In this document: positions 1-61,459 of the stretch, piece after piece
Layout of the letters: each line of letters begins with the position of its first letter
Numbering within the stretch: the first letter of the stretch is position 1
From: a virus
Lineage: Duplodnaviria; Caudoviricetes
Length of the DNA stretch: 61,459 bases
Virus record (IMG/VR): IMGVR_UViG_3300032299_000267
Location: 1 to 61,459 of that record
Direction: 5' to 3' (one strand)
Position numbers and translations under genes: made by a program
The notes under the pieces: generated by a model
Told to the model about the DNA's origin: nothing
The model's database searches: none
Seen by the model: the letters and a program-made list of their open reading frames with translations, nothing else

Positions 1-123
1 CATTAAGAACATTGGCAAGCTGGTGCCGAGCGCAGAAGACTTTAAGCCTAAAGACCCAGTTCAAGAAAACATGAATGTTCTTAATGGCAAACCCGTTAAG
101 GCGTTTATCTATCAGGATCATGA
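1..123. repeat. 123-bp exact terminal duplication (copy 1); circular-contig overlap
   Basis: 1-123 is identical to 61337-61459, and the portal reading frame continues in frame across the join. Confidence 0.97.
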
Positions 124-727
124 GGCGCACATTCAGGTTCACCAAGCGGCTATGCAAGATCCAAAAATCATGCAAATCGTTGGCCAAAACCCGAAAGCGC
201 AGATGATCCAAGCGGCTGCTATGGCTCACATTAATGAGCATGTGGCGTTCCAGTATCGCAAGGAAATAGAGAAGCAGTTAGGTATTCCGTTGCCAGAGAT
301 GGACAAGGAATTGCCGAAGGATATGGAGGTAGAAGTATCCCGCATGATGGCGTTGGCAGCACAAAAACTGTTAACAAAAGATCAAGCGGAAGCCGCAGAA
401 AAGCAGGCGCAACAAACGGCACAAGACCCGATTGTTCAAATGCAGCAGCAAGAGTTACAGCTTAAAGCCAAAGAAGTGGAAATCAAAGAGAAGAAACTTG
501 CTATGGAAGCTGCGGCAGAAGCTGACCGTATCGAGCTTGAGAAATCAAAAATTGAATCTCAGGAGCGTATTGCTGGCGTTCAAGCGGGAGCAAGAGTTGC
601 TTCTGAGAAAGCCAAGCTTGAGGGTGAGTTGGAATTAAAAGGCGTTGAGCTTGGAAGCAGAATAGCCAAAGAAAGAATGGAAATGCAAACCCAAGCGAAA
701 CAAGCAAACAAACCGAAAGGTAAATAA
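1..727 (+). CDS. Portal protein, C-terminal part (continues 59592-61459)
   Basis: ORF 23-727 is in frame with the ORF starting at 59592 (position 23 = 61359; offset 1767 = 589 codons). Q/A/E/K-rich coiled-coil tail typical of P22-like portals. Confidence 0.88.
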   Translation, partial: IKNIGKLVPSAEDFKPKDPVQENMNVLNGKPVKAFIYQDHEAHIQVHQAAMQDPKIMQIVGQNPKAQMIQAAAMAHINEHVAFQYRKEIEKQLGIPLPEMDKELPKDMEVEVSRMMALAAQKLLTKDQAEAAEKQAQQTAQDPIVQMQQQELQLKAKEVEIKEKKLAMEAAAEADRIELEKSKIESQERIAGVQAGARVASEKAKLEGELELKGVELGSRIAKERMEMQTQAKQANKPKGK

Positions 728-729
728 CT

Positions 730-921
730 ATGGATAAGACGTTAGAAATTCTCATTCAACAAGTGAGAGATAAGCGTCATCAGATAGTCGAGGCCGTCTC
801 AAACAACGCAGCCAAAGACTATTCTGAATATCAAAAACTCTGCGGCGAGATTCGGGGTCTCTCGATTGCGGAGGGTTTTATTCTTGACCTTGCAAAAACT
901 ATGGAGTTATCTGATGAGTGA
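730..921 (+). CDS. Small head-module protein, unknown function
   Basis: 63 aa, packed between portal and GroES-like gene; YQKLCGEIRGL segment. Confidence 0.75.
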   Translation: MDKTLEILIQQVRDKRHQIVEAVSNNAAKDYSEYQKLCGEIRGLSIAEGFILDLAKTMELSDE

Positions 922-1315
922 AATCGCAATCGCCACCGAAGACGGCGAGGTATCAACTCTGCCCCAAACAGCAGAGGAGAAAGCGAAACAATTACCGGAA
1001 CCAACTGGGTATCACATCCTAGTAGGACTGCCGGACAAAGAGGAAAAATTCGAGAGCGGCCTGTTAAAAGCAGACACAACCATGAATCACGAACAGATTC
1101 TGGCTACCGTATTTTTCGTAATCAAAATGGGGCCAGATTGCTACAAAGACGCAAAAAGGTTCCCAAATGGCCCATGGTGCAAGGAAGGGGATTTTATTCT
1201 CGCCCGTCCTAACACTGGCACCCGCCTGAAGATTCATGGTCGTGAGTTCCGACTCATTAACGACGATGTGGTCGAAGCGGTTGTGGATGATCCTCGCGGA
1301 ATATCTAGGGTTTAA
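914..1315 (+). CDS. GroES/Cpn10-like co-chaperonin
   Basis: LPEPTGYHILV, ESGLL, GPDCY, KEGDFIL, GTRLKIHGREFRLINDDVVEAVV match the GroES pattern. ATG at 914 (MSEIA) chosen as start. Confidence 0.8.
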   Translation: MSEIAIATEDGEVSTLPQTAEEKAKQLPEPTGYHILVGLPDKEEKFESGLLKADTTMNHEQILATVFFVIKMGPDCYKDAKRFPNGPWCKEGDFILARPNTGTRLKIHGREFRLINDDVVEAVVDDPRGISRV

Positions 1316-1329
1316 CAAAGGAGAAACAA

Positions 1330-2280
1330 ATGGCTACAAAAATGGACGCGGAGGAATTCCAGTTCCCCGATGAGAAAGACGAGGTATCTGCTGCGGCGGA
1401 TGACTTTGAGATAGAGATTGAGGACGATACTCCTGAAGAGGATCGGAATCGGCAGCCTTTACCTAAAGATATGGTTCAAGATCTTGAGCAAGATGAGCTT
1501 GAGGACTATAGCGAAGGGGTAAAAGAACGTCTAAAGCAGATGAAGAAAGTCTGGCATGACGAGCGCCGCGAGAAAGAACAAGCATTACGTGAACAGCAAG
1601 AAGCTATTGCATACGCAAAGCAGGTTCAGGAAGAAAACCGCGCTCTAAAAGGACGGTTATCTACAGGTGAGCAGCATTTTATTAACACCTATAAATCTGC
1701 GGTAGAGATGGAGCTGGACAATGCCAAGCGGGATTATAAGGACGCCTACGATCAAGGCGATTCTGACCGTTTGCTAGAAGCTCAGGAAAAGCTGAACAGT
1801 GCGCAGTTCAAACTTCAGAAAGCCAGAGAGTTTGTTCCGTCTGGACAGCCTGAAGAAAGTGATGTACAACCCGCAACAAATCCAGCTCCTCGCCCTGACC
1901 AACGAGCGATTGCGTGGCAAGAGCGCAATGAATGGTTTGGTAAGGATGAGGAGATGACTAGCCTGGCTCTGGGGTTACATCAGAAGTTAGTCGCTCAATA
2001 TGGGACGTCATATCCGTCTACAGATGAGTATTGGAAAAAGGTCGATGACACTATGCGTCGTCGATTCCCAGAAAATTTTGGGGATAGGGATCAGGAAGAA
2101 CCGGCACAAAAACCGCAACGACCTAACAGACCCGCTCCTGTCGTAGCCTCCGCTGACCGCAGCACACCCTCCAAAAAGGTGAAAATGAAGCAGTCACAAG
2201 TATTAATTGCTAAGAAATTAGGATTAACACCGGAGCAGTACGTCAAGGAAATGATTAAATTGGAGGCTACAAATGGCTGA
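1330..2280 (+). CDS. Putative capsid scaffolding protein
   Basis: Acidic N-terminus, long coiled coil, C-terminal AKKLGLTPEQY, located upstream of capsid genes; AGGAG RBS. Confidence 0.7.
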   Translation: MATKMDAEEFQFPDEKDEVSAAADDFEIEIEDDTPEEDRNRQPLPKDMVQDLEQDELEDYSEGVKERLKQMKKVWHDERREKEQALREQQEAIAYAKQVQEENRALKGRLSTGEQHFINTYKSAVEMELDNAKRDYKDAYDQGDSDRLLEAQEKLNSAQFKLQKAREFVPSGQPEESDVQPATNPAPRPDQRAIAWQERNEWFGKDEEMTSLALGLHQKLVAQYGTSYPSTDEYWKKVDDTMRRRFPENFGDRDQEEPAQKPQRPNRPAPVVASADRSTPSKKVKMKQSQVLIAKKLGLTPEQYVKEMIKLEATNG

Positions 2281-2722
2281 GAATAGAACACCCCGAAATG
2301 TAGAAACACGCGTCCAAGCGGAGCGCCCTAAGCAGTGGAGACCCGCAGAGCTTCTGCCAGAACCAGATAAGCTCCCAGGATATGCGTACAGATGGATTCG
2401 TGTTGGGCTTCAAGGAACTGCTGATCCACGCAACTACTCTGCCAAACTCAGAGAAGGTTGGGAGCCAGTAAAGATTGAAGAGCAACCAGCATTTCAACTG
2501 CTAGTCGATGAAGGCAGTCGATTCAAAGACTGTATTGAAGTTGGCGGATTGTTGCTTTGCAAGACCCCGCTTGAGTTTGTAGAGCAGCGTAATGGCTATT
2601 ACCTCAAGCAATCTGAAGATCAGATCAAGTCTGTTGATAACAATTTAATGCGGCAAAATGACCCTCGTATGCCGCTGTTCAAGGAGTCGAAATCTTCGAT
2701 TTCTAGGGGCGGTGGCAGTTAA
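2273..2722 (+). CDS. Head-module protein, unknown function
   Basis: 149 aa, overlaps scaffold stop; YRWIR...REGWEPV...GGLLLCK motifs. Confidence 0.75.
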   Translation: MAENRTPRNVETRVQAERPKQWRPAELLPEPDKLPGYAYRWIRVGLQGTADPRNYSAKLREGWEPVKIEEQPAFQLLVDEGSRFKDCIEVGGLLLCKTPLEFVEQRNGYYLKQSEDQIKSVDNNLMRQNDPRMPLFKESKSSISRGGGS

Positions 2723-2738
2723 TTTTTTGGAGTAAACA

Positions 2739-3395
2739 ATGGCATATCCAACTGTATCCAAGCCTTATGGCTTGCTACCGGTCAATTTGATCGGTGGACA
2801 GGTGTTCGCCGGTTCTACTCGCCTGATGTCTATTGCCAGCGGCTATAATGCTGACATTTTCTTTGGCGACGTAGTAAAGCGCGCATCTAACGGCACAATC
2901 GAAAAAGACACCGGCACTAGCACAGCTACGCCTGTTGGTATCTTTATGGGTTGTACTTACACTAACCCAAGCACCAAGCAGAAGTTGTTCTTCCAGAGCT
3001 ACCCTGCTGGTACAGCTGCACCTGATATTCAGGCTTACGTAGCTGATGATCCTGATGTTTTGTTCAAAGTAGCAACTGTCTCCACAGGTACAACCGTAGC
3101 TTTCTTCGGCCCTAGTATCGTTGGCGAAAACGCTGTTTTGTGCCAGAACGCTGGTTCAAACAATACAGGCGACTCCGCAGTTGCGATCTTTGGTGGCAAT
3201 ACTGCTACCACAGCATCGTTCCCAATTCGTATCGTTGACTTTGTGCCAGATACTGGCAACAGCTCCAACGGCTATTGCGAATTTATCTGCAAGTTTAATG
3301 CACCGTTTGCGGTGTCAACATTCAGCAGCCCAGGCAATACCGTGGCGACTGTTATGACCGGCGGGCATGCGTATCTCAACCCGACTGGCGTTTAA
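2739..3395 (+). CDS. Putative capsid decoration/cement protein
   Basis: G/T/A-rich, beta-type 218 aa directly upstream of the major capsid gene; GGAG RBS. Confidence 0.6.
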   Translation: MAYPTVSKPYGLLPVNLIGGQVFAGSTRLMSIASGYNADIFFGDVVKRASNGTIEKDTGTSTATPVGIFMGCTYTNPSTKQKLFFQSYPAGTAAPDIQAYVADDPDVLFKVATVSTGTTVAFFGPSIVGENAVLCQNAGSNNTGDSAVAIFGGNTATTASFPIRIVDFVPDTGNSSNGYCEFICKFNAPFAVSTFSSPGNTVATVMTGGHAYLNPTGV

Positions 3396-3405
3396 GGAGT
3401 AAGAC

Positions 3406-4314
3406 ATGGCTATTTCACGCGCACAACTATTGAAAGAGCTGCTGCCTGGCCTGAACGCTTTGTTCGGTTTAGAGTACGCTCGCTATGGTGAAGAACACAA
3501 AGAGATTTACGAAACTGAAACCTCTGAGCGTTCTTTCGAAGAAGAAACTAAACTTTCAGGTTTCAGCGCCGCACCTGTCAAGAACGAAGGTAGTGCAATT
3601 CGTTATGACAACGGCCAAGAAGCTTGGACAGCACGATACAACCACGAAACCATCGCTTTGGGTTTCTCGCTGACCGAAGAGGCTATCGAGGATAACTTGT
3701 ATGACAGCCTGTCGGCTCGTTATACAAAGGCGCTGGCCCGTGCTATGTCGTACACAAAGCAGGTTAAAGCTGCTGCCGTCCTTAACAACGGCTTCTCCAA
3801 TAGCTACCCAGGTGGCGACGGCGTTGCTTTGTTCTCGACCCAGCATCCTTTGGTCTCCGGTGGTGTTAACAGCAACACACCAGCTACCCAAGCTGACTTG
3901 AATGAAACTTCGTTGGAAAACTCAGTTATTCAAATCGCTGCTTGGACTGATGAACGTGATCTGTTGATCGCCGCTAAACCACGCAAGCTGATTGTTCCAT
4001 CGGCTCTCCAGTTCGTTGCTACTCGTTTGTTAGAAACCAGCCTGCGCGTTGGCACTAACGACAACGATATCAACGCATTGAAGAACAATGGTTCAATTCC
4101 TGAAGGTTATACGATTAACCACTTCTTGACCGACACAAACGCATGGTTCCTGACCACTGACGTTCCAAACGGCATGAAGCACTTTGTTCGTACACCGCTT
4201 CAGAACTCGATGGATGGCGACTTTGATACTGGTAACGTCCGTTACAAGTCTCGCGAGCGTTATTCGTTTGGTTTCTCCGATCCACTCGGTATGTTTGGTT
4301 CGCAAGGCGCTTAA
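3406..4314 (+). CDS. Major capsid protein
   Basis: 302 aa MAISRAQLLKELLPGLNALFG...RERYSFGFSDP; strong AAGGAG RBS; followed by a terminator. Confidence 0.88.
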   Translation: MAISRAQLLKELLPGLNALFGLEYARYGEEHKEIYETETSERSFEEETKLSGFSAAPVKNEGSAIRYDNGQEAWTARYNHETIALGFSLTEEAIEDNLYDSLSARYTKALARAMSYTKQVKAAAVLNNGFSNSYPGGDGVALFSTQHPLVSGGVNSNTPATQADLNETSLENSVIQIAAWTDERDLLIAAKPRKLIVPSALQFVATRLLETSLRVGTNDNDINALKNNGSIPEGYTINHFLTDTNAWFLTTDVPNGMKHFVRTPLQNSMDGDFDTGNVRYKSRERYSFGFSDPLGMFGSQGA

Positions 4315-4322
4315 TGTGCTGG

Positions 4323-4352
4323 AAAAGGGGGATATAAAAGTCCCCCTTTTTT
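4323..4352 (+). terminator. Intrinsic terminator after major capsid gene
   Basis: AAAAGGGGGA-tataaaag-TCCCCCTTTTTT hairpin plus T-run. Confidence 0.8.
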
Positions 4353-4376
4353 GTATAGATTTATGATATAAAGTAA

Positions 4377-4462
4377 GAAATTCCGGGTATTCCGGTATGG
4401 CAAACAGTCCCGGCTGACGACATGCAGATTGCCACTACCTAACTCGCATGTGAGGAAAATTT
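4377..4462 (+). ncRNA. Candidate pseudoknotted structured RNA (hammerhead-like core elements)
   Basis: Pairings 4383-87/4409-13, 4394-4403/4429-39 and 4420-25/4446-51; CTGACGA at 4414-20. Confidence 0.4.
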
Positions 4463-4464
4463 AA

Positions 4465-4944
4465 ATGGCACTTTCTACCACCCAAAGTATTTGGCGCTCT
4501 GGCGGCGGCGACACGACTCGTCAAGCTTATTGCGGCACCGGCCTTATGACAGCTGGTTTCTTCGATGCTAATGTTACCGCTAGTAGCAATGCAGTAGTTG
4601 CGCTTGGTCAAACACCTATAGTCATTCTTCCAGCTAATGCTGTAGTAACGTCAGTCGTTATTACCAGCCCTATTACATCTGGCACTATCAATGTTGGTTT
4701 TACAACCATCACTGGCGGCGTATCTAATTCTTCTTTTTACGTAGCGAACTCAATTGCAACTTCAGCTCGCGTTATTGATCCTGGCTCTACTGGCGCAGGC
4801 GGCGGCATTGGCACCGTAGCTAACGCAACAGTTAACACAGTGTTGACTATTGAGTCTGGCCAAGGCAGCCCTGGTAACGGCACGGTTGGCGGTTTTGTTA
4901 CTTACTTCGTTACTGACTATTTGTTCGGTCAACAGAACGTCTAA
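4465..4944 (+). CDS. Putative virion structural protein
   Basis: G/T/V/S-rich 159 aa with ILPANAVVTSV motif; GAGG RBS. Confidence 0.65.
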   Translation: MALSTTQSIWRSGGGDTTRQAYCGTGLMTAGFFDANVTASSNAVVALGQTPIVILPANAVVTSVVITSPITSGTINVGFTTITGGVSNSSFYVANSIATSARVIDPGSTGAGGGIGTVANATVNTVLTIESGQGSPGNGTVGGFVTYFVTDYLFGQQNV

Positions 4945-4956
4945 TAGGAGGTCATT

Positions 4957-5472
4957 ATGACCATGCAAACAGACGTTCTAAGTGGGCATTTGCACCAAAG
5001 TGGGTTTATTATTACGCAAAATCGTTCGCGGGTTAAAGCTATCTCCATTAGGGGGACTACGAACGCTGGGCAGTTTGACCTTTTTAGTACGTTAACTGCT
5101 CCTGTGCAGGCTACGTATGGTCAGGCAAACAATACGATAACCATAACTAGCAATAATCATGGTTTATCTAATGGCGCACAGATTGGCATTAGTTTTACTG
5201 ATGGTTCTGGCGGAGCAGGTTTCCCAGGTAATTATAATATTACTTATGGAAATGTTAATTCGTTTTCTATTACAAGTCCAAATAATACAAATGTTTCTGC
5301 GGGAACATCATGCGTTTATGTAACTAATGGTACTTGGTTGGTGACGTTTGAGACTGCTGCTAACGATACGTTCCAGAATTACTTTTTGCTACCAGGCGAA
5401 GGCATTTTGGCTAAACAAACTGTGTATGCTTATTTGAGTAACATCTCAGTTGCAACAGTATTCTATGGCTAA
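4957..5472 (+). CDS. Putative virion structural protein
   Basis: 171 aa; AGGAGG RBS; ITITSNNHGLSNGAQI resembles a fibre/FCCH-like beta module. Confidence 0.65.
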   Translation: MTMQTDVLSGHLHQSGFIITQNRSRVKAISIRGTTNAGQFDLFSTLTAPVQATYGQANNTITITSNNHGLSNGAQIGISFTDGSGGAGFPGNYNITYGNVNSFSITSPNNTNVSAGTSCVYVTNGTWLVTFETAANDTFQNYFLLPGEGILAKQTVYAYLSNISVATVFYG

Positions 5473-5719
5473 GAAAACCCCATCCCTTGCTATTGGTCGC
5501 GGCGAAAAGCTACCTGCGTCAAAAGGGGCGGGGCTTACTGCCAAAGGTCGCGCTAAGTACAACGCAGCAACTGGGTCTAATTTAAAAGCACCGCAGCCTG
5601 AAGGTGGGCCACGTAAGAAATCATTTTGCGCTCGTATGTCTGGAATGCCAGGCCCGATGAAAGATGAGAACGGCAAGCCTACTCGTAAAGCGGCATCATT
5701 AAAAAGATGGAAATGTTGA
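5465..5719 (+). CDS. Small basic phage protein
   Basis: GLTAKGRAKYNAATGSNLKAP...RKKSFCARM...SLKRWKC; start set at ATG 5465. Confidence 0.7.
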   Translation: MAKKTPSLAIGRGEKLPASKGAGLTAKGRAKYNAATGSNLKAPQPEGGPRKKSFCARMSGMPGPMKDENGKPTRKAASLKRWKC

Positions 5720-5720
5720 C

Positions 5721-5912
5721 ATGGACACTCACGACATTAAAGTAATGACCGATGGCGCTGCTGTTGTTGTAGGGGTAAGTGGCTTTATGTCATGGTTCCC
5801 GCCGATTGTTGCTTTAGTTGGTGGCTTGCTTACAATAATTTGGTTAAGCCTACGTATATATGAGACTGATACTGTGAAATCTTTAATCGGTCAGTTTAAG
5901 GATAAATCATGA
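5721..5912 (+). CDS. Small membrane protein (holin-like candidate)
   Basis: 63 aa with hydrophobic segments (PPIVALVGGLLTIIWLSL). Confidence 0.5.
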   Translation: MDTHDIKVMTDGAAVVVGVSGFMSWFPPIVALVGGLLTIIWLSLRIYETDTVKSLIGQFKDKS

Positions 5913-6694
5913 AACGCAAAGTTAAAAAATTTGCTGAGGGCGGCACAAATGTGCGCACCCGCACTGATGAAGAATTTGCTGAAGATAGTAAGTTTGGCGG
6001 TTACGGTCGTTACATGCCAAAGACAAAAAGCATCACGCTTGGCGGCAAATCAAGCGCAGAAGAAGATCGTCCAATATCTAGCGGCGTAGAGGACTACGCG
6101 ACTTTAGGCAAACGTGCTGGCGCAGTATCTACAATGTCTGGCCCAAAGGAATACATTTCTGAGTCTATTAAAGAGGACACAGAAAAAGAAACAGAATCTC
6201 CTAAAGGTATAGCTTCCGGCTTTAAGTCAGGCGAGTCAAAGTTTGAGCGGAATGACAATGAAGTAAAGATGCCAGCAGCAAAGAAAAAAAGAAAAACTAG
6301 TGATGTTACTAAAAAATCTTATGGATTTAATGAAGATCCTTCTTATAAAACTTTGCCCGGCATAGCATCTGACAAGGATGCAAAATCGAAAACTCTGCCC
6401 GAAAAGACGGATTCTAAAAAAGAGTATTACCGTGACTTCAGCGGTAAGATTAAAGAAAAAACTCCAGATACAAATTCATTCAAAGATTTTGGCGAAATGA
6501 TTGCTAAAGGAGCTGGGGCATTAGGCAGGGGAATTAGGGATTATGCTTCAACTATTAAATCTCCTGCGCAACGTCGGGACGAGGAAAAAGCATCAAAAGA
6601 AAAAGGTTTTGCAAAAGGCGGCAAAGTTTCTAGTGCATCCTCCCGTGGTGACGGTATAGCCCAGCGCGGCAAAACGAAAGGCAGGATGTGCTAA
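5909..6694 (+). CDS. Charged low-complexity protein with GG motifs
   Basis: N-terminal KFAEGG; C-terminal FAKGGKVSSASSRGDGIAQRGKTKGRMC. Confidence 0.7.
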   Translation: MKRKVKKFAEGGTNVRTRTDEEFAEDSKFGGYGRYMPKTKSITLGGKSSAEEDRPISSGVEDYATLGKRAGAVSTMSGPKEYISESIKEDTEKETESPKGIASGFKSGESKFERNDNEVKMPAAKKKRKTSDVTKKSYGFNEDPSYKTLPGIASDKDAKSKTLPEKTDSKKEYYRDFSGKIKEKTPDTNSFKDFGEMIAKGAGALGRGIRDYASTIKSPAQRRDEEKASKEKGFAKGGKVSSASSRGDGIAQRGKTKGRMC

Positions 6695-6948
6695 TGGCTA
6701 AGACTAAATACGCAGACGGCGGTATGACGCAGCAGCCTACGTATCCTTTTTATGGCACTCAGCCGCAAACTAGCGGTGTAAATGGCGGCACGAATCAGAC
6801 ATTTAACATGCAGCCACAGGCTAATGCAGCGCCTAACCAGCAGCAGCCTATGCAACAACCTATGCAAACATTCAAAAGCGGCGGCAAAGTGTCGTCTGCT
6901 TCTAAACGTGCGGACGGCTGCGCTGTTCGCGGAAAAACGAGGGCTTAA
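6694..6948 (+). CDS. Small Q/P-rich protein with GG motifs
   Basis: KYADGG ... FKSGGKVSSASKRADGCAVRGKTRA; TAATG stop/start coupling. Confidence 0.7.
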   Translation: MAKTKYADGGMTQQPTYPFYGTQPQTSGVNGGTNQTFNMQPQANAAPNQQQPMQQPMQTFKSGGKVSSASKRADGCAVRGKTRA

Positions 6949-6950
6949 TT

Positions 6951-7505
6951 ATGAGTACACCTAAACCAAATCCCATTCAAAGGGGAGAGTCAGAAAAAAA
7001 TATAGCATATAAAATGCCTATGCCTATGCCTAAGGGAACGCCTATGCCTGAGCCTAGGAGAACGCCTATGCCTGAGCCTAAGGGAACGCCTATGCCTGAG
7101 CCTAAGGGAACGCCTATGCCTGAGCCTAGGAGAACGCCTATGTTTCAGTCTAAGGGAACGTTTATGCCTACACCTAGGCCGCCTATGCCTCGTGTGCAGC
7201 CAAAGCCTTCAGTGACGACTAGGCCTATGCCGCCTATGCCTCAAGTGCAGCCAAAACCTTCAGTGACGCCTATGCCTATGCCGCCTATGGAAGAGTTTGT
7301 GCCTGAGGATAGTAGCTATGATTATAAACCTGGATATGAACCTACATTTAGACCAATGCCGGTACCAAAAAATCCTGACCCTCCTGTATACATGAAAAAA
7401 GGTGGCAAAGTTAAATCTTCATCTGCTAAAAGAAAAGCATCAACCGCATCTAGTCGCGGCGATGGTATTGCTCAACGCGGCAAGACAAAGGGGCGGATGG
7501 TGTAA
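6951..7505 (+). CDS. Pro/Met-rich repeat protein with GG motif
   Basis: PMPEPKGT repeats; C-terminal MKKGGKV...SSRGDGIAQRGKTKGRMV. Confidence 0.7.
   Translation: MSTPKPNPIQRGESEKNIAYKMPMPMPKGTPMPEPRRTPMPEPKGTPMPEPKGTPMPEPRRTPMFQSKGTFMPTPRPPMPRVQPKPSVTTRPMPPMPQVQPKPSVTPMPMPPMEEFVPEDSSYDYKPGYEPTFRPMPVPKNPDPPVYMKKGGKVKSSSAKRKASTASSRGDGIAQRGKTKGRMV
7041..7160 (+). repeat. 24-bp coding tandem repeat x5 (PMPEP[KG/RR]T)
   Basis: cctatgcctgagcctaagggaacg-type units at 7041, 7065, 7089, 7113 and a degenerate one at 7137. Confidence 0.9.
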
Positions 7506-8074
7506 TGCCTGCCGTATCTAAAAAGCAGGAAAGGTTTATGCAGGCGGTAGCTCACAACCCTGCATTTGCTAAAAAGGCCGGTGTGCCGCAGAGTGTGGGT
7601 AAGGAATTTACTAAATCAGGAGGCGGTATGGCTGAGTCAAAGAAGATGGTTAAGAAAGAAGTGTCGTTTATGAAGTCTAAAGGCGCTCCTAAGTCCATGA
7701 TCAAACATGAGATGGCTGAAGCTGGCATGAAAAAAGGTGGCATGAGCAAGACAAAAAAGATGGCTATGGGTGGATACGCTGATGGCGGTATGCCTATGGT
7801 TATGAAGGATGGCGTAAAAGTTCCGGCGTTTGCTGCTGACGGCAAAGGTAAGATGGCTAAAGGCGGTACTGCTATGAAAAAGATGGCTAATGGCGGTATG
7901 ACTTCGATGGGCAAAGTAAAGACTGCCGCTCCTAGCCGCGATGGTGTTGCTGTTAAAGGCAAAACTGTAGGCAGGAATCTAGGTGACTCCGGCAAGAATG
8001 TTGGCATCATGAGTGGCGCTAAAGGCATGAAAAGTGGCGGTATGTCTAAGATGAAAAAAGGCGGGTATTGCTAA
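7505..8074 (+). CDS. K/M/G-rich basic protein with many GG motifs
   Basis: MKKGG, MAMGG, YADGG, MAKGG, MANGG, MKSGG, MKKGG. Confidence 0.7.
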   Translation: MPAVSKKQERFMQAVAHNPAFAKKAGVPQSVGKEFTKSGGGMAESKKMVKKEVSFMKSKGAPKSMIKHEMAEAGMKKGGMSKTKKMAMGGYADGGMPMVMKDGVKVPAFAADGKGKMAKGGTAMKKMANGGMTSMGKVKTAAPSRDGVAVKGKTVGRNLGDSGKNVGIMSGAKGMKSGGMSKMKKGGYC

Positions 8075-8340
8075 TGAGGCCGTCACGCGGCATGGGTGAT
8101 GTAGCCCCTTCTAAGATGCCCAAGGGCGCAAAGAAAGCCCGCAAAGATGATACCGACTTCACCCAGTATAAGAAGGGTGGAAAGGTAAAGCCTGTGTGGG
8201 ATAAGCCGCGTCCTAAAGAATTGGGTAAGCCGTCTGTGCTTAGTGCCGTAAAGAAAGCCTCTGCTAAGAGGATGGCTAAAGCAGCAGGCAGACCTTATCC
8301 AAATTTAGTGGATAACATGCGCGCAGCTAGGAATAAGTAA
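8074..8340 (+). CDS. Small basic protein
   Basis: YKKGGKV ... AGRPYPNLVDNM; TAATG coupling at both ends. Confidence 0.65.
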   Translation: MRPSRGMGDVAPSKMPKGAKKARKDDTDFTQYKKGGKVKPVWDKPRPKELGKPSVLSAVKKASAKRMAKAAGRPYPNLVDNMRAARNK

Positions 8341-9080
8341 TGCCATACACAACCACTACTACAGCATTTAATCCAACCCTTAATGAAATTATTGAGGAGG
8401 CTTTTGAGCGAGTAGGTTTGGAGTTGCGTACTGGTTATGACTTTCGTACTGCGCGTCGCAGCTTAAATCTGTTGATATCAGAGTGGGCTAATCGCGGCAT
8501 TAACTTGTGGACTATTGAACAAGGGACAATCCCACTTGTTCAAGGCACAAGCACTTACGACTTGCCTGCTGATACTGTTGATCTTCTTGAGCATGTTATT
8601 CGTAACTACCCTGGATCTGAAGCTAACCAGATTGATATCAACATTAACCGAATAAGCATCTCTACGTATTCGACTATTCCTAATAAGTTGACACAAGGCC
8701 GCCCGATTCAAGTGTGGGTCAACCGCCGCTCTGGGCAGACTACGGATGCAGTTGGAGCTACACCTCAGTTGCCGCAGATTAATGTATGGCCGACGCCCGA
8801 TCAAGGCACAGCCCAGTCTCCATTCTATTACTTTGTGTATTGGCGTTTGCGCCGTATGGTAGATGCAGGCAGTGGTGTAAATGTGGAAGACATTCCATTC
8901 CGTTTTCAAGAATGCTTAATTTGTGGTCTAGCGTACAGGCTGGCAATGAAGCTGCCAAATGGATTGCAGCGCATACAGTTACTTAAAGCTCAGTACGATG
9001 AGGCATGGGAAATGGCGGCAGGAGAAGACCGCGAAAAAGCGCCAGATCGTTTGGTGCCTCGCATGATTACTTACAGGTGA
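8340..9080 (+). CDS. Putative head-tail adaptor/connector protein
   Basis: IIEEAFER...ARRSLNLL..EWANRG.NLW...DIPFRF..CL..GLAY.LA pattern; position in virion module. Confidence 0.6.
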   Translation: MPYTTTTTAFNPTLNEIIEEAFERVGLELRTGYDFRTARRSLNLLISEWANRGINLWTIEQGTIPLVQGTSTYDLPADTVDLLEHVIRNYPGSEANQIDININRISISTYSTIPNKLTQGRPIQVWVNRRSGQTTDAVGATPQLPQINVWPTPDQGTAQSPFYYFVYWRLRRMVDAGSGVNVEDIPFRFQECLICGLAYRLAMKLPNGLQRIQLLKAQYDEAWEMAAGEDREKAPDRLVPRMITYR

Positions 9081-9083
9081 TGT

Positions 9084-9506
9084 ATGCCAAGTAAGTTTAC
9101 TAGCGGTAAGAAATCTATTGCAGAGTGTGACCGCTGTGGATTTCGATACTTGTTAAAAGAATTAAAGAAGTTGACGATCAAGACCAAGAACGTCAATATT
9201 AAAGTTTGCAAGACATGTTGGGAGCCGGATCAGCCGCAGTTAAGTATTGGTCTTTATCCGGTTAATGACCCGCAGGCAGTACGTGATCCTCGGCCTGATG
9301 TTTCTTTCTGGCAGTCTGGATTTACAGGCTTACAAACAAACATACAGTCTGGGCCGCTAATAACTGAAAATGGTTATCCTGGCGGAGGCAGTCGGGTATT
9401 TCAGTGGGGTTGGTGGCCTGTAGGTGGGGCAAGTGCAAACGATGCAGGATTGACGCCAAATTATCTGACATCAGCAGGTCAGGTTGGCAGCGTGACAATT
9501 ACATAG
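9084..9506 (+). CDS. Protein with CxxC...CxxC (zinc-binding)
   Basis: ECDRCGF ... VCKTCW ... DPQAVRDPRPD. Confidence 0.7.
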   Translation: MPSKFTSGKKSIAECDRCGFRYLLKELKKLTIKTKNVNIKVCKTCWEPDQPQLSIGLYPVNDPQAVRDPRPDVSFWQSGFTGLQTNIQSGPLITENGYPGGGSRVFQWGWWPVGGASANDAGLTPNYLTSAGQVGSVTIT

Positions 9507-9514
9507 GAGTAGAC

Positions 9515-9679
9515 ATGGACAAGAAAGAAGTTAAGCAAATCGCTGATAAAGAAATTAAGGGTCATGAAAAGCGTATGCACAAAATGGCTAAAGGCGGCGT
9601 AACCAGCGAATCTATGCTCAAGCATGGCCGTAATATGGCTCGCGTTATGAATCAAAAGTCTAACGGAAGAGGTCGATAA
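9515..9679 (+). CDS. Small basic protein with MAKGG motif
   Basis: AGGAG RBS before ATG 9515; HEKRMHKMAKGGV. Confidence 0.65.
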   Translation: MDKKEVKQIADKEIKGHEKRMHKMAKGGVTSESMLKHGRNMARVMNQKSNGRGR

Positions 9680-9936
9680 TGGCTAAGTTTTCGCAGAAAG
9701 TTAAGGGCAAGGAAGTGGGTCAAGCATCTACTTATGCCGCTCCTCATAACATGAAGGGTCAACCAATTAAGGGCGATCTGCCTTATACAGCTGGCGCTAA
9801 AGTTATGGGTGACCTGAACATTTCCGTAGCAGGTCTTAGCAAGGGTAATTATAAAGAGACCAAAACTACTGGTATCAAGATGCGCGGTGCTGGTGCTGCG
9901 ACCAAGGGCACAATGTGCCGTGGGCCAATGGCTTGA
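9679..9936 (+). CDS. Small basic protein
   Basis: TAATG coupling; C-terminal MRGAGAATKG. Confidence 0.65.
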   Translation: MAKFSQKVKGKEVGQASTYAAPHNMKGQPIKGDLPYTAGAKVMGDLNISVAGLSKGNYKETKTTGIKMRGAGAATKGTMCRGPMA

Positions 9937-9944
9937 GGTGAACC

Positions 9945-10610
9945 GTGAATTACGCAGAGCTATCTCAGGCAATTCAGGATTACACGCAAAACTACGAAAC
10001 AACCTTCGTAGCTAATGTTCCTTTGTTTGTTGAACAAGCGGAAACGCGTGTGTACAACACTGTCTTGATACCTGCGTTGCGTAAAAATGTAACAGGCGCA
10101 ACTGTTAGCGGTAACAAATATTTATCTTGCCCATCTGACTTTTTGTCGTCGTTTTCGATGGCGGCTGTTAATAATGGCAGCTATGAATATTTGTTAAACA
10201 AGGACGTTAACTTTTTACGTGCAGCTTATCCTAATCCTTCTGACACAGGGTTCCCACAGTATTATGCTTTGTTTGGCCCGACAGTAGCGGCTAGCGTTAT
10301 TACTAATGAGCTAAGTTTTATTCTTGCTCCTACGCCGGATGCTATATACGATGTGGAGCTGCATTACTACTATTATCCGCAGTCAATTGTTACATCGGGT
10401 ACTTCATGGCTGGGCGACAACTACGATCCTGTGTTGCTGTATGGCTCTTTGGTTGAAGCGTATATCTTCATGAAAGGCGAGCAGGACATGATGACGTATT
10501 ACCAGACTAAGTACAACGAAGCGCTGCAACAACTTATTCGTCTGGGTGGTGCCCTTGAGCGTGGTGATGCTTATAGGGATGGGCAGTTTAAAGGAAGGGC
10601 AGCTCCGTAA
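9945..10610 (+). CDS. Tail tubular protein A / adaptor-like
   Basis: GAGG RBS with GTG start; APTPDAIYDVELHYY...SWLGDNY..VLLYGSLVEAY.FMK pattern. Confidence 0.65.
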   Translation: MNYAELSQAIQDYTQNYETTFVANVPLFVEQAETRVYNTVLIPALRKNVTGATVSGNKYLSCPSDFLSSFSMAAVNNGSYEYLLNKDVNFLRAAYPNPSDTGFPQYYALFGPTVAASVITNELSFILAPTPDAIYDVELHYYYYPQSIVTSGTSWLGDNYDPVLLYGSLVEAYIFMKGEQDMMTYYQTKYNEALQQLIRLGGALERGDAYRDGQFKGRAAP

Positions 10611-11035
10611 TGGCTATCCAACAAGGACTGACAAACAGCTTCAAGCGCGACATGCTACAGGCTGGCCAGAACATTATTACGAATACTCTGTATATGTCGT
10701 TGTATACCGCTTATTCGGATATCGGCCCAGAGACAACAGTTTATACAGCGACCAATGAGGTTACTGGCTCTGGTTATACCGCTGGTGGCAATGAGGTGAC
10801 TGGCGCAACATTAAGTACAGACGTAGATACAGGTACGGTGTATGTTAATTTTAACAACGTCTCTTGGCCTGGAGCTAGTTTTACTGCTCGCGGGGCGTTG
10901 ATATATAACGTCACAGGTAACAATAAATCAGTTTTGGTATTAGATTTTGGTGCAGATAAAAGTTTTAATTCGATAAATAATACCGTTACGATGCCAGCTA
11001 ATACGGCAACTACGGCTTTAATTCGTTTTCCTTAA
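10610..11035 (+). CDS. Virion structural protein
   Basis: NEVTGSGYTAGG...FTARGALIYN...VLDFGADK; coupled to upstream gene. Confidence 0.65.
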   Translation: MAIQQGLTNSFKRDMLQAGQNIITNTLYMSLYTAYSDIGPETTVYTATNEVTGSGYTAGGNEVTGATLSTDVDTGTVYVNFNNVSWPGASFTARGALIYNVTGNNKSVLVLDFGADKSFNSINNTVTMPANTATTALIRFP

Positions 11036-11044
11036 GAGGGCATT

Positions 11045-11650
11045 ATGCACAAAGAACTTGGACGCTGCGGCGATAGCGCAACTATAACCATGCAAACACA
11101 AGGCCGCACAACCCCTGAAAGTATGGGCGTTGAAGGTTCGTACCACATTGTTTGCCATGACAAAAACGGCAACCTTAAATGGGAAGAGGGATTTCCAAAC
11201 TTAGTAGTTAATGCTGGTAAACAGCTGATGTTGGATACGTTACTACGTACCTCTGGAACTTACACCACAGTTGGCCCGTTTCTGGGTTTGACCAATGTTG
11301 CTTTAACACCAGCTCTAACCGATACCATGACTACGTTGGTTGGTGGCAACAACGAATTTGTCAACTACAGCACGACAGGTGGAGCTGGGATCCGTGGTAC
11401 TGCTGTATTTGCTGCGGCAGCTTCAACTGCCAATGTATCGTCTGCTAACGCTACGGCTATCACGTACACCATCACGGGCGCGGGCGGAAATATTTTTGGT
11501 TGTTTCTTGGTCACAGGCGCATCAGCTTCTAACGTAACAGGCAACTCAACTGGCACGTTGTACTCTGAGGGTAATTTTGCTACCTCAAAAAGCACATCAG
11601 CTGGTGATACAGTTAGCGTTACTTACAGCACTACAGCCACCTCGGGTTAA
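11045..11650 (+). CDS. Virion structural protein
   Basis: KWEEGFPNLVVNAGK...GTLYS; T/G/A-rich. Confidence 0.6.
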   Translation: MHKELGRCGDSATITMQTQGRTTPESMGVEGSYHIVCHDKNGNLKWEEGFPNLVVNAGKQLMLDTLLRTSGTYTTVGPFLGLTNVALTPALTDTMTTLVGGNNEFVNYSTTGGAGIRGTAVFAAAASTANVSSANATAITYTITGAGGNIFGCFLVTGASASNVTGNSTGTLYSEGNFATSKSTSAGDTVSVTYSTTATSG

Positions 11651-12331
11651 ATGTCATTTGCTGCATCAAGTTTTGCACAAACACCATTTGCTTCGTTAGC
11701 GGTAGTAGCAAGCGGGAATAGTTTTATAGATTCGATCACCGAAAATATGGTGGTCAATGATGCAAATGTATTTGTAGCAGCGTTTAATGTAAGCCAAACA
11801 GAAAATAGTAATGTAGCTGATGCATTAGTATCAACATCACAATTTAATGTAAGTATTTTTGAAAATTATGCTATAGCAGATGTAGCAACAATAGCTTTGC
11901 AGTTTATTGCAAGCGTTGTTGAAAACGTAAATTTAGGAGATGTTCAGACGATAGGCACATTTGTTTCGGTGTCTATATCGGAAAATTTTACAGTTGATGA
12001 TTCATCAATTGGCGGCTTGTTGTTAACGCTAGTAATTAATGAAGATGTTGTTGTAGACGAATCCGAAAGCATTTTATTTACAGCAAACTATAGCGTCATT
12101 GAAGATTTTGGTATTGCTAGCATTGAGAATGCTGTTTCACAATACCTAATATCTGTAACAGAACCGCTGTCTATTCGTGATGTTATTGTACTTAGGTCTA
12201 TATGGCTTGTTATACCAACGGATAGTAATGTAGTTTGGAACAACATAAACAGTAATACCAGCAATTTGGTTTGGGTAACAATTAATACTACATCAAACGC
12301 AATCTGGACTGATATAAATACGGGGCAATAA
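11651..12331 (+). CDS. Acidic/hydrophobic repetitive tail-associated protein
   Basis: FAQTPFASL N-terminus, periodic (S/T)EN repeats, W.xIN repeats at C-terminus. Confidence 0.55.
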   Translation: MSFAASSFAQTPFASLAVVASGNSFIDSITENMVVNDANVFVAAFNVSQTENSNVADALVSTSQFNVSIFENYAIADVATIALQFIASVVENVNLGDVQTIGTFVSVSISENFTVDDSSIGGLLLTLVINEDVVVDESESILFTANYSVIEDFGIASIENAVSQYLISVTEPLSIRDVIVLRSIWLVIPTDSNVVWNNINSNTSNLVWVTINTTSNAIWTDINTGQ

Positions 12332-13578
12332 TGGCTTTTGTTATAAGAGACAGGGTTCAACAAACGGGAACGGCGAACGCAACCCATTTTAATTTAACTG
12401 GTACGCCTACCGGGTTTCAGGGTTTTTCTGTTATTGGAACTTCTAACACTACGTATTATGCAGCTACCGATGTTTCCGGCAACTGGGAAGTTGGTTTAGG
12501 AATTTACTCTTCTGTTAGTGGTTCAATACAACGCAATAATATTTTATCTTCTAGCAACGGCGGATCGTCAGTCACGTTTTCAGGAACGGTAACTGTATTT
12601 TGTACATACCCATCATCTAAAGCCGTTTATTTAGATTCAAGTAATTCTGCTGTTATCGGGTCAACCGCTGATGTTTTTAATGGCTTCAACCAAAAACTTA
12701 CAGTAACTAACGGCCTTACTGCTCTTTATGCATACGCAAGTTCTGCGGCTGCAATGGCTTTATATTTTTATAAATCGCGCTCAAACACTGCATACGGCAC
12801 CGTTCTTAGCACCGACACTTTAGGGAATATAGCGTTTACTGGCGCGATGTCGAACGCCGGTGGGGTTTTTTTGGAAGGGGCGATTATCCAAAGTTCGATG
12901 GATGGAACGCCAGTATTTGATGATGCTAACGGATTTATTTCATCATTTCCAACAAAGATATCTTTTTATAATAGAACTGGTGGATACGACACATTTCAAG
13001 ATGTTCAGCTTGCAGAATCCATGCGGCTTTCTAATAACAGCGTTCTTTCTATAGGAGGATCAGGATTTTTTTTAGGCAGAGCTAATATTGCACTAAGTTA
13101 TGCCTCAATTACCACAGACGCTAATGGAGATTTAATACTCGCAGCCGACCCAAATAATTTATATTCAAATTCTGATGTAGTTACTAGAATTGATAACATT
13201 GAGCGCATTCGCACTAATACTTCTGGCTATACGCAATTTACCAGCAACCTTGTTATGGTTTATCAAGGGGCAAACGTCACAAAATCTACAACAGCCACAT
13301 TAACTCCGGCTGAATTAGTTACTGGTATCTTGACTACTACTGGCACCAATTACACAATTACTTTGCCATCGGGCGCTAATATTGAATCTGCATTAACTTG
13401 GGCGGCTAGCAATGTTGCATTAGATTTTTTTATTGTTAACACCGCATCAGGCAATATTACAATTAATGCAAATGCAAATACATTAATTGGTAACGCCACA
13501 GTGCTTACTAATAATTCTGCTCAACTTAGAATTAGGCGAACTAATACCAATACTTTTACTGTATATCGTTTACGTTAA
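12331..13578 (+). CDS. Tail fibre/spike protein
   Basis: DRVQQT...WEVGLG...VFCTYPSSKA N-terminal module; ESMRL and ERIR fibre motifs. Confidence 0.65.
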   Translation: MAFVIRDRVQQTGTANATHFNLTGTPTGFQGFSVIGTSNTTYYAATDVSGNWEVGLGIYSSVSGSIQRNNILSSSNGGSSVTFSGTVTVFCTYPSSKAVYLDSSNSAVIGSTADVFNGFNQKLTVTNGLTALYAYASSAAAMALYFYKSRSNTAYGTVLSTDTLGNIAFTGAMSNAGGVFLEGAIIQSSMDGTPVFDDANGFISSFPTKISFYNRTGGYDTFQDVQLAESMRLSNNSVLSIGGSGFFLGRANIALSYASITTDANGDLILAADPNNLYSNSDVVTRIDNIERIRTNTSGYTQFTSNLVMVYQGANVTKSTTATLTPAELVTGILTTTGTNYTITLPSGANIESALTWAASNVALDFFIVNTASGNITINANANTLIGNATVLTNNSAQLRIRRTNTNTFTVYRLR

Positions 13579-13589
13579 TAGGATTAGAA

Positions 13590-13913
13590 ATGTCTACAAC
13601 ATTTACATGGACAATTACAGACGTTGAATGTATTCCAAGTTATAACGGCGAAAACAATGTAATTACTCTTGTGTACTGGAATTGTTCGGGAGTTAACGGA
13701 AATTACAGTGAAAGAATTGCGGGGCCTTGTGGACTTAGTTATGAGGGTGGCGACTTTACTCAGTATAGTGATTTAACTCAAGAAAAGATTCTTGAGTGGG
13801 TATGGAATTCTGGGAATGTGTCAAAAGAATTTGTTGAGAATTCTGTGGAAGCAAAAATCCAAGATTTAATGACGCCTTCGTCGGTGTCTTTGTCACTTCC
13901 GTGGCAAAACTAA
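13590..13913 (+). CDS. Small acidic fibre-associated protein
   Basis: FTWTI...VYWNC...FTQYSDLTQEKILEWV...LPW, directly after a fibre gene. Confidence 0.6.
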   Translation: MSTTFTWTITDVECIPSYNGENNVITLVYWNCSGVNGNYSERIAGPCGLSYEGGDFTQYSDLTQEKILEWVWNSGNVSKEFVENSVEAKIQDLMTPSSVSLSLPWQN

Positions 13914-13930
13914 TTGTGTAAGGAAGAATC

Positions 13931-14800
13931 ATGGCAAGTACATACAGCGGCAACCTAGCGATTGAGCTTATTGGTACAGGCGACCAGGCTGGTACGTGGG
14001 GGCAAACTACTAATACAAACTTAGGAACCGCGCTAGAGCAGGCAATTACTTCTACTGCGAGCGTTACATTTACCGCCGGTGGTAACTCTGCTATTGCGCT
14101 AGCACAAACTAACGCATTTCAAGCTGCTCGTAGCGCAAGATTGACCCTTGTTGGATCTACTACCGCAACCCAATATTTGTGGGTTCCGAATATTAACAAA
14201 CAGTACATTATTAGTAACGGGCTTAGTAACGCAATCATTATTTCCAACGGATCTAATGGCGCTGGGACGGGAGCAACGATAACGGTTCCTCCTGGTAAAT
14301 CAATGATTGTGTACAACGATTCTGTAAACATAATTGAAGTATTTAATTATGCAAACACTTTGAGCGTTAATAATTTAACTGACTCTAACCTAACTAACGC
14401 TAACCTAACTAATGCTAACCTAACTAATGCTAACCTAACTAATGCTAACCTAGTTAACTCTAACCTAGCTAACCCAACAGTTAATGCGTACACAGAAAGC
14501 GTAGTTGCAATAGGCAGTTCTACTTCTACTCAGACCATCAACATTGCTAACTCAACTATTGTAACGGCTACGTTAACGGCTAACTGTACGTGGACGATGC
14601 CATCTAACACCGCTGGCAAGTCTTTTATTTTGTTGTTAAAGACAGGTAACGGTGGTTTTACCAGTACGTTTACAGGCGTTAAGTTTCCGGCAAACACAGC
14701 TCCAACTATCACCACCGCCAACAACAGCATGGACATATTGACGTTTGTTGCTGATGGGGCGAACTGGTATGGTAATTTTGCACAGGGTTACGTACCCTAA
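13931..14800 (+). CDS. Tail fibre protein with NANLT repeats
   Basis: ELIGTGDQAGTWGQTTNTN N-terminus; C-terminal APTIT...DILTFVADGANWYG. Confidence 0.65.
   Translation: MASTYSGNLAIELIGTGDQAGTWGQTTNTNLGTALEQAITSTASVTFTAGGNSAIALAQTNAFQAARSARLTLVGSTTATQYLWVPNINKQYIISNGLSNAIIISNGSNGAGTGATITVPPGKSMIVYNDSVNIIEVFNYANTLSVNNLTDSNLTNANLTNANLTNANLTNANLVNSNLANPTVNAYTESVVAIGSSTSTQTINIANSTIVTATLTANCTWTMPSNTAGKSFILLLKTGNGGFTSTFTGVKFPANTAPTITTANNSMDILTFVADGANWYGNFAQGYVP
14386..14475 (+). repeat. 15-bp coding tandem repeat x6 (NLTNA)
   Basis: taacctaactaatgc units; last two degenerate. Confidence 0.9.
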
Positions 14801-14812
14801 TAGGAGCGCTTG

Positions 14813-16837
14813 ATGTTCATGTCTTTTCAAAAAATATCGCAAGCACTAGGTAAGGCGGTCTCTGTAAAAGATGCTTTTTTTAACTATGTGTCGTTACTGA
14901 TAAACACGATCGGCACTAACGGCGCGCAGAACAATACGTTTTTAGATTCGTCTAGTAATAACTACACAATAACCAGAAACGGAACCCCTACGCAGGGGAC
15001 ATTTACTCCGTTTAGTCAGACAGGTTGGAGTAATTTTTTTAATGGAAGCACAACCTCGTTGCGTATGGCAGCAAACTCGGCTTTTGACCAAAACGCCGGT
15101 TCTTTTTCGGTGGAGTGTTTTGTGTACCCTGCGACTATACAAGCTACTACGGGCTTGTTTATTTACGGGGCGCAAGGGAATACTGGACTTCTTATGTTGG
15201 CGTATGGCTACACCACGGGATTGTTTAAAATTGACCAAGGTGCGGGCGGTGGTGTAAAAATTACTTCATCTAACACTTATCCCGCAAATGCTTGGTATCA
15301 CGTAGCGTATACGTATGATGGCTCTACTTTAAAATTATTTGTTAATGGGATTTTGCAAGGGTCAGCAGCTAACGCAGCATTAAATCCACGAATTGCTGGG
15401 CCAGCGGTAGCGATAGGTGAGTTTGCAGGCGCTTCTTATTTTAATGGATATATCTCTAACTTTAGGATTTGTAGAGCAGCTATTCCTACGGCATATCAAA
15501 CGGCAAGCACTACTGTTGGAGCAACAATATATACTCCATCAACAACTCCATTAACAACAACAAGTCAAGGGGCAAGCAATGTTACATTTCTTACTTGCCA
15601 AAATAATCGTTTTATTGATAACGCAAGCGCATTAACTTTTACTCTTTTTGGCACACCGTCCGTCCAAGCCTTCTCTCCATTTGCGGCTAATGTTGCATAC
15701 AGCACTAGCAATATTGGCGGTAGTGGGTATTTTAATGGTACGGGTGATTTTTTAACTGTCGGAGCTACAGCCCCAACTTTAAATTTTGGAACTGGGGATT
15801 TTACTGTTGAGTGTTGGATATACCCTACTGCTGATGCGTCAATACAAAAAATTTATGACTTTAGGTCAACAGCAGGCGCTGTTGGTTTTAATTTACAGCG
15901 TCAGTCAGGGTCAGTAATAGCATTTCAAAATTCTGTTAATGTGGTTACGACTAGTAGCAATGCCGCACCACTTAATGCGTGGACTCATATTGTTGCTTCT
16001 AGGGTATCTGGAAATTCTCGGTTATTTATTAATGGGGTATTGCAAGGAACTGCTGTAGCGGATACGGCAACGTATGTAAATGGCACTAATAGACCGGTTA
16101 TAGGGGTTAGAGGAACCAATACAACTCTTGATGATTTTACTGGGTACATAACAACGGCTAAAGTAGTTGTCGGTTCGGGGGTTACGTCAGTTACGCTTCC
16201 AACGTCGCCGTCGACATCCAATGGCTCTAATGTATATTTGGGTTTTACCAACGCTGGTATATACGACGCATCCACTAAAAACACTTTGCTTACTGTTGGT
16301 AATGCTAGTGTCAGCACAGCGCAAGCGAAGTTTAGTCCTACGTCAATAGCGTTTGATGGATCTGGAGACTACGTGCCAACAACGCCGGTAACGGTTGTTA
16401 ACGCGATTAATAATGCAAATTGCACATTAGAAATGTGGGTGTATTCATCTAACAGTTCAGCATCTTTAAAGTGTTTAATAGATACAAGGACAGCGTTGGG
16501 GGCTAGCACTGGTTATGGTGTTTACCAAACAGGAAATAACGTAGTTGTTTATGGTGGCCCGCTTAGGGGAAATGCTGTTGCATCGTTAAATGGAAATACG
16601 TGGACGCACCTCGCTGTTACTAGGGCTGGAGCAACTAACTATGTGTTTTTAAATGGCACGTTGTTTAATACTTTTTCTTACGGCAATACGCTAACTAGCG
16701 GCAACGTAACTATTGGTTCAGACGTTGCTGCATCAAACGCATTTACTGGGTTTATAGAAGAAGTTCGTATAACCAACGGGATTGCGCGGTATACAACTAA
16801 TTTTAGTGTTCCAACTACAGTGTTCCCAGTTCAGTAA
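14813..16837 (+). CDS. LamG/ConA-like lectin-domain receptor-binding protein (3 domains)
   Basis: Three FSVECFVY/FTVECWIY/CTLEMWVY ... WYHVA/WTHIV/WTHLA ... LFVNG ... GYI/GFI repeats. Confidence 0.8.
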   Translation: MFMSFQKISQALGKAVSVKDAFFNYVSLLINTIGTNGAQNNTFLDSSSNNYTITRNGTPTQGTFTPFSQTGWSNFFNGSTTSLRMAANSAFDQNAGSFSVECFVYPATIQATTGLFIYGAQGNTGLLMLAYGYTTGLFKIDQGAGGGVKITSSNTYPANAWYHVAYTYDGSTLKLFVNGILQGSAANAALNPRIAGPAVAIGEFAGASYFNGYISNFRICRAAIPTAYQTASTTVGATIYTPSTTPLTTTSQGASNVTFLTCQNNRFIDNASALTFTLFGTPSVQAFSPFAANVAYSTSNIGGSGYFNGTGDFLTVGATAPTLNFGTGDFTVECWIYPTADASIQKIYDFRSTAGAVGFNLQRQSGSVIAFQNSVNVVTTSSNAAPLNAWTHIVASRVSGNSRLFINGVLQGTAVADTATYVNGTNRPVIGVRGTNTTLDDFTGYITTAKVVVGSGVTSVTLPTSPSTSNGSNVYLGFTNAGIYDASTKNTLLTVGNASVSTAQAKFSPTSIAFDGSGDYVPTTPVTVVNAINNANCTLEMWVYSSNSSASLKCLIDTRTALGASTGYGVYQTGNNVVVYGGPLRGNAVASLNGNTWTHLAVTRAGATNYVFLNGTLFNTFSYGNTLTSGNVTIGSDVAASNAFTGFIEEVRITNGIARYTTNFSVPTTVFPVQ

Positions 16838-16850
16838 AGGAAAACAATTA

Positions 16851-17366
16851 ATGCTTACACTACTTTCAACGTTTCTATCGTTCCTGATGGGTGGTTTGCC
16901 TAAACTATTAGACGCTTTCCAAGATCGTGCAGATAAGAAACATGAAATTCAGTTAGCGCAAATGCAAACTGAACGGGAGTTACAACTGCTCCAAGCGGGG
17001 TACGTAGCCCAGCAACATATAGAAGAAATTAAGCTAGACGAGATTAAGACCCAGGCACAATCTGCGGAGAAAGTCTCGCTAATCGACGCACAAAAAGCGG
17101 AGATGAATGCAATCTATGCCCATGATATCGCAATCGGTCAGGGCGCTAGTCAGTGGATGGTTAACTATAGAACGGGTGTACGCCCAACAATTACGTATGG
17201 TTTCTTTGGTTTGTTAATGCTAGTAGAAATTGGCTTGTTCTTGTACGGTTGGAACCGTGGCGTGGAATTTGTTCAGTTAGCTGAACAATTATGGGATGAC
17301 GAGACTCAGGCGCTGTTTGCTGCAATCATCAGTTTTCATTTTGGCGGTAGGGCGTTTGGCAAATGA
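16851..17366 (+). CDS. Membrane protein next to endolysin (holin-like)
   Basis: Hydrophobic N-terminus; VRPTITY followed by a TM helix; C-terminal FHFGGRAF. Confidence 0.55.
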   Translation: MLTLLSTFLSFLMGGLPKLLDAFQDRADKKHEIQLAQMQTERELQLLQAGYVAQQHIEEIKLDEIKTQAQSAEKVSLIDAQKAEMNAIYAHDIAIGQGASQWMVNYRTGVRPTITYGFFGLLMLVEIGLFLYGWNRGVEFVQLAEQLWDDETQALFAAIISFHFGGRAFGK

Positions 17367-17509
17367 TAAAAGACTATTCTGACTTTGATACGCAGAAAGA
17401 AATACTCCTAGACTATATGCAGGTCATGATTGCATTACAGGATTGGCATGGGGTTTCTGACGTAGCTAACGATCTACGCGAACTAGAAGCTAAACAAAAT
17501 AATGATTAG
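17363..17509 (+). CDS. Small hypothetical protein (48 aa, below ORF-track cutoff)
   Basis: ATGA overlap; MIKDYSDF...DWHGVSDVANDLRELEAK; fills the gap. Confidence 0.6.
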   Translation: MIKDYSDFDTQKEILLDYMQVMIALQDWHGVSDVANDLRELEAKQNND

Positions 17510-17978
17510 CAAAAAAGCATTAGACATGATTAAGCATCATGAGGGGGTAAGGAATAAACCTTACCGGTGCCCTGCTCGACTTTGGACGATCGGCGTGGGA
17601 CATGTAATCGAAGCGAATCATGCAAGAGTGCCGTTTGAAGAAAGGCTAAGTTTGCCTTGCCCAGAAGGCTGGAATCGCGTATTTACTATGGAAGAAGTAG
17701 ATGTCATACTTGCAAAAGACCTTGCGAGGTTTGAATCAGGAGTTCTTAAATATTGTCCTAACGCTGGGTCTAATCAAAACTGGCTGGACAGTCTGGTCAG
17801 TTTTAGCTTTAACTTAGGGCTGGGTACGTTGCAACGCAGCACATTGCGGCAAAAACATAATCGGGGCGACCATGCTGGTGCTGCCGACGAATTTTTGAAG
17901 TACACGAAAGCTGGCGGTAAAGTCCTAAAAGGTCTTGAGAACCGTCGCAAAGATGAACGTGCTTTGTATTTGGGTTAA
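17502..17978 (+). CDS. Endolysin, GH24 phage lysozyme
   Basis: HEGVRNKPYRCPARLWTIGVGH, LVSFSFNLG, GLENRRKDE. Confidence 0.92.
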   Translation: MISKKALDMIKHHEGVRNKPYRCPARLWTIGVGHVIEANHARVPFEERLSLPCPEGWNRVFTMEEVDVILAKDLARFESGVLKYCPNAGSNQNWLDSLVSFSFNLGLGTLQRSTLRQKHNRGDHAGAADEFLKYTKAGGKVLKGLENRRKDERALYLG

Positions 17979-17983
17979 CAAAA

Positions 17984-20119
17984 ATGCCATTACAAAACTT
18001 ACAGTTACGCCCTGGAATTAACCGCGAAGGCACAACACTTGCTAATGAAGGCGGTTGGTTTGAGTGTGACAAAATTCGCTTTCGCTCTGGCTATCCGCAA
18101 AAGATTGGCGGCTGGAATCCTATATCTTCCTCAACGTATCAGGGCGTAGCTCGTTCGCTTTTTAATTGGGTAACGCTGCGCGGGTACAACCTTCTCGGTG
18201 TTGGCACTAATTTAAAGTATTACGTTGAGAGTGGCGGTGCTTATAACAACATTACCCCAATCCGCGCCACAGATACGCTGACTAACCCTTTTACTACAAG
18301 TAATGGGTCAAGCACAGTATTGGTTACTGATGCGAGCTATGGCGGTATTACTAATGACTTTGTAACCTTTTCTAACGTAACCACTGTTGCTGATTTAAAT
18401 TTAAACGGCGAGTACCAGATAACATATAGAGACGGTAACTCATACTTTATTACTGCATCTGGTACAGCAAACGCATCTACAACTGGCGGCGGCACAGTAA
18501 CAGCTGCTTACCAAATTAATGTTGGCCTTGATACATTTGGTTACTTAACTGGTTGGGGAACTGGACTATGGGGTGGTGTAGTTGCTGGCGCACAACAAAC
18601 TACGCTATCTCTTTCTATAAATTCTAGCAATACAAACATAGCAGTTGTATCTACCATTGGATTTAATAGCGGTAACGGCACAGTTCTGATGGATCAGGAA
18701 CTTGCCAGATACACTGGCAATACATCTGTTGTATTTACTGGCGCTACTCGCGGAGCTAACGGCACAATAGCCACTAGCCACACAGCAAATACAATTGTTT
18801 ACAACGCAAGCTCTTATACTGGTTGGGGTCAATCTGTAACAAACTCAACAGGAACCCAGTTAAGGCTGTGGTCGCAGGCAAGTTTTGGTGAGTATTTACT
18901 AATTAATCCGCGCAACGGCGCATTGTATTTATACATACCAGCATACACAGGCGCGGGTGTTTTGACGTTTGGAAATCCCGCTGTACTTTTATCACCCTCA
19001 AGTTCTGGCGTATATCAATCAGATGCGGACTGTCCAGTTATTTCATCTCAGGTATTGGTATCGGATTCATCGCGTATTGTTATTGCATTTGGTTGTAATG
19101 ATTACGGCAGTCAAATACAAGACCCATTATTAATTCGTTGGTCTGACCAAGAAAGTTATTCTATTTGGTCGCCTTCCGTGACTAATCAAGCGGGCAGTTA
19201 TAGACTGTCTTCAGGCTCTAGTATTGTTTCCGCTGTACAAACACGCCAAGAGATTCTGGTGTTAACGGATGCTGCCGTATATTCCATGCAGTATCTTGGC
19301 CCGCCGTATACATGGGGCTTTAACATCCTGTCTAACAACATATCTATTATCGGCCCGAACGCTGTTGCCGCTGCTAATAATATTGTTTACTGGATGGGTC
19401 TAGACAAGTTCTACGTATATACAGGTCGCGTAGAAACGCTACCGTGCGCACTGCGTCAGTATGTTTTTGGGGATATTAACTTACAGCAGAACTATCAAGT
19501 CTTTAGCGGAAGTAATGAAGGTTACAGTGAGATTTGGTGGTTCTATTGTTCAGCCAACTCTACAACTGTAGACCGCTACGTTATTTTTAATTACTTAGAC
19601 AAAGTATGGTATTACGGCACACTAAACCGTAGCGCTTGGTTAGATAGCCCGTTGCGCGAATTTCCTATGGGCGCAACATACCAGCATACGATTGTTTACC
19701 ACGAAGACGGTAATAACGATGTAGAGGTTACGGGCGTAGAATTGCCAATTAATTCATACATCCAATCATCTGACTTTGACATTGGGGATGGCCACAACTA
19801 CGGCTTTGTGTGGCGCATTATTCCTGACATTACATTTGATGGCTCAAATAATCCAGCTCCTGCAAAACCATCTGCGGTGTTTACGATCAGGCCGCGCCAA
19901 AACCCTGGTGCGCCTTACGGATTATCAGATACCCCGACAGTAGCATCTACGCAGTCTTACGCCGTTGTGCAAAATTACAATGTGCAGGAGTTTACGCAGA
20001 TTGTGTATACAAGAATACGCGGTCGCCAAATGGCATTTAAGATTAGCTCAGATACGCTAGGAACACAGTGGCAATTAGGCGTTCCTAGAATGGATATCAA
20101 ACCTGACGGGAGGAGGTAA
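17984..20119 (+). CDS. Tail nozzle / tubular protein B (P22 gp10-like stabilisation protein)
   Basis: 711 aa; IRWSDQE and beta-propeller-type segments; ends WQLGVPRMDIKPDGRR. Confidence 0.7.
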   Translation: MPLQNLQLRPGINREGTTLANEGGWFECDKIRFRSGYPQKIGGWNPISSSTYQGVARSLFNWVTLRGYNLLGVGTNLKYYVESGGAYNNITPIRATDTLTNPFTTSNGSSTVLVTDASYGGITNDFVTFSNVTTVADLNLNGEYQITYRDGNSYFITASGTANASTTGGGTVTAAYQINVGLDTFGYLTGWGTGLWGGVVAGAQQTTLSLSINSSNTNIAVVSTIGFNSGNGTVLMDQELARYTGNTSVVFTGATRGANGTIATSHTANTIVYNASSYTGWGQSVTNSTGTQLRLWSQASFGEYLLINPRNGALYLYIPAYTGAGVLTFGNPAVLLSPSSSGVYQSDADCPVISSQVLVSDSSRIVIAFGCNDYGSQIQDPLLIRWSDQESYSIWSPSVTNQAGSYRLSSGSSIVSAVQTRQEILVLTDAAVYSMQYLGPPYTWGFNILSNNISIIGPNAVAAANNIVYWMGLDKFYVYTGRVETLPCALRQYVFGDINLQQNYQVFSGSNEGYSEIWWFYCSANSTTVDRYVIFNYLDKVWYYGTLNRSAWLDSPLREFPMGATYQHTIVYHEDGNNDVEVTGVELPINSYIQSSDFDIGDGHNYGFVWRIIPDITFDGSNNPAPAKPSAVFTIRPRQNPGAPYGLSDTPTVASTQSYAVVQNYNVQEFTQIVYTRIRGRQMAFKISSDTLGTQWQLGVPRMDIKPDGRR

Positions 20120-20121
20120 CC

Positions 20122-20436
20122 ATGTCTACTGGTACCACAAAATCCCCCGCTTTTCCAGTAGCTCCGTTAGAATATAGCCAAACTTATCAGGATCAATTAA
20201 ATAACATTTTGCGCTTATATTTTGCGCAACTTGATAATCCTGGGGCAAGTGCTGGATCTGCGCAGAAAACAGGAAACACAGTTATAGCGGCATTAAACTT
20301 CAGCGCTTTTGATCCATTAACTGGGAATACTGTTGTTAGTTTTGCCACAAGCGTAGAAGAGGCAGCTGGGAAATTACGAATTGGCGATGTTTATTATGAT
20401 ACTGCCACTAATGTATTAAAGATAAAGGTGTCTTAA
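20122..20436 (+). CDS. Hypothetical virion protein
   Basis: 104 aa; LRLYFAQLD; GGAGG RBS. Confidence 0.6.
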   Translation: MSTGTTKSPAFPVAPLEYSQTYQDQLNNILRLYFAQLDNPGASAGSAQKTGNTVIAALNFSAFDPLTGNTVVSFATSVEEAAGKLRIGDVYYDTATNVLKIKVS

Positions 20437-20437
20437 C

Positions 20438-23400
20438 ATGAGTCTGCACACACTAGCAAACCATCTTCAAACTGCCGGTCGCGGTGAGGATAAGGTACTT
20501 GTACACATGACGCCTGATGAGGTCAGTGGCTTGCAGTCATTGGCTATGGCGCACGGTGGATCTCTGACTATCAATCCTGAGACTGGCTTACCAGAAGCGG
20601 GCTTCCTGTCTGGCATCCTTCCTATGATAGCAGGTGCTGCGTTAGCGGCTACGGGCGTAGGCGCCCCTATGGCGGCGTTGATGGTAGGTGGTGCAGGAAC
20701 AATTGCTACAGGCAGTCTAGGCAAGGGCTTGATGATGGGCTTGGGTGCTTATGGCGGTGCAGGTTTAGGTGCTGGATTGCTTGGTGGTGCTGCTGCTGCC
20801 GCTCCTGCGGCGGCTGGGGCTGCTGGTATGGCTCCTATGGTATCTGCTGGTGCTATGCCAGGTGTAGTGGGTGGCATGGGCGCTATGGCTCCTGCCGCTG
20901 GAGGTATGGCTGGTGCAGCGGGAGCGGCTACTGGTGCGGCTAGTGCTATGCCTGTTGGTTTGCAATCAGCTACTGGAATTACTCCACAAACAGTTTCGCA
21001 ATTACCGATGAATGCAGCTAATGCTGGTAATGCGTTCATGCCAACTGCTACAAGCGCCCCTGTGGTTTCTACTACTCCACAAACTGTTGCTGCGCCAGCC
21101 CAATCCGTTCAATCTGCTACAGCTTTTGACAGGTTCAAGAGCATTCCAGGCAAAGCGTATGATTTATTGACTGGATCAGGCCCAGAGGCAGAGAAAGCTC
21201 GCGAAGAATTTTATAAGCAGAATAAAAATTACTTAATTGCTGGTGGTGTTGGTGTACTTGGCGCGTCTAGAGATGACCCTAGAAAGCCTAAAGAAACGCA
21301 ATACGATATTCGCGATTACGATTGGAATACCCGTAATTACAGCCCGTCTTCCCAAGTGCCGGGCAGCACAAGCGAGCGCACATACTTTGCAGCAGATGGC
21401 GGCTTGATGAGTCTGCCAGTAGAGCAGATGTCACAGCAGAACGCTATGTCAGACAACACTAGGTATCCTATGGCGTTCCAGAAAACGCCTAATTATTCTA
21501 TGCCTTCTCAAGGGCCTATTTCGCAGAACGTAGTTTATCCAGCCACAGATGCTGGAACTAATACATATAATGGTTCCGAGCGCGGCATGGCTAGTGGCGG
21601 CGTGGTTGCCTTAGCTTCTGGCGGAACTCCACAAGACAAAGCTTATGACAACTGGTTAAAAACGAACATTAAACCTTATGACTTGTCTAAAATAGTAACT
21701 CCTAAAGATGGATTTACTGCTGCCAATGTTATTTCTACATACACCCCAGTTTTAAATAAAGAAAAAGCTGAGTTAGTAAATTCAGAAAATTTATTAAAGT
21801 CTTATATTGATCCAAAGACTGGTCAGCCAAAAGCAGGATACGGTGCAATTGTAGATTCTTTGCGTGGGGTTGTTGAGGAGCAGCGCAAAAACTTAACGGA
21901 TATTGTTAATACTGTTTACGGAAAAATACCTAAGACAGATATTAATTTCGATGATCCATCTAAAGCCGCACAGCAAAAGACGAATCAAACAAATGAGTTT
22001 AATGCTGTTAATACTTTGTTAAACAGCTACGTTAATAGCACAACCCTTAAGGGTACAGATTTTGCTAAAGACTACGCAAATAATTTGGCTAAAGAAGATT
22101 CTCAAAAACAAGAATCAACTTTATACGCAGATAAAGTTGCTCCTGCGCTTAAAGCTCTTTCTGCGTACACAGGTAAAGATGCTAAAGGTCAAGATATCAC
22201 TGGCACTTTAACTAATTTAACATCTGGTTGGAAAGCAGAAAACACCCGTCAATCTGAGGATGTTACCAAATTAAAAGCGGCATTAGTTAGTGCTGGTTTG
22301 ATGGATGCTAAAGGTAACTTTACTCCTGCCGCAGATAAGTATGCTGGTCTTACTGGTGTTGCTAAATCTGCTTTAGATAAACAGACATCGGAAGTAAATT
22401 TAGCGGCTGATGCGCAACAGAAAGCCTTGCAAGAGTTTAATACATCTACCGCAAGGGGAAGCACTGGTATTGCCTCAAGAAGTTTACAAACTGCTGCCGG
22501 CGGTAACAGAGAAGATATCCAAGCTCAGATTAATGCAATTGAAGCAAATCCTGCTCAACCGAATGCTTCTATTTACCAGTCAAAATATTCTGATGCGCAA
22601 CAAAAACAACTTGCAAATTTAAGATCCCAATTAAATACACCTAAAGATGTTCTTGACCCAATAACAGGTACGTTTGGGCCAGAGAAGATTTTGCCCAAGT
22701 ACGTACCTATTGCATACAACAGCGTAACCGCAACAAAAGGCTGGGATACTACAAGTAAGGTTATTGAGCCAGATGATGTAACCCGTGTATTTGAGGAAGT
22801 GGCTGGCAGAAAACCAACTAGCTCCGAGTTAACAGACTATGTTGGCGATAAGCTGTCTGTACAACAACTTGCTGATTCAGTAAACAAGTTACCAGATTTA
22901 ACTCTTGCTAAACAGTTTACTGATAAAGAACTACAAGAGCAGGCTAAATATTACTGGGGTCGTGAGATGACCACGGGTGAGCTTGCCAATTATAAATCTA
23001 AAAAGTTAGGAAGTTTTGCCGCTGTTCGTAACGCGCTTACATCAGAGAAAATGTATGTTGATAATTTGAACAACATTAACAAAGCAATAGTAGATAAGCA
23101 AAATACACCTGTGCTTCCTGCTGCTAATAGAGTTGATATTTCTTCGGTATTTGTTGATGTTCTTGGGCGCAGGCCAACAAAATCAGAGGCAGATTCTTAC
23201 ATAGCAAAAAAGATTAACAAAAACGATCTTATAAAAGAGCTAGAAGGTTCGCCTGAATATGAAAGAAAGCTTTACCAAACTGAATATGATAAATACGGTA
23301 ACGCCATAGAGTATGATGAAAATGGAAAAGAAATATTAAAAGATAGAAATGGCAAAGTAATAAAAACTGATGCTACAGGAAATGTTACTACTGATAATGT

Positions 23401-24487
23401 TATTACTGATGGAAATGAAAAGGAAGTTGTTGTTACGCCTACAGGTGGTGGTACCGGACTAGTTCCGCCTATTACATACACAGTAGATAACACCACCGAT
23501 CTTACTCCAGGGATACGGCAGAATCCTCCGGTATCACCAAAACCTGATGTGCTTACAGGCCCTTCCACAGGAAATGTAACTACTGGTGGTATTACAGGGA
23601 ATGTTATTACAGATAATGTTATTACAAGAGATGCAACCACTGGTACTACAGGGAATGTAACCACTACTGGTGGTACTACAGGGAATGTAACCACTACTGG
23701 TGGTACTACAGGGAATGTAACTACTGGTACTAAAGGAACCGCAACTACTACTGGTACAGGATATACGCCCGGCACAATGACAAGAGAAGAGATGGACGCA
23801 TATACTAAAAATTATGCTGCCCAGCCTGCTACAAATTCTCCTTATAAGCCACTTACTGGCCCACAGTTTTCAATTGCTGGATCGCTGCCATACCAAGACA
23901 TTAATAAACAACTTGGTCTGACCGGATTGTATAAACAAATGTCAGACAAAATGCCCGAGCTACAGCAGGGGTTGAATTTTAATTTAAATCAAGCTCAAGC
24001 TATGGCGTCTCCGTTTGCTAATGTCACGCCTGGCATAGTATCTTTGCAATCAGTTGCAACGCCGCAAGCTTATAATCCTGTTACTTCTTTTGACCCTACT
24101 GGACAAGCTTACTCTCCAGGATTATCTTCAGAAGAACAGGCATATCTTTCTATGTTGCAAAGCCGGAGCAAACCAATGGCATCTGGTGGCATGACCAGTT
24201 ATAACTTGGGTGGTTATTCTGATGGGGGTCGGTTACTCAGAGGCCCTGGTGATGGTGTTAGTGATTCTATTCCAGCTACTATTGGCGATCGTCAGCCTGC
24301 TCGTCTTGCAGATGGAGAGTTTGTTATACCTGCGAGAATTGTTTCAGAGCTTGGGAATGGAAGCACAGATGCCGGAGCAAGAAAGCTCTATGCAATGATG
24401 GAAAGAATACAACGCGCACGCAGCAAAACTGTTGGCAAAAATAAGGTTGCCGTAAAAAGCGGCGCAGATAGATTGTTACCAGCATGA
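20438..24487 (+). CDS. Large internal virion/ejection protein
   Basis: 1349 aa; N-terminal GRGEDKVLVHM...TINPETGLPE plus G/A-rich segment; C-terminal GPGDGVSDSIPA...ARLADGEFV; several GG motifs. Confidence 0.7.
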   Translation: MSLHTLANHLQTAGRGEDKVLVHMTPDEVSGLQSLAMAHGGSLTINPETGLPEAGFLSGILPMIAGAALAATGVGAPMAALMVGGAGTIATGSLGKGLMMGLGAYGGAGLGAGLLGGAAAAAPAAAGAAGMAPMVSAGAMPGVVGGMGAMAPAAGGMAGAAGAATGAASAMPVGLQSATGITPQTVSQLPMNAANAGNAFMPTATSAPVVSTTPQTVAAPAQSVQSATAFDRFKSIPGKAYDLLTGSGPEAEKAREEFYKQNKNYLIAGGVGVLGASRDDPRKPKETQYDIRDYDWNTRNYSPSSQVPGSTSERTYFAADGGLMSLPVEQMSQQNAMSDNTRYPMAFQKTPNYSMPSQGPISQNVVYPATDAGTNTYNGSERGMASGGVVALASGGTPQDKAYDNWLKTNIKPYDLSKIVTPKDGFTAANVISTYTPVLNKEKAELVNSENLLKSYIDPKTGQPKAGYGAIVDSLRGVVEEQRKNLTDIVNTVYGKIPKTDINFDDPSKAAQQKTNQTNEFNAVNTLLNSYVNSTTLKGTDFAKDYANNLAKEDSQKQESTLYADKVAPALKALSAYTGKDAKGQDITGTLTNLTSGWKAENTRQSEDVTKLKAALVSAGLMDAKGNFTPAADKYAGLTGVAKSALDKQTSEVNLAADAQQKALQEFNTSTARGSTGIASRSLQTAAGGNREDIQAQINAIEANPAQPNASIYQSKYSDAQQKQLANLRSQLNTPKDVLDPITGTFGPEKILPKYVPIAYNSVTATKGWDTTSKVIEPDDVTRVFEEVAGRKPTSSELTDYVGDKLSVQQLADSVNKLPDLTLAKQFTDKELQEQAKYYWGREMTTGELANYKSKKLGSFAAVRNALTSEKMYVDNLNNINKAIVDKQNTPVLPAANRVDISSVFVDVLGRRPTKSEADSYIAKKINKNDLIKELEGSPEYERKLYQTEYDKYGNAIEYDENGKEILKDRNGKVIKTDATGNVTTDNVITDGNEKEVVVTPTGGGTGLVPPITYTVDNTTDLTPGIRQNPPVSPKPDVLTGPSTGNVTTGGITGNVITDNVITRDATTGTTGNVTTTGGTTGNVTTTGGTTGNVTTGTKGTATTTGTGYTPGTMTREEMDAYTKNYAAQPATNSPYKPLTGPQFSIAGSLPYQDINKQLGLTGLYKQMSDKMPELQQGLNFNLNQAQAMASPFANVTPGIVSLQSVATPQAYNPVTSFDPTGQAYSPGLSSEEQAYLSMLQSRSKPMASGGMTSYNLGGYSDGGRLLRGPGDGVSDSIPATIGDRQPARLADGEFVIPARIVSELGNGSTDAGARKLYAMMERIQRARSKTVGKNKVAVKSGADRLLPA
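23566..23730 (+). repeat. T/G-rich coding repeats (TGNVTTTGGT; 30-bp unit)
   Basis: tggtactacagggaatgtaaccactactgg exact at 23641 and 23671, partial at 23701, degenerate copies upstream. Confidence 0.85.
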
Positions 24488-24948
24488 GTGAGATCACATA
24501 CAAAGCGGTAAATCCTTTTGATTTTTTAAAGGAAATGGAAGCTATATTTCCTGCGCATTATGAAGAGGTTTGTGTAACAAAAGATTTTCCTTTGTCTCCA
24601 GACTACAAACGATATTTTGATATGGCTAACTTAGGATGGTTAGTTTGTATTAACTGTATGGATGGCGATGATTTAATTGGTTACATTGTATTTATTATAC
24701 AACCACACTTGCATTACAGCACATGTATTACTGCGTTTGAAGACATTTATTATTTAAAGCCTGAGTATCGTAAAGGTCGTACCGGAATAAAAATGTTTAA
24801 GTATGCAGAAGAAGTAATGAAAGAAATAGGTGTGCATAGAATTATTTACCATACAAAAGTTCATTTAGATAATTCAAGGATTTTTGAATATCTTGGGTAT
24901 AAAAATACTGACAAATCTTACACAAAAATTTTGCAAGGTCAATCATGA
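24484..24948 (+). CDS. GNAT-fold acetyltransferase-like protein
   Basis: EDIYYLKPEYRKGRTGIKMFKYAEE...IFEYLGY; located among ejection genes. Confidence 0.7.
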   Translation: MSEITYKAVNPFDFLKEMEAIFPAHYEEVCVTKDFPLSPDYKRYFDMANLGWLVCINCMDGDDLIGYIVFIIQPHLHYSTCITAFEDIYYLKPEYRKGRTGIKMFKYAEEVMKEIGVHRIIYHTKVHLDNSRIFEYLGYKNTDKSYTKILQGQS

Positions 24949-25952
24949 GCGGACAGTCACCAACACCAGATTCTCAAACTGTAACAAATCTTTCTTACCC
25001 TAAAGAGTTGCAGACTGATGTTATTAACCTTGCTAAAAATGCCATATCTGCGTCTAATGCTGGATATATTCCATATAAAGGAGAGAGGATTCAAGGTCTT
25101 GATCCTTTCCAACTTACTGCGCAACAGGCGGTAGCTAACCTTGGCCCATCACAACAGTTGGGTGCAGCTACGCAGTTTGCTGGTGCTGCGGGCATGCGGG
25201 CGGGTGATATTAAATACACCCCATCACAGTTTCAGACTGGATCATTTACCCAGCCTAATGTTGCACAATCTTACATGTCTCCTTACTACCAGAATGTTGT
25301 GGACATTCAAGCGCGTGAGGCACGTAGACAGGCTGACATATCAAATCAAATGCAGAACGCTAGGGCTGTAGGCCAAGGCGCGTTTGGTGGATCGCGTCAG
25401 GCTATTTTGCAAGCAGAAGCACAGCGCAATCTAGGTCAGCAGATAGGTGATATACAGGCTAGAGGATCGCAAGCTGCGTTCGAGCAAGCTCAGAATTTGT
25501 ACGGTAATGAGCAGCAACGTGCGTTAGCCGCACAGCAGGCGACAGAAGCATCCCGCCAGTACGGTGCTAACTTAGGTCTTCAAGGATTGCAGCAACAGTT
25601 GCAAGCGGCGCAAATGCTTGGATCTCTTGGTCAACAACAATTTGGTCAACAGAAAGATATTATCAATGCATTGCAAGCTACGGGTGCGCAGCGTCAGGCA
25701 TTGAACCAACAAAAACTTACACAAGATTACGAAGACTTCCTGCGTCAGAAACAGTACCCGTACCAACAGCTTGCGTATGCTACTGAGATGATAAAAGGCG
25801 TACCACAACAAACCACACAATCTGTTTACCAAGCGCCGCCGTCTTTGCAAGCCCAGCTTGGCGGTGGTTTGATGTCTGCTTATGGTTTAAGTAAACTGTT
25901 TGCTGGCGGCGGTCTTGCTGATCTTGGCATATACAACCTGAGCAAGGGGTAA
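24945..25952 (+). CDS. Ejection/DNA-transfer protein (Q/A/G-rich)
   Basis: YMSPY.QNV, GAFGGSRQA, QYPYQQL motifs. Confidence 0.65.
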   Translation: MSGQSPTPDSQTVTNLSYPKELQTDVINLAKNAISASNAGYIPYKGERIQGLDPFQLTAQQAVANLGPSQQLGAATQFAGAAGMRAGDIKYTPSQFQTGSFTQPNVAQSYMSPYYQNVVDIQAREARRQADISNQMQNARAVGQGAFGGSRQAILQAEAQRNLGQQIGDIQARGSQAAFEQAQNLYGNEQQRALAAQQATEASRQYGANLGLQGLQQQLQAAQMLGSLGQQQFGQQKDIINALQATGAQRQALNQQKLTQDYEDFLRQKQYPYQQLAYATEMIKGVPQQTTQSVYQAPPSLQAQLGGGLMSAYGLSKLFAGGGLADLGIYNLSKG

Positions 25953-25954
25953 TC

Positions 25955-27412
25955 ATGTTTGGTGAAATAAATGCAATCCGTGCGCTTGCCACTAAGTACA
26001 GCAAACAGCAGTTAGCAAACTTAGCGCAGACTGGGCAGATTGAACCGCAGAAAGCGGTGCTTGCTGGGATGATGATTGACCGCATAGCCAAGACTGCTAT
26101 GGAGGCACCGCAGACTACTGTAGCTCAGGATGTATTGGGGCCAGCACCTACATCAGCGCAAGGTCAGATGCCGCCAGAGCAAATGCCCCCAGAGCAAATG
26201 CCGCAACAGCAGATGCCTCCTCAAATGGCTGCTGATGGTGGTCTTATGGGTATGTTGCCGCAAAGTCATGGAGTGGCATCATTAAATTCTAATATTCAGA
26301 ATATGGCGGGCGGCGGGATAGTTGCGTTTGCGGATGGCGGAACTCCAGAAGATATGGTTCGCGCTAGTCGTGCAGCAGATGCAGCTCTAGCGGGTATGCC
26401 AACGCAAGATGGATTAACACTACCTGGTGGTTTTAAGTTCCGTGAATACGCGCAACAACAACCTACAAATATTAAAACTGAGATAGCCAACATACGTGAG
26501 GCAGAACGTGAAGCTGGTGTGGACACGGATATGTATAGGCGCATGCGTGAAGAAGAGGGCGCTCGCAAAGAAGATCTTGCCAAGCAAAGAGAAGAAGCTA
26601 AAGGCATGGCTATACTTCGCGCTGGACTTGGATTAATGGGCGCTCGCAAGGGCCGTGAATTTGAGACGTTTAGCAGAACATCCCAGCAAGCATTGTCTGA
26701 GTATGGATCTTCTCTTAAAGAGATACGTGATACCGAAAGAGACATTAAGAAAACCCAGCGTGAATTAATGATGGCGGAAGATCGTGTTAAACGTGATATG
26801 TCAGGCAAAGCTAAACAAACAGTGGATGCTAAAGCCACAAGGCTTGAAGATTTGCAAATGCGGCAGACTGATCAGTTTAACAAAGCGGCGGAAAAATCAT
26901 CAGACTTATTTAGCGCGGAGCATATTAATAATGTAAATGCTATGAAATCTCTTGAAGTTGCAAAAATGTCTGGTGAATACCAACTTAAAGTTGCGCAAAT
27001 TCATGCGGCTACCGCTGGCAAACCAGGTGAGACAGAGAGATTACTCAACAGATACCACAATATTCTTGCTAAAGAAGGCCCAGAAGCTGCTAATAAATTT
27101 ATGGGTGATGTTGAGCGTGTGCGTGGCGCTGGCAAACCACAGAACATCATGTCATACGAAGAGGCATTTAAAAGTTTAGCTGCGTCTGATCCAACATTTG
27201 GCATGAAACCATTGGAAGAAAAAAGAAAACTAGCAATTGAGTTAATGCAATCAGATCCTATGAGGAGTGGCATGTCTGGGACAAATACAGTCTCTAATCC
27301 ATTTACGCCACCGCCAGCTGCTGTTTCGTATCTCAAAGCCAATCCAAATTTGGCTGCTGAATTTGATGCTAAATATGGAGCTGGCGCAGCTGCGCGTATT
27401 TTAGGGAAATAA
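25955..27412 (+). CDS. Ejection/internal virion protein
   Basis: 485 aa helical protein; MAADGG and MAGGGIVAFADGG motifs. Confidence 0.6.
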   Translation: MFGEINAIRALATKYSKQQLANLAQTGQIEPQKAVLAGMMIDRIAKTAMEAPQTTVAQDVLGPAPTSAQGQMPPEQMPPEQMPQQQMPPQMAADGGLMGMLPQSHGVASLNSNIQNMAGGGIVAFADGGTPEDMVRASRAADAALAGMPTQDGLTLPGGFKFREYAQQQPTNIKTEIANIREAEREAGVDTDMYRRMREEEGARKEDLAKQREEAKGMAILRAGLGLMGARKGREFETFSRTSQQALSEYGSSLKEIRDTERDIKKTQRELMMAEDRVKRDMSGKAKQTVDAKATRLEDLQMRQTDQFNKAAEKSSDLFSAEHINNVNAMKSLEVAKMSGEYQLKVAQIHAATAGKPGETERLLNRYHNILAKEGPEAANKFMGDVERVRGAGKPQNIMSYEEAFKSLAASDPTFGMKPLEEKRKLAIELMQSDPMRSGMSGTNTVSNPFTPPPAAVSYLKANPNLAAEFDAKYGAGAAARILGK

Positions 27413-27415
27413 TAT

Positions 27416-30400
27416 ATGGCAAACGCATTTGACCAGTTTGACGTTGCAGAAAAGGCTGGCAATCCGTTTGACCAGTTTGATGCCGTAAGTAAGCAAGCCA
27501 AACGTGAGCGCACCATGGGCGAGACTGCCAAAGACATAGGCGCTGGTCTAGTGTCTGGCGCTGGCGCTCTTACACAATTACCTGGTCAAATCTACGGTCT
27601 AGCTACAGGCGACTTCTCTGATACTGGATTGACTAAAGTCGGGCGCGAGATGCGCGAGTACGGCGAGTCTATGAAGTCAGAGGAGTTAAAGCGCAGGGAG
27701 CTAGAGCGCACGGCAAAGATTGCTGAAGCCAGCAAAGAAGGTCAAGTATCTGCTGGTGTTACAGCATTCATGGAGACTATTAAAGATCCCGCTCTTCTAT
27801 CAAACTTTATTGCAGAACAAGCTCCCAACCTGATCCCCGGTCTTGCGGTCGCTCGTGGCCTGCGTCTTGCAGGTGCTGGAGCGAAGGCGGCTACAGCTGG
27901 TGCGGTAGGCACAGGTGCTACGCAACAGGGCGCGGATATAGGTGCTGGAGCATACGAACAGTTGTACAAAGAGATGATATCTAAAGGTGTGCCAGATGAA
28001 GAGGCTGCTGGTAAAGCATTAGGATACGCCCGCGCTACTGGTGCTGCCGCTACTGTCATATCTGCTTTAGCCCAAAGATTGCCCGGAGGTCGCGCAATTG
28101 AAGAAGCTATGGCTAAAGTGCCAGGCAAGGGCAGTCGTTTAATAGGCGCTGTCAAAGGCGGCGCTGGCGAGACGGTCAGCGAGATGATTGAAGAGGGCGG
28201 CGGCAAGGTAGCCCAAAACTTGGCTATGAAGCAGATCAAGCCAGAGCAAAGCCTGACAGAGGGTTTGGGTGAGACTATGGGTATGGCTGCTGTTGGTGGT
28301 CTTGGCCTCGGCACTGCTGCTGGACTATCCCGTCGCGCTCAATCAGAAACTATTCCACCTGAAAAACAGACCACTGAAGAACAGTTAAAGCCAGTTGAAG
28401 AAAAACAAATTCCGTTATTGTTAGAGGGTAAAGGCGCATTTGTTCCCGTCGGTTTGCCAGATGGCTCTGTCGCTATGACAAGAGAGGATTTAGCAAAGTA
28501 CGAAGAAGAGCAGTTTCAAAAAAAATACGAACCGCAACCTGTAGAGCGTAGGGGTGATTTTGAGGAACCTACGGCGGAAGAGGTGGAGCGTCCTGCTTTG
28601 ACGTATGGTGAGGCAACCCAAGAAGTTGAGTACCTCAAGCAACAACCAAAGTCACCAGAAGTGCAAGCAAGGATTCAAGAGCTTCAAGGCATCAAGATGG
28701 ACATGATCATGGATGGCATACGCCGCAGCCGCGAACCTGTTCGTCCAGAGCTTGTTGAGCTTAGAAATCAAATGGAATCTGGCATTATTGCAGAGGACGA
28801 GACTACTGAGTTTATAAACCAAGCTTTAGCAGATTTTCGTCGCGCCACCTTAAAGCTTGAAAAAATTCCAACAACAGAAGCGCAAGCGGAAGTTAAGGAG
28901 TTAATTAAAGAAGCAAACGGTCTAGACAAACAGATCCGTTCCTTGCGCGGCCCAGTAACAGATAGGGCTGACGATTTGAAAACTGCACTTAGGGGTAAGC
29001 TTTATCCTGGTGAAGTTATTGATATCAGTCCTGAGAAAACAGTTAAATACTTAGCCGCTAAAGAAGGCAAGGCATCTTATTTAATTGCTGATTTAGTTTC
29101 AGACGGAATTTTAGACAGATGGCTTCCAGAGGAGAATAGACATACATCTCCTATGTTTGATGCGCAAGTGGCAGAAGAATTTATAAAAGACTTATTGCGG
29201 ACAGAAGAAGCCCAAGATCCTCGAAACAAAATACTGCCGTTTGAAACGCAAGATCAGATTGATAAGTTAAGTCAAGATCTTTCCAATCTTGATACGCGAA
29301 TTCAAGAATTAAAATCACCAGAAATAGTGCAGGAAGCAGTAGGAGAAATTCCAATTGAGGAGCGTCGCGCAGAAATAGAGCAGCTCGCTCCACAAGAAGG
29401 GTTTGTAGGAATTCAGGAACCTTTACCAGCACCACCCGAAGAACAAGTAAAGGATAAAGACGAATATTATCCAGATAAATATTTGAGCATTGAACCGCAA
29501 CGTGGCGTAGAAAAAACACCATCGTTCCGTCGTGAGGCTGCAAAATTAATTAAAACATACAACACGAACGATAAAATGACTGCCGAATATGCAATGTCAG
29601 CTATTGGTCGCATATATGACAGAACTAAAACTGAAGAAAATATTAAGCCACGCCGTCGTGGAGCAACATGGATTCGTCGCAAACTCTTAGAAGCTGTTGA
29701 TGAAGGTGTATTAGATGAAAGGGCGCTTGATTTTGCTGAATGGCTAATTAAACAAAACCCTGCGTTAGTAGAAGATTTAGCTATAGCAGTTCAAACGGCT
29801 AAAGAAGGAAATGAGGCATCAGGAGGATACAATCCTTTTGGTAGGATGTTTACTTTGTTTAAAGGGCGGGCGTCAGAAAAAACTGCGGTGCATGAAATAC
29901 TGCATCACATGGAACGCATGATGCCTGAAAATGTCCAAGATGAAATACGTAAGCTGTGGATAAAGAACTTTATAAAAGCAAACAAAGAAGCTTCAAAAAG
30001 TACCAATGAAAACGTAAAAAGTTTTTTCAATACCCTTAACAACTATCACTTTGGTGGTGGCGCTCAATCAGAAACACAATTTAGATCAGCTTTGCAAATG
30101 ATTTCGGATGGCAAAGTTCCATCTCAATATTATCAGTACGCAAATGCTTCAGAGTTCTGGGCAGTAAATGCTACTGACATTATGTCTAAGCGTTTTGAGG
30201 CAAAGCAAGGTGTGATCAATAGCTTGCGTAATTGGTTAAGTGAGTTTGTGCAATACATAAAAGATGCGTTTGGCTTTACTTCTAATGCGCCAATTATTAA
30301 AGCTTTGGATAGCCTAATAAAAGGTGACGGTAAATTTAAGAGTCAGACTATGCTTGGAACTGCAACTACGTATGAAAGCATTGCTGGCAAAGCCAAAGAT

Positions 30401-33127
30401 ATAGCGCAGAAAGCTTTGCAGAAGCGCACCTTGCCTAAGAGCCAGTTCGACGGCGTGTCAGACGAATACTACGATGCACTTAAGCCAATCTTCGCCCCAG
30501 AAAAGAATACGATCATCGACAAGATTGAGGGTATGCAGAATGACTTCTGGAAAAAACTTGCGCAGGGCATAGCAGACCAGTACCGTTCCATCAAAGATAT
30601 ATCTGAAGATGCGTACATGAAAGCTCGCATGTCCAAGACTGTGGACGGTGCGCTAGAAGGCATTCTATTTAATGGAGAAGTTAAGCTGACTGACGGCGCT
30701 CTTGATATTGCCAAGGATACTAAAGGATTATTCAAGGCACTAGAACCTGTTGGGCAGGAAGTAGATCGCTATCAGATATGGGTTGCTCTAAACCGTGATG
30801 CACAACTGGTTGCACAAGGCAAAGCACCATCTGTAAGTAAAGATATTGTTCGCCGCCGCAATGAATTAGCGCAAGGAAAGATTGGAGATAAATCTAGGCT
30901 TGATGTTTACCGACAAGTACAAAAGGATATGAACAAATTAAACCGTTCTGTTCTTGGTGTTGCTTACAAGCAAGGAATTATTGATAGAACTGCGTATAAA
31001 GTTTACGCCCGCGATATCAACTACATTCCGTTCTACAAGGTGATGGATGAGAATGGCGACGTTCAGGCGGCAGCAACTAAGTCGGGGTTGGTTAACCAAT
31101 ACTTTTCTAAAGCGCTAAAGGGTGGAGAGAAGCCTTTCGGCGATCTAATGGAGAACACTTTGCGCAACTGGAGTCATATCCTGTCTGCGTCCATGAAGAA
31201 CGAAGCTGCTAATGCCACCATCCGTGCGGCGCTAGATTTAGATGCAGCATTTCCTAACTTAAAAGTTGGGTTGGATTGGCGTGATGGGAAGGTGTATAGC
31301 GCAAAGACAGGTCAGTTGGTAGGTGACGGCAAATTAAAGCCTGAGTACACCACTAGCGGCAAGGGCACTATCAAAACAATGATCAATGGTACCCCAGCAT
31401 ACTTTGACGTTAAAGAACCATTGTTGCTTGAGTCCATCATGTCTATTGGCTACATGGGGCCTAAGTCTAAGTTCTTGGATGTTGCTCGTAACTTTAAAAA
31501 CATGCTGCAATTTGGTGTAACGCTGTCTCCGGCATTTAAAATTCGTAACTTATTCCGTGATTCTATATCCGCTATGGCGGTTACAGATTTAAAGAGAAAT
31601 CCATTTGCGAATGTAATTGACAACTGGGCTTCTACTGATAAAAATAATCCTGCGCATATATCCGCTCTTGCTGGCGGAGCTATCTTTAATTTTGGATCTG
31701 CTTACGAAGGTGACCAGGCTAAATTAATTAAAAGGTTATTAGACAGCGGTGTGCGCGGAGATACTATTTTAGACAGCGAAAAGAAAATAAAAGCTGGTTT
31801 ACTAAAAGCTTGGAACAAGTATCAGGAATACGGTAACAAGTCAGAAGCTGCTAACCGCATGGCTCTGTACAACCAACTTAAAGAAACAGTTAATCCAGAA
31901 ACAGGTAAAAATTACACTCATTTGGAAGCGTCCTTTTATGCCAGGGATATGCTAGATTTCTCTATGCAAGGCGCGTGGCCTGCGTTCCGTTTGGTCACTC
32001 AAGTAGTGCCATTCTTAAACGCCCGTGTGCAAGGGCTGTACAAGCTTGGCAGGGACGGCATCATTCCTACTAGCAGGGTTATATACAACACTATTACTGG
32101 CAAGCCTGACGAATCTACCAAGTCAGACAAAAAACGCGCAGAACAATTCAGTATTGTTATGGGTGCTGTAGCTCTAGCTTCTTTGATGCTGTACATGGCA
32201 TTCAAAGATGATGAAGAGTTTAAGAAACGCGAACAATGGGACAGGGATAACTTCTGGTGGTTCAAACTGCCAGGCATGGATGCAGCGTTCCGTGTACCTA
32301 AGCCATTTGAGATTGGTGCTTTAGGCACGGTTGCCGAGCGCGTTGCAGAGCAGATAATGGATCAAGGTGTAGAAGGTAAAGTTTTTGGACAAAGCTTATC
32401 CCGCATGATGACGGATACATTTGCCATCAACCCAACGCCACAGATATTTAAGCCATTGATTGATCTTTACTCTAATAAAGACAGCTTCACCGGCGCGCCT
32501 ATTGAGACAGCAGGAATGGAAAGACTTTCCAAGGCTGAACGCATAGCGGATAGGACAAGTCCTTTGGCAATAGCTTTATCCCAGGTATCTAACGTATTCC
32601 TGCCTGAGTCTATGGAAGTCTCACCAGTACAAGCTGATTACACAATTAAGGCGTATTTTGGCTGGCTAGGCGGTACTATATCTTCCGCATCACACTACGC
32701 CGTTATGCCGTTTTCTAAGTCCGCATACCCAGATGCTAACTGGACTGAAACTATGTCTATGGGATTTATTAAAACTCTACCGGCTACGCAGTCTAAGTAT
32801 GTGACTGCCTTCTACGAAAACAACAAAGAGATTAGCCAGGCTTATGCTGACATGCGGCACTTTGCGCAGCTAGGTCAGGCGGATAAAGTGCAGGAGATCT
32901 TGAAGGAGAAGGGCGACAAGATTGCTATGGCTAAGTTTTATGACAATGCTTCTAAAGATATGTCAAAGATGCGCCAAGCTATTCAAGCCATACGTAACGA
33001 CGAGAATATGTCTGGCGCTCAGAAGAAGGAAGAGATTGACCGCATGAAGGTTTTGATTGGAGAGGTTGCCAAACAAATGGAAGAAGCAAGGCTTATGGTT
33101 AAGAAGCAGTACGCAGCCTCTCAATAG
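27416..33127 (+). CDS. Very large ejection/polyvalent protein with C-terminal LPD38-like region
   Basis: 1903 aa; HEILH motif (zincin-like); PFLNARVQGL...RVPKPFEIG C-terminal region; last gene of the + strand virion module. Confidence 0.7.
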   Translation: MANAFDQFDVAEKAGNPFDQFDAVSKQAKRERTMGETAKDIGAGLVSGAGALTQLPGQIYGLATGDFSDTGLTKVGREMREYGESMKSEELKRRELERTAKIAEASKEGQVSAGVTAFMETIKDPALLSNFIAEQAPNLIPGLAVARGLRLAGAGAKAATAGAVGTGATQQGADIGAGAYEQLYKEMISKGVPDEEAAGKALGYARATGAAATVISALAQRLPGGRAIEEAMAKVPGKGSRLIGAVKGGAGETVSEMIEEGGGKVAQNLAMKQIKPEQSLTEGLGETMGMAAVGGLGLGTAAGLSRRAQSETIPPEKQTTEEQLKPVEEKQIPLLLEGKGAFVPVGLPDGSVAMTREDLAKYEEEQFQKKYEPQPVERRGDFEEPTAEEVERPALTYGEATQEVEYLKQQPKSPEVQARIQELQGIKMDMIMDGIRRSREPVRPELVELRNQMESGIIAEDETTEFINQALADFRRATLKLEKIPTTEAQAEVKELIKEANGLDKQIRSLRGPVTDRADDLKTALRGKLYPGEVIDISPEKTVKYLAAKEGKASYLIADLVSDGILDRWLPEENRHTSPMFDAQVAEEFIKDLLRTEEAQDPRNKILPFETQDQIDKLSQDLSNLDTRIQELKSPEIVQEAVGEIPIEERRAEIEQLAPQEGFVGIQEPLPAPPEEQVKDKDEYYPDKYLSIEPQRGVEKTPSFRREAAKLIKTYNTNDKMTAEYAMSAIGRIYDRTKTEENIKPRRRGATWIRRKLLEAVDEGVLDERALDFAEWLIKQNPALVEDLAIAVQTAKEGNEASGGYNPFGRMFTLFKGRASEKTAVHEILHHMERMMPENVQDEIRKLWIKNFIKANKEASKSTNENVKSFFNTLNNYHFGGGAQSETQFRSALQMISDGKVPSQYYQYANASEFWAVNATDIMSKRFEAKQGVINSLRNWLSEFVQYIKDAFGFTSNAPIIKALDSLIKGDGKFKSQTMLGTATTYESIAGKAKDIAQKALQKRTLPKSQFDGVSDEYYDALKPIFAPEKNTIIDKIEGMQNDFWKKLAQGIADQYRSIKDISEDAYMKARMSKTVDGALEGILFNGEVKLTDGALDIAKDTKGLFKALEPVGQEVDRYQIWVALNRDAQLVAQGKAPSVSKDIVRRRNELAQGKIGDKSRLDVYRQVQKDMNKLNRSVLGVAYKQGIIDRTAYKVYARDINYIPFYKVMDENGDVQAAATKSGLVNQYFSKALKGGEKPFGDLMENTLRNWSHILSASMKNEAANATIRAALDLDAAFPNLKVGLDWRDGKVYSAKTGQLVGDGKLKPEYTTSGKGTIKTMINGTPAYFDVKEPLLLESIMSIGYMGPKSKFLDVARNFKNMLQFGVTLSPAFKIRNLFRDSISAMAVTDLKRNPFANVIDNWASTDKNNPAHISALAGGAIFNFGSAYEGDQAKLIKRLLDSGVRGDTILDSEKKIKAGLLKAWNKYQEYGNKSEAANRMALYNQLKETVNPETGKNYTHLEASFYARDMLDFSMQGAWPAFRLVTQVVPFLNARVQGLYKLGRDGIIPTSRVIYNTITGKPDESTKSDKKRAEQFSIVMGAVALASLMLYMAFKDDEEFKKREQWDRDNFWWFKLPGMDAAFRVPKPFEIGALGTVAERVAEQIMDQGVEGKVFGQSLSRMMTDTFAINPTPQIFKPLIDLYSNKDSFTGAPIETAGMERLSKAERIADRTSPLAIALSQVSNVFLPESMEVSPVQADYTIKAYFGWLGGTISSASHYAVMPFSKSAYPDANWTETMSMGFIKTLPATQSKYVTAFYENNKEISQAYADMRHFAQLGQADKVQEILKEKGDKIAMAKFYDNASKDMSKMRQAIQAIRNDENMSGAQKKEEIDRMKVLIGEVAKQMEEARLMVKKQYAASQ

Positions 33128-33383
33128 TCATTGCCATGAGATCCCACTCTGAAAGTTTATACCGTGTATAGAATCCCCTGCTACCTAACCCATGGTAACC
33201 TGACTTTCCAACATGGTGTTCTGGACACAGGGGGATCACCAGCCAATCTGATGCCCGCTGCGCCCCACCCACTGCGTCGCGGGGATGGTGGAGAACGGCA
33301 GGGGAATACCCGTTCCCAAGGTGGTGACACATCACGCACCCTATGCCAGCTACTTCGTTCATATACTCTTTAACTGTCTTCAC
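33099..33383 (-). CDS. Ref/DUF968-like His-Cys nuclease
   Basis: GCVMC...LHH...VIPLCPEHH...GYH. Confidence 0.7.
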   Translation of the reverse strand: MKTVKEYMNEVAGIGCVMCHHLGNGYSPAVLHHPRDAVGGAQRASDWLVIPLCPEHHVGKSGYHGLGSRGFYTRYKLSEWDLMAMTIERLRTAS

Positions 33384-33567
33384 GAAATCTCTTTGGTAGT
33401 TTGTAGGTTTTATCCCAAGTTTCCTGTGGGATTTCTATAGACGAAAACTTGTGGTCGCATTCCCTGCATACACGCTGGCGTTGCACAAAGTCAAACGTGT
33501 CTGTTATGTCTCTGTACTTGCGCGTGTCTGTAACTTTGGTCGGACTATCGCACAATGGGCACCACAT
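33370..33567 (-). CDS. NrdR-N-like zinc-ribbon protein
   Basis: MWCPLC..TKVTDTR...RQRVCRECDHKFSSIE. Confidence 0.7.
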   Translation of the reverse strand: MWCPLCDSPTKVTDTRKYRDITDTFDFVQRQRVCRECDHKFSSIEIPQETWDKTYKLPKRFREDS

Positions 33568-33703
33568 TCTTTTTCCTCGCTTCTATCTTAGCTAAACATT
33601 CCTTACAAACCCAGCGTGGGCTGCCCCTAGTTTGCTTCATCCCGCCGCCGTCCAATGGTTTAAACGTGTTGCAGTAGGCGCAGTATTTACGGTCGTAGTT
33701 CAT
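33545..33703 (-). CDS. Small zinc-finger protein (52 aa, below cutoff)
   Basis: Hand translation: MNYDRKYCAYCNTFKPL...WVCKECLAK. Confidence 0.55.
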   Translation of the reverse strand: MNYDRKYCAYCNTFKPLDGGGMKQTRGSPRWVCKECLAKIEARKKNVVPIVR

Positions 33704-33731
33704 TCGTTTTCGCCATAGACTCATTTAAGTA

Positions 33732-34649
33732 TTATTTTGTTTCTAACAAAATATCCGCAGCGCGTTTAATGTTTTCCCAAGAATCGTACCGAGGACTATA
33801 CCCAAATTGCTCTGCTGTACGATTTAAAGAATAGTAAAAAGGCTTTAGTCCTGTTGGCATAACAAATGTAGGATCAGTTATTTCAAACCTCATTCCATAA
33901 TCACGCTGCATGTAATCTAATAACGTATTTTTAGTAATAAGTCCCCGTGTGTAACAGTCCAATGCGCCGTTAGCCCCTGGCGAGATAAGTATTTGCGTCA
34001 ACAGATGCCCCAAATCTTCTGGCCCTATAAAGTCTCGCGTAGGGTTCATCATATTCACAGGCATGACTTCGCTGTTCTTAACTGAACGAATCATATTCAT
34101 CGCCATGAAGTTCAAATTAATATCCTGTGTGCCGCTGATGTAATTAAACACACGCACATCCACTATGTTTTTGTCTCGCAGCGTGCGATGCCTAACCTCT
34201 GCTTGATGCTTGGCTAAACCATAATAGTGTTGTGGTTGTGGGCTAGTTGGAAACGTAACTTTTGTATCCAGCCCCGCAGGCGCAATATCAAACGCGTCAC
34301 CATACGCTGCTCCACTACTAATAAAAATGTATTTGGTGTTAGGGCGTCGCAAAAACCGCAGTGCGAGCTGGTCGTATTTATTAGTAATGGAGAATATCTC
34401 AGCGCCCATCGCTGTTATTTTAGATGGATCACCCATACCTACAAAATTAATCACCGCATCTACATACCACTGCACATCATTCAGTAAATGGCAGCCATAT
34501 GATAGGTATTCGCGCAACCCTGTCTCTCGCATAAACGCATCAACTTCTGTTGGTTTACGAGAAAACAACAACAACGCGTGGTTATCTTGCAGCTGTAAAA
34601 TAAAATCTTTAGCAAGCTGACTTGTCGCGCCTAGTATTGCAATTCTCAT
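33732..34649 (-). CDS. NAD-dependent epimerase/dehydratase (SDR)
   Basis: MRIAILGATSQLA, ISSGAAYG, YGLAK (YxxxK), RDFI; ATGA coupling fixes start at 34649. Confidence 0.88.
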   Translation of the reverse strand: MRIAILGATSQLAKDFILQLQDNHALLLFSRKPTEVDAFMRETGLREYLSYGCHLLNDVQWYVDAVINFVGMGDPSKITAMGAEIFSITNKYDQLALRFLRRPNTKYIFISSGAAYGDAFDIAPAGLDTKVTFPTSPQPQHYYGLAKHQAEVRHRTLRDKNIVDVRVFNYISGTQDINLNFMAMNMIRSVKNSEVMPVNMMNPTRDFIGPEDLGHLLTQILISPGANGALDCYTRGLITKNTLLDYMQRDYGMRFEITDPTFVMPTGLKPFYYSLNRTAEQFGYSPRYDSWENIKRAADILLETK

Positions 34650-35488
34650 AGACCACCTGCCCTTAACATTTCTTCTGTCGTACCAACCATGCCGCATACT
34701 TTATGGTCGAGTGCTTTTATATTTACATAACAATCCGCTTCCTTTAACCAACTACCAAATCCTCCATCTTCTAAGTGATCCTCTATAGAAATAATATTTT
34801 TATGATCACTTTGTTCTAACTGCATAGCTTTGTATTTCATGCCCCACAAAGGTATGGTGTATTGCTTTGCGTATGGGTATATGCGTGTAGCTATAGATGC
34901 TGCGGTTCCTGTCGTTACTATTGTGCGGTCTGAGTCGTCAACTTCTTTATCAACGCGCACCCACTTGCCAGGCCATACGACAGGAATATCTTTGTGTATC
35001 TCAGGCTCACCGCCTCTACCCAAACGCAGATAGCTAGGCTGTGGACACTCAATAAGGTAGCGCATACACGCGCTAGTTTCGTTGTCATCGCATGGCGCAG
35101 CAATCAACATGTTAGGCATCGAGCGCATCAACGCATAGTCCTGCACCGTATGGTGTGAGTAGCCCATAGCACCGTATGCCAGACCACCACCAACTGATAC
35201 CACAGTCACAGGTAGGTTGTGATAGTCAACATCGTTTCTAATCTGCTCTGCGCATCTAAATGTAGAGAAGTTGCCGATGCTATAGACAAACACATGATAG
35301 CCCTCTGCTGCCATGCCAGCGGCCATGCCCATCATGTTCTGCTCTGCTACACCGGCGTTGATGAAATTGTTAGGGAAGCGTTTAGCAAACTCCTCAACAA
35401 CACCCCAACCCAAGTCACCTGTGATTAGCATAATGGGTCTGCCTAATACAACGCCAGCAGTTAGTTGTTCCATGAATGACTTACGCAT
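34646..35488 (-). CDS. Transketolase-like, C-terminal (pyrimidine-binding) subunit
   Basis: NAGVAEQNMMGMAAGMA, RCAEQIRND, GYSHH, IEDH..GGFG. Confidence 0.92.
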   Translation of the reverse strand: MRKSFMEQLTAGVVLGRPIMLITGDLGWGVVEEFAKRFPNNFINAGVAEQNMMGMAAGMAAEGYHVFVYSIGNFSTFRCAEQIRNDVDYHNLPVTVVSVGGGLAYGAMGYSHHTVQDYALMRSMPNMLIAAPCDDNETSACMRYLIECPQPSYLRLGRGGEPEIHKDIPVVWPGKWVRVDKEVDDSDRTIVTTGTAASIATRIYPYAKQYTIPLWGMKYKAMQLEQSDHKNIISIEDHLEDGGFGSWLKEADCYVNIKALDHKVCGMVGTTEEMLRAGGL

Positions 35489-36242
35489 CTTGCACCTCCT
35501 TGATTGCTTGCTCTAACTCTGCATCAGTTGGCGTCTTGTAATGCCACTCAACCTTGTCTTCCATGAAAGACACGCCTTTGCCTTTAGTTGTCTCGGCGAT
35601 AATTGCGCGTGGTGCGTTATGCCAATACGCAAAATCTTTCGCCAGTTTTTTAACGTCATGCCCATCTTGATACGATGCGCCCCAACCAAACGCGTTGAGT
35701 TTTGCTTTCAAGTCGCGCAGGTCTAGCGTTTCTTCTACCGTGGTAATGCTTTGCAGATTGTTATTGTCGATGATTGCAATTAAGTTTTCTAACTTATGGT
35801 GTGCGGCAAACTGTATTGCTTCCCAGTTGCTGCCCTCTTGCATCTCACCGTCAGACATAATCACATACACACGGCCTTCTCTTTTCTGTAGCTGCCATGC
35901 CTTAGCTATACCCACACCAAACGGCAACCCATGACCAAGCGATCCTGTTGAGAAGTGAACGCCTGGTACTTTATGGCTTACGTGGTGCATAAGCACTGAT
36001 CCTGACTGACCATACGACTCTAAGTCTAGGTTAATACCTGAGTGTTTTAATGCTGCGTATAACGCTACAGTAGCGTGCCCTTTGGACAAGATTACTTTGT
36101 CCTCTGGTTTTAACACGCCGCCGTATAGCGCAGCCAATATATCAGCAATAGATAGCGCCGACCCGATGTGCGCAGCCTTCGCACGATGCACCATTTTTAA
36201 ACTATCTATTCGTATATATTTTGCAAGTTGTTGTGCTGTCAT
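35481..36242 (-). CDS. Transketolase-like, N-terminal TPP-binding subunit
   Basis: HIGSALS, LSKGH, TGSLGHG, SDGEMQEGSNWEA, TKGKGVSFME. Confidence 0.92.
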   Translation of the reverse strand: MTAQQLAKYIRIDSLKMVHRAKAAHIGSALSIADILAALYGGVLKPEDKVILSKGHATVALYAALKHSGINLDLESYGQSGSVLMHHVSHKVPGVHFSTGSLGHGLPFGVGIAKAWQLQKREGRVYVIMSDGEMQEGSNWEAIQFAAHHKLENLIAIIDNNNLQSITTVEETLDLRDLKAKLNAFGWGASYQDGHDVKKLAKDFAYWHNAPRAIIAETTKGKGVSFMEDKVEWHYKTPTDAELEQAIKEVQDA

Positions 36243-37474
36243 TTCAATGTACTCATAAATTTCTTAATGGTATCTGCCACGTAGGTCAACATCTCGCGGG
36301 TGAGAGCAGGTTGCACACCTACCCAGAACGTGTTGTTCATAACCTCGTCTGTCTTCTCTAGGCTGCCGTGGATGCGGTAGTTCTGACCCTTTAAGAATGG
36401 CTGCTTGGTAGCGTTGCCAGCAAAAACTAGCCGCGTTCCAATCTGGTGTTCGTTCAAATACCAAGTCAGCTCATCCCTCTTGAACTTGGCTCGCGGCGAT
36501 ACAGTCATAGGGAATCCAAACCACGAAGGCCACGCATCAGGATAGATAGTAGGAAACCACAAATCCTGCTGATCTATCAAAGCTGATTGCAGAAACTTGT
36601 AGTTGTCCCTGCGCATCTGAACAAACCTTTCCAGTTGTTCTAGCTGCCCTAACCCACAGGCTGCCTGCATCTCCGTAATCTTCATGTTGTAGCCTACGTG
36701 CGTGAAGACATACTTGTGGTCATAGCCGTCAGGAAGACCATCGAACTTCTGACAAAACCGCTGCTTGCAAGTGTTGTCCTTACCAGGCTCGCACCAGCAG
36801 TCACGACCCCAGTCACGGAATGATTCGACTAGTCTAGTCAGCTTGGTGTTGTTAATTACTACCGCCCCGCCTTCACCCATCGTAATGTGATGGGCTGGGA
36901 AGAATGACAGCGTAGCCAAGTCGCCGAATGTGCCTACCTTCTGTCCTTTCCACTCGGCACCCAGAGCGTCGCAGCAGTCCTCTATCAGCCACAGGTTGTA
37001 CTTCTTAGCCACCTCTACCACCGCATCCACGTTGAACGGATTGCCTAGTGTGTGCGCCAAAAAGATAGCCTTGGTCTTGCTGGTGATGGCGTTCTCTAGT
37101 TCCTTGGTGCAGATGTTCAGCGTCGAATTAACATCTAGAAATACTGGCACCGCGCCCAACTGGAGGATCGGGTTGATCGTAGTAGGGAAGCCGCAGGCAA
37201 CAGAGATAACCTCGTCGCCCTTCTTGATAGCCCTATCCCCCAACTTCGGGGATGTGAGAGCTGAGAAGGCAACAAGGTTAGCAGAGCTGCCTGAGTTGAC
37301 CGTGCGTACAGCCTTACACCCAAGATACTTGGTCAAGCCATCCTCGAACCAGCGGTTGTATTGGCCAGCAGTGAGCCAGCCCTTATCCACTGCATCGTGC
37401 ATGTAGTCCTTCTCGCGATCCCCTATCACCTGCCCAGAGGCAGGGATAAAGGTTTCTCCTGGGATAAAACTCAT
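36239..37474 (-). CDS. rfbH: CDP-4-keto-6-deoxyglucose 3-dehydrase (RfbH/DdhC-like, DegT fold)
   Basis: NSGSSANL, EDCCDALG, SFFPAHHITMGEGG (His in place of the catalytic Lys), WGRDCWCEPGKDNTC, YDHKY; start 37474 by ATGA coupling. Confidence 0.9.
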   Translation of the reverse strand: MSFIPGETFIPASGQVIGDREKDYMHDAVDKGWLTAGQYNRWFEDGLTKYLGCKAVRTVNSGSSANLVAFSALTSPKLGDRAIKKGDEVISVACGFPTTINPILQLGAVPVFLDVNSTLNICTKELENAITSKTKAIFLAHTLGNPFNVDAVVEVAKKYNLWLIEDCCDALGAEWKGQKVGTFGDLATLSFFPAHHITMGEGGAVVINNTKLTRLVESFRDWGRDCWCEPGKDNTCKQRFCQKFDGLPDGYDHKYVFTHVGYNMKITEMQAACGLGQLEQLERFVQMRRDNYKFLQSALIDQQDLWFPTIYPDAWPSWFGFPMTVSPRAKFKRDELTWYLNEHQIGTRLVFAGNATKQPFLKGQNYRIHGSLEKTDEVMNNTFWVGVQPALTREMLTYVADTIKKFMSTLK

Positions 37475-38253
37475 ACTGGCGTGCCTTGTGGTTGTGTCAT
37501 TTGTACGTACTGCTCTGGCTGAGGAGTCAAACTGCCATCGAACATGTGTGTGCCGATATGTGCAAGCTTGACCCAAGGCGCTGCCCATACAGTGCCGCCA
37601 CACTTCTCGCGCCATTCTTTGCAGAAGTGGTAGTCCTCAGACAGCAGACGTTCGCCCATAGGCTCGATGCTAGTGGCAAAGAACTCAGAGATACGCTCAT
37701 TACCAATGTTGCCGCCCAAATCGTGCGTGTCATTGATGTAGCTAGGCACTTTATCTTTTAGCTTTTCAAACACCTCGCGCTTGATTAACATAAAACCTGT
37801 GCCACCATTCCAAATCTCTGTCGGCGCGTTGAAATCTACCTGCACTTGCTCGGCATAATTCATAAGGTTCACCACGAATGATCCAGAGAAAATACGGAGC
37901 TGGTCTGCTGGCACACCTGCTTGCGCTGCTCTATGAATTTGCGGCCAGTTAATTTCTTTCTTCGGGTAAATGCCACAGATGATTGGCTTGTCAGCCAAAA
38001 TCATAGGCAGCACATCTTTAGGATCAAAACGGATATCAGCATCTATAAACATCAGGTGCGTAAAGTCTGTCTTCAAAAACCCATGCACCAATGCATTACG
38101 TGCGCGCTGGATCAATGATTCGTTAAACAAAAAACTAACGGCTGTATCAATCTTGTTTTCACGCAAGCTATTTTGCAGAGTTATCAAAGATTGAGTGTAG
38201 TAGCCGTAGCACAGGCCGCCGTACATGGGGGTTGCGATGAATAGTTTTGCCAT
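37471..38253 (-). CDS. Glycosyltransferase-like (GT-A)
   Basis: IATPMYGG, ESLIQRARN, FIDAD, GTGFMLIKR, SEDYHFC. Confidence 0.75.
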   Translation of the reverse strand: MAKLFIATPMYGGLCYGYYTQSLITLQNSLRENKIDTAVSFLFNESLIQRARNALVHGFLKTDFTHLMFIDADIRFDPKDVLPMILADKPIICGIYPKKEINWPQIHRAAQAGVPADQLRIFSGSFVVNLMNYAEQVQVDFNAPTEIWNGGTGFMLIKREVFEKLKDKVPSYINDTHDLGGNIGNERISEFFATSIEPMGERLLSEDYHFCKEWREKCGGTVWAAPWVKLAHIGTHMFDGSLTPQPEQYVQMTQPQGTPV

Positions 38254-38262
38254 TTGTTTCTC

Positions 38263-38985
38263 CTAGAAATTAAAAATTTGTCTTAGTGACCAATTGCAAT
38301 CGGGACGGTTTAATAACATCCACCCATTGTTAGTGAGGAATTTCTCTTCTGTCATGACCCCCGATCCATCTTTAGATAATCTGTAATTAACACTGTATTG
38401 TCCTGTTGTTCCTACTGGTACCTTCGCTCGCATGAGTTCAGCTTGGAAGTTTCTGTCAGAAATAATAGGCACATGCCATGCATGACTGTGCTTGCGCGCA
38501 ACTGTAGTCCTGACTGCATAACAAGAGTTGTCTACAAGATATTGATTATGTGAGTTTGGAATACATCCAAGAGATTCGCAGTTATCTTGACAAATAAAGT
38601 TGCCCTCACTGTCTACAATATTTCTCAAGCTATATGCCCAGCCGAGGTTATGCTTCTCTATCATGTCAACCAATGACTCTATGTGATATTGCCCATACCA
38701 GTTATCGTCATCCAAGTAGAATATGATGTCTTCATCTACAACGAAAGGAGCCATAGCAAAAACGGGAGCCATACAATAGCCCCCGCCACCGTTAGCCCGA
38801 GGAAGATTAACCACTTGTACATTATCAATACCTTTCATATTGTTTTCTACTTCTTGCCAGCAGTCTCTTCCGTGCGCAAAGACGTAGTGAGTAGCAGGAT
38901 AAGTCTGGTTTCTGATTGACTCATTCGCCTTCTTAATTGTTTCCCTGCCACGGGTGGATGTAACTACAGCTACAGATAAACTCAT
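38263..38985 (-). CDS. GT2-like glycosyltransferase
   Basis: SIRNQTY, FYLDDDNWY, VDNSCY, SDR. Confidence 0.75.
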   Translation of the reverse strand: MSLSVAVVTSTRGRETIKKANESIRNQTYPATHYVFAHGRDCWQEVENNMKGIDNVQVVNLPRANGGGGYCMAPVFAMAPFVVDEDIIFYLDDDNWYGQYHIESLVDMIEKHNLGWAYSLRNIVDSEGNFICQDNCESLGCIPNSHNQYLVDNSCYAVRTTVARKHSHAWHVPIISDRNFQAELMRAKVPVGTTGQYSVNYRLSKDGSGVMTEEKFLTNNGWMLLNRPDCNWSLRQIFNF

Positions 38986-39344
38986 TTACTTTTCCTCTCC
39001 ATCTTTTCTAACAAACGCTCTGCTTTACCTACCAGTTGCTGCGCTCTACTAGATGACACACCAAGCTGTTCTCCAACTTTTTTAAATGTCATGCCATGCT
39101 GACGACATTTGTAAGCAAGCATTGATCTTTCAAATGCTTTTTTAGTTATGTTATATAAACTGTTTGGCCTCTCAAACTTATCTTTTAATTCAAATTCTTT
39201 GTAATATTCGTTGTATACAATCCTTAATTCATAAATTAAATCTTTAATAGCATTTAATTTAGTTAAGTTATCTAACTCTTCAAATTCTGTAGATATATCA
39301 ACATAAATTTGATATTCATTAAAAGTCGCTTTTATAGCGTCCAT
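38982..39344 (-). CDS. Protein with C-terminal sigma-70 region-4-like HTH
   Basis: GMTFKKVGEQLGVSSSRAQQLVGKA. Confidence 0.6.
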   Translation of the reverse strand: MDAIKATFNEYQIYVDISTEFEELDNLTKLNAIKDLIYELRIVYNEYYKEFELKDKFERPNSLYNITKKAFERSMLAYKCRQHGMTFKKVGEQLGVSSSRAQQLVGKAERLLEKMERKSK

Positions 39345-40291
39345 TAGTACCCCTCTATCAATCTCAGTAAATCTTTAACTTCTTGGTTGCTATCAAACTG
39401 ATTAGCAGCGTCCGACCGGATGAATTCATCTATGGCTTCTAAATACTGGCAGTAACGCTCGTAACTCATACCTTTTAAGTAGGCATACAGCTCTGCATAG
39501 CTATCAAAATCCCGCATGTCTATAAAACATTCTTGTGGGATGTGGTCTGCTACGTTCGGCGCGCCCCAGTAAACAGGGACAATACCCGCCATGAATGCAT
39601 CCAGTATCTTTTCTGATATATATCCCACCGCGTTGTCGCAGTTCTCAAACGTCAGAGCAAATTTGTAGTTGCTGTAAGTTTTTAACTTGTGGTTGGATAC
39701 CCCTTTAGCCACCGGAAAAGACCGGATTTGCCAACCCCTACCCCACAAGTCAAAGTCAAACATCGCGTTCTCTTGGAACCACATGATGGCCTCTATCCGT
39801 TTCGGATATAAGCTGTGCGGCTGGTCGCTATTCTTTGCTGACTGCATCATGCACAGAAGTTTTCGACTATCAAAATCTGCCTCTGTCATGCCGCAAGAAA
39901 TACGATCAGTCCAGTCAACTGTAAAGTTGTGCTTTACATAGTTACCCCAGTTAACCAGATAGTCATTCCATGTAAGTATCTTGTCGAACCGATTGTGATA
40001 GGTGCTGTCCCAGTTGCCAGGCAAGATAGCTGGTGGCTCGTACAGAATAAGAATCTTCTCTGCATTCGGTACATCAAGATCAACCCGTGGCCTGTCCATA
40101 TAGATGACTAGGTCTACGGTAGACAGATCTACTTGGTCGGGCGTGTACAACTCTATGCCTATGGCTTTACACATCTTGTAAAGCTCAACCCACGGGCGCA
40201 GCAGGTTATGGCCTATATCACTGTTCTCATTCTTAAACAGGTAGCCATCTTCTGTGATGAACTCGTAATGGTTTTTAACTACTACCCGCAT
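39344..40291 (-). CDS. GT10 (alpha-1,3-fucosyltransferase-like) glycosyltransferase
   Basis: YKFALTFEN....GYISEKILDAF..GIVPVYWGA motif. Confidence 0.85.
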   Translation of the reverse strand: MRVVVKNHYEFITEDGYLFKNENSDIGHNLLRPWVELYKMCKAIGIELYTPDQVDLSTVDLVIYMDRPRVDLDVPNAEKILILYEPPAILPGNWDSTYHNRFDKILTWNDYLVNWGNYVKHNFTVDWTDRISCGMTEADFDSRKLLCMMQSAKNSDQPHSLYPKRIEAIMWFQENAMFDFDLWGRGWQIRSFPVAKGVSNHKLKTYSNYKFALTFENCDNAVGYISEKILDAFMAGIVPVYWGAPNVADHIPQECFIDMRDFDSYAELYAYLKGMSYERYCQYLEAIDEFIRSDAANQFDSNQEVKDLLRLIEGY

Positions 40292-40485
40292 CACTCTCCC
40301 CTTATTTTTGCTGCCGCTTCCGACAGCCCAAGTTTTTCACAAATAACTGCACATCTTTCCCGCTCTTGTCTCTCTATTACCTTTGCCAAGCTGCGCATCA
40401 AATCCCAAGCAGCGGAGTCTGGTGCATAGATAAGATCCAGTTCTTCTGCTGCTTTGTTTACCGCTTCAAATAACTTCCTGCTCAT
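40291..40485 (-). CDS. Small hypothetical protein
   Basis: ERERCAVICE...AAKIRGE; similar C-terminus to 46615-46785. Confidence 0.6.
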   Translation of the reverse strand: MSRKLFEAVNKAAEELDLIYAPDSAAWDLMRSLAKVIERQERERCAVICEKLGLSEAAAKIRGE

Positions 40486-40724
40486 CTAACCAGCCAATCA
40501 AACGCCGCCCGCAGAACAGTCAAAGCCACACCTATAGCCGCATAAAACAAAATAATCCATGCGCCCACATCAATAGATGACATGTACTTTTCGTAGACGT
40601 TCTCCCAACGACTCTGGTATTCCACCGTTGGTTCGTTACATGTAACGGATTGATAGAATTGCGGCACGTAATGAGAGCCAATCTTTGGCGGATCTTCTTT
40701 TATAAACTTTCCGTCTCGTAACAT
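40482..40724 (-). CDS. Small membrane protein
   Basis: AGGAG RBS; C-terminal TM helix. Confidence 0.6.
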   Translation of the reverse strand: MLRDGKFIKEDPPKIGSHYVPQFYQSVTCNEPTVEYQSRWENVYEKYMSSIDVGAWIILFYAAIGVALTVLRAAFDWLVR

Positions 40725-40734
40725 GGATCACTCC

Positions 40735-41016
40735 TTAGTTATCTAACAGTCCTTGCAACTGGTCTATCAAACGGTCTGCTAGGCGCTGGTCTTCTACGCT
40801 GATGATCGAAGCAATAGGATCCTTGTGAACGATATCCATAGCATCCCTAATCCCTTTGTTGTAGCCAGAGTTAAAGCTGTCGTTGCCCTCAAGAATCATA
40901 GTGATAGCGTCTCGTACCAGGCTAGATGCCTGTCGTGCTTTCGCCTTTTCCTTCAGCGCAAGATAAACTTCCTCGCTCAGATGAACTGAGTAAGGGATTA
41001 ATCTTTTTGTTTCCAC
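40735..41016 (-). CDS. Ribbon-helix-helix-like DNA-binding protein
   Basis: PYSVHLSEEVYLALKEKA...SSLVRDAI; GTG start at 41016 inferred. Confidence 0.55.
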   Translation of the reverse strand: METKRLIPYSVHLSEEVYLALKEKAKARQASSLVRDAITMILEGNDSFNSGYNKGIRDAMDIVHKDPIASIISVEDQRLADRLIDQLQGLLDN

Positions 41017-41417
41017 GCCGTAAACTCTTGTTTTACTCCCAGCATCTTTTCCGTCGCCGTTTGACTCTTGGCTATGTCGCTGCGGCTTTCTATTTGTAGA
41101 TAATCCTTGAGCCATTCTGTTGCCTCCCTTTCTGATTTTTCAATAATCCCGCCAGCCTCGGATAAGAACTCCCAGAACTGTGGATCTCGGCACAACATCC
41201 CAGAGATGCGCACCATATCTTTAGCTAACTCTGCTTCGCGATTCATCGGGCGCTCTTCTTCATTCAACCGCACCATTACGGTCATGTACCTAGCGCCAAC
41301 ATAATCACGCGCAATCTCTTCAGGTATCTCGTCTGGGTGTATGCGCAGGGTCAGGATGTAGCCGGAGTTATCCTGCTTCAACCCTACCTTCACCGCTTCG
41401 AACTGGCTAGTTTGCAT
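40998..41417 (-). CDS. Hypothetical protein
   Basis: 139 aa in packed operon; GMLCRDPQFWEFL...LQIESRS. Confidence 0.65.
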   Translation of the reverse strand: MQTSQFEAVKVGLKQDNSGYILTLRIHPDEIPEEIARDYVGARYMTVMVRLNEEERPMNREAELAKDMVRISGMLCRDPQFWEFLSEAGGIIEKSEREATEWLKDYLQIESRSDIAKSQTATEKMLGVKQEFTAWKQKD

Positions 41418-41643
41418 CTACCACCTCAATCAAATCTTTGTACTCGCCATCTGCGTACACGAATCGCAAGCCAATCAACTTGCCCTTCTCGTCGTAGTAA
41501 CAGCAGAACATATCTCCGTCTTGCCAGGGCGCTGTCGGACGGATGCCAGCATCTGTAGCTTTCTCCGGTACGAAGTAGTTCATTGTTGTCTTTACCCGTG
41601 GGTGCGGGTTCTTCTGGTAGTTATATAGTTTTAGTTCAGGCAT
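41407..41643 (-). CDS. Hypothetical protein
   Basis: 78 aa, TAATG coupling. Confidence 0.6.
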   Translation of the reverse strand: MPELKLYNYQKNPHPRVKTTMNYFVPEKATDAGIRPTAPWQDGDMFCCYYDEKGKLIGLRFVYADGEYKDLIEVVDAN

Positions 41644-41960
41644 TAACTTATGTCCTCTATTCTGATTGCATACCTGCCGTTAGCTCGCTTAGTCCAGCCG
41701 TGTACCTCGATCCTGATACCTGCATCCCGCACCAGCGCCACTGTGTCTGAGTCTTGAATCTTCTTTATCCTGTTAGCTACGCCCGCCGCTGTAACCTGCA
41801 CAGCCAAGACTTCGCCTTTACGGATAGCCAAGATATCGCACCAGCCCCAGAGATCCTTCCTCTGCTTAGTAAAGCTATTCCACTTCTCCACTACTTCGCA
41901 GTGATAGCCCTGCTCACGTAGGTGTTCAAGGCTGCGCTGGGTTGGTGACTTACCAGCCAT
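41643..41960 (-). CDS. PD-(D/E)XK nuclease / Holliday-junction resolvase-like
   Basis: LREQGY.CEVVE...DLWGWCDILAI...AVQVT. Confidence 0.65.
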   Translation of the reverse strand: MAGKSPTQRSLEHLREQGYHCEVVEKWNSFTKQRKDLWGWCDILAIRKGEVLAVQVTAAGVANRIKKIQDSDTVALVRDAGIRIEVHGWTKRANGRYAIRIEDIS

Positions 41961-42253
41961 CAGAAGGGGATATCTTCATCGCCCACGGGCGTAGCTGCTG
42001 GCGCTGCTTTAGGCAGCTCAGAATTCATTTCTGGCTTCCATGTATTTACCTTGATAGAAAACCACGGGCCATAGTTACCTTCCTTCTGCCAGCCGGATAG
42101 CTTGATAGGAATATCATCGCCCTCAATTTCATTTAACAGGCCACGCAGAAACGAGCGGTCAAACACAATCTCGCCGTACAAGTCGGCAGAGTTAGGGTTA
42201 ACCTTCTGTTTGCTGTAATTCAAACGACCGCTGTTTGGGTATTTATTTACCAT
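41960..42253 (-). CDS. Putative single-stranded DNA-binding protein
   Basis: Acidic C-terminal DEDIPF tail; D.YGEI...LSGW...FSIKV. Confidence 0.65.
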   Translation of the reverse strand: MVNKYPNSGRLNYSKQKVNPNSADLYGEIVFDRSFLRGLLNEIEGDDIPIKLSGWQKEGNYGPWFSIKVNTWKPEMNSELPKAAPAATPVGDEDIPF

Positions 42254-42482
42254 CTTTAAACTCCTTTATCCATTTTCTATCCCACATGGGGGTCATAATT
42301 TTCTTTGCGCCTAAACTAACTAGCGCCATCCATGAGTATTCTTCTAAATGGTTTCTGCCATAGCCTGGCCGAACATATGCTTGCTTCCTGTAATGCGGAA
42401 CATACAATATTCCATTGAGTGAATAACATGCAGCCATTACTAATTCAACTTTGGGGTCTTCTTTCTCTTCAATCTTTAGCAT
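42243..42482 (-). CDS. Hypothetical protein
   Basis: Start at ATG 42482 (MLKIEE); LYVPHY...YVRPG. Confidence 0.55.
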   Translation of the reverse strand: MLKIEEKEDPKVELVMAACYSLNGILYVPHYRKQAYVRPGYGRNHLEEYSWMALVSLGAKKIMTPMWDRKWIKEFKDGK

Positions 42483-43164
42483 CGAAAGATCCTTTGTATG
42501 TGCCAAATGTGGCAGTCAACTCTGGGTACGCCTCGCTATCACGCTGCTCGATGATCTTGTAAATGTTGGCGTTCGTGCGCCATACAGTCATCACATCATC
42601 CTTACTTTGGCACATATCAAGAGCGAAGATGGTCTGCTTTACTACAACGTGCAGCCAGTCATTCCAATCAGTACCAGGTTCAGACGAAACCTTGAGTTGC
42701 CATTGACTATCCGTTCGCCCTTCCATTTTCTTTGGTGGCGGAACTTCAACAGCTTTCGGCGTAGCTTTAGGTGGCGCTGCCTGCGGCGCAGTCTTTGTTG
42801 CTTGGTTACCATCGTCATCCTCCGTTGCGAGGGAGCAGGCGGCCATCAGCGAATACCTTCTTGCATAACTCAAAGCGCTCCCGAAGCCCTGCGCGTCCTG
42901 CTTAGTTGCTGGCATGAACAAACTGCCGCCTGACAGCTGCTCGCCAGATTCATGTATAAACACTGTAGATACTTTTACTCCGCCAGCATGTTCCTCAGTC
43001 AACTGCATAAGATAGATGCCGTTGTTGTTGAGAGCGTCAATGACCGCCTCGATACACGCAGACAGATCCGCATACTTGCTACGGAAGTGCGGGTTGGTGC
43101 TAGACTTCAGTGCTGGCCCAAACTCTCGCTGCGCTTTTACTAGCGCCGATGCTATTGCTTTCAT
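42469..43164 (-). CDS. ERF-family ssDNA-annealing recombinase
   Basis: NPHFRSKYADL, HESGE, QGFGSALSYARRYSL, EDDDG; AAGGAG RBS before ATG 43164. Confidence 0.9.
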   Translation of the reverse strand: MKAIASALVKAQREFGPALKSSTNPHFRSKYADLSACIEAVIDALNNNGIYLMQLTEEHAGGVKVSTVFIHESGEQLSGGSLFMPATKQDAQGFGSALSYARRYSLMAACSLATEDDDGNQATKTAPQAAPPKATPKAVEVPPPKKMEGRTDSQWQLKVSSEPGTDWNDWLHVVVKQTIFALDMCQSKDDVMTVWRTNANIYKIIEQRDSEAYPELTATFGTYKGSFDAKD

Positions 43165-44033
43165 GCCTTCTCCTTTAAATATTTCTGATACTGGCCACAG
43201 AAAGGCGCTGCCTGACAGAAGCTCTCGCATCGTGTCCTGCCGCCTTCTCTGGTTTCTATGTGGTGATCTGGGTATTTCGTTACTACAAAATTCTCTGCTT
43301 CCGACAGCGTGTTGCAAACCTTCTTAGCCCGAACACCGCCAGCTTTCATGATTGCGTAGGTAGTTGGCTTCTCCCACATTTCCTCCGGCGTACACTCTGG
43401 CATCATCCCGCTGACTGCTGCAAAGTTAGCCTCGTTGTGCAGAGTTAGCCGCTGCTTAACAAAAGCCTCGCGGTCTTCGTAGTCCCATAGAGGTATATCT
43501 AGTGTGACGATAGGTGACTGCGGGTAAGTTTCTTTCAGAGCTGCTTCTCTGCGCGACCAGTCACGCACGATGCCGATGATCTGTAGGCCAGCTACCTTGT
43601 CGCCCTTCACGCGTTCGACCAGCCATGCATACAGGTTTAACTGGTCTATCCACTCTTGCTTCTCTTGCTGGACAGTCCAGGCTGACGTCACCTTATAATC
43701 GGCAATAAGTACCTTGCCATCTACCAATGTTTGCAAATCTATGGCACCACTTATAGACCAACCCTCAAACGTAGTGAACAGACGTTCTTCTACTATGTGA
43801 TGGTCATCCTTGCCATGTTCCAAGATATTGTGGACAGCAGATCCGAACAGCGACCAGACCATGTCGCTAGCGTCTTGCTCGATATCTTCCTGATGTTGTC
43901 TGCGAAGTAGTACAAGTTGCGGAGGCGACAGTATTTCTGTTACGCTTATCTCACTGTTTCCCTTGCTGTAATGCGGCCTGCGAATGACGTTAACGAACGT
44001 CTCCGGTAAATTAAATTTGTTTGTTAATTTCAT
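43161..44033 (-). CDS. PD-(D/E)XK (Cas4/RecB-like) exonuclease
   Basis: GSAVH, EERL, SGAID, DYK, QLNLY and C-terminal Cys cluster (RCESFC...FC); paired with ERF. Confidence 0.85.
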   Translation of the reverse strand: MKLTNKFNLPETFVNVIRRPHYSKGNSEISVTEILSPPQLVLLRRQHQEDIEQDASDMVWSLFGSAVHNILEHGKDDHHIVEERLFTTFEGWSISGAIDLQTLVDGKVLIADYKVTSAWTVQQEKQEWIDQLNLYAWLVERVKGDKVAGLQIIGIVRDWSRREAALKETYPQSPIVTLDIPLWDYEDREAFVKQRLTLHNEANFAAVSGMMPECTPEEMWEKPTTYAIMKAGGVRAKKVCNTLSEAENFVVTKYPDHHIETREGGRTRCESFCQAAPFCGQYQKYLKEKA

Positions 44034-44056
44034 ACACCCTCCCTAGATGTAGACCG

Positions 44057-44085
44057 ATAGTAAACCTACATTTAGGGCAAGTCAA
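44057..44085 (-). promoter_or_regulatory. Sigma-70 promoter for the leftward recombination/sugar operon
   Basis: TTGACT-17-TACTAT on the - strand. Confidence 0.65.
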
Positions 44086-44124
44086 TAGTTATCACAAATA
44101 TTTTTTAACTGTTGTTAACAAATA

Positions 44125-44150
44125 GGTATCTGTAAATTCTTACAGATACC
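44125..44150. promoter_or_regulatory. 26-bp palindrome containing CTGT-N8-ACAG (copy 1)
   Basis: GGTATCTGTAA-ATTC-TTACAGATACC; identical to 57556-57581. Confidence 0.75.
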
Positions 44151-44162
44151 CGTTTGATAACA

Positions 44163-44191
44163 TTGCAAATAATAATTGGTAGTGTTATTGT
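44163..44191 (+). promoter_or_regulatory. Sigma-70 promoter for candidate sRNA
   Basis: TTGCAA-17-TATTGT with an extended -10 TG. Confidence 0.6.
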
Positions 44192-44196
44192 TACTG

Positions 44197-44311
44197 CGGG
44201 GAAAGCCTGCCACACTCTCCTGTGTTGTGATCTCCTTCCGGTAGGTGAGTACCCCTTGGATGTGGGTCTTAAGGGAAGACCCTTTGCCCCGCTTCGGCGG
44301 GGTTTTTTTTT
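44197..44311 (+). ncRNA. Candidate ~115-nt sRNA displaying anti-Shine-Dalgarno sequences
   Basis: Lies between a promoter and a terminator, with no credible ORF; stem 44205-11/44240-46 encloses CACTCTCCT and TGTGATCTCCTT. Confidence 0.55.
44285..44311 (+). terminator. Intrinsic terminator
   Basis: GCCCCGC-TTCG-GCGGGGT followed by a long T-run. Confidence 0.85.
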
Positions 44312-44378
44312 ACCTTTTGAAATCAAGAGGTAATATAATCATGTCAATGTAGTTTGTCTTCACTACCTTGAGATCATC

Positions 44379-45335
44379 ATGGCCATAACGGACGACGAGT
44401 TTATTGCTGCATGGAATCGAAACCCCAGCATTAAAGGGTGTTCTGAGCTTCTTGACATAAATGTTCGCAATATTGCTAGGCGGCGAAGATCAATAGAACA
44501 GAAACGTGGGATCATATTAAAAAGCGCAAGCATTAACAGTCCCGATTATTTAGTCACCATCCCGCACGATAACATTCGTGTTACTGCCGAAGTAGAAAAT
44601 GGTTCGATACTTGTTGCCAGTGATTGCCACTACTGGCCAAATATAATAAGCACCGCGCACAGAGCATTCGTTCTCTTTGTCAAAGAAATGAAGCCTAAGG
44701 CTATCGTATTAAACGGCGACGTTTTTGACGGAGCCAGCATCAGCAGGCACCCGCCAGGCGGCACATGGGAATCCATGCCATCGGTTAAGCAGGAACTAGA
44801 CGCCTGCAAAGAGCGTGTATCAGAGATAGAAGACGCCTCCCCCAATTCAAAGATGCATTACATTTGGGGTAACCACGACCTCCGATACAATGCGCGGCTC
44901 GCTGCCCAAGTAGGGGATGGATTTAAAGATATCCAAGGGATGAACCTTAAGGATCATTTCCCAAAGTGGATATTCTCTATGTCTCTCATGGTAAATGACA
45001 ACACCATGATTAAGCATCGTTATCATAATGGAATTCACGCTGTTCATAACAATTTAATAAAATCGGGGGTTAGCTTCGTCACAGGCCACCTTCACAGTTT
45101 GCGGGTAGTCCCGTGGACTAATTATTTGGGAACCTGTTATGGCGTCGATACAGGCTCACTGGCTGATGTTTGTGGCCAACAGTTCACGTACTCAGAAGAT
45201 AACCCAAAGAACCATAGAAGCGGATTTGCAGTGTTAACATTTTATAAAGGTAAGCTGCTTCCGCCGGAGCTTTGTGAGGTGCTGGACGAGGACGCTGGAA
45301 TTATATATTTTCGCGGAAACGTCTTTAAAGTGTAA
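44379..45335 (+). CDS. Calcineurin-like metallophosphoesterase
   Basis: SDCH, NGDVFD, GNHD, GHLH motifs. Confidence 0.85.
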   Translation: MAITDDEFIAAWNRNPSIKGCSELLDINVRNIARRRRSIEQKRGIILKSASINSPDYLVTIPHDNIRVTAEVENGSILVASDCHYWPNIISTAHRAFVLFVKEMKPKAIVLNGDVFDGASISRHPPGGTWESMPSVKQELDACKERVSEIEDASPNSKMHYIWGNHDLRYNARLAAQVGDGFKDIQGMNLKDHFPKWIFSMSLMVNDNTMIKHRYHNGIHAVHNNLIKSGVSFVTGHLHSLRVVPWTNYLGTCYGVDTGSLADVCGQQFTYSEDNPKNHRSGFAVLTFYKGKLLPPELCEVLDEDAGIIYFRGNVFKV

Positions 45336-45395
45336 TCTTTTAGGATTAAAATCATCTGGCAGCCGCGTGGTTGTGTGCAATTTTTGGGGGCAAAA

Positions 45396-45626
45396 ATGGC
45401 TATTACTATTTACACAGCAGGTTCGATCCTGGTTATTGACGAACCGTTTGAAATTGAAGCTGAGTTAGATTTATTTGAAGATGTAGAGCTTGAAGTTGAT
45501 GAAGAAGACATTGAGTATGATGCCGATGGCACAGCTTGGTACTTTGATGAAGACGATGAAGTTTACTACTACTACGATGAAGAAGAAGATGTTTGGGTAG
45601 AGTACGACGACGAAGAAGTTGAGTAA
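45396..45626 (+). CDS. Extremely acidic small protein (DNA-mimic candidate)
   Basis: About 33 D/E in 76 aa, no K or R, Y/W/F-rich; own terminator. Confidence 0.7.
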   Translation: MAITIYTAGSILVIDEPFEIEAELDLFEDVELEVDEEDIEYDADGTAWYFDEDDEVYYYYDEEEDVWVEYDDEEVE

Positions 45627-45631
45627 TATGT

Positions 45632-45656
45632 AGGGGGGCTATGCCCCCCTTTTTTA
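45632..45656 (+). terminator. Intrinsic terminator
   Basis: AGGGGGGC-TAT-GCCCCCCT followed by T-run. Confidence 0.8.
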
Positions 45657-45670
45657 AAAGGTAGGTAGTT

Positions 45671-45874
45671 ATGGATAACTTCATACAAAAACAAATTGAC
45701 GCATCTGAGCGTTTGTATAATATGATGCTGTCAGATCATAAGATGCGGTTTGAAAAAATTGCAGAAACGTACAACCTCAGTGAAAGTTTGCAGAAAAAAT
45801 TAAACGACCGCGATAAAACTATTGCGGATCTGCGAGCCAAGCTGATGGCTTACGAGGTAGCGGAGAAGTTGTAA
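45671..45874 (+). CDS. Small coiled-coil protein
   Basis: 67 aa, heptad-like. Confidence 0.65.
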   Translation: MDNFIQKQIDASERLYNMMLSDHKMRFEKIAETYNLSESLQKKLNDRDKTIADLRAKLMAYEVAEKL

Positions 45875-46035
45875 TGCAGCCAAATATTTTAGAAGACTTG
45901 CGCGAGGTAGCAGTCCTGTACCACGACAGCAGTCTTCTATCTTACAAGCTGCAAGAAGTATTAGAAAAACACCTGACCCAGCCAGGCCAGACCTGCGGCG
46001 AGCGGGGGTGTACAGATTATTCGCTAGACACGTAG
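45874..46035 (+). CDS. Small hypothetical protein (53 aa, below cutoff)
   Basis: TAATG coupling; MQPNILEDLREVAVLY... Confidence 0.5.
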   Translation: MQPNILEDLREVAVLYHDSSLLSYKLQEVLEKHLTQPGQTCGERGCTDYSLDT

Positions 46036-46100
46036 TATCAACGAAGTCGGCGTAGGCCAGCGTAGCATCGACATACGCGCCGGATAATCGTAACCGGCAC

Positions 46101-46129
46101 TTGCATAAATTCTTTTCCTGATTTATTAT
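46101..46129 (+). promoter_or_regulatory. Sigma-70 promoter
   Basis: TTGCAT-17-TATTAT. Confidence 0.65.
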
Positions 46130-46134
46130 TTGCC

Positions 46135-46245
46135 TGTCACTGTGTCAGGCGGAGACAATCAACCCAAGCCCTTAAGCTTTGGTTCTTAGCCCTTAAGTGG
46201 GAACGTGCCTGACACACGGAGAACCAAGCCTTAAGGGTTTTTTCA
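46135..46245 (+). ncRNA. Structured leader with crossing complementarities (attenuator/pseudoknot candidate)
   Basis: 46141-50 pairs with 46207-16; 46166-86 pairs with 46220-40; followed by a T-run. Confidence 0.55.
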
Positions 46246-46562
46246 TTTGCAGTGACCGTACCTTCCACGATAGTAGAGAGCCTGCATGGGCTGCCGGAGA
46301 GAATACACTGGTCGAGGTTTCACCTGCCTGCGTACCACACTGCCTGTTAGCGAGGGACAGTACAAGAGAAGAGAGACATGGGTGATAGACAACTCTCTTA
46401 TCGAGCTAATCGCTACCTTCTGGGTTTGCCAGTATTCAGCAGTAAGAATATGGGCAAGGATGATTCCCCATCTCGTGTGCTGCGCATTTGATGGTGGGCT
46501 ATCACCCTTGGGGAACCTAAACACGGAGGATGCAATAGATGTGAGTTGGCAGGAACTAACTG

Positions 46563-46591
46563 TTGACACGTATAAGATTACATATTATTGT
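46563..46591 (+). promoter_or_regulatory. Sigma-70 promoter upstream of the RAMP operon
   Basis: TTGACA-17-TATTGT, then GGAGG RBS and ATG 46615. Confidence 0.65.
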
Positions 46592-46614
46592 TCGCCCTAG
46601 ATATAGGAGGTCAC

Positions 46615-46785
46615 ATGAAAGAAGGAGAGTGGATTAAGGATCATCTGCGGGAGTTTGCAGATCGTTTGGAGCAGTCGGTGATAGAGCGGGAAAGAGAAAG
46701 AGCGGCAATCATTTGCCACTACTACAGAGATTGGCAGGATAACCCTGCTGAAGCCATAGCTACGGCTATATTAAAAGGAGAGTGA
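46615..46785 (+). CDS. Small hypothetical protein
   Basis: GGAGG RBS; ERERAAIIC...AIATAILKGE. Confidence 0.65.
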   Translation: MKEGEWIKDHLREFADRLEQSVIERERERAAIICHYYRDWQDNPAEAIATAILKGE

Positions 46786-46787
46786 AG

Positions 46788-47453
46788 ATGGATATGAAAG
46801 TCAAAGAAACATCAGTAGTTATTTCTGCACCCAATTTCCAGGCAGTCGATGTTCTGCTACAGGGTACAGCGCCGCTAGTCGTTGAGCGGTTTAGCAAGAA
46901 GGCAGAACTAATGGCTAAGATGGCAGAGGGTAAGTCTGCCGGTAGCAAGAAGGTTCGTGATGCCCGCGACTATGACAAAGAAGCAGAGGCCGCACGTTAC
47001 CGCTCAGAAGAAAACTGGGAAGGCATGAACGCTGCTGCTTTCCGCGCCGGTATGATCAGCGCATGTCGCTTAGTAGGTTTTAAGATGACGCTCGCCAAGC
47101 TATCAACATTTGTTGTGGCTGACGGCTTTGATCTCCAAGATGGCATACCGCTTATCCGTATCTATGGCACTAGCGAAACCTATACAGCTCACACACGCAA
47201 CGCTACGGGCGTGGTTGATGTCCGTAGCCGTCCCATGTACCGTGAGTGGGCGGCACGTTTGCGTATACGTTTTGATTCGGATCAGTTCACAGCACAAGAT
47301 GTCTACAACTTAGTCAGCCGCGTTGGGTTGCAGGTAGGTATAGGTGCAGGACGTCCTGACTCTAAGGCTTCCGCTGGCTGTGGTTTTGGTACGTTTGAAA
47401 TTGTGCCCAACGACAAAGAGAAAGAAGTCGTAAAGAAATTCGGCATTAAGTAA
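46788..47453 (+). CDS. Stand-alone RAMP-superfamily (Cas7/Csm3-like) protein; putative effector of the adjacent GGY-NN array (VIPR-like)
   Basis: N-terminal strand VLLQGTAPL, GMNAAAFRAGMISA helix, RPMYREW...IRFD, and C-terminal glycine-rich loop GLQVGIGAGRP...GCGFGTF. AAGGAG RBS; alternative GTG start at 46782. Confidence 0.75.
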   Translation: MDMKVKETSVVISAPNFQAVDVLLQGTAPLVVERFSKKAELMAKMAEGKSAGSKKVRDARDYDKEAEAARYRSEENWEGMNAAAFRAGMISACRLVGFKMTLAKLSTFVVADGFDLQDGIPLIRIYGTSETYTAHTRNATGVVDVRSRPMYREWAARLRIRFDSDQFTAQDVYNLVSRVGLQVGIGAGRPDSKASAGCGFGTFEIVPNDKEKEVVKKFGIK

Positions 47454-47457
47454 TTAA

Positions 47458-47970
47458 GGCAGGCCCGTCGTGGTGAGTTGCGATCCGGCCCGGTTGGGCA
47501 AGGCAGGCTAGGTTGGGCGCGGCATGGTAGTGCGAGGTGGGGCGAGGTTTGGTTTGGCAAAGCAGGTCAGGCGAGGTTTGTTGGGGTATGTTGCGTTGCT
47601 GCGCGGCTTGGTTCGTTAAGGCAGGCAAGTTCCGGCTGGGCGGGGCACGGTGCGGTTCGTTTCGGCAGGTAGGGTGGGGAGAGGCGAGTTCCGGTAAGGT
47701 AGGTTAGGTGTGGCGGGGCAGGCACGGTATGGCTGGGCGGCGTGTGTTCTGGCATGGTTTGGTATGGCAGGCATGGCACAGTGGGGAGAGTCCAGGCGGG
47801 GCAGCGTGCGGTAAGGTTCGATACGGCAGGTAAGGCGAGGCGAGTTCGGGTAAAGCGAGGTTTGGAAAGGCAGGCGGGGTTAGGCGGCGCAAGGTGGAGT
47901 TAGGAGTGGTGCGGTGAGGCAGGTGAGGCGGGGCGGGGTTTGGTCGGGCACGGTAAGACATGGCAGGTAA
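47458..47970 (+). repeat. Non-coding GGY-NN pentamer array punctuated by GGCA tetramers (~10 units; putative guide-RNA array)
   Basis: Parses completely into 93 pentamers and 12 tetramers (513 bp). Delimiters at 47458, 47502, 47561 (AGCA), 47620, 47664, 47717, 47766, 47825, 47869, 47918, 47962, plus GGTA at 47698. Confidence 0.9.
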
Positions 47971-47987
47971 ACTTTAAGGAGATCAAC

Positions 47988-48470
47988 ATGGAAGTAATGA
48001 AAGCAGAAGCACTAGCAGAAGAACGCAAGCTATTAGAAAAGATTGCCAATAAAAATGGCGGCTTGTTGATGGTTGATGATGTACTGGATGAAGCTAGAAA
48101 TCCTAAGTCAATCCTCCACAAACATTTCCAGTGGGATGATGACAAGGCCGCAGAAGCTTATCGCAAGATGCAGGCACGGCAGCTTATCCAGAAGTGCGTA
48201 GTCACAATTGAGAAAGCGCCAGACGTTCCTATTCGTGCGTTTGTAAGTCTATCTACCGACCAGTACGAGGGCGGTGGCTATCGCATGACGGCTAATGTTC
48301 TTTCAGATGATCAACAGAAAGGTCAGTTACTACACGATATGCACCTCACATTATTGAGGTGGAAGAAGCAAGTGAATTTGTTGGACACAGAGACAGAAGA
48401 AATCCTTAACCGATTGGAGCAACTTATCACTCGCCGCGTAAGTGATCGTCGTGATGGGGCTAGGCCATGA
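47988..48470 (+). CDS. Partner protein downstream of the array, unknown function
   Basis: AAGGAG RBS before ATG 47988; VLDEARNPKSILHKHFQWDDDKAAEAYRKMQARQLI. Confidence 0.75.
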   Translation: MEVMKAEALAEERKLLEKIANKNGGLLMVDDVLDEARNPKSILHKHFQWDDDKAAEAYRKMQARQLIQKCVVTIEKAPDVPIRAFVSLSTDQYEGGGYRMTANVLSDDQQKGQLLHDMHLTLLRWKKQVNLLDTETEEILNRLEQLITRRVSDRRDGARP

Positions 48471-49588
48471 TTCAGTTCAACAGATACCGTTTGCCGGACG
48501 AATCAATAGACTTTAATTTGTCGTTTATCGGGTTATGCAATGCAATTGCATCGCAAATCAATGGTAATTGCGACAAAGCAATACAAACATTGCTGTCTTT
48601 GTCCGAAAAATATACACACAATTCGGACAGGCTGGCGGCGGTGGCAGCCAGGATGTACTTTTGGGGCAAGATGAGCTGGAATGATTTAGAAAAGCTGCTG
48701 CCGGAAAGATTGCCATTAACTTTTTTGTACAAGCAGGAACTGGTGGGGTGTTTGGGTTTGGAGCAGGCCGCCCGCAAATGGCGGATCACCGAAGACGATT
48801 GGAATTTGTATCAAGGCTTTACACACGATACATACTTTGAAAGAAAGGTAAGCACGGAAGGAGTAATATACCGCCCTCGTAACGCAGGATTCTTTTCAAC
48901 CGTAGAGAACATGATTGCCGCCCAAATTATTGCAGAATTGGAAGGCAAGCAGCTACTTGTTGACTTGAATGGTAACTGGTGGCCATACAAAGAACCGTTT
49001 GAAGAGATCTTTAATGAGTCATTTGCGTTCACACGACTCACTAATGTGCCAGAGATTGGTTTTGATTACGTCAGAAGTGGGTGGTTAAATCCGTCAAACG
49101 AAACGGCATCATACTTAGCAGACATGAAACTATGGGCGTATACCGCGATCATGGATGACATAAGTAGGATCGCGCCATCCATCCCATGCATGGACGCATC
49201 TGGCGTTATGTTCGTGCGCGGCGGTGACAAGCTACAGACTGAGACCATCCTGCCACCCGTGTCGTTGTTACAGCGGGACTTGCGGTGGATGAGTCGTAGG
49301 TGTGAGGATAGGTACCTGCTGTCGGATGATAAGAATGTAGGTGAGGCTGTTGCTGCGCTAGATTCGACTGTAATTAACCACAGCGACCAGGTCGAAGGCG
49401 GTTATCATCATAGGTACGGTGAGAAGGTTAGCTGTATGCCTATTCTAAAAAACTATATGTACATGCTCGAAGCAAAAGAAAACTTCTCTTGCCCGTCGGC
49501 GAACATTGTCAACGCTGCGCAATGGAGTCGCAACGATAGCCAGAACAATAGTTTGTCAAATCCAGTCTATCGGTATCTTTTAATTTAG
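48467..49588 (+). CDS. GT-B fucosyltransferase-like (GT23/NodZ-like) protein
   Basis: AGFFSTV, FVRGGDK (compare HVRRxDK), LLSDD, SANIV motifs. Confidence 0.55.
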   Translation: MIQFNRYRLPDESIDFNLSFIGLCNAIASQINGNCDKAIQTLLSLSEKYTHNSDRLAAVAARMYFWGKMSWNDLEKLLPERLPLTFLYKQELVGCLGLEQAARKWRITEDDWNLYQGFTHDTYFERKVSTEGVIYRPRNAGFFSTVENMIAAQIIAELEGKQLLVDLNGNWWPYKEPFEEIFNESFAFTRLTNVPEIGFDYVRSGWLNPSNETASYLADMKLWAYTAIMDDISRIAPSIPCMDASGVMFVRGGDKLQTETILPPVSLLQRDLRWMSRRCEDRYLLSDDKNVGEAVAALDSTVINHSDQVEGGYHHRYGEKVSCMPILKNYMYMLEAKENFSCPSANIVNAAQWSRNDSQNNSLSNPVYRYLLI

Positions 49589-49602
49589 CGTTATATATTT
49601 AT

Positions 49603-50739
49603 ATGAAAACACTACTCGACTTAGGTACACAGCCGCTCGTCAATAATTTATGTGAGACGAAAGAAGATTCTCTATCCGTAAAAAGGTATCGCCTGCGCGC
49701 TGAGATAGCGGACGATATTCTAATTAATTTGGATGCAGAATCTACCGTGCCGCCCGATGAATTATTTGGACACTACCTATATAGGTCGGGTGTCAACATA
49801 CCGTACATCAGTCATTGCGACGGCATGGCAGAGCTATTTGTTAGCAGCCGCAGAGGCACTGTCATTGATGTTGGGGGTAATGATGGCACGTTGTTAAAAT
49901 CATTCCGGCGCACGATGGGGATACAGAATCTCATTAATGTAGACGCAAGCAGCAGCATGAGGGAAGACAATGAATCTGCGGGTATTAAATATGTAGAAGG
50001 GTATTTCAGTTCTGACATGGATTTACCCACCGCAGACATTATTACTAGCACCAACGTGTTTCAACACACCAGTGACGTACATAAATTCTTAGCTGCGATA
50101 GTCAAACATCTGCACGACGACGGCATCTGGCTGCTTGAATTTCCGTACACACTAAACACTCTCAAGACTTTGCAGTTCGATCAGTTTTATCATGAACATT
50201 ATTTTTATTGGTTGATGACTCCGCTTATCAAATTACTTAGCACGTATCAGTTAGAAGTGATACATGTAGAGGAACACTACATTCATGGCGGCAGTCTGAG
50301 GTTACTTATCAGCAAAGATAAGGATAGCTGGCACAAGTTTGACTATGCTAAGTATGTAGAGATGGAAATTGGTTTTGATTATCAAGGCTGGAATGACAGA
50401 GTTGCTGACAAAATAAAAAAAGACAAAGAATTTATTGAGAATTTACATGGTACGGTTGCGTTCTTTGGGGCAGCAGCCAAGGGTTGTGTGTATTTAAATG
50501 CGTTGGATCTTCAGGCGAGTGATAAGTATTTATACATCGTGGATGATACACCCGCAAAAGAAGGTAAGTGGATGCCAGGCACTGGATTGCAGGTAGTGGC
50601 AAGAGATTCACTGCGGTACCAGATACCAGATAATTTAATCATCTTAGCCCACAACTTTGCAGATCATATTATTAAATCATTAGGTGGCTATGATGGAAAC
50701 ATCATTACCATGTATGGCGATAATCATGGAAACATTTGA
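49603..50739 (+). CDS. NDP-sugar C-methyltransferase-like SAM protein
   Basis: LDLGTQPLVN, IDVGGNDGTLL, TNVFQH, FDQFYHEH, IHGGSLR, FGAAAKG, DDTPAKEG. Confidence 0.85.
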   Translation: MKTLLDLGTQPLVNNLCETKEDSLSVKRYRLRAEIADDILINLDAESTVPPDELFGHYLYRSGVNIPYISHCDGMAELFVSSRRGTVIDVGGNDGTLLKSFRRTMGIQNLINVDASSSMREDNESAGIKYVEGYFSSDMDLPTADIITSTNVFQHTSDVHKFLAAIVKHLHDDGIWLLEFPYTLNTLKTLQFDQFYHEHYFYWLMTPLIKLLSTYQLEVIHVEEHYIHGGSLRLLISKDKDSWHKFDYAKYVEMEIGFDYQGWNDRVADKIKKDKEFIENLHGTVAFFGAAAKGCVYLNALDLQASDKYLYIVDDTPAKEGKWMPGTGLQVVARDSLRYQIPDNLIILAHNFADHIIKSLGGYDGNIITMYGDNHGNI

Positions 50740-50842
50740 ATTTCTTACATTGCTGGGCGGCATCATGATTGGTGCCGGTGTGTCTTTACTTTTACTTGCG
50801 GCAGCAGCTGCATATTTTTTAGGGGAATTTGATGAATCTTAA
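50726..50842 (+). CDS. Tiny membrane peptide (38 aa, below cutoff)
   Basis: METFEFLTLLGGIMIGAGVSLLLLAAAAAYFL...; overlaps both neighbours. Confidence 0.4.
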   Translation: METFEFLTLLGGIMIGAGVSLLLLAAAAAYFLGEFDES

Positions 50843-51638
50843 TCTTGATAAAATTAAAATCGACGGCGGTACACAGAGCCGTGCAAAGATAGATCAAGAT
50901 GTTGTAGCAGAGTATGCGGATCTGATAAAGAGCGGCACTATTTTCCCGCCAGTCACAGTGTTTTATGATGGCGTGGATTACATTCTGGCAGATGGTTTCC
51001 ATAGATATTTTGCTAATCGCAAAGCAGGAACACCTAATTTTGAGGTGCAGTTGCATGAAGGCACGTTGCGAGATGCAATCCTGTATTCGTTTAGTGCTAA
51101 TGATTCGCACGGACTGCGCCGCACATCGGCAGACAAACGCAAAGCAGTAACAGCGATGTTAGAAGATATAGAGTGGCAAGACTGGTCGGATCGTGAGATA
51201 GCTAAACATTGCCGTGTCAGCTCAATGCTAGTCGGTACTATCCGCAAAGATTTAGGTGCAACAAAAAAAGAAACTAAGTTTATGCGTAACGGCAAGGAAG
51301 TTACACAAACAGAAAAGCCGAAGAAAAAAGATGACCCAGTAGAAACATTTAACCAAGCGGAAATCAACGCAGAGATACAGAAAGCGGCAACAGATAGTTT
51401 GCAGAAAGAGAACGAAAATCTTAAAGATCAACTAACAGTTGCACTTGCAGCAAGCACGGATGATGCAGAGAAAGAAAAAGCTACGTCAATAATTAAAGAT
51501 TTACGTTCACAAATTAGACTGTTAGAGATAGAATTAAAAGAGATCACGATTAGCAGAGATACCTATCAGAGAGAAAACGGTGAACTTAAAAAACAAGTTA
51601 CATCGTTATTAAAGAAGGTTAAAAAACTAGAAGTGTAA
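50832..51638 (+). CDS. ParB/Srx-like domain + HTH + coiled-coil protein
   Basis: FPPVTVF...LADGFHRY; WSDREIAKHCRVS. Confidence 0.8.
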   Translation: MNLNLDKIKIDGGTQSRAKIDQDVVAEYADLIKSGTIFPPVTVFYDGVDYILADGFHRYFANRKAGTPNFEVQLHEGTLRDAILYSFSANDSHGLRRTSADKRKAVTAMLEDIEWQDWSDREIAKHCRVSSMLVGTIRKDLGATKKETKFMRNGKEVTQTEKPKKKDDPVETFNQAEINAEIQKAATDSLQKENENLKDQLTVALAASTDDAEKEKATSIIKDLRSQIRLLEIELKEITISRDTYQRENGELKKQVTSLLKKVKKLEV

Positions 51639-51679
51639 TCGCCCAAACCGGCGGGCGCGTGTGCCGGTAGGAGAAATTA

Positions 51680-53167
51680 ATGTTACAACTAAGAGACTAT
51701 CAACAAGAAGCAATACAAAAACTTAGAGAAGGATTTGCAGCAGGACACAGATCACAATTACTTTACTTAGGCACAGGCGGTGGCAAGACAGAGATTGCCA
51801 TTGCCATGCTTGAGGCGGCAAAGAAAAAGGGCAGCAAGGCTGCAATGATTCTTGATCGAATTGTTTTGTGTGATCAAACATCTCGCAGATTAGATAAATA
51901 TTCAGTTGATCATGGAGTATTACAATCAGGTCATTGGAGATATAAGCCCTACGAAAACATCCAAGTTTGCTCTGCTCAAACTTTAGAAAAGCGTGGGGAT
52001 TTTCCTGGCCTTGATTTGTTAGTGATAGATGAATGCCACGCCCAACGCAGACATACCATCCAGTTTATCAAAGACAATCCACACGTAAAAGTTGTTGGGT
52101 TATCTGCTAGTCCATTTACCAAAGGTTTGGGCGGTACCTATTCCAATGTTGTATCTCCTGTCACTACCAAACAGTTAGTGGATCGTGGCTCGCTTGTTCC
52201 TCTGCGTGTTTTTATAGCCAAAGAAGTAGATATGGAAGGGGCTAAAAAAGTAGCAGGGGAATGGAGCCAGGCTGATGCTAGTGAGCGTGGCATGAAGATT
52301 ACAGGCGATGTTGTTTCAGAGTGGAGCAAGAAGGTTCGTGAGATATTTGATGGCAACCCAGTTAAAACAATTGTGTTTGCTGCTGGTGTAGCCCACGGCG
52401 CTGACTTGGCTGAAAAGTTTCAAAACATTGGATATAACTTTGTTTCACTTAGTTACAAAGATGATGATGAGTACAAGCGAAATGTTATTGATGATTTTGC
52501 CAAGCCTGACAGCAAGATTGTTGGGCTTATCGCGTGCGACATTCTCACCAAGGGATTTGATAACGAGTATGTGCAGATAGGTATCTCTGCGCGTCCGTTC
52601 TCAAAGAGCTTCTCTTCTCATGTGCAGCAGATGGGTAGGGTGCTGCGTGCCAATCAACACAACCCAGAGTCTAAACCGTTTGCTGTGTGGTTGGATCACA
52701 GCGGTAACTACCTGCGCTTTCGTAAAGATTGGGAAGAGCTGTATGAGAACGGCGTAACTGATCTTGATGATAGCAAAGAGAAGCCAAAGAAAGAACTGAC
52801 AGAGAAAGAAAAGAAAGAAAGCAAGTGCCATGTGTGCTACGCGCTGTGGCCTAAAGGTAGCGACACTTGTTACAACTGCGGTGCTGTACGCGAGCGCAAG
52901 AATCTTATAGAAGAAGTAAACGGTGTAATGGAGGAGTTGAGCGGAGCTGCGGCAAAGGATAGCAAGCAGGAGTTCTGGAATCAAATGATTTGGTATATGA
53001 AGGTGCAGGGATGGTCTAAAGGTCGGGCGTCTAATACATACAAAGATAAGTTTGGCGTCTGGCCTCGCGGTTTGCGGGATGATATGCCAGCTCTGCCGTC
53101 GGATGAAACAAGGCGGTTCGTAGATAAAAAACTTCGTCAGTTCTTGCGTAGTGTGGGGAGAAAATAA
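51680..53167 (+). CDS. Superfamily 2 helicase with C-terminal zinc ribbon
   Basis: LRDYQ, TGGGKT, DECH, SAS, QMGRVLR, CxxC...CxxC. Confidence 0.92.
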   Translation: MLQLRDYQQEAIQKLREGFAAGHRSQLLYLGTGGGKTEIAIAMLEAAKKKGSKAAMILDRIVLCDQTSRRLDKYSVDHGVLQSGHWRYKPYENIQVCSAQTLEKRGDFPGLDLLVIDECHAQRRHTIQFIKDNPHVKVVGLSASPFTKGLGGTYSNVVSPVTTKQLVDRGSLVPLRVFIAKEVDMEGAKKVAGEWSQADASERGMKITGDVVSEWSKKVREIFDGNPVKTIVFAAGVAHGADLAEKFQNIGYNFVSLSYKDDDEYKRNVIDDFAKPDSKIVGLIACDILTKGFDNEYVQIGISARPFSKSFSSHVQQMGRVLRANQHNPESKPFAVWLDHSGNYLRFRKDWEELYENGVTDLDDSKEKPKKELTEKEKKESKCHVCYALWPKGSDTCYNCGAVRERKNLIEEVNGVMEELSGAAAKDSKQEFWNQMIWYMKVQGWSKGRASNTYKDKFGVWPRGLRDDMPALPSDETRRFVDKKLRQFLRSVGRK

Positions 53168-54012
53168 TGGACTTCATACAATTCGCCCGCCTGCATGGCA
53201 TTATCATTCACGACCTGCCACCGCTCGGTGTATGGAAAAGATATTCAACAGAGGATCATCCACGCTCAAAGAATGGCGCGGTAAAGTTTATGGGGGACGT
53301 TGGGTTTGTGCAGAATCACGCGACAAGTACAGTCGTCAGCATATGGAAGCCTGACTCTCGAAATGCGCCGATAGATCGTGCGTCTGCTCTTGTATCAATC
53401 AGGAAGGCTGAGGACGAGCAGAAAAAAAGACAGCACCAGGCTATGCAGAGGGCGGTAGGTATGCTTAACGGCAGCGGACTTAGCACTCACCCATACCTTG
53501 AAAACAAGGGATTCCCTGATGAGCAGGGAAATGTACTGTGGCAGGACGGTAAACCTGTGCTTCTGATCCCGATGCGGGTAGGTGGTAACTTGGTCGGCTT
53601 GCAGCAGATAGATAAGGACGGCGGGAAGAAATTTTTGTATGGACAACGTACTAACAACGCTGTGTTCACGTTCGATAACAAGGGCATGAATGTGTTGTGC
53701 GAGGGCTACGCTACTGCTCTGTCTGTGCGTCTGGCATTTAAGCAGATGAAACAACGTTACACGCTGCACGTATGTTTCAGCGCGGGGAACATGGCGAAAA
53801 TGGCGGCAGGGCTTGAGCCTGGGCTTCTGATCGCTGACAACGACGAGAGCGGTACAGGGCAGCGCGTGGCAGAGGAAAGCGGTTGGAAGTATTGGCTGTC
53901 TGATCGCGTGGGAGAGGACGCTAACGACACTCACCGTCGGATCGGTTTGTTCGGATTTACACAAAGCCTGACCCAGTTAATGCGAGACGTCGGTTCGGTT
54001 AGGCATGGTTAA
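53167..54012 (+). CDS. TOPRIM-domain primase
   Basis: HPYL..KG, LQQID.DG.KKFL, CEGYATA, ADND, DAND. Confidence 0.85.
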   Translation: MDFIQFARLHGIIIHDLPPLGVWKRYSTEDHPRSKNGAVKFMGDVGFVQNHATSTVVSIWKPDSRNAPIDRASALVSIRKAEDEQKKRQHQAMQRAVGMLNGSGLSTHPYLENKGFPDEQGNVLWQDGKPVLLIPMRVGGNLVGLQQIDKDGGKKFLYGQRTNNAVFTFDNKGMNVLCEGYATALSVRLAFKQMKQRYTLHVCFSAGNMAKMAAGLEPGLLIADNDESGTGQRVAEESGWKYWLSDRVGEDANDTHRRIGLFGFTQSLTQLMRDVGSVRHG

Positions 54013-54180
54013 TGAGAGTGCGCCGTCAGTATAGGGTACGATAGATGAGAGCGATTGCATGATCTCTATCCCAAGATTTAAGCATCGCTCTCCCCTTCCT
54101 GAATAATCAGATACTACGCGCACGTTCCCATCTTCATCTTCTAAAAGGTGAATTGAGAACGTGGCGGGGTGGTTATTCAT
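53977..54180 (-). CDS. Hypothetical protein
   Basis: 67 aa at the end of the leftward early cluster. Confidence 0.55.
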   Translation of the reverse strand: MNNHPATFSIHLLEDEDGNVRVVSDYSGRGERCLNLGIEIMQSLSSIVPYTDGALSLTMPNRTDVSH

Positions 54181-54382
54181 GTGCGGATTCTAACTCATGG
54201 TAAAAAACATACGTTGACCCTATTATGTTTGCATGAAGTTCCTGATCCAATTCTTTTGCATTGAAAATATCTACCAATACTCCTTCGTCTGTTGTCTGAA
54301 TTTTGATAGAGAATCCGCACACATCAATCCAGATTGCGCCCTCATCATTCATTTTGTATGTTCCGTCTGATAATGTTTTCAC
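54173..54382 (-). CDS. Small early protein
   Basis: GTG start preceded by the AGGAGATCAGACG module. Confidence 0.65.
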   Translation of the reverse strand: MKTLSDGTYKMNDEGAIWIDVCGFSIKIQTTDEGVLVDIFNAKELDQELHANIIGSTYVFYHELESAHE

Positions 54383-54393
54383 CGTCTGATCTC

Positions 54394-54579
54394 CTATAAA
54401 GATTGTGCCCACAACATTTGTATGACTAGCATTTCTGTCATGTTTTCTACTTCTTCTTGTATCCATTCGTCTGAATATCCCTCGAATGGTTCCCATGCGG
54501 TAAGGTCGTCAACGTCTGCGTAAAAGTGCATAGTGGCTATTGCATGAGCGCGCTGTTTAATTTCATCTAATGTTTTCAT
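54394..54579 (-). CDS. Small early protein
   Basis: MKTLDEIK...; flanked by repeat modules. Confidence 0.7.
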   Translation of the reverse strand: MKTLDEIKQRAHAIATMHFYADVDDLTAWEPFEGYSDEWIQEEVENMTEMLVIQMLWAQSL

Positions 54580-54590
54580 CGTCTGATCTC

Positions 54591-54761
54591 CTATGCGTTG
54601 ACTACTAACTGCATCCATTTACCCTCTACTGGTAAATCGAAATCCTCTTTTTCATCGAATGTAAAAACGTCAAAATCATCTCCATCTGTCCATCCCCATG
54701 CGTTTGTCCAAAGTAATTCTGGTTTATTTACGTTTTCAATTACATAAGCGTCTAATATCAT
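54591..54761 (-). CDS. Small early protein (56 aa, below cutoff)
   Basis: MILDAYVIEN...LWTNAWGW...LPVEGKW; flanked by repeat modules. Confidence 0.7.
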   Translation of the reverse strand: MILDAYVIENVNKPELLWTNAWGWTDGDDFDVFTFDEKEDFDLPVEGKWMQLVVNA

Positions 54762-54772
54762 CGTCTGATCTC

Positions 54773-54955
54773 CTATATGTTGGCTAAGTGTTTTGCTTTA
54801 ACGACTGCCTGCGCGAGCGTCTGAAAGCGCATTAACAGGCATACGCGCTCGTCTGCATCTGTATCAAACAGCGCGACATTAAAACCTTTGTCCGTCTGAT
54901 AAATGCGTGATTCGATACCGTAATTCTCGTTTGGATAAGCTGCTATTTGTTGCAT
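54773..54955 (-). CDS. Small early protein
   Basis: 60 aa; flanked by repeat modules. Confidence 0.7.
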   Translation of the reverse strand: MQQIAAYPNENYGIESRIYQTDKGFNVALFDTDADERVCLLMRFQTLAQAVVKAKHLANI

Positions 54956-54967
54956 CGTCTGATCTCC

Positions 54968-55135
54968 TTATTGTTGGCACTCTGCACAAACCGCTCGCAT
55001 TTCGGGGTTCTCTCGTACCCATCTCAGCGCGGCGGCTTTCGTATCAAATCTCTGCCAGATGAAATAACCGCCTTGTCCATCTGCGACCATCTCAAAGCAT
55101 TTAATCCAACCGTACTCATTAAATTTAAGTTTCAT
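54968..55135 (-). CDS. Small early protein (55 aa, below cutoff)
   Basis: MKLKFNEYGW...; flanked by repeat modules. Confidence 0.65.
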   Translation of the reverse strand: MKLKFNEYGWIKCFEMVADGQGGYFIWQRFDTKAAALRWVRENPEMRAVCAECQQ

Positions 55136-55218
55136 CGTCTGATCTCCTGTATGTATTAGTTAATCACGCTCACAACTATTGCATTGTCAAGCGTGACCCA
55201 GTTAATTGTCAAGTGTTT

Positions 55219-55518
55219 TTAATTAAGTTCTAAAGCGTGTTGCTGCGGGTTTAATAAATGATTTGTGAAATACAGTCTGCATGTATAGCAGTCCGCATGT
55301 AATCCGCTAACTTGGTCAACTGCGAATTGTGTTTCCTGCCTGCCATAATATGCGTCTGTAAAATCAAGCGTTGCGTTTGGCAACTTCCAGTAGTCGCGCA
55401 TGAAGGCGTTGAGGTCGGCGGCTTCGCGGTCGTCAAGTCCAGAATAGTCACCGACGAAAAGCGCGGGTAAATAGTGCGCGGCAAGTGTCAATTCGTGATA
55501 GTCGTTAAGTAATGGCAT
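55219..55518 (-). CDS. Early hypothetical protein
   Basis: AGGAG RBS; LPALFVGDYSGLDDRE. Confidence 0.7.
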   Translation of the reverse strand: MPLLNDYHELTLAAHYLPALFVGDYSGLDDREAADLNAFMRDYWKLPNATLDFTDAYYGRQETQFAVDQVSGLHADCYTCRLYFTNHLLNPQQHALELN

Positions 55519-55521
55519 GGT

Positions 55522-55722
55522 TTAAACTCCTGCTAGGTGCGCGAAGCTGCGCGGGGTTGATTGTTCGATTTGGATTGAATAACCCAGAGCGGCGATAGTG
55601 TCGAGCGCGTGTCTAGTCAGCGTCTTAGTCCCTGCCAGTTTTGCCAGTAAGCGGCTCTGGTCACAACTAGGGTATGCAGTCTCGATACCATAATTTTTTT
55701 CGATGCGGATAGTTATTTTCAT
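55522..55722 (-). CDS. Early hypothetical protein
   Basis: KNYG...YP.C...LAKLAGTKTLT...LGY. Confidence 0.7.
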   Translation of the reverse strand: MKITIRIEKNYGIETAYPSCDQSRLLAKLAGTKTLTRHALDTIAALGYSIQIEQSTPRSFAHLAGV

Positions 55723-55733
55723 TTTATTAACCC

Positions 55734-56066
55734 TTAAAATTGAACGTAAACAATAGTGCCTGAATTTGTAGTGCCAATAACTGTCGTTTCATCCTGTAAA
55801 TAATTCATAACAGTTTCGACAGTAGTAACTTCGTCAATACACTCTGATATGTCGATGCTGTAATTTGCAGCTATATCCTCGCAATAATTTTCAGATAATT
55901 CGCAGCAAAGGGCGATCACGTCGAGTTCATACTCCTCACCTAAATCGCGCTCTTGATCTTCCAAGTAATCGAATATCAGTTCGAGCGCTTCGTAACTGAA
56001 CTGATCTTCCCTGCCAGCGCGCACAAAAGCATCGCGGAAGCCATAAATGGATATAGTTGTTTTCAT
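55734..56066 (-). CDS. Acidic early protein
   Basis: FSYEAL..IFDYL...ELDVIALCCE; AGGAGATCACATC RBS module. Confidence 0.7.
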   Translation of the reverse strand: MKTTISIYGFRDAFVRAGREDQFSYEALELIFDYLEDQERDLGEEYELDVIALCCELSENYCEDIAANYSIDISECIDEVTTVETVMNYLQDETTVIGTTNSGTIVYVQF

Positions 56067-56237
56067 GATGTGATCTCCTAATTAGATTGATAAAAGCAAA
56101 AACAAAAACAGCCAAAAAATAAAGAATCCGGCTATGCCTGCCAGTATTTCGTTAACCATTGTCACTCCCCTAAAAGTGGTTTGATTATCGAGTGATAATC
56201 CGCTAGCAGACTGAAACAATCCACTAGCAGGTGTCAC

Positions 56238-56402
56238 TCAATAACTAAATTCATCTTCTAGGCTAGTGATTAACCCGTCGAAGTCCTCAGAGCTACCGAG
56301 TATTGATGCAAGCGCGTAAACAGTCTCGCGGTCGTATTCCTCGCAAAGGCTCTCAAGGTATGCGCGGCGGTTCTCAAATCCGTTTTCTTTGTAAATGTTC
56401 AT
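56238..56402 (-). CDS. Small early protein (54 aa, below cutoff)
   Basis: MNIYKENGFENRRAYLESL...LGSSEDFDGLITSLED; AAGGAGATCACAGC RBS. Confidence 0.7.
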   Translation of the reverse strand: MNIYKENGFENRRAYLESLCEEYDRETVYALASILGSSEDFDGLITSLEDEFSY

Positions 56403-56414
56403 GCTGTGATCTCC

Positions 56415-56603
56415 TTAGATAATGAAAGCGGGATGGTTAGCTATGCCAAAGATAGGCGCGTATTCCAGTAAAGCGGCGCGGCTTTTCTTAGTCATTGCAG
56501 CGCGAATAAGGCTAGATAAGGCTTGAGCTATGTTTTGCTCGTATCCGCCTAGCTTGTGCATGATGCAAAGATTCTGTATTTCTCGCAGTTCTGATTTATT
56601 CAT
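56415..56603 (-). CDS. Small early protein
   Basis: 62 aa; AGGAGATCACATC RBS. Confidence 0.7.
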   Translation of the reverse strand: MNKSELREIQNLCIMHKLGGYEQNIAQALSSLIRAAMTKKSRAALLEYAPIFGIANHPAFII

Positions 56604-56652
56604 GATGTGATCTCCTGAGTTAATGCACTAATGAATGAAGTGCATGAGTGAT

Positions 56653-56688
56653 AGATTAGCACTTCAATGCACTATGTCAAGTGTTTTT
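56653..56688 (-). promoter_or_regulatory. Early promoter; AAAAACACTTGACA also present at 55207-55220
   Basis: TTGACA-16-TAATCT on the - strand; identical 14-bp UP/-35 segment duplicated. Confidence 0.55.
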
Positions 56689-56813
56689 ATATATTGTATT
56701 CATGATATATTTAAATCAACTGCCAGGTTTTAATAGGTTTTGACTATTCTGGTGATGTTCCTGTATATTCGGGGCAATTCGGCGCGTCGCGCGCGGCAGC
56801 TAAACGGTGCAAT

Positions 56814-57545
56814 ATGAAAACAATCAGTAGGAAACAGGCAAGGGAAGCTATACAGACTAAAGGGCTAGAAGGTGCGCTTCACTTAGGGAAAACAAACCTA
56901 ACAGCCAAACAGAGACGCTTTGCAGAGGGGATAGTATTAGAGGGTCTTACTGGTGCGGATGCTTACCGGCAGGCATATGACACAAAGGGCAGACCGCAAA
57001 TCGCAGGTGTTGAAGCACATAAGCTTAAGACTAACCCTAAGGTTGCCAATGTGATGGAAGCACTAGAGCGGGCGAAAGAGGCGAGCGCATCGCATTCCGC
57101 CGAATCTTTGAGGGCATTGTGCGTTAGTACGTTGGTTGACGTTGCCACCAACTCGGATCGTGATGCTGTGCGCGTTGCTGCGGTTCGTGTACTTGGTTCG
57201 GTTGTAGGCGTTGATGCGTATCGGGAGACTAAGCGCATAGAGACTGTCAAAGATAGCGACGAGATAAAGCAGCAAATCATGGCGCAACTCAAAGGGATGA
57301 TGCTAGGTACTGACGACGCCGTTACAGTTGACGCCACAGATCTGCTCGCCGAGCTTGCCGGTGACGCAAATCAGCCATGCTTAGACCCCACCGCACCCCC
57401 ACCATGCCAATCTGACAACGGGACTCCGGCTGACTCTATACATACTATTCCACTCGAACAGTCCGGTGATTTTTCAGAAGACCCCCCCTTACCTTTAGAT
57501 TCATCCACCCCCCAGGGGGATATATTTTTGGAAAAAGGAAAATAG
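56814..57545 (+). CDS. terS: Terminase small subunit
   Basis: LTAKQRRFAE...ADAYRQAY...L.TNPKV; upstream of terL. Confidence 0.8.
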   Translation: MKTISRKQAREAIQTKGLEGALHLGKTNLTAKQRRFAEGIVLEGLTGADAYRQAYDTKGRPQIAGVEAHKLKTNPKVANVMEALERAKEASASHSAESLRALCVSTLVDVATNSDRDAVRVAAVRVLGSVVGVDAYRETKRIETVKDSDEIKQQIMAQLKGMMLGTDDAVTVDATDLLAELAGDANQPCLDPTAPPPCQSDNGTPADSIHTIPLEQSGDFSEDPPLPLDSSTPQGDIFLEKGK

Positions 57546-57555
57546 TTATCAAACG

Positions 57556-57581
57556 GGTATCTGTAAATTCTTACAGATACC
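57556..57581. promoter_or_regulatory. 26-bp palindrome containing CTGT-N8-ACAG (copy 2)
   Basis: Identical to 44125-44150; 20 bp upstream of the LexA-like gene. Confidence 0.75.
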
Positions 57582-57601
57582 CTGTTGACAACATTTACAA
57601 A

Positions 57602-57904
57602 ATGGCAGATCTTTTGATAAATCGGGACATGACGGCGAAGAGGAAAGATTTGTCGTATGAGGAGTGTATGGAGGTAGCTATGACGCCTGCGCAACGTGAG
57701 GTGTTTTTGTGTATAGACGAGTGGTGGAAGAAGTATGGGTTTGGGCCTTCTATACGGGATATATGTGATGTGAGGGGTAAGACTGGTATGGGGAATACGT
57801 CTGACATCATAAATAGGCTGGTCAAGCTTGGCGTGCTGAAAAAGGTTAAGGGCGCGGGCAGGAGTGTGAGACCGGTGTATATAAACTTTAGGACGCTGGA
57901 ATAA
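57602..57904 (+). CDS. LexA N-terminal-like winged-HTH protein (no peptidase domain)
   Basis: MTPAQREVFLCI..WWKKYGFGPSIRDI...RLVKLGVL...RSVR. Confidence 0.75.
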   Translation: MADLLINRDMTAKRKDLSYEECMEVAMTPAQREVFLCIDEWWKKYGFGPSIRDICDVRGKTGMGNTSDIINRLVKLGVLKKVKGAGRSVRPVYINFRTLE

Positions 57905-57910
57905 CCTGAG

Positions 57911-58117
57911 ATGAATAAGCTATCAGATAGAGAACTGTTACTGGAAGCGTTCGAGCTTCTATATACCATTTACAGAAATCAGAATGGCACAAGGTATAAA
58001 AGAGATATCAGTGTTTACCCTACGCTATCAAGAATTAAAAATCGATTGGAAGAAACTATGAATAATGGGTATAGTCCGGCTGAAGAAAGAAAGAAGGCGA
58101 ACGGGCAGTGGACTTAA
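57911..58117 (+). CDS. Hypothetical protein
   Basis: 68 aa between the LexA-like gene and terL. Confidence 0.55.
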   Translation: MNKLSDRELLLEAFELLYTIYRNQNGTRYKRDISVYPTLSRIKNRLEETMNNGYSPAEERKKANGQWT

Positions 58118-59583
58118 GTGAACTGATAGGAAAGCTTCCTGCCAACGAGCAGGAGAAATTACTGGAGCAGGTGAGCCAGTATAAGGATGCTGTCACGCGG
58201 GAGAAAGCGCAAAAGTCGTTCATGGCGTTCGTGCATGAAATGTGGCCTGGGTTTATACACGGCAGGCATCATGCTCTTATGGCAAAGAAGTTTGAGGAGA
58301 TAGCTGAGGGTAAGTTAAAGAGGCTGATCATCAACATGCCGCCGCGACATACCAAATCAGAGTTTGCTAGTTACTTACTGCCGAGTTGGTTCTTGGGGAA
58401 GTACCCAAATAAGAAAGTAATCCAGACATCTAACACGGCGGAATTAGCTGTGGGGTTTGGTAGGAAGGTTAGGAACTTAGTTGATAGCGACCAGTATTCG
58501 AAAATCTTCCCAGGGGTCGGTCTCCGTGCGGATTCCAAGGCGGCGGGGCGTTGGGCAACTAGCCACGGCGGGGATTATTTTGCTATCGGTGTTGGCGGTA
58601 CCGTTACTGGTAAGGGTGCTGACCTACTAATAATAGATGACCCGCACTCGGAACAAGAGGCGAAGTTAGCTCAGGGTGATCCGACGGTATTTGACAGTGT
58701 GTACGAGTGGTATACATCTGGCCCGCGTCAGCGTTTGCAACCAGGTGGCGCAATTATTGTCGTGATGACACGCTGGTCGGATAAAGATCTGACTGGCAAG
58801 GTGTTGAAAAGTGACGCGACAGACTGGGAAGTGATAGAACTGCCAGCGATTTTGCCCTCTGGCAACAGTTTGTGGCCTGAATTCTGGCCGCTAGAAGAAT
58901 TAGAGGCGTTAAAAGAGGAACTTCCGCCCTATAAATGGAACGCTCAGTACCAGCAGCAGCCTACGGGCGAAGAAGGTGCGCTGGTAAAGCGGGAATGGTG
59001 GAAGAGATGGGACGGAAATAGAGCGCCGCCCTGCGAATTTATCATCCAAAGCTGGGATACGGCGTTCACAAAAAGCCAGAGGGCTGACTATTCTGCGTGT
59101 ACAACATGGGGCGTGTTCTACAAAGACGAGAATGAGAGCGATGTAAACATCATTTTGCTTGATTCGTGGAAGGATAAGCTGGAATTTCCTGAATTAAAGG
59201 CAAAAGCTAAGGAAATGTACGACGAATGGGAGCCTGATGCTTGCATTATTGAGGCAAAAGCAGCCGGGGCACCGCTGATATTTGAGTTACGAAGGATGGG
59301 TGTGTACGTACAAGACTACACACCAACTAGAGGTAACGATAAGTTCGTGCGATTGAACAGTGTTACTGACTTATTTTCATCTGGCAAGGTTTGGGCACCA
59401 GAAACTAGGTGGGCGGACGAGGTTATCGAAGAAATGGCACGGTTCCCGAACGCGGAACACGATGACTTGGTCGATAGCACGGTGCAAGCCCTTATGAGAT
59501 TTAGGCAAGGCGGATTTTTGCGGCTTGATTCCGACGAAGAAGACGATCCTATCGAATTCCGTCGCAAGCGCGTTTACTACTAA
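58108..59583 (+). CDS. terL: Terminase large subunit
   Basis: MPPRHTKS (Walker A), LLIIDDP (Walker B), YQQQP, SWDTA, HDDLVDS. Confidence 0.95.
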   Translation: MDLSELIGKLPANEQEKLLEQVSQYKDAVTREKAQKSFMAFVHEMWPGFIHGRHHALMAKKFEEIAEGKLKRLIINMPPRHTKSEFASYLLPSWFLGKYPNKKVIQTSNTAELAVGFGRKVRNLVDSDQYSKIFPGVGLRADSKAAGRWATSHGGDYFAIGVGGTVTGKGADLLIIDDPHSEQEAKLAQGDPTVFDSVYEWYTSGPRQRLQPGGAIIVVMTRWSDKDLTGKVLKSDATDWEVIELPAILPSGNSLWPEFWPLEELEALKEELPPYKWNAQYQQQPTGEEGALVKREWWKRWDGNRAPPCEFIIQSWDTAFTKSQRADYSACTTWGVFYKDENESDVNIILLDSWKDKLEFPELKAKAKEMYDEWEPDACIIEAKAAGAPLIFELRRMGVYVQDYTPTRGNDKFVRLNSVTDLFSSGKVWAPETRWADEVIEEMARFPNAEHDDLVDSTVQALMRFRQGGFLRLDSDEEDDPIEFRRKRVYY

Positions 59584-59591
59584 GGACTACT

Positions 59592-61459
59592 ATGGCGACA
59601 AATTTTGACAAAGCTCTCTACCAAGCCCCACAAGGACTAGATTCTACTGAGGATATGGATGGGATTGAGATTGAGATTGAAGATCCTGAGTCTGTATCTA
59701 TAGGACTAGGTGATTTAGAGATTGATATCGAGCCAGAGCGGGAGTCGACCGACGATTTTGACGCCAATCTAGCCGAATACATGGATGAGGGCGAGTTGCA
59801 GGAGTTGGCTGGTGACTTGCTGTCTGACTTTGATGACGATATCGACGCCCGCAAAGACTGGATGCAGACGTATGTCGATGGCTTAGAACTATTGGGGATG
59901 AAAATTGAAGAACGATCAGAACCATGGGAAGGTGCATGTGGCGTTTATCATCCGCTGCTATCTGAGGCTCTTGTCAAGTTCCAAGCCGAGACGATTATGG
60001 AGACATTCCCAGCTGCGGGGCCAGTTAAAACTAAGATTATTGGTAAGGAAACACCTGCGAAGAAGGAAGCTGCTGAACGTGTGCAAGATGACATGAATTA
60101 TCAGCTCACCGAAGTCATGGTTGAGTACCGTCCAGAGCATGAGCGTATGGCATGGGGCTTAGGCCTATCAGGCAATGCATTTAAGAAGGTGTACTTTGAT
60201 CCTAGTCTAAATAGACAGGTGGCTTTGTTTATTCCGGCTGAAGATGTGGTCGTTCCTTATGGCGCTTCTAATCTAGAGACAGCCAACCGTATGACCCATG
60301 TCATGCGCAAGACCAAGAATGATCTGCGCCGCTTGATGGTGGCTGGGTTCTATAAAGATGTCGACCTGCCGGAGCCACAGAATACGTTAGACGATGTAGA
60401 AAAGAAGATTGCGGAGCGTATGGGGTTCCGCGCTACGTCGGACGATAGATATAAATTGTTAGAAATGCAGGTATATCTAGATCTGCCAGGCTATGAGGAT
60501 AAAGATGAAAAGGGCAAGAAGACTGGTATTGGTCTCCCATACATTGTAACTATCGAAAAAAATTCTCAAGAGATTTTAGCTATCAGAAGGAACTGGCACC
60601 CTGATGATGAGACATGTCAAAAGAGGAACCACTTTGTACACTACCCATATATCCCCGGCTTTGGCTTCTATGCATTCGGTCTTATCCATCTTATTGGTGC
60701 TTTTGCTAAGTCTGGTACTTCTATCATTCGTCAGCTGGTTGATGCTGGCACTTTATCGAATCTGCCTGGCGGTCTTAAGACTAAGGGGATGCGGGTCAAG
60801 GGTGATGACACTCCAATTTCTCCCGGCGAGTTCCGAGATGTGGACGTTGCCTCCGGCACGATCAGGGACAATATTCTCCCGCTTCCGTACAAAGAGCCAA
60901 GCCAAGTCCTCCTAGCTTTAATGAACCAGATCGTTGACGAAGGTCGACGGTTTGCTGGCGCGGCAGATTTGAAGATTGCAGATATGTCGTCCAACTCCCC
61001 AGTTGGCACAACACTGGCCATTCTAGAGAGAACACTCAAGGTAATGTCAGCAGTTCAGGCGCGTGTTCACTACGCGATGAAGCAAGAATTAAAACTGCTG
61101 AAAGAAATTATTGCTGACTACACGCCGGAAGAGTATGAGTACGAGCCGGTTCAAGGTTCGCGCCGCGCCAAGAAATCTGACTATGACTTAGTAGATGTAA
61201 TTCCAGTCTCCGATCCTAACGCTGCCACTATGGCGCAAAAGGTTGTCCAGTATCAGGCCGTTATGCAAATGGCGCAGGCCAATCCGCAGATCTATGACTT
61301 GGTGGAATTGAATCGCCAGATGCTGGAAGTCTTAGGCATTAAGAACATTGGCAAGCTGGTGCCGAGCGCAGAAGACTTTAAGCCTAAAGACCCAGTTCAA
61401 GAAAACATGAATGTTCTTAATGGCAAACCCGTTAAGGCGTTTATCTATCAGGATCATGA
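59592..61459 (+). CDS. Portal protein, N-terminal part (about 823 aa across the join to 727)
   Basis: Absent from the ORF track because it has no stop before the window end. AAGGA RBS; PWEGACGVYHPLL, GNAFKKVYFD, DAGTLSNLPGG; follows terL. Confidence 0.9.
   Translation, partial: MATNFDKALYQAPQGLDSTEDMDGIEIEIEDPESVSIGLGDLEIDIEPERESTDDFDANLAEYMDEGELQELAGDLLSDFDDDIDARKDWMQTYVDGLELLGMKIEERSEPWEGACGVYHPLLSEALVKFQAETIMETFPAAGPVKTKIIGKETPAKKEAAERVQDDMNYQLTEVMVEYRPEHERMAWGLGLSGNAFKKVYFDPSLNRQVALFIPAEDVVVPYGASNLETANRMTHVMRKTKNDLRRLMVAGFYKDVDLPEPQNTLDDVEKKIAERMGFRATSDDRYKLLEMQVYLDLPGYEDKDEKGKKTGIGLPYIVTIEKNSQEILAIRRNWHPDDETCQKRNHFVHYPYIPGFGFYAFGLIHLIGAFAKSGTSIIRQLVDAGTLSNLPGGLKTKGMRVKGDDTPISPGEFRDVDVASGTIRDNILPLPYKEPSQVLLALMNQIVDEGRRFAGAADLKIADMSSNSPVGTTLAILERTLKVMSAVQARVHYAMKQELKLLKEIIADYTPEEYEYEPVQGSRRAKKSDYDLVDVIPVSDPNAATMAQKVVQYQAVMQMAQANPQIYDLVELNRQMLEVLGIKNIGKLVPSAEDFKPKDPVQENMNVLNGKPVKAFIYQDH
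61337..61459. repeat. 123-bp exact terminal duplication (copy 2)
   Basis: Identical to 1-123. Confidence 0.97.

Follow-up and report, generated by a model that had tools for sequence, protein, structure and literature searches.

A candidate small RNA with two anti-Shine-Dalgarno motifs, conserved in freshwater phages and complementary to the phage's own ribosome-binding sites

The closest match in how the RNA described here would work is RsaE/RoxS of the Firmicutes. In the passages of the source that deal with it, RsaE/RoxS carries a pyrimidine-rich motif twice, once within a hairpin loop; these motifs pair with G-rich Shine-Dalgarno (SD) regions in several mRNAs and so keep the initiation complex from forming (PMC6158497). 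RsaE is a chromosomal metabolic regulator of Gram-positive bacteria, whereas the present RNA is phage-encoded, has UCUCCU motifs and has its candidate targets in the phage; the two have no sequence or structure relationship, as judged by the lack of an Rfam match. Among phage RNAs, c4 of phages P1 and P7 is, according to the review passages on it, a structured RNA acting in trans, the loops of which pair around the ribosome-binding site (RBS) of phage mRNA and block translation (PMC12197685). It serves a single antirepressor operon in temperate phages, while the RNA studied here comes with a promoter and a terminator of its own, and its candidate targets are many and scattered. The c4 RNA is processed from the very transcript that it regulates. 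A likeness also exists to RegB and RegA of T4, a phage-encoded post-transcriptional shut-off at the SD regions of many early mRNAs, with the difference that these are proteins and the candidate effector here is an RNA. Strong RegB sites, in the part of the source that covers them, share GGAGRAYARAA, a motif extending beyond the SD (PMC3014915), which parallels the extended AGGAGAUCAGACG modules of our candidate targets. By this parallel, the invariant spacer of the early-gene modules could be read by a protein rather than by an sRNA. In phage lambda, the pR'-6S RNA-tR' cassette gives a short transcript from a constitutive promoter, ending at a strong terminator just upstream of a gene block. 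The locus described here differs from it, as no conserved link to the downstream operon was found, the downstream promoter is separate and no Q-like gene was identified. In the literature passages covered, we found no description of a phage sRNA with anti-SD loops against the phage's own RBSs; the phage examples in the review passages come from temperate phages and prophages, and its supplementary tables hold 38 uncharacterised phage sRNAs, which may include a relative (PMC12197685). The RNA represents a new sRNA family of a known mechanistic kind.

The candidate sRNA locus is on the plus strand of the complete genome of an uncultured freshwater phage, which was analysed over its whole length of 61,459 nt (the window). 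Its features are:

44124..44151, strand not assigned: 12-bp hairpin, immediately 5' of the sRNA promoter
44163..44191, plus: promoter, -35 TTGCAA at 44163-68, 17-nt spacer, -10 TATTGT at 44186-91
44197..44311, plus: predicted sRNA, about 113-116 nt
44198..44255, plus: hairpin 1, with P1 formed by GGGG 44198-201 and CCCC 44252-55
44213..44221, plus: motif 1 (anti-SD), CACUCUCCU, core UCUCCU, within the hairpin 1 apical region
44226..44237, plus: motif 2 (anti-SD), UGUGAUCUCCUU, core UCUCCU
44264..44282, plus: hairpin 2, GGGUCUU, loop AAGGG, AAGACCC
44286..44311, plus: intrinsic terminator, stem 44286-92/44297-303, loop TTCG, nine T
44331..44339, plus: -10 of the downstream-operon promoter, GGTAATATAAT; the operon begins at 44379

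A first-pass annotation had proposed the TTGCAA-17-TATTGT promoter, the strong terminator and a stem enclosing an anti-RBS loop, and all of these are in the sequence. The stem, P2 of hairpin 1, pairs GCCTGCC (44205-11) with GGTAGGT (44240-46) over 7 bp, two of them G-U; the terminator stem has seven pairs, six of them G-C. A TG at -15/-14 makes the -10 an extended one (TGTTATTGT, 44183-91), and the promoter is missing from the promoter-scanner list because it matches at 8 of 12 positions, the threshold being 9. Transcription would start at 44197-99 and the 3' end would fall within the T-run at 44303-11. The internal loop of hairpin 1, AAA facing GAGUA, resembles a loop E motif. In the window, the covariance model detects the sRNA once (117 bits, E 5.7e-30). 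The 12-bp hairpin and the promoter form a cassette that has a second copy at 57542-57600; in relatives, the structure of this hairpin is kept and its sequence is not.

The useful anchor in the search for homologues was the neighbouring exonuclease gene. Of 80 loci found via the downstream phosphoesterase gene only one held the sRNA, an exact 29-nt pattern had no copy in viral contigs, and two of five matches to a two-motif pattern (L086 and L089) were chance hits inside coding sequence. The family comprises 26 distinct sequences from related phage and metagenome contigs; clades with variant loops are those of the L093, L194/L199 and L100-102 types. All 26 have an extended -10-like TGnTA[TG][TCA]GT at most 24 nt from a conserved 5' GGGAAAG, 12 have a -35 with at least four of six matches, and in each the three-hairpin fold of the model alignment closes with the terminator hairpin followed by a T-run. 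Across the alignment, 97.1% of the cells of the structure pair, compared with 81.1% in shuffles (none of 500 reached the observed value) and 39-55% in slid controls. Compensatory changes on both sides occur in 17 of 25 pairs, including six of nine in P2 (99.6% of cells pairing), all six model pairs of hairpin 2 and five of seven in the terminator (100% pairing). The single-sequence MFE z-score is only -1.69, so the case for structure rests on covariation and not on folding energy. The stems vary and the loop cores do not: motif 1 (CACUCUCCU) is present in 25 of the 26 sequences and the second UCUCCU core in all of them, flanked as GUGAUCUCCU in 16, as GUGGUCUCCU in four and by other variants in six, and GGGAAAG and GAGUACC are near-invariant. 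Both cores are predicted to be accessible (median unpaired probability 0.87 for motif 1 and 0.83 for motif 2), while the flanks CAC and GUGA, which would extend the pairing with a target, are predicted to pair with each other (0.12 and 0.07).

No ORF is conserved on either strand among the 26 members, where the longest start-to-stop stretch is at most 24 aa and changes frame between members. What lies downstream of the sRNA varies, with a phosphoesterase operon in some genomes and further non-coding elements elsewhere, yet the sRNA is kept, which argues for an autonomous unit. As in trans-encoded sRNAs, a promoter and a terminator enclose a non-coding stretch with a conserved, predicted-accessible seed in a variable scaffold. 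With promoter, fold and terminator conserved in 26 relatives, the separate non-coding plus-strand transcription unit that had been proposed is supported, and judged from comparative sequence data the element is a non-coding RNA gene, not a chance intergenic hairpin. Rfam searches of the window and of 12 relatives found no family at gathering score and, elsewhere, only sub-threshold matches. The best of these, GcvB (RF00022), scored 26.9 bits against a gathering score of 42, with an alignment covering only the upstream hairpin and the terminator; the C4 antisense RNA is absent from the 23 Rfam matches at E up to 10 within positions 43900-44500. Neither the window nor the 12 relatives yielded a tRNA or tmRNA. 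A DNA comparison with GenBank phages, in near and in distant mode, found no match; by TerL, the closest cultured relatives of the group are phages of Pelagibacter (about 55% identity). Other structured RNAs without an explanation abound in the window and its relatives.

Both motifs are complementary to start regions of the phage's own genes, and the candidate targets in the window are:

54383..56616, minus: eight early-gene RBS modules, AGGAGAUCA[C/G]A, candidate targets of motif 2
47976..47990, plus: RBS AAGGAGAUCA and ATG of gene 47988-48470
46776..46790, plus: RBS AGGAGAGUGAAG and ATG of the Cas7-like gene 46788-47453
46604..46631, plus: start region of the small gene 46615-46785
40289..40303, minus: RBS GGGGAGAGUG and ATG of the 315-aa gene 40291

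Motif 2 (TGTGATCTCCTT, 44226-37) is the exact reverse complement of minus-strand 56405-16 (12/12) and matches 11 nt at 56069-79 and 56606-16, 10 nt at 54960-69 and 9 nt at 54387, 54584, 54766 and 55140. All eight minus-strand sites lie 5-6 nt before the ATG or GTG of an ORF of 54-110 aa; the three modules of CAC type (56616, 56416, 56079) match over 11-12 nt and the five of CAG type over 9-10 nt. A further 10-nt match is to AAGGAGATCA at 47976-85, the RBS of the gene starting at 47988. Motif 1 (CACTCTCCT, 44213-21) is complementary to AGGAGAGTG at 46776-84, the RBS of a gene whose real start is the ATG at 46788. These matches had all been listed by the first-pass annotation, and each was recovered in the sequence. 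Motif 1 also matches 46623-31, inside codons 3-5 of the small gene 46615, so that the start region of this gene is complementary to both motifs: AGGAGGUCACA pairs with motif 2 (11 bp, one G-U) and codons 3-5, AGGAGAGUG, pair with motif 1.

A 9-mer is expected by chance 0.47 times in 2 x 61,459 nt. When both CTCC cores were fixed and the other loop positions shuffled (1000 shuffles), start regions with a Watson-Crick match of at least 9 nt averaged 0.79; the observed number is seven, among 106 predicted start regions, and no shuffle reached it. The early modules are copies of one motif, and the independent matches are therefore about two or three, not seven. The same test in relatives gave 8 against 0.44 (G005) and 14 against 0.84 (G006), each with none of 1000 shuffles reaching the observed count. 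In duplex ranking, the 315-aa gene is the top ortholog group (mean -28.1 kcal/mol, five genomes). A crude accessibility-corrected ranking with unrestricted duplexfold, which does not replace IntaRNA, places 40291, 56402 and 46615 at the top, and six early genes are among the best 14 of 146.

The gene at 46788-47453 had been labelled RAMP, and the predicted fold lends support to this label as Csm3/Cas7-like. For its AF2 model (pLDDT 77.8), all matches listed by Foldseek are chains from CRISPR effector complexes of type III, type VII or Cas7-11, and the best of them has E 1.7e-5 and TM values of 0.39-0.47. VIA aligned 147-152 residues with an rmsd of 3.4 A and a Z of 8.3, which is near the tool's stated background of 7-8, so that confidence in a Cas7 fold is moderate. 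Pfam and PHROG assigned no function to the protein, and ESM Atlas and a homologue search no name.

The complementarity of motif 1 to this gene holds across clades, reaching 13 nt in G005 and L196, 12 in G006 and G010, 11 in G002, 10 in L189 and 9 in the window; the last two have a mismatch at a position that covaries elsewhere. In genomes that lack the Cas7-like cassette (G007, G008, G009 and L205), motif 1 instead matches the RBS of the small gene over 11-13 nt. Taken together and with variant pairs included, nine of 11 fetched genomes and three further contigs have motif 1 complementarity to the RBS of one or the other gene. Loop and RBS differ in concert, UUCACUCUCC occurring with GGAGAGUGAA and AUCACUCUCC with GGAGAGUGAU, and in G004 the variant loop UUCCUCCUGU complements the variant RBS ACAGGAGGAA over 10 nt. 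Since variant loops are limited to a few clades of closely related members, each covariation stands for one or two evolutionary events. In the complete genome G001 and in G003 the small gene shows no extended match, and tblastn found no Cas7-like gene in G001 or the G003 fragment; G001 keeps the sRNA nonetheless. In clade e, the loop GUGAAUCUCCUC covaries with the RBS GAGGAGAUUCAC of a 256-aa gene (G002, G010, G011); this covariation is not conserved in other clades, and we treat it as lineage-specific or due to chance.

The early-gene modules behave differently. AGGAGATCA is strongly enriched in every relative (1-15 copies; reversed control 0), and genomes that hold the early region have AGGAGAUCAC-type start regions with 10-16 nt matches, the 16-nt one, at position 1093 of G006, including one G-U. 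In the module most common in relatives (AGGAGATCAGACGATG, also AGGAGAUCAGACG), no more than 9 nt are complementary, and the invariant spacer GACGATG falls outside the pairing. Moreover, AGGAGATCAG modules are unchanged where the loop differs (L093/G004 and L101/G010): G004 has 11 AGGAGATCA sites with the loop GGUCUCCU, as in L093, and G010 has three with GAAUCUCCUC, as in L101, where 7 nt of complementarity are left. A 9-nt pairing with the spacer outside it cannot explain why the early RBSs stay identical, and the suggestion that the sRNA accounts for this identity is not supported. In relatives, complementarity is conserved or covaries for motif 1 and the Cas7-like or small-gene RBS, but not for motif 2 and the CAG-type modules (G004, G010). 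Likewise, of the idea that one sRNA serves the early genes and the RAMP locus together, the half concerning motif 1 and the RAMP-locus RBS stands across clades, while the link to the early genes is weaker, with 9 nt for the commonest module and no covariation.

We propose, with a probability of roughly 0.5, that the sRNA at 44197-44311 (plus strand) represses a subset of the phage's mRNAs by pairing in trans at their RBSs. Transcription from its own promoter would yield a non-coding RNA of about 115 nt ending at the intrinsic terminator, and the apical region of hairpin 1 would present the two UCUCCU anti-SD elements. Pairing with the RBS of target mRNAs would block 30S binding and perhaps also lead to cleavage of the target. 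One class of targets would carry AGGAGAGUG(A) and include the Cas7-like gene 46788, the small gene 46615 and the 315-aa gene 40291; the other would carry AGGAGAUCA(C) and include the early small genes at 54.4-56.6 kb and gene 47988. That the RNA is transcribed, that it pairs in vivo, and that the outcome is repression and not activation, we infer from the conserved anatomy and the complementarity. Among sequencing runs, the 20 listed holders include none on record as RNA, which bears on expression in neither direction. Any CUCCU loop complements any SD, so specificity would rest on three to six flanking bases, and the predicted mutual pairing of CAC and GUGA could explain the conservation of these flanks without any target.

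The last point also fits a rather different role, which we consider unlikely: a structured RNA that binds or titrates a protein or joins an RNP, its complementarity to RBSs being a by-product of CU-rich loops. The GGGAAAG/GAGUACC scaffold and the pyrimidine loops would then form a recognition surface, and an internal mini-stem would account for the flanking bases. The failure of the early modules to covary with the loop and the abundance of other unexplained structured RNAs in the window and relatives agree with such a role. So does the recurrence of the scaffold motif GGGGAAAGCGGAUGCUG ... CAGCGAGUACCCC in more distant relatives with unrelated apical inserts, which indicates a separate function for the base of hairpin 1. 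In these relatives, 10-20 nt separate the motif from the RBS of the gene that follows it. A sigma-70-like promoter precedes the motif by no more than about 10 nt in L161, L162 and L167; in L150 and L155 none was seen upstream. On the other hand, no candidate protein is known, and G001 has the sRNA without the Cas7-like gene. Protein binding predicts neither the match of the loop flanks to phage RBS classes nor the paired loop and RBS differences in G002, G010 and G004. The position of the scaffold motif at mRNA 5' ends in distant relatives might alternatively suggest a promoter-proximal terminated transcript that controls the downstream plus-strand operon, like lambda pR'-6S RNA-tR'. In that case the RNA itself would be a by-product, or would act in cis in antitermination or attenuation, and the genes from 44379 onward would be switched on by regulated readthrough of 44286-44311. 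Promoter, short RNA and strong terminator do lie directly upstream of a gene block in the same orientation, and in the window the -35 of the promoter belonging to the operon is poor. We nevertheless find this improbable: L091, L094, L096, L099 and L102 have other non-coding modules downstream in place of the operon, the GGTAATATAAT -10 is kept not only in L005, L197, L198 and L200 but also in L008 and L010, which have no upstream sRNA, the terminator stem covaries as a simple hairpin, and two conserved anti-SD loops would be left unexplained.

Targets might also be sought outside the phage. Anti-SD loops would pair with many host SDs, and phage-derived sRNAs can, in the review passages, regulate their own genes as well as those of the host (PMC12197685). 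A trans-acting sRNA for which host mRNAs, and not phage genes, are the relevant targets during host take-over is about as doubtful as operon control, considering that the observed flank matches and covariation are with phage RBSs. Hardly credible is a non-functional relic of an inverted RBS module or of a minus-strand mini-gene beside a fortuitous terminator. The minus strand does read AAGGAGATCACA...AGGAGAGTG, resembling two RBS modules, and a 32-aa ORF begins on it at 44213; yet 16 of the 26 members have no such ORF, and between relatives the minus-strand ORFs vary in frame, start and sequence, which led us to reject a minus-strand gene. Compensatory changes in four helices and the conservation of both promoter and terminator on the plus strand also speak against a relic.

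A further, tentative and on balance unlikely extension of repression in trans is that the sRNA could be a temporal switch, an RNA-only counterpart of RegA/RegB that closes the early RBSs and gates the Cas7-like cassette. It would accumulate from a host-type promoter and act through two anti-SD loops of different specificity, the few RBS 'dialects' of the phage being the addresses that it reads. None of the annotated genes of the phage is a lysogeny gene. Bolder still, and less likely, is the possibility that the Cas7-like protein uses the sRNA, or neighbouring structured RNAs, as a guide.

The 26 distinct sequences and their covariation make the sRNA family submittable to Rfam as it is. The sRNA marks a genome region dense in uncharacterised structured RNAs and adjoining the phage Cas7-like gene, and as a candidate it would offer a compact and portable translational repressor. 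A dual anti-SD sRNA in widespread freshwater phages of about 60 kb would represent a testable RNA-based control of the phage gene programme.

The predicted small RNA of about 115 nt at 44197-44311 (+), hereafter the sRNA, lies in a divergent intergenic region between a - strand operon and a + strand block, with the following features.

43161-44033, - strand: PD-(D/E)XK-type exonuclease, first gene of the - strand operon flanking the sRNA
about 44197-99, + strand: inferred transcription start of the sRNA
44198-201 with 44252-55, + strand: P1 of hairpin 1
between P1 and P2, + strand: conserved internal loop of hairpin 1, AAA against GAGUA
44205-11 with 44240-46, + strand: P2 of hairpin 1, enclosing a 28-nt apical region
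44264-82, + strand: hairpin 2
44286-44311, + strand: terminator
44379-45335, + strand: metallophosphoesterase, first gene of the + strand block flanking the sRNA

The record is a complete virus genome (61,459 bp, direct terminal repeats at its ends). A search of GenBank phages with the window DNA returned no relative; by large terminase, the closest cultured relatives are the Pelagibacter phages HTVC027P and HTVC023P and phage DSL-LC04 (51-58% identity). DNA runs holding parts of the window are labelled as freshwater or aquatic metagenomes, and since their shares of the window are small we make no firm habitat assignment. The proposed sRNA promoter agrees with the consensus at 8 of 12 positions, which is why the promoter scanner missed it; TG at -15/-14 makes it an extended -10 type. 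Around the locus, an operator-like inverted repeat (CCCTAAATGTAG / CTACATCTAGGG, 44040-44085) encloses the -10 of the exonuclease promoter on the - strand, with a related half-site (CCCTAGATATAGG) at 46590-46612, ahead of a small gene (46615-46785), and the motif is strongly conserved among relatives. A cassette in which TTGAYAACATT and promoter-like sequence come after a 12-bp hairpin occurs both at 44113-44170 and, between the small- and large-terminase genes, at 57542-57600 (88% identity across 51 nt).

The sRNA almost certainly represents a new family of structured small RNAs, and no Rfam family matches it. Its single-sequence fold is unremarkable (z -1.69). Of 80 loci retrieved via the phosphoesterase gene downstream, only 1 had a homologous spacer, and two stems there already showed compensatory changes; further copies, on 9 viral and 16 metagenome contigs, came from searches with the upstream exonuclease gene and with motif patterns. 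A covariance model built from 15 sequences and searched on 98 sources (573,755 nt in total) gave 29 strong matches (E < 1e-10), exactly one of them in the window, and 26 distinct sequences were aligned to the model. In this alignment, which is biased toward the structure by having been fitted to the model, 97.1% of structure cells pair against 81.1% in shuffles (0/500 reach the observed value), 17 of 25 pairs are changed on both sides against 9.2 in shuffles, and pairing is 39-55% when partners are slid by 1-3 columns. Compensatory pairs occur in P2 (6/9), hairpin 2 (6/6) and the terminator (5/7), the short P1 being the only helix without them. An earlier, independent analysis of 11 sequences with MAFFT and RNAalifold recovered both P2 and the terminator, each bearing compensatory changes. 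Directly upstream of an invariant 5' GGGAAAG, all 26 copies carry an extended -10-like element, and no conserved ORF was found on either of their strands.

Across the 26 aligned sequences the stems around the apical region of hairpin 1 vary and two elements within it are constant: CACUCUCCU (25/26) and a second UCUCCU (26/26), the latter with GUGA in front of it in 16 sequences, GUGG in 4 and different bases in the remaining 6. Partition-function folding predicts that the UCUCCU cores are open (median unpaired probability 0.87 and 0.83) and that CAC of motif 1 (44213-21) pairs with GUGA of motif 2 (44226-37; unpaired 0.12 and 0.07), so that motif 1 would occupy a small hairpin loop and motif 2 would lie just 3' of it. 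The internal loop appears to us to resemble a loop E or bulged-G motif. In contigs of distant relatives (L150, L155, L161, L162, L167 and others) a scaffold of GGGGAAAGCGGAUGCUG, a variable hairpin and CAGCGAGUACCCC stands 10-20 nt before the RBS of the next gene, and in L161, L162 and L167 it also follows a sigma-70-like promoter at a distance of no more than about 10 nt. Because this scaffold recurs near mRNA starts, the base of hairpin 1 is a putative wider 5'-terminal RNA module. Weak model matches (E 0.001-0.02; L133:1952-2040, L167:1523-1615, L124:84-192 and, on the - strand, L162:1997-2090) each show a U(C)UCUCCU motif with a small hairpin and then a terminator behind it, and may be analogous anti-SD RNAs of more distant phages. 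Downstream of the sRNA, contigs L091, L094, L096, L099 and L102 carry 1-4 tandem non-coding modules of the form AAGACGCAUGA(GG/CC)AUUG ... CAGU(CC/GG)UCAGCCGUGUUGG ... CCAACAACC, whose stems covary and inserts vary, some holding a second GGGAAAGC...GAGUACC scaffold; they match nothing in Rfam or a tRNA search and are absent from the window.

How might such an RNA work? We favour, at roughly even odds (about 0.5), action in trans as an anti-Shine-Dalgarno RNA, which would use two seeds of differing flank specificity. Every motif, coordinate and complementarity quoted in the first-pass annotation, which had read the sRNA as antisense to the phage's own repeated RBSs, proved correct in the window sequence. 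The best-supported interaction is the predicted pairing of motif 1 with the operon that holds the Cas7-like gene and the small gene. Behind AGGAGAGTG at 46776, the gene starts at ATG 46788 and not at the GTG within the motif. RBS type AGGAGAGUGA stands on the Cas7-like gene where the accessory cassette holding that gene is present (the window genome G000, G002, G005, G006, G010, L189, L196) and on the adjacent small gene where it is absent (G007, G008, G009, L205), and the match to it in the sRNA of the same genome spans 9-13 nt. Two clades vary at one paired position (UUCAC with GUGAA, AUCAC with GUGAU), and G004, alone in having a different motif 1 (CACCUUCCUCCUGU), has the small-gene RBS ACAGGAGGAA, a 10-nt match; shuffled loops there match 0.09 of 45 start regions at >=10 nt. 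As counter-examples, the extended match is missing in G001 and G003, and the window and L189 have a mismatch at the covarying position.

The first-pass label 'RAMP' for the Cas7-like gene (46788-47453, +) is reasonable at moderate confidence, since structural comparison of its AF2 model (pLDDT 77.8) points to a Csm3/Cas7-like fold: all Foldseek matches listed are type III (Csm, Cmr), type VII or Cas7-11 CRISPR effector chains (best E 1.7e-5), and VIA-align gives Z 8.3 and rmsd 3.4 A over 147-152 residues. The 221-aa product has 5021 homologues, all unnamed (at least 78% identity among the 120 matches listed), no Pfam family, and a sole PHROG match, phrog_4652, without known function. The cassette occurs in only some relatives; G001 has the sRNA without it, so the sRNA is independent of the cassette. 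Nearby, about 300 nt of conserved non-coding sequence (46250-46570, +) separate a terminator (about 46215-46245) from the small gene's promoter, with 74-86% identity in 10/10 fetched relatives; RNAalifold, run on 10 sequences, gives 68 predicted pairs, 24 with compensatory changes. This sequence is probably a second, larger structured RNA, for which Rfam gives no match, and the listed ORF 46286-46600 overlapping it is unlikely to be a gene. Between the Cas7-like gene and gene 47988, 521 nt without credible ORFs (47455-47975, +; 47% G) hold 11 copies of GGCAGG or AGCAGG spaced 44-59 nt; candidate readings are an iteron array, an origin or a repetitive RNA.

For motif 2 the picture is more mixed. 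Its eight - strand sites are RBSs of small ORFs (54-110 aa), in near-identical modules AGGAGATCA[C/G]A[C/T][C/G](A/G)TG. The match to CAC-type modules (AGGAGAUCACA) is 10-12 nt long, with G-U pairs up to 16-17 nt (window, G005, G006, G007, G008); the CAG type, commonest in relatives, is complementary over only 9 nt. A clade with GUGAAUCUCCUC has a perfect 12-nt partner, GAGGAGAUUCAC, on a glycosyltransferase-like gene (G002, G010, G011), a partner absent from the orthologues in other relatives. Both runs of small genes bearing the modules are headed by near-identical early promoters on the - strand (about 56690-56640 and 55220-55175; AAAAACACTTGACA, then the -10). The first-pass annotation proposed that one sRNA could shut off the early genes and the RAMP locus together: complementarity to the RAMP locus recurs across clades, with variant pairs, and shut-off of the early genes, plausible for CAC-type modules, has no covariation behind it. 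For motif 1, loop and RBS differ together in some relatives; AGGAGATCA persists with differing loops in G004 (11 copies) and G010 (3). Because the invariant part of the module also extends outside the pairing, the sRNA is not supported as the reason why these RBSs stay identical. The extended RegB site of T4 (PMC3014915) suggests by analogy that a protein may read the invariant spacer.

With both CTCC cores fixed and the remaining loop positions shuffled, start regions with >=9 Watson-Crick pairs number 7 in the window (0.79 in shuffles), 8 in G005 (0.44) and 14 in G006 (0.84), a count that 0/1000 shuffles reached in each case. Since the early modules repeat one motif, this excess stands for two or three independent coincidences in each genome; it is weaker in G001, G002, G004, G007 and G010. 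By ortholog group, a 315-aa gene (RBS GGGGAGAGUG), the Cas7-like gene and the small gene rank near the top. In a crude accessibility-corrected ranking of 146 candidates in the window, the 315-aa gene at 40291, the early gene at 56402 and the small gene at 46615 lead, and early genes make up 6 of the best 14. A role in binding protein or within an RNP is a tentative second reading of the sRNA; that it is a cis control cassette, or that it aims at host targets, seems unlikely in either case, and a locus without function is very improbable.

Text searches of the literature and passages of the 2025 phage-sRNA review (PMC12197685) yielded neither a description of the family nor a phage sRNA with anti-SD loops against the RBSs of its own phage. 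Base-pairing sRNAs as such are known; what is new here is the family and the setting. In its proposed way of working the sRNA resembles the c4 RNA of P1 and P7 (PMC12197685), and its action through repeated motifs on SD regions would recall RsaE/RoxS, where duplicated C-rich motifs bind such regions (PMC6158497). In T4, the role that the sRNA would fill in this phage is held by proteins, RegB and RegA (PMC3014915).

What the first reader, a model, noticed from the sequence alone, without database searches (positions are those of the whole stretch)
46788..48470. Compact non-CRISPR RNA-guided system candidate: lone RAMP gene + GGY-NN repeat array + partner gene
Seen: a 221-aa ORF with an N-terminal strand (VLLQGTAPL) and a C-terminal glycine-rich loop (GIGAGRP...GCGFGTF). 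Four bp after its stop begins a 513-bp, strictly phased array, followed by an RBS and a 160-aa gene. All sit on one strand behind a sigma-70 promoter at 46563. No cas1/2/3/5/6/10 gene or repeat-spacer CRISPR array is visible. Established: this motif layout characterises RAMP proteins, and Cas7/Csm3 polymerise along guide RNAs with a fixed nucleotide period. Inference: the protein coats RNAs from the array, perhaps one subunit per 5-nt GGYNN unit, gripping GGY and presenting NN for target recognition, for example against competing phages or for gene silencing. From memory this matches an architecture recently reported as VIPR (viral interference programmable repeat); I cannot verify that here, so it may be a new member rather than a wholly new system.
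Basis: partly seen in the sequence, partly recalled or inferred. Interest (0 to 1): 0.96.

Follow-up and report, generated by a model that had tools for sequence, protein, structure and literature searches.

The report
Phage VIPR system with staggered guide array
This is a phage-borne VIPR system, a recently described CRISPR-like RNA-guided DNA silencer made of one RAMP protein, an array of GGY-NN guide RNAs and one accessory gene, so it is a real and tidy example of a kind already in print rather than a new kind.

Summary
The window is a complete 61-kb tailed-phage genome. The 221-aa protein has one sequence match in the PDB, the SUSP1 Vipr protein (profile E 7e-7). Its confident model (pLDDT 93) matches type III/VII CRISPR backbone RAMPs.

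The array is not "strictly phased". It holds 10 cassettes of GGYNN units, each closed by an invariant GGCAG that overlaps the next unit by 1 nt. The phase therefore slips by -1 at each boundary. Across 75 sources, 512 of 616 cassettes measure 5n-1 nt. This fits the "staggered vrRNA array" of the 2026 VIPR preprint.

Over 348 unique cassettes GGY is conserved (G 89%, G 87%, Y 87%) and NN is near maximum entropy. vipr, array and partner travel together in 80 of 84 related loci; the 4 misses are cut contigs. The partner is unrelated to SUSP1 vap1, and there is no 3' tail, so this is not type II.

Natural targets are unresolved. One candidate, a T7-like viral contig, is matched by two cassettes, but the exact hit is at chance level.

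Verdict: new member of a known kind.

The parts
46563..46591 (+). sigma-70-like promoter match (TTGACA-17-TATTGT) upstream of the operon
   Evidence: 10 of 12 matches. It is the only site found in 46000-49800, against 4.5 expected in shuffles, so it is a consensus match only.
46615..46785 (+). 56-aa ORF just upstream of vipr; context, not part of the conserved module
   Evidence: no family match. tblastn found it in 7 of 84 related loci.
46788..47453 (+). vipr: 221-aa Vipr-family RAMP protein
   Evidence: The only PDB sequence match is the SUSP1 Vipr protein: phmmer E 4.2e-4 and profile E 7.1e-7. BLASTP against the SUSP1 gene product gives E 6e-9. AF2 pLDDT is 93.1. Foldseek top hits are chains of Csm, type VII and Cas7-11 complexes. 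It matches phrog_4652 at E 3.5e-19.
47458..47966 (+). staggered vrRNA array: 10 cassettes of GGYNN units bounded by 11 GGCAG delimiters
   Evidence: No Rfam family matches. The fold energy equals that of shuffles, z -0.03.
47458..47501 (+). cassette C1 (44 nt; NN code CC GT GA GC CC CC TG AA)
   Evidence: an identical cassette is first in L007.
47502..47560 (+). cassette C2 (59 nt; 11 NN)
   Evidence: found in no related locus; exact 1-nt-skip scan of viral contigs gave 0 hits.
47561..47619 (+). cassette C3 (59 nt; delimiter degenerate, AGCAGG)
   Evidence: shared with 5 loci, with 0-2 NN differences but 5-14 differences in total; exact scan gave 0 hits.
47620..47663 (+). cassette C4 (44 nt)
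   Evidence: shared with L006, L007 and L009.
47664..47716 (+). cassette C5 (53 nt; irregular length, with an internal 1-nt register slip)
   Evidence: the same 53-nt cassette occurs in L006.
47717..47765 (+). cassette C6 (49 nt)
   Evidence: shared with L006; exact scan gave 0 hits.
47766..47824 (+). cassette C7 (59 nt)
   Evidence: found in no related locus.
47825..47868 (+). cassette C8 (44 nt)
   Evidence: found in no related locus.
47869..47917 (+). cassette C9 (49 nt; NN code GG TA GG AA GG TA GT GC GA)
   Evidence: shared with 5 loci; one exact 1-nt-skip match, in viral contig G001; the reversed-order control gave 2 hits.
47918..47961 (+). cassette C10 (44 nt; NN code GA GG GG TT CG AC AA AT)
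   Evidence: 15 of 16 NN letters match G001 at 13950-13973(-); 1 of 200 shuffles did as well.
47976..47981 (+). ribosome-binding site AAGGAG of the partner gene
   Evidence: read from the sequence.
47988..48470 (+). 160-aa accessory gene (vap-like), conserved partner of this Vipr clade
   Evidence: It matches phrog_15946 at E 1.4e-19. It accompanies vipr in 80 of 84 loci. It is homologous to Cy-LDV1 g33, Donkeykong gp50 and ODay gp20. It shows no similarity to SUSP1 vap1, E 19. There is no Pfam, NCBIfam or PADLOC match. AF2 pLDDT is 67.5 and no PDB fold match was found.
48467..49588 (+). 373-aa ORF overlapping the partner's stop (ATGA); context, not conserved with the module
   Evidence: No family match. 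tblastn found it in 7 of 84 loci.

Best explanation
The locus is a VIPR (Viral Interference Programmable Repeat) system carried by a complete 61-kb tailed phage from aquatic metagenomes.

Shown here:
- The gene at 46788-47453 encodes a Vipr-family RAMP.
- 47458-47966 is a staggered array of 10 guide cassettes. Each cassette holds 8-11 GGYNN units plus a closing GGCAG, whose last G is the first G of the next cassette.
- 47988-48470 encodes the accessory protein that accompanies this Vipr clade.

Inferred from the published SUSP1 work:
- The operon transcript, or pieces cut from it at the GGCAG punctuation, is coated by Vipr, one protomer per 5-nt unit.
- GGY is buried in the protein and NN is exposed.
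[quoted passage not shown] My own inference: the GGCAG unit is punctuation, not guide. It is invariant, flanks every cassette on both sides, and does not extend the two candidate target matches.
For: Protein:
- The only PDB sequence hit is 'SUSP1 Vipr protein' 36pp_D, at E 4.2e-4 with the single sequence and E 7.1e-7 with an 83-sequence profile.
- The SUSP1 genome gives one match, in its vipr gene. BLASTP gives E 6e-9 and 25% identity over 187 columns.
- The AF2 model has pLDDT 93.1 and pTM 0.87.
- Foldseek against the PDB gives 52 matches at E <= 0.001. The top ones are chains of type III-A Csm, type VII, Cas7-11 and Cmr complexes, with TM 0.38-0.47.
- The thumb Arg (R148, 81 of 83 sequences) and the G-loop Arg (R189, 83 of 83) align with SUSP1 R138 and R179 (residue roles from the preprint).

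Array:
- The period-5 signal is clear.
- 512 of 616 cassettes in 75 sources have a length of 4 mod 5.
- Over 348 unique cassettes the unit reads G 0.89, G 0.87, Y 0.87, with NN entropy of 1.95 and 1.97 bits.
- Within 52 cassette families, the share of variable columns is G1 7.7%, G2 8.7%, Y 20%, N4 11.5% and N5 16.2%.
- Cassette lengths are not multiples of 3, so the tract is not coding.

Linkage:
- An array lies next to vipr in 77 of 79 related viral loci. In 74 it is directly downstream and in 3 upstream only. The 2 without an array are cut inside vipr.
- vipr and the partner occur together in 80 of 84 loci.
- The same layout is seen in Cyanophage Cy-LDV1, Gordonia phage ODay and Mycobacterium phage Donkeykong.

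Literature:
- The preprint defines VIPR by these features and describes staggered arrays with 1-nt overlap.
Against: - Nothing here shows that the array is transcribed, processed or bound. Contigs of relatives in four metatranscriptome runs cover vipr, parts of the array and the partner, but DNA carry-over is not excluded.
- Two SUSP1 G-loop contacts are not conserved in this protein: D177 aligns with A187 and W178 with G188. H17 aligns with E33.
- About 40% of units inside cassettes are not intact GGY.
- No convincing natural target was found. There is no 1-nt-skip enrichment in the phage's own genome or in 527 kb of related loci.
- Exact scans for C2, C3 and C6 found nothing.
- The single exact C9 hit is matched by 2 hits for a reversed-order control.
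- According to the preprint text I read, staggered arrays were not among the architectures confirmed by small-RNA sequencing.
Confidence: 0.88

Rival explanations
1. It is a VIPR system, but its guides serve the phage's own programme or act on the host (timing of gene expression, takeover of host genes) rather than silencing competing phages or satellites.
For: No competitor target could be established. The module sits among early and replication genes: exonuclease, phosphoesterase, methyltransferase, ParB-like protein and helicase. The host genome is unknown, so host targets could not be searched.
Against: The nine regular cassettes tested (C5 was left out) match the phage's own genome no better than shuffles, with a best NN match of 68-81%. 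The preprint found no self-targeting and found targets in satellites and prophages. Cassette sets differ between phages whose Vipr proteins are 96-100% identical. That fits an arms race better than a fixed regulatory programme.
Confidence: 0.08
2. The G-rich tract is not a guide array. It is a low-complexity spacer, a 5' extension of the partner's reading frame, or a G-quadruplex-type regulatory element between two genes. On this reading the RAMP-like protein acts without it.
For: Gene callers in public data extend the partner ORF into the tract, giving products of 197-224 aa (P0121-P0127). In phage Donkeykong the tract is annotated as a CDS. The fold energy is no better than shuffles.
Against: Cassette lengths of 5n-1 break any reading frame between relatives. 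The position-specific pattern GGY conserved / NN free holds over 348 cassettes. Array length varies from about 80 to 1400 nt between the same two genes. The adjacent protein is a sequence homologue of a protein solved with such an RNA.
Confidence: 0.03
3. It is a decaying or inactive VIPR remnant.
For: Many units are degenerate; for example C3 has 5 non-GG units of 11. C5 has an internal register slip. One delimiter is mutated (47561). A187 replaces the acidic residue present in 62 of 83 family members.
Against: vipr DNA is 89-96% identical to relatives while the protein is 96-100% identical, which indicates purifying selection. Both ORFs are intact. The preprint itself notes frequent internal degeneracy of vrRNAs. 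15 of 83 family members also carry Ala at position 187.
Confidence: 0.05

Closest known systems
VIPR type II of Escherichia phage SUSP1 (bioRxiv 10.64898/2026.04.26.720920 and 10.64898/2026.04.26.720927; PDB 36pp)
   Same: A Vipr-family RAMP detectable by sequence. GGY/NN pentanucleotide guides. A minimal vipr-plus-accessory operon in a phage. 9-12 units per guide, within the published range of 9-16.
   Different: SUSP1 vrRNAs are separate units, each with a leader and a conserved 3' tail with a pseudoknot. They lie after vap1 and upstream of vipr. Here the cassettes abut with a 1-nt overlap, have no tail and no structure, and lie between vipr and the accessory gene. The accessory protein is unrelated to vap1. 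Vipr identity is only 25%.
Staggered vrRNA arrays described in the VIPR preprint (legend of fig. S18, read as text only)
   Same: Adjacent guides share 1 nt, so the end of one marks the start of the next. Here 512 of 616 cassettes measure 5n-1 nt.
   Different: I could not see the figure or the supplementary tables. I therefore cannot say which VIPR type carries them, or whether the GGCAG delimiter and this clade are the ones shown there. The text says small-RNA sequencing confirmed the ribozyme and single-guide architectures, not the staggered one.
Class 1 CRISPR backbone RAMPs (chains of type III-A Csm, type VII, Cas7-11 and Cmr complexes)
   Same: RRM core, glycine-rich loop before the last strand, and a beta-hairpin thumb. 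Periodic binding along a guide RNA; this last point comes from the papers, not from a test here.
   Different: No CRISPR repeats, no Cas1 and no other cas genes. Sequence identity to these chains is 7-13% and TM only 0.35-0.47. The period is 5 nt with 2 pairing bases, rather than 6 nt with 5.
Unannotated relatives in isolated phages: Cyanophage Cy-LDV1 g34/g33, Mycobacterium phage Donkeykong gp49/gp50, Gordonia phage ODay gp19/gp20
   Same: Homologous Vipr at 56%, 34% and 31% identity. Homologous partner. GGCAGG-punctuated arrays next to the genes.
   Different: Cy-LDV1 has a second array after the partner gene. Donkeykong has its array upstream of vipr, annotated there as a protein. All are labelled 'hypothetical protein' in the records.

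Membership tests
VIPR system | A Vipr protein: a minimal RAMP with RRM core, G-loop and thumb, homologous to described Viprs | tested here: met
   The PDB sequence search returns only the SUSP1 Vipr protein. BLASTP against SUSP1 Vipr gives E 6e-9. The AF2 model has pLDDT 93.1, with a beta-hairpin at 129-151 and a Gly-rich loop at 184-201. Foldseek top hits are Csm, type VII and Cas7-11 chains.
VIPR system | Adjacent non-coding tract of tandem YNNGG (GGY/NN) units, at least four in a row | tested here: met
   In-phase runs of up to 7 GGYNN units. Ten cassettes of 8-11 units. It is the only such region in the window.
VIPR system | GGY conserved and NN hypervariable across related guides | tested here: met
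   Over 348 unique cassettes: G 0.89, G 0.87, Y 0.87, with NN entropy 1.95 and 1.97 bits.
VIPR system | Minimal locus (vipr plus one accessory gene), with no cas genes and no CRISPR array, mostly in viruses | tested here: met
   The window is a complete virus record with terminal repeats. It carries terminase and virion genes. There is no Cas1 and no repeat-spacer array. vipr and the partner occur together in 80 of 84 loci.
VIPR system | vrRNAs are expressed and co-purify with Vipr | not testable with these tools
   The only data are contigs of relatives in RNA libraries, which cannot show transcripts or their ends.
VIPR system | Guides match natural DNA targets by the 1-nt skip rule | tested here: inconclusive
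   There is no enrichment over other skip rules or shuffles in the window or in related loci. C9 has 1 exact hit, against 2 for a control. C10 matches the same contig with 1 mismatch, which 1 of 200 shuffles equals. Hits with <=1 mismatch: 4 under skip 1 against 0 in 8 controls, but three of the four are versions of C9 and were found by ascertainment.
VIPR type II (SUSP1 / P. fulva clade) | Discrete vrRNAs with a conserved structured 3' tail, and the vap1 accessory gene | tested here: not met
   There is no tail or structure: fold z -0.03 and no Rfam hit. Cassettes abut one another. The partner against vap1 gives E 19.
VIPR with staggered array | Neighbouring vrRNAs overlap by 1 nt | tested here: met
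   83% of 616 cassettes measure 5n-1 nt between GGCAGG delimiters. In the window, 9 of 10 do; C5 is 53 nt.
CRISPR-Cas class 1 | Repeat-spacer array, an adaptation module (Cas1/Cas2) and multiple cas genes | tested here: not met
   Only the RAMP fold is shared.

The most novel reading that the evidence does not exclude
In this clade the guide unit is a movable cassette. An invariant GGCAG, in effect a repeat unit one N short, punctuates the operon RNA between vipr and its accessory gene. It sets the register of separate Vipr filaments and serves as the crossover point at which related phages swap, gain and lose guides. Two cassettes of this phage (C9 and C10) are aimed at a T7-like phage of the same waters (G001): one at a small gene next to its primase/helicase, the other at a conserved motif of a 1068-aa virion protein. 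If so, these would be natural targets for a VIPR staggered array, an architecture that the preprint text I read does not list among those confirmed by small-RNA sequencing.
Probability: 0.3. Interest if true: 0.55.

Novelty: new member of a known kind. Interest (0 to 1): 0.38.

Why it matters
VIPR was first described in preprints of April 2026, and its experiments rest on type II systems of E. coli and Pseudomonas phages. This locus is a clean, complete example of the staggered-array form. According to the preprint text I read, that form was not among the architectures confirmed by small-RNA sequencing.

The locus comes with 74 related viral loci and about 350 distinct in-register cassettes. 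Together they show how such arrays are built: cassettes of 5n-1 nt closed by GGCAG. They also show how fast the cassette content turns over while the protein stays nearly constant.

The locus offers compact material, a 1.9-kb operon, for testing three things: how guides are delimited without a tail or a ribozyme, what the unrelated accessory protein does, and whether aquatic phages use VIPR against T7-like competitors. It also shows that genes labelled 'hypothetical protein' in well-studied actinobacteriophages and a cyanophage belong to the same system.

Tried and rejected
1. Strict single-phase array: rejected.

2. Targets in the phage's own genome or in the vipr neighbourhoods of relatives. 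348 unique cassettes were scanned against the window, and 296 of them (8 NN or more) against 527 kb of loci. Skip 1 did no better than skips 0, 2 and 3 or shuffles. The skip-3 excess is the arrays matching themselves.

3. Exact 1-nt-skip scans of viral contigs.
- C3: 0 hits. C2: 0 hits. C6: 0 hits.
- C9: 1 hit. The reversed-order C9 control gave 2 hits, so the C9 hit alone is at chance level.
- C10 (16 letters): 11 stretches. Five are copies of one 98-99.6% identical sequence, two are copies of another, and four are singles. None is related to G001. The five-copy site is not wobble-aligned in its ORF.

4. 'Skip base falls on the wobble position' as support for the G001 hits. This is weak, because 40% of noise hits do the same.

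5. Enlarging the G001 family. The viral scan found only G001 itself and one fragment. The metagenome scan gave 12 loci. In the 96% relative the C9 site has 4 mismatches. In the 79% relative the C10 site has 2 mismatches.

6. Host. Genome contigs gave only two MAG contigs, one Verrucomicrobiota (4.2-kb contig) and one Synechococcaceae. That is too little to name a host. No tRNA was found.

7. Partner function. There is no Pfam, NCBIfam, PADLOC or PDB fold match, and the model is poor at pLDDT 67.5. The Atlas lists only viral 'hypothetical protein' clusters.

8. Expression. Four RNA-library runs hold only contigs of relatives, at 90-99% likeness. They cannot show transcription, ends or processing. 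Parts of the array without cover mean nothing.

9. VIPR type number. It could not be assigned, because the defining figure and data tables are images or supplements. They may list this clade and its accessory gene.

10. Hammerhead-interspersed array: rejected, as there is no Rfam match at E <= 1.
Full report
**What is in the sequence**

The window is a complete virus record of 61,459 bp with direct terminal repeats. It encodes a large terminase, virion structural proteins, a helicase and an exonuclease. It is therefore a tailed phage.

Four bases later, at 47458, a tract begins that is 47% G. Its G autocorrelation is 0.44 at lag 5 and 0.38 at lag 10. It ends with GGCAG at 47962-47966. AAGGAG follows at 47976-47981, and a 160-aa ORF runs from 47988 to 48470.

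A density scan for GGY..GGY found this one region and no other in the window. The promoter-like site at 46563-46591 is a 10-of-12 consensus match. One site was found where shuffles give 4.5, so it proves nothing. There is no Cas1 (the control rang in 7 of 14 genomes), no repeat-spacer array and no tRNA.

**The array is staggered, not strictly phased**

- No single 5-nt phase holds more than 28 of 104 units.
- In-phase GGYNN runs are 2-7 units long, and the phase falls by one from run to run.
- The slips sit at GGCAGG. There are ten exact copies in 509 nt, out of 25 on this strand of the whole window. One more, at 47561, is degenerate (AGCAGG).
- This yields ten cassettes of 44, 59, 59, 44, 53, 49, 59, 44, 49 and 44 nt.
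- Each regular cassette reads GGCA + n x GGYNN, with n from 8 to 11. Put another way, it is n+1 units whose last unit is always GGCAG and shares its final G with the next cassette.
- C5 (53 nt) has an extra internal slip.

The tract matches no Rfam family at E <= 1. It folds no better than shuffles, z -0.03. There is therefore no tail, pseudoknot or ribozyme.

**The protein**

- Pfam, NCBIfam and PADLOC give nothing. PHROGs gives phrog_4652, of unknown function, at E 3.5e-19.
- Against all PDB chain sequences the only match is 36pp_D, 'SUSP1 Vipr protein'. The single sequence gives E 4.2e-4, over the thumb-to-G-loop region. A profile of 83 diverse family members gives E 7.1e-7.
- I located the SUSP1 gene in KT454805, at 28474-29061 on the minus strand. 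BLASTP gives E 6e-9 and 25% identity over 187 columns.
- The AlphaFold2 model is confident: pLDDT 93.1, pTM 0.87. Its order of elements is a first strand, a helical insertion, RRM helix 1, strands, a long beta-hairpin at 129-151, helix 2, a glycine-rich loop at 184-201 and a last strand.
- Foldseek against the PDB copy (entries to 8 April 2026, which does not hold the Vipr structures) gives 52 matches at E <= 0.001. They are led by chains of type III-A Csm complexes (8do6_E, E 9.5e-6), type VII complexes, Cas7-11 and Cmr, at TM 0.38-0.47.
- That these roughly 200-aa chains are the Csm3/Cas7 backbone subunits is my recollection. The tool names only the entries.

Of the SUSP1 RNA contacts named in the structure preprint:
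- R138 aligns with R148, which is Arg in 81 of 83 family members.
- R179 aligns with R189, which is Arg in 83 of 83.
- D177 aligns with A187. The family has E in 60, A in 15 and D in 2.
- W178 aligns with the invariant G188.
- H17 aligns with E33. The family has N in 34 and H in 21.

The grip on the two guanines is therefore probably built somewhat differently in this clade. The clade has a second glycine-rich stretch with a conserved aromatic residue at position 200 (W in 54, F in 17, Y in 5).

**Relatives**

The family is large. There are 5,022 proteins at E <= 0.001 in the 90%-clustered collection. There are 2,166 cluster representatives in the 50%-clustered library.

Among isolated phages, tblastn finds 31 records: Cyanophage Cy-LDV1 (56% identity), 25 Mycobacterium records and 5 Gordonia records (29-34%).

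In IMG/VR, 79 distinct loci encode a relative.
- 77 of them have a GGY-dense tract beside the gene.
- In 74 it lies directly downstream, and in 3 upstream only (L059, L077, L082).
- The 2 without a tract are contigs cut inside vipr (L081, L083).

The 160-aa partner (phrog_15946, E 1.4e-19) accompanies vipr in 80 of 84 loci examined: 79 viral, 3 isolated phages and 2 MAG contigs. The 4 misses are contigs that end before it. The distance between the two genes ranges from 77 to 1,401 nt, which reflects arrays of very different length.

The flanking ORFs (56 aa upstream, 373 aa downstream) occur in only 7 of 84 loci. The conserved module is therefore vipr-array-partner.

Cy-LDV1, ODay and Donkeykong show the same GGCAGG-punctuated tracts and homologous partners.

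**Anatomy of the cassettes across the clade**

I split the arrays of the window and 74 loci at GGCAGG. That gives 616 cassettes of 29-80 nt, and 512 of them (83%) have a length of 4 mod 5. The peaks are at 39, 44, 49, 54, 59 and 64 nt.

Over the 348 unique in-register cassettes the five positions of the unit read G 0.89, G 0.87, C/T 0.87, then two positions with 1.95 and 1.97 bits of entropy. About 60-65% of internal units are intact GGY.

Within 52 families of similar cassettes, the share of variable columns is 7.7% and 8.7% for the two G, 20% for Y, and 11.5% and 16.2% for the two N. So the guanines are the most constrained, the pyrimidine toggles freely, and a guide's NN code is fairly stable once formed.

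Five loci have Vipr proteins 96-100% identical to the window's, while the vipr DNA is 89-96% identical. That is a sign of purifying selection. These loci carry different sets and orders of cassettes.
- C1, C3 and C4 recur in L007.
- C3, C4, C5, C6 and C10 recur in L006.
- C9 recurs in five loci.
- C2, C7 and C8 recur in none.

Lengths that are not multiples of three rule out a coding tract, even though gene callers have extended the partner ORF into it.

**Comparison with what is known**

A text search finds the VIPR preprints. Here is what I saw of each.
- Preprint 10.64898/2026.04.26.720920: abstract, all of Results, Methods sections 18, 20, 26 and 27, and passages including the supplementary figure legends.
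- Preprint 10.64898/2026.04.26.720927: abstract and sections 5-6.
- Preprint 10.64898/2026.10.15.759431: abstract and outline only.
- Preprint 10.64898/2026.10.21.760802: passages only.

These texts define VIPR as follows:
- a minimal, mostly phage-borne locus;
- a Vipr RAMP and one accessory gene (vap);
- vrRNAs of 9-16 YNNGG units;
- one protomer per unit, with GGY sequestered and NN pairing with DNA;
- every third target base skipped;
- the outcome is transcriptional silencing of competing elements.

They list seven types and mention 'staggered arrays with overlapping vrRNAs', in which neighbours share 1 nt. The text says small-RNA sequencing confirmed the ribozyme and single-guide architectures.

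The present locus meets every sequence-level criterion (see the membership table). It is not type II:
- SUSP1 guides are discrete, with leader and tail.
- They lie elsewhere in the operon.
- SUSP1 vap1 is unrelated to the partner here, E 19.

I could not assign the type number. The figure and data tables are not held as text, and supplements are closed.

**Targets**

I applied the published 1-nt skip rule.
- The nine regular cassettes of the window (C5 was left out) do not match the phage's own genome better than shuffles.
- The clade's cassettes show no skip-1 excess on the window or on 527 kb of related loci.
- Exact scans of IMG/VR found nothing for C2, C3 and C6.
- C9 found one site, in a 33-kb contig, G001. 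A control with the same pairs in reverse order found two. The C9 hit is therefore what chance gives.

G001 is unrelated to the window (no blastn or tblastx hit). It carries a T7-type primase/helicase (phrog_239) and a 1068-aa virion protein (phrog_6958).

On that same contig C10 matches 15 of 16 letters inside the virion protein gene. This was equalled by 1 of 200 shuffles of C10, roughly 0.04 after allowing for the eight other regular cassettes tested.

Across 99 kb of G001-like DNA, hits with <=1 mismatch number 4 under skip 1 and 0 in eight controls. But three of the four are versions of C9.

In a 79% relative the C10 site keeps 14 of 16 letters. Four synonymous differences fall on skipped bases. 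In the 96% relative the C9 site has two codons replaced.

Both sites put the skipped base on the wobble position, but so do 40% of noise hits.

I rate G001-like phages as a genuine target at about even odds, and nothing more.

**Expression**

Four metatranscriptome runs hold contigs 90-99% like the stretch. They cover vipr, pieces of the array with other cassette content, and the partner. These are relatives, assembled contigs, and DNA may be present in such libraries. This is not evidence of transcription.

**Verdict**

- The system is a new member of a kind published in 2026, in its less-studied staggered form.

Noticed in passing
L002:2501-2887 (Mycobacterium phage Donkeykong, NC_051648.1 gene 48): The GGCAGG-punctuated GGYNN array upstream of the Vipr homologue gp49 is annotated in the record as a protein-coding gene ('hypothetical protein' gp48). 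It is probably a guide array rather than a CDS.
   Followed up: partly
L001:4622-4845 and L001:5430-5600 (Cyanophage Cy-LDV1): This phage has two arrays: one between the Vipr homologue g34 and the partner g33, and a second after the partner, just before the excisionase. The module sits next to the cI-like repressor region.
   Followed up: partly
window 46788-47453 versus L005-L008 and L035: vipr DNA is only 89-96% identical while the proteins are 96-100% identical. Almost all differences are therefore synonymous, which indicates strong purifying selection on Vipr while the neighbouring array is reshuffled.
   Followed up: partly
window 43161-44033 (-): This 290-aa exonuclease (phrog_2139, E 5.9e-50) also touches phrog_1706, labelled 'CRISPR/Cas system associated' (E 1.1e-6). 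It lies 2.7 kb upstream of vipr on the other strand. Its presence in related loci was not tested; the neighbouring gene 44379-45335 matched 0 of 84 loci.
   Followed up: no
L108:1277-1299, with L109, L110, L113 and L118: The exact C10 pattern occurs in one sequence that is 98-99.6% identical across five viral contigs from different samples, including a giant-virus MAG and a 201-kb contig. It is not in the codon register of the overlapping 213-aa ORF, so it is probably chance. The wide spread of this near-identical DNA is nevertheless odd.
   Followed up: partly
L095:537-562 versus G001 537-562: In the 96%-identical relative of the candidate target phage, two codons inside the C9 site are replaced (Lys to Pro, Ala to Gln). 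The surrounding 146 nt are 83% identical. This could be escape from targeting or plain divergence.
   Followed up: no
P0121-P0127: Public gene calls for the closest partner homologues are 197-224 aa rather than about 160. The callers start the ORF inside the stop-free G-rich array.
   Followed up: no
window 7016-7289 and 23579-23755: These are tandem repeats with periods of 24, 72 and 51 nt, and of 15, 30 and 84 nt, all multiples of three. The second set lies inside the 1349-aa ORF. They look like repeated peptide modules of structural proteins.
   Followed up: no
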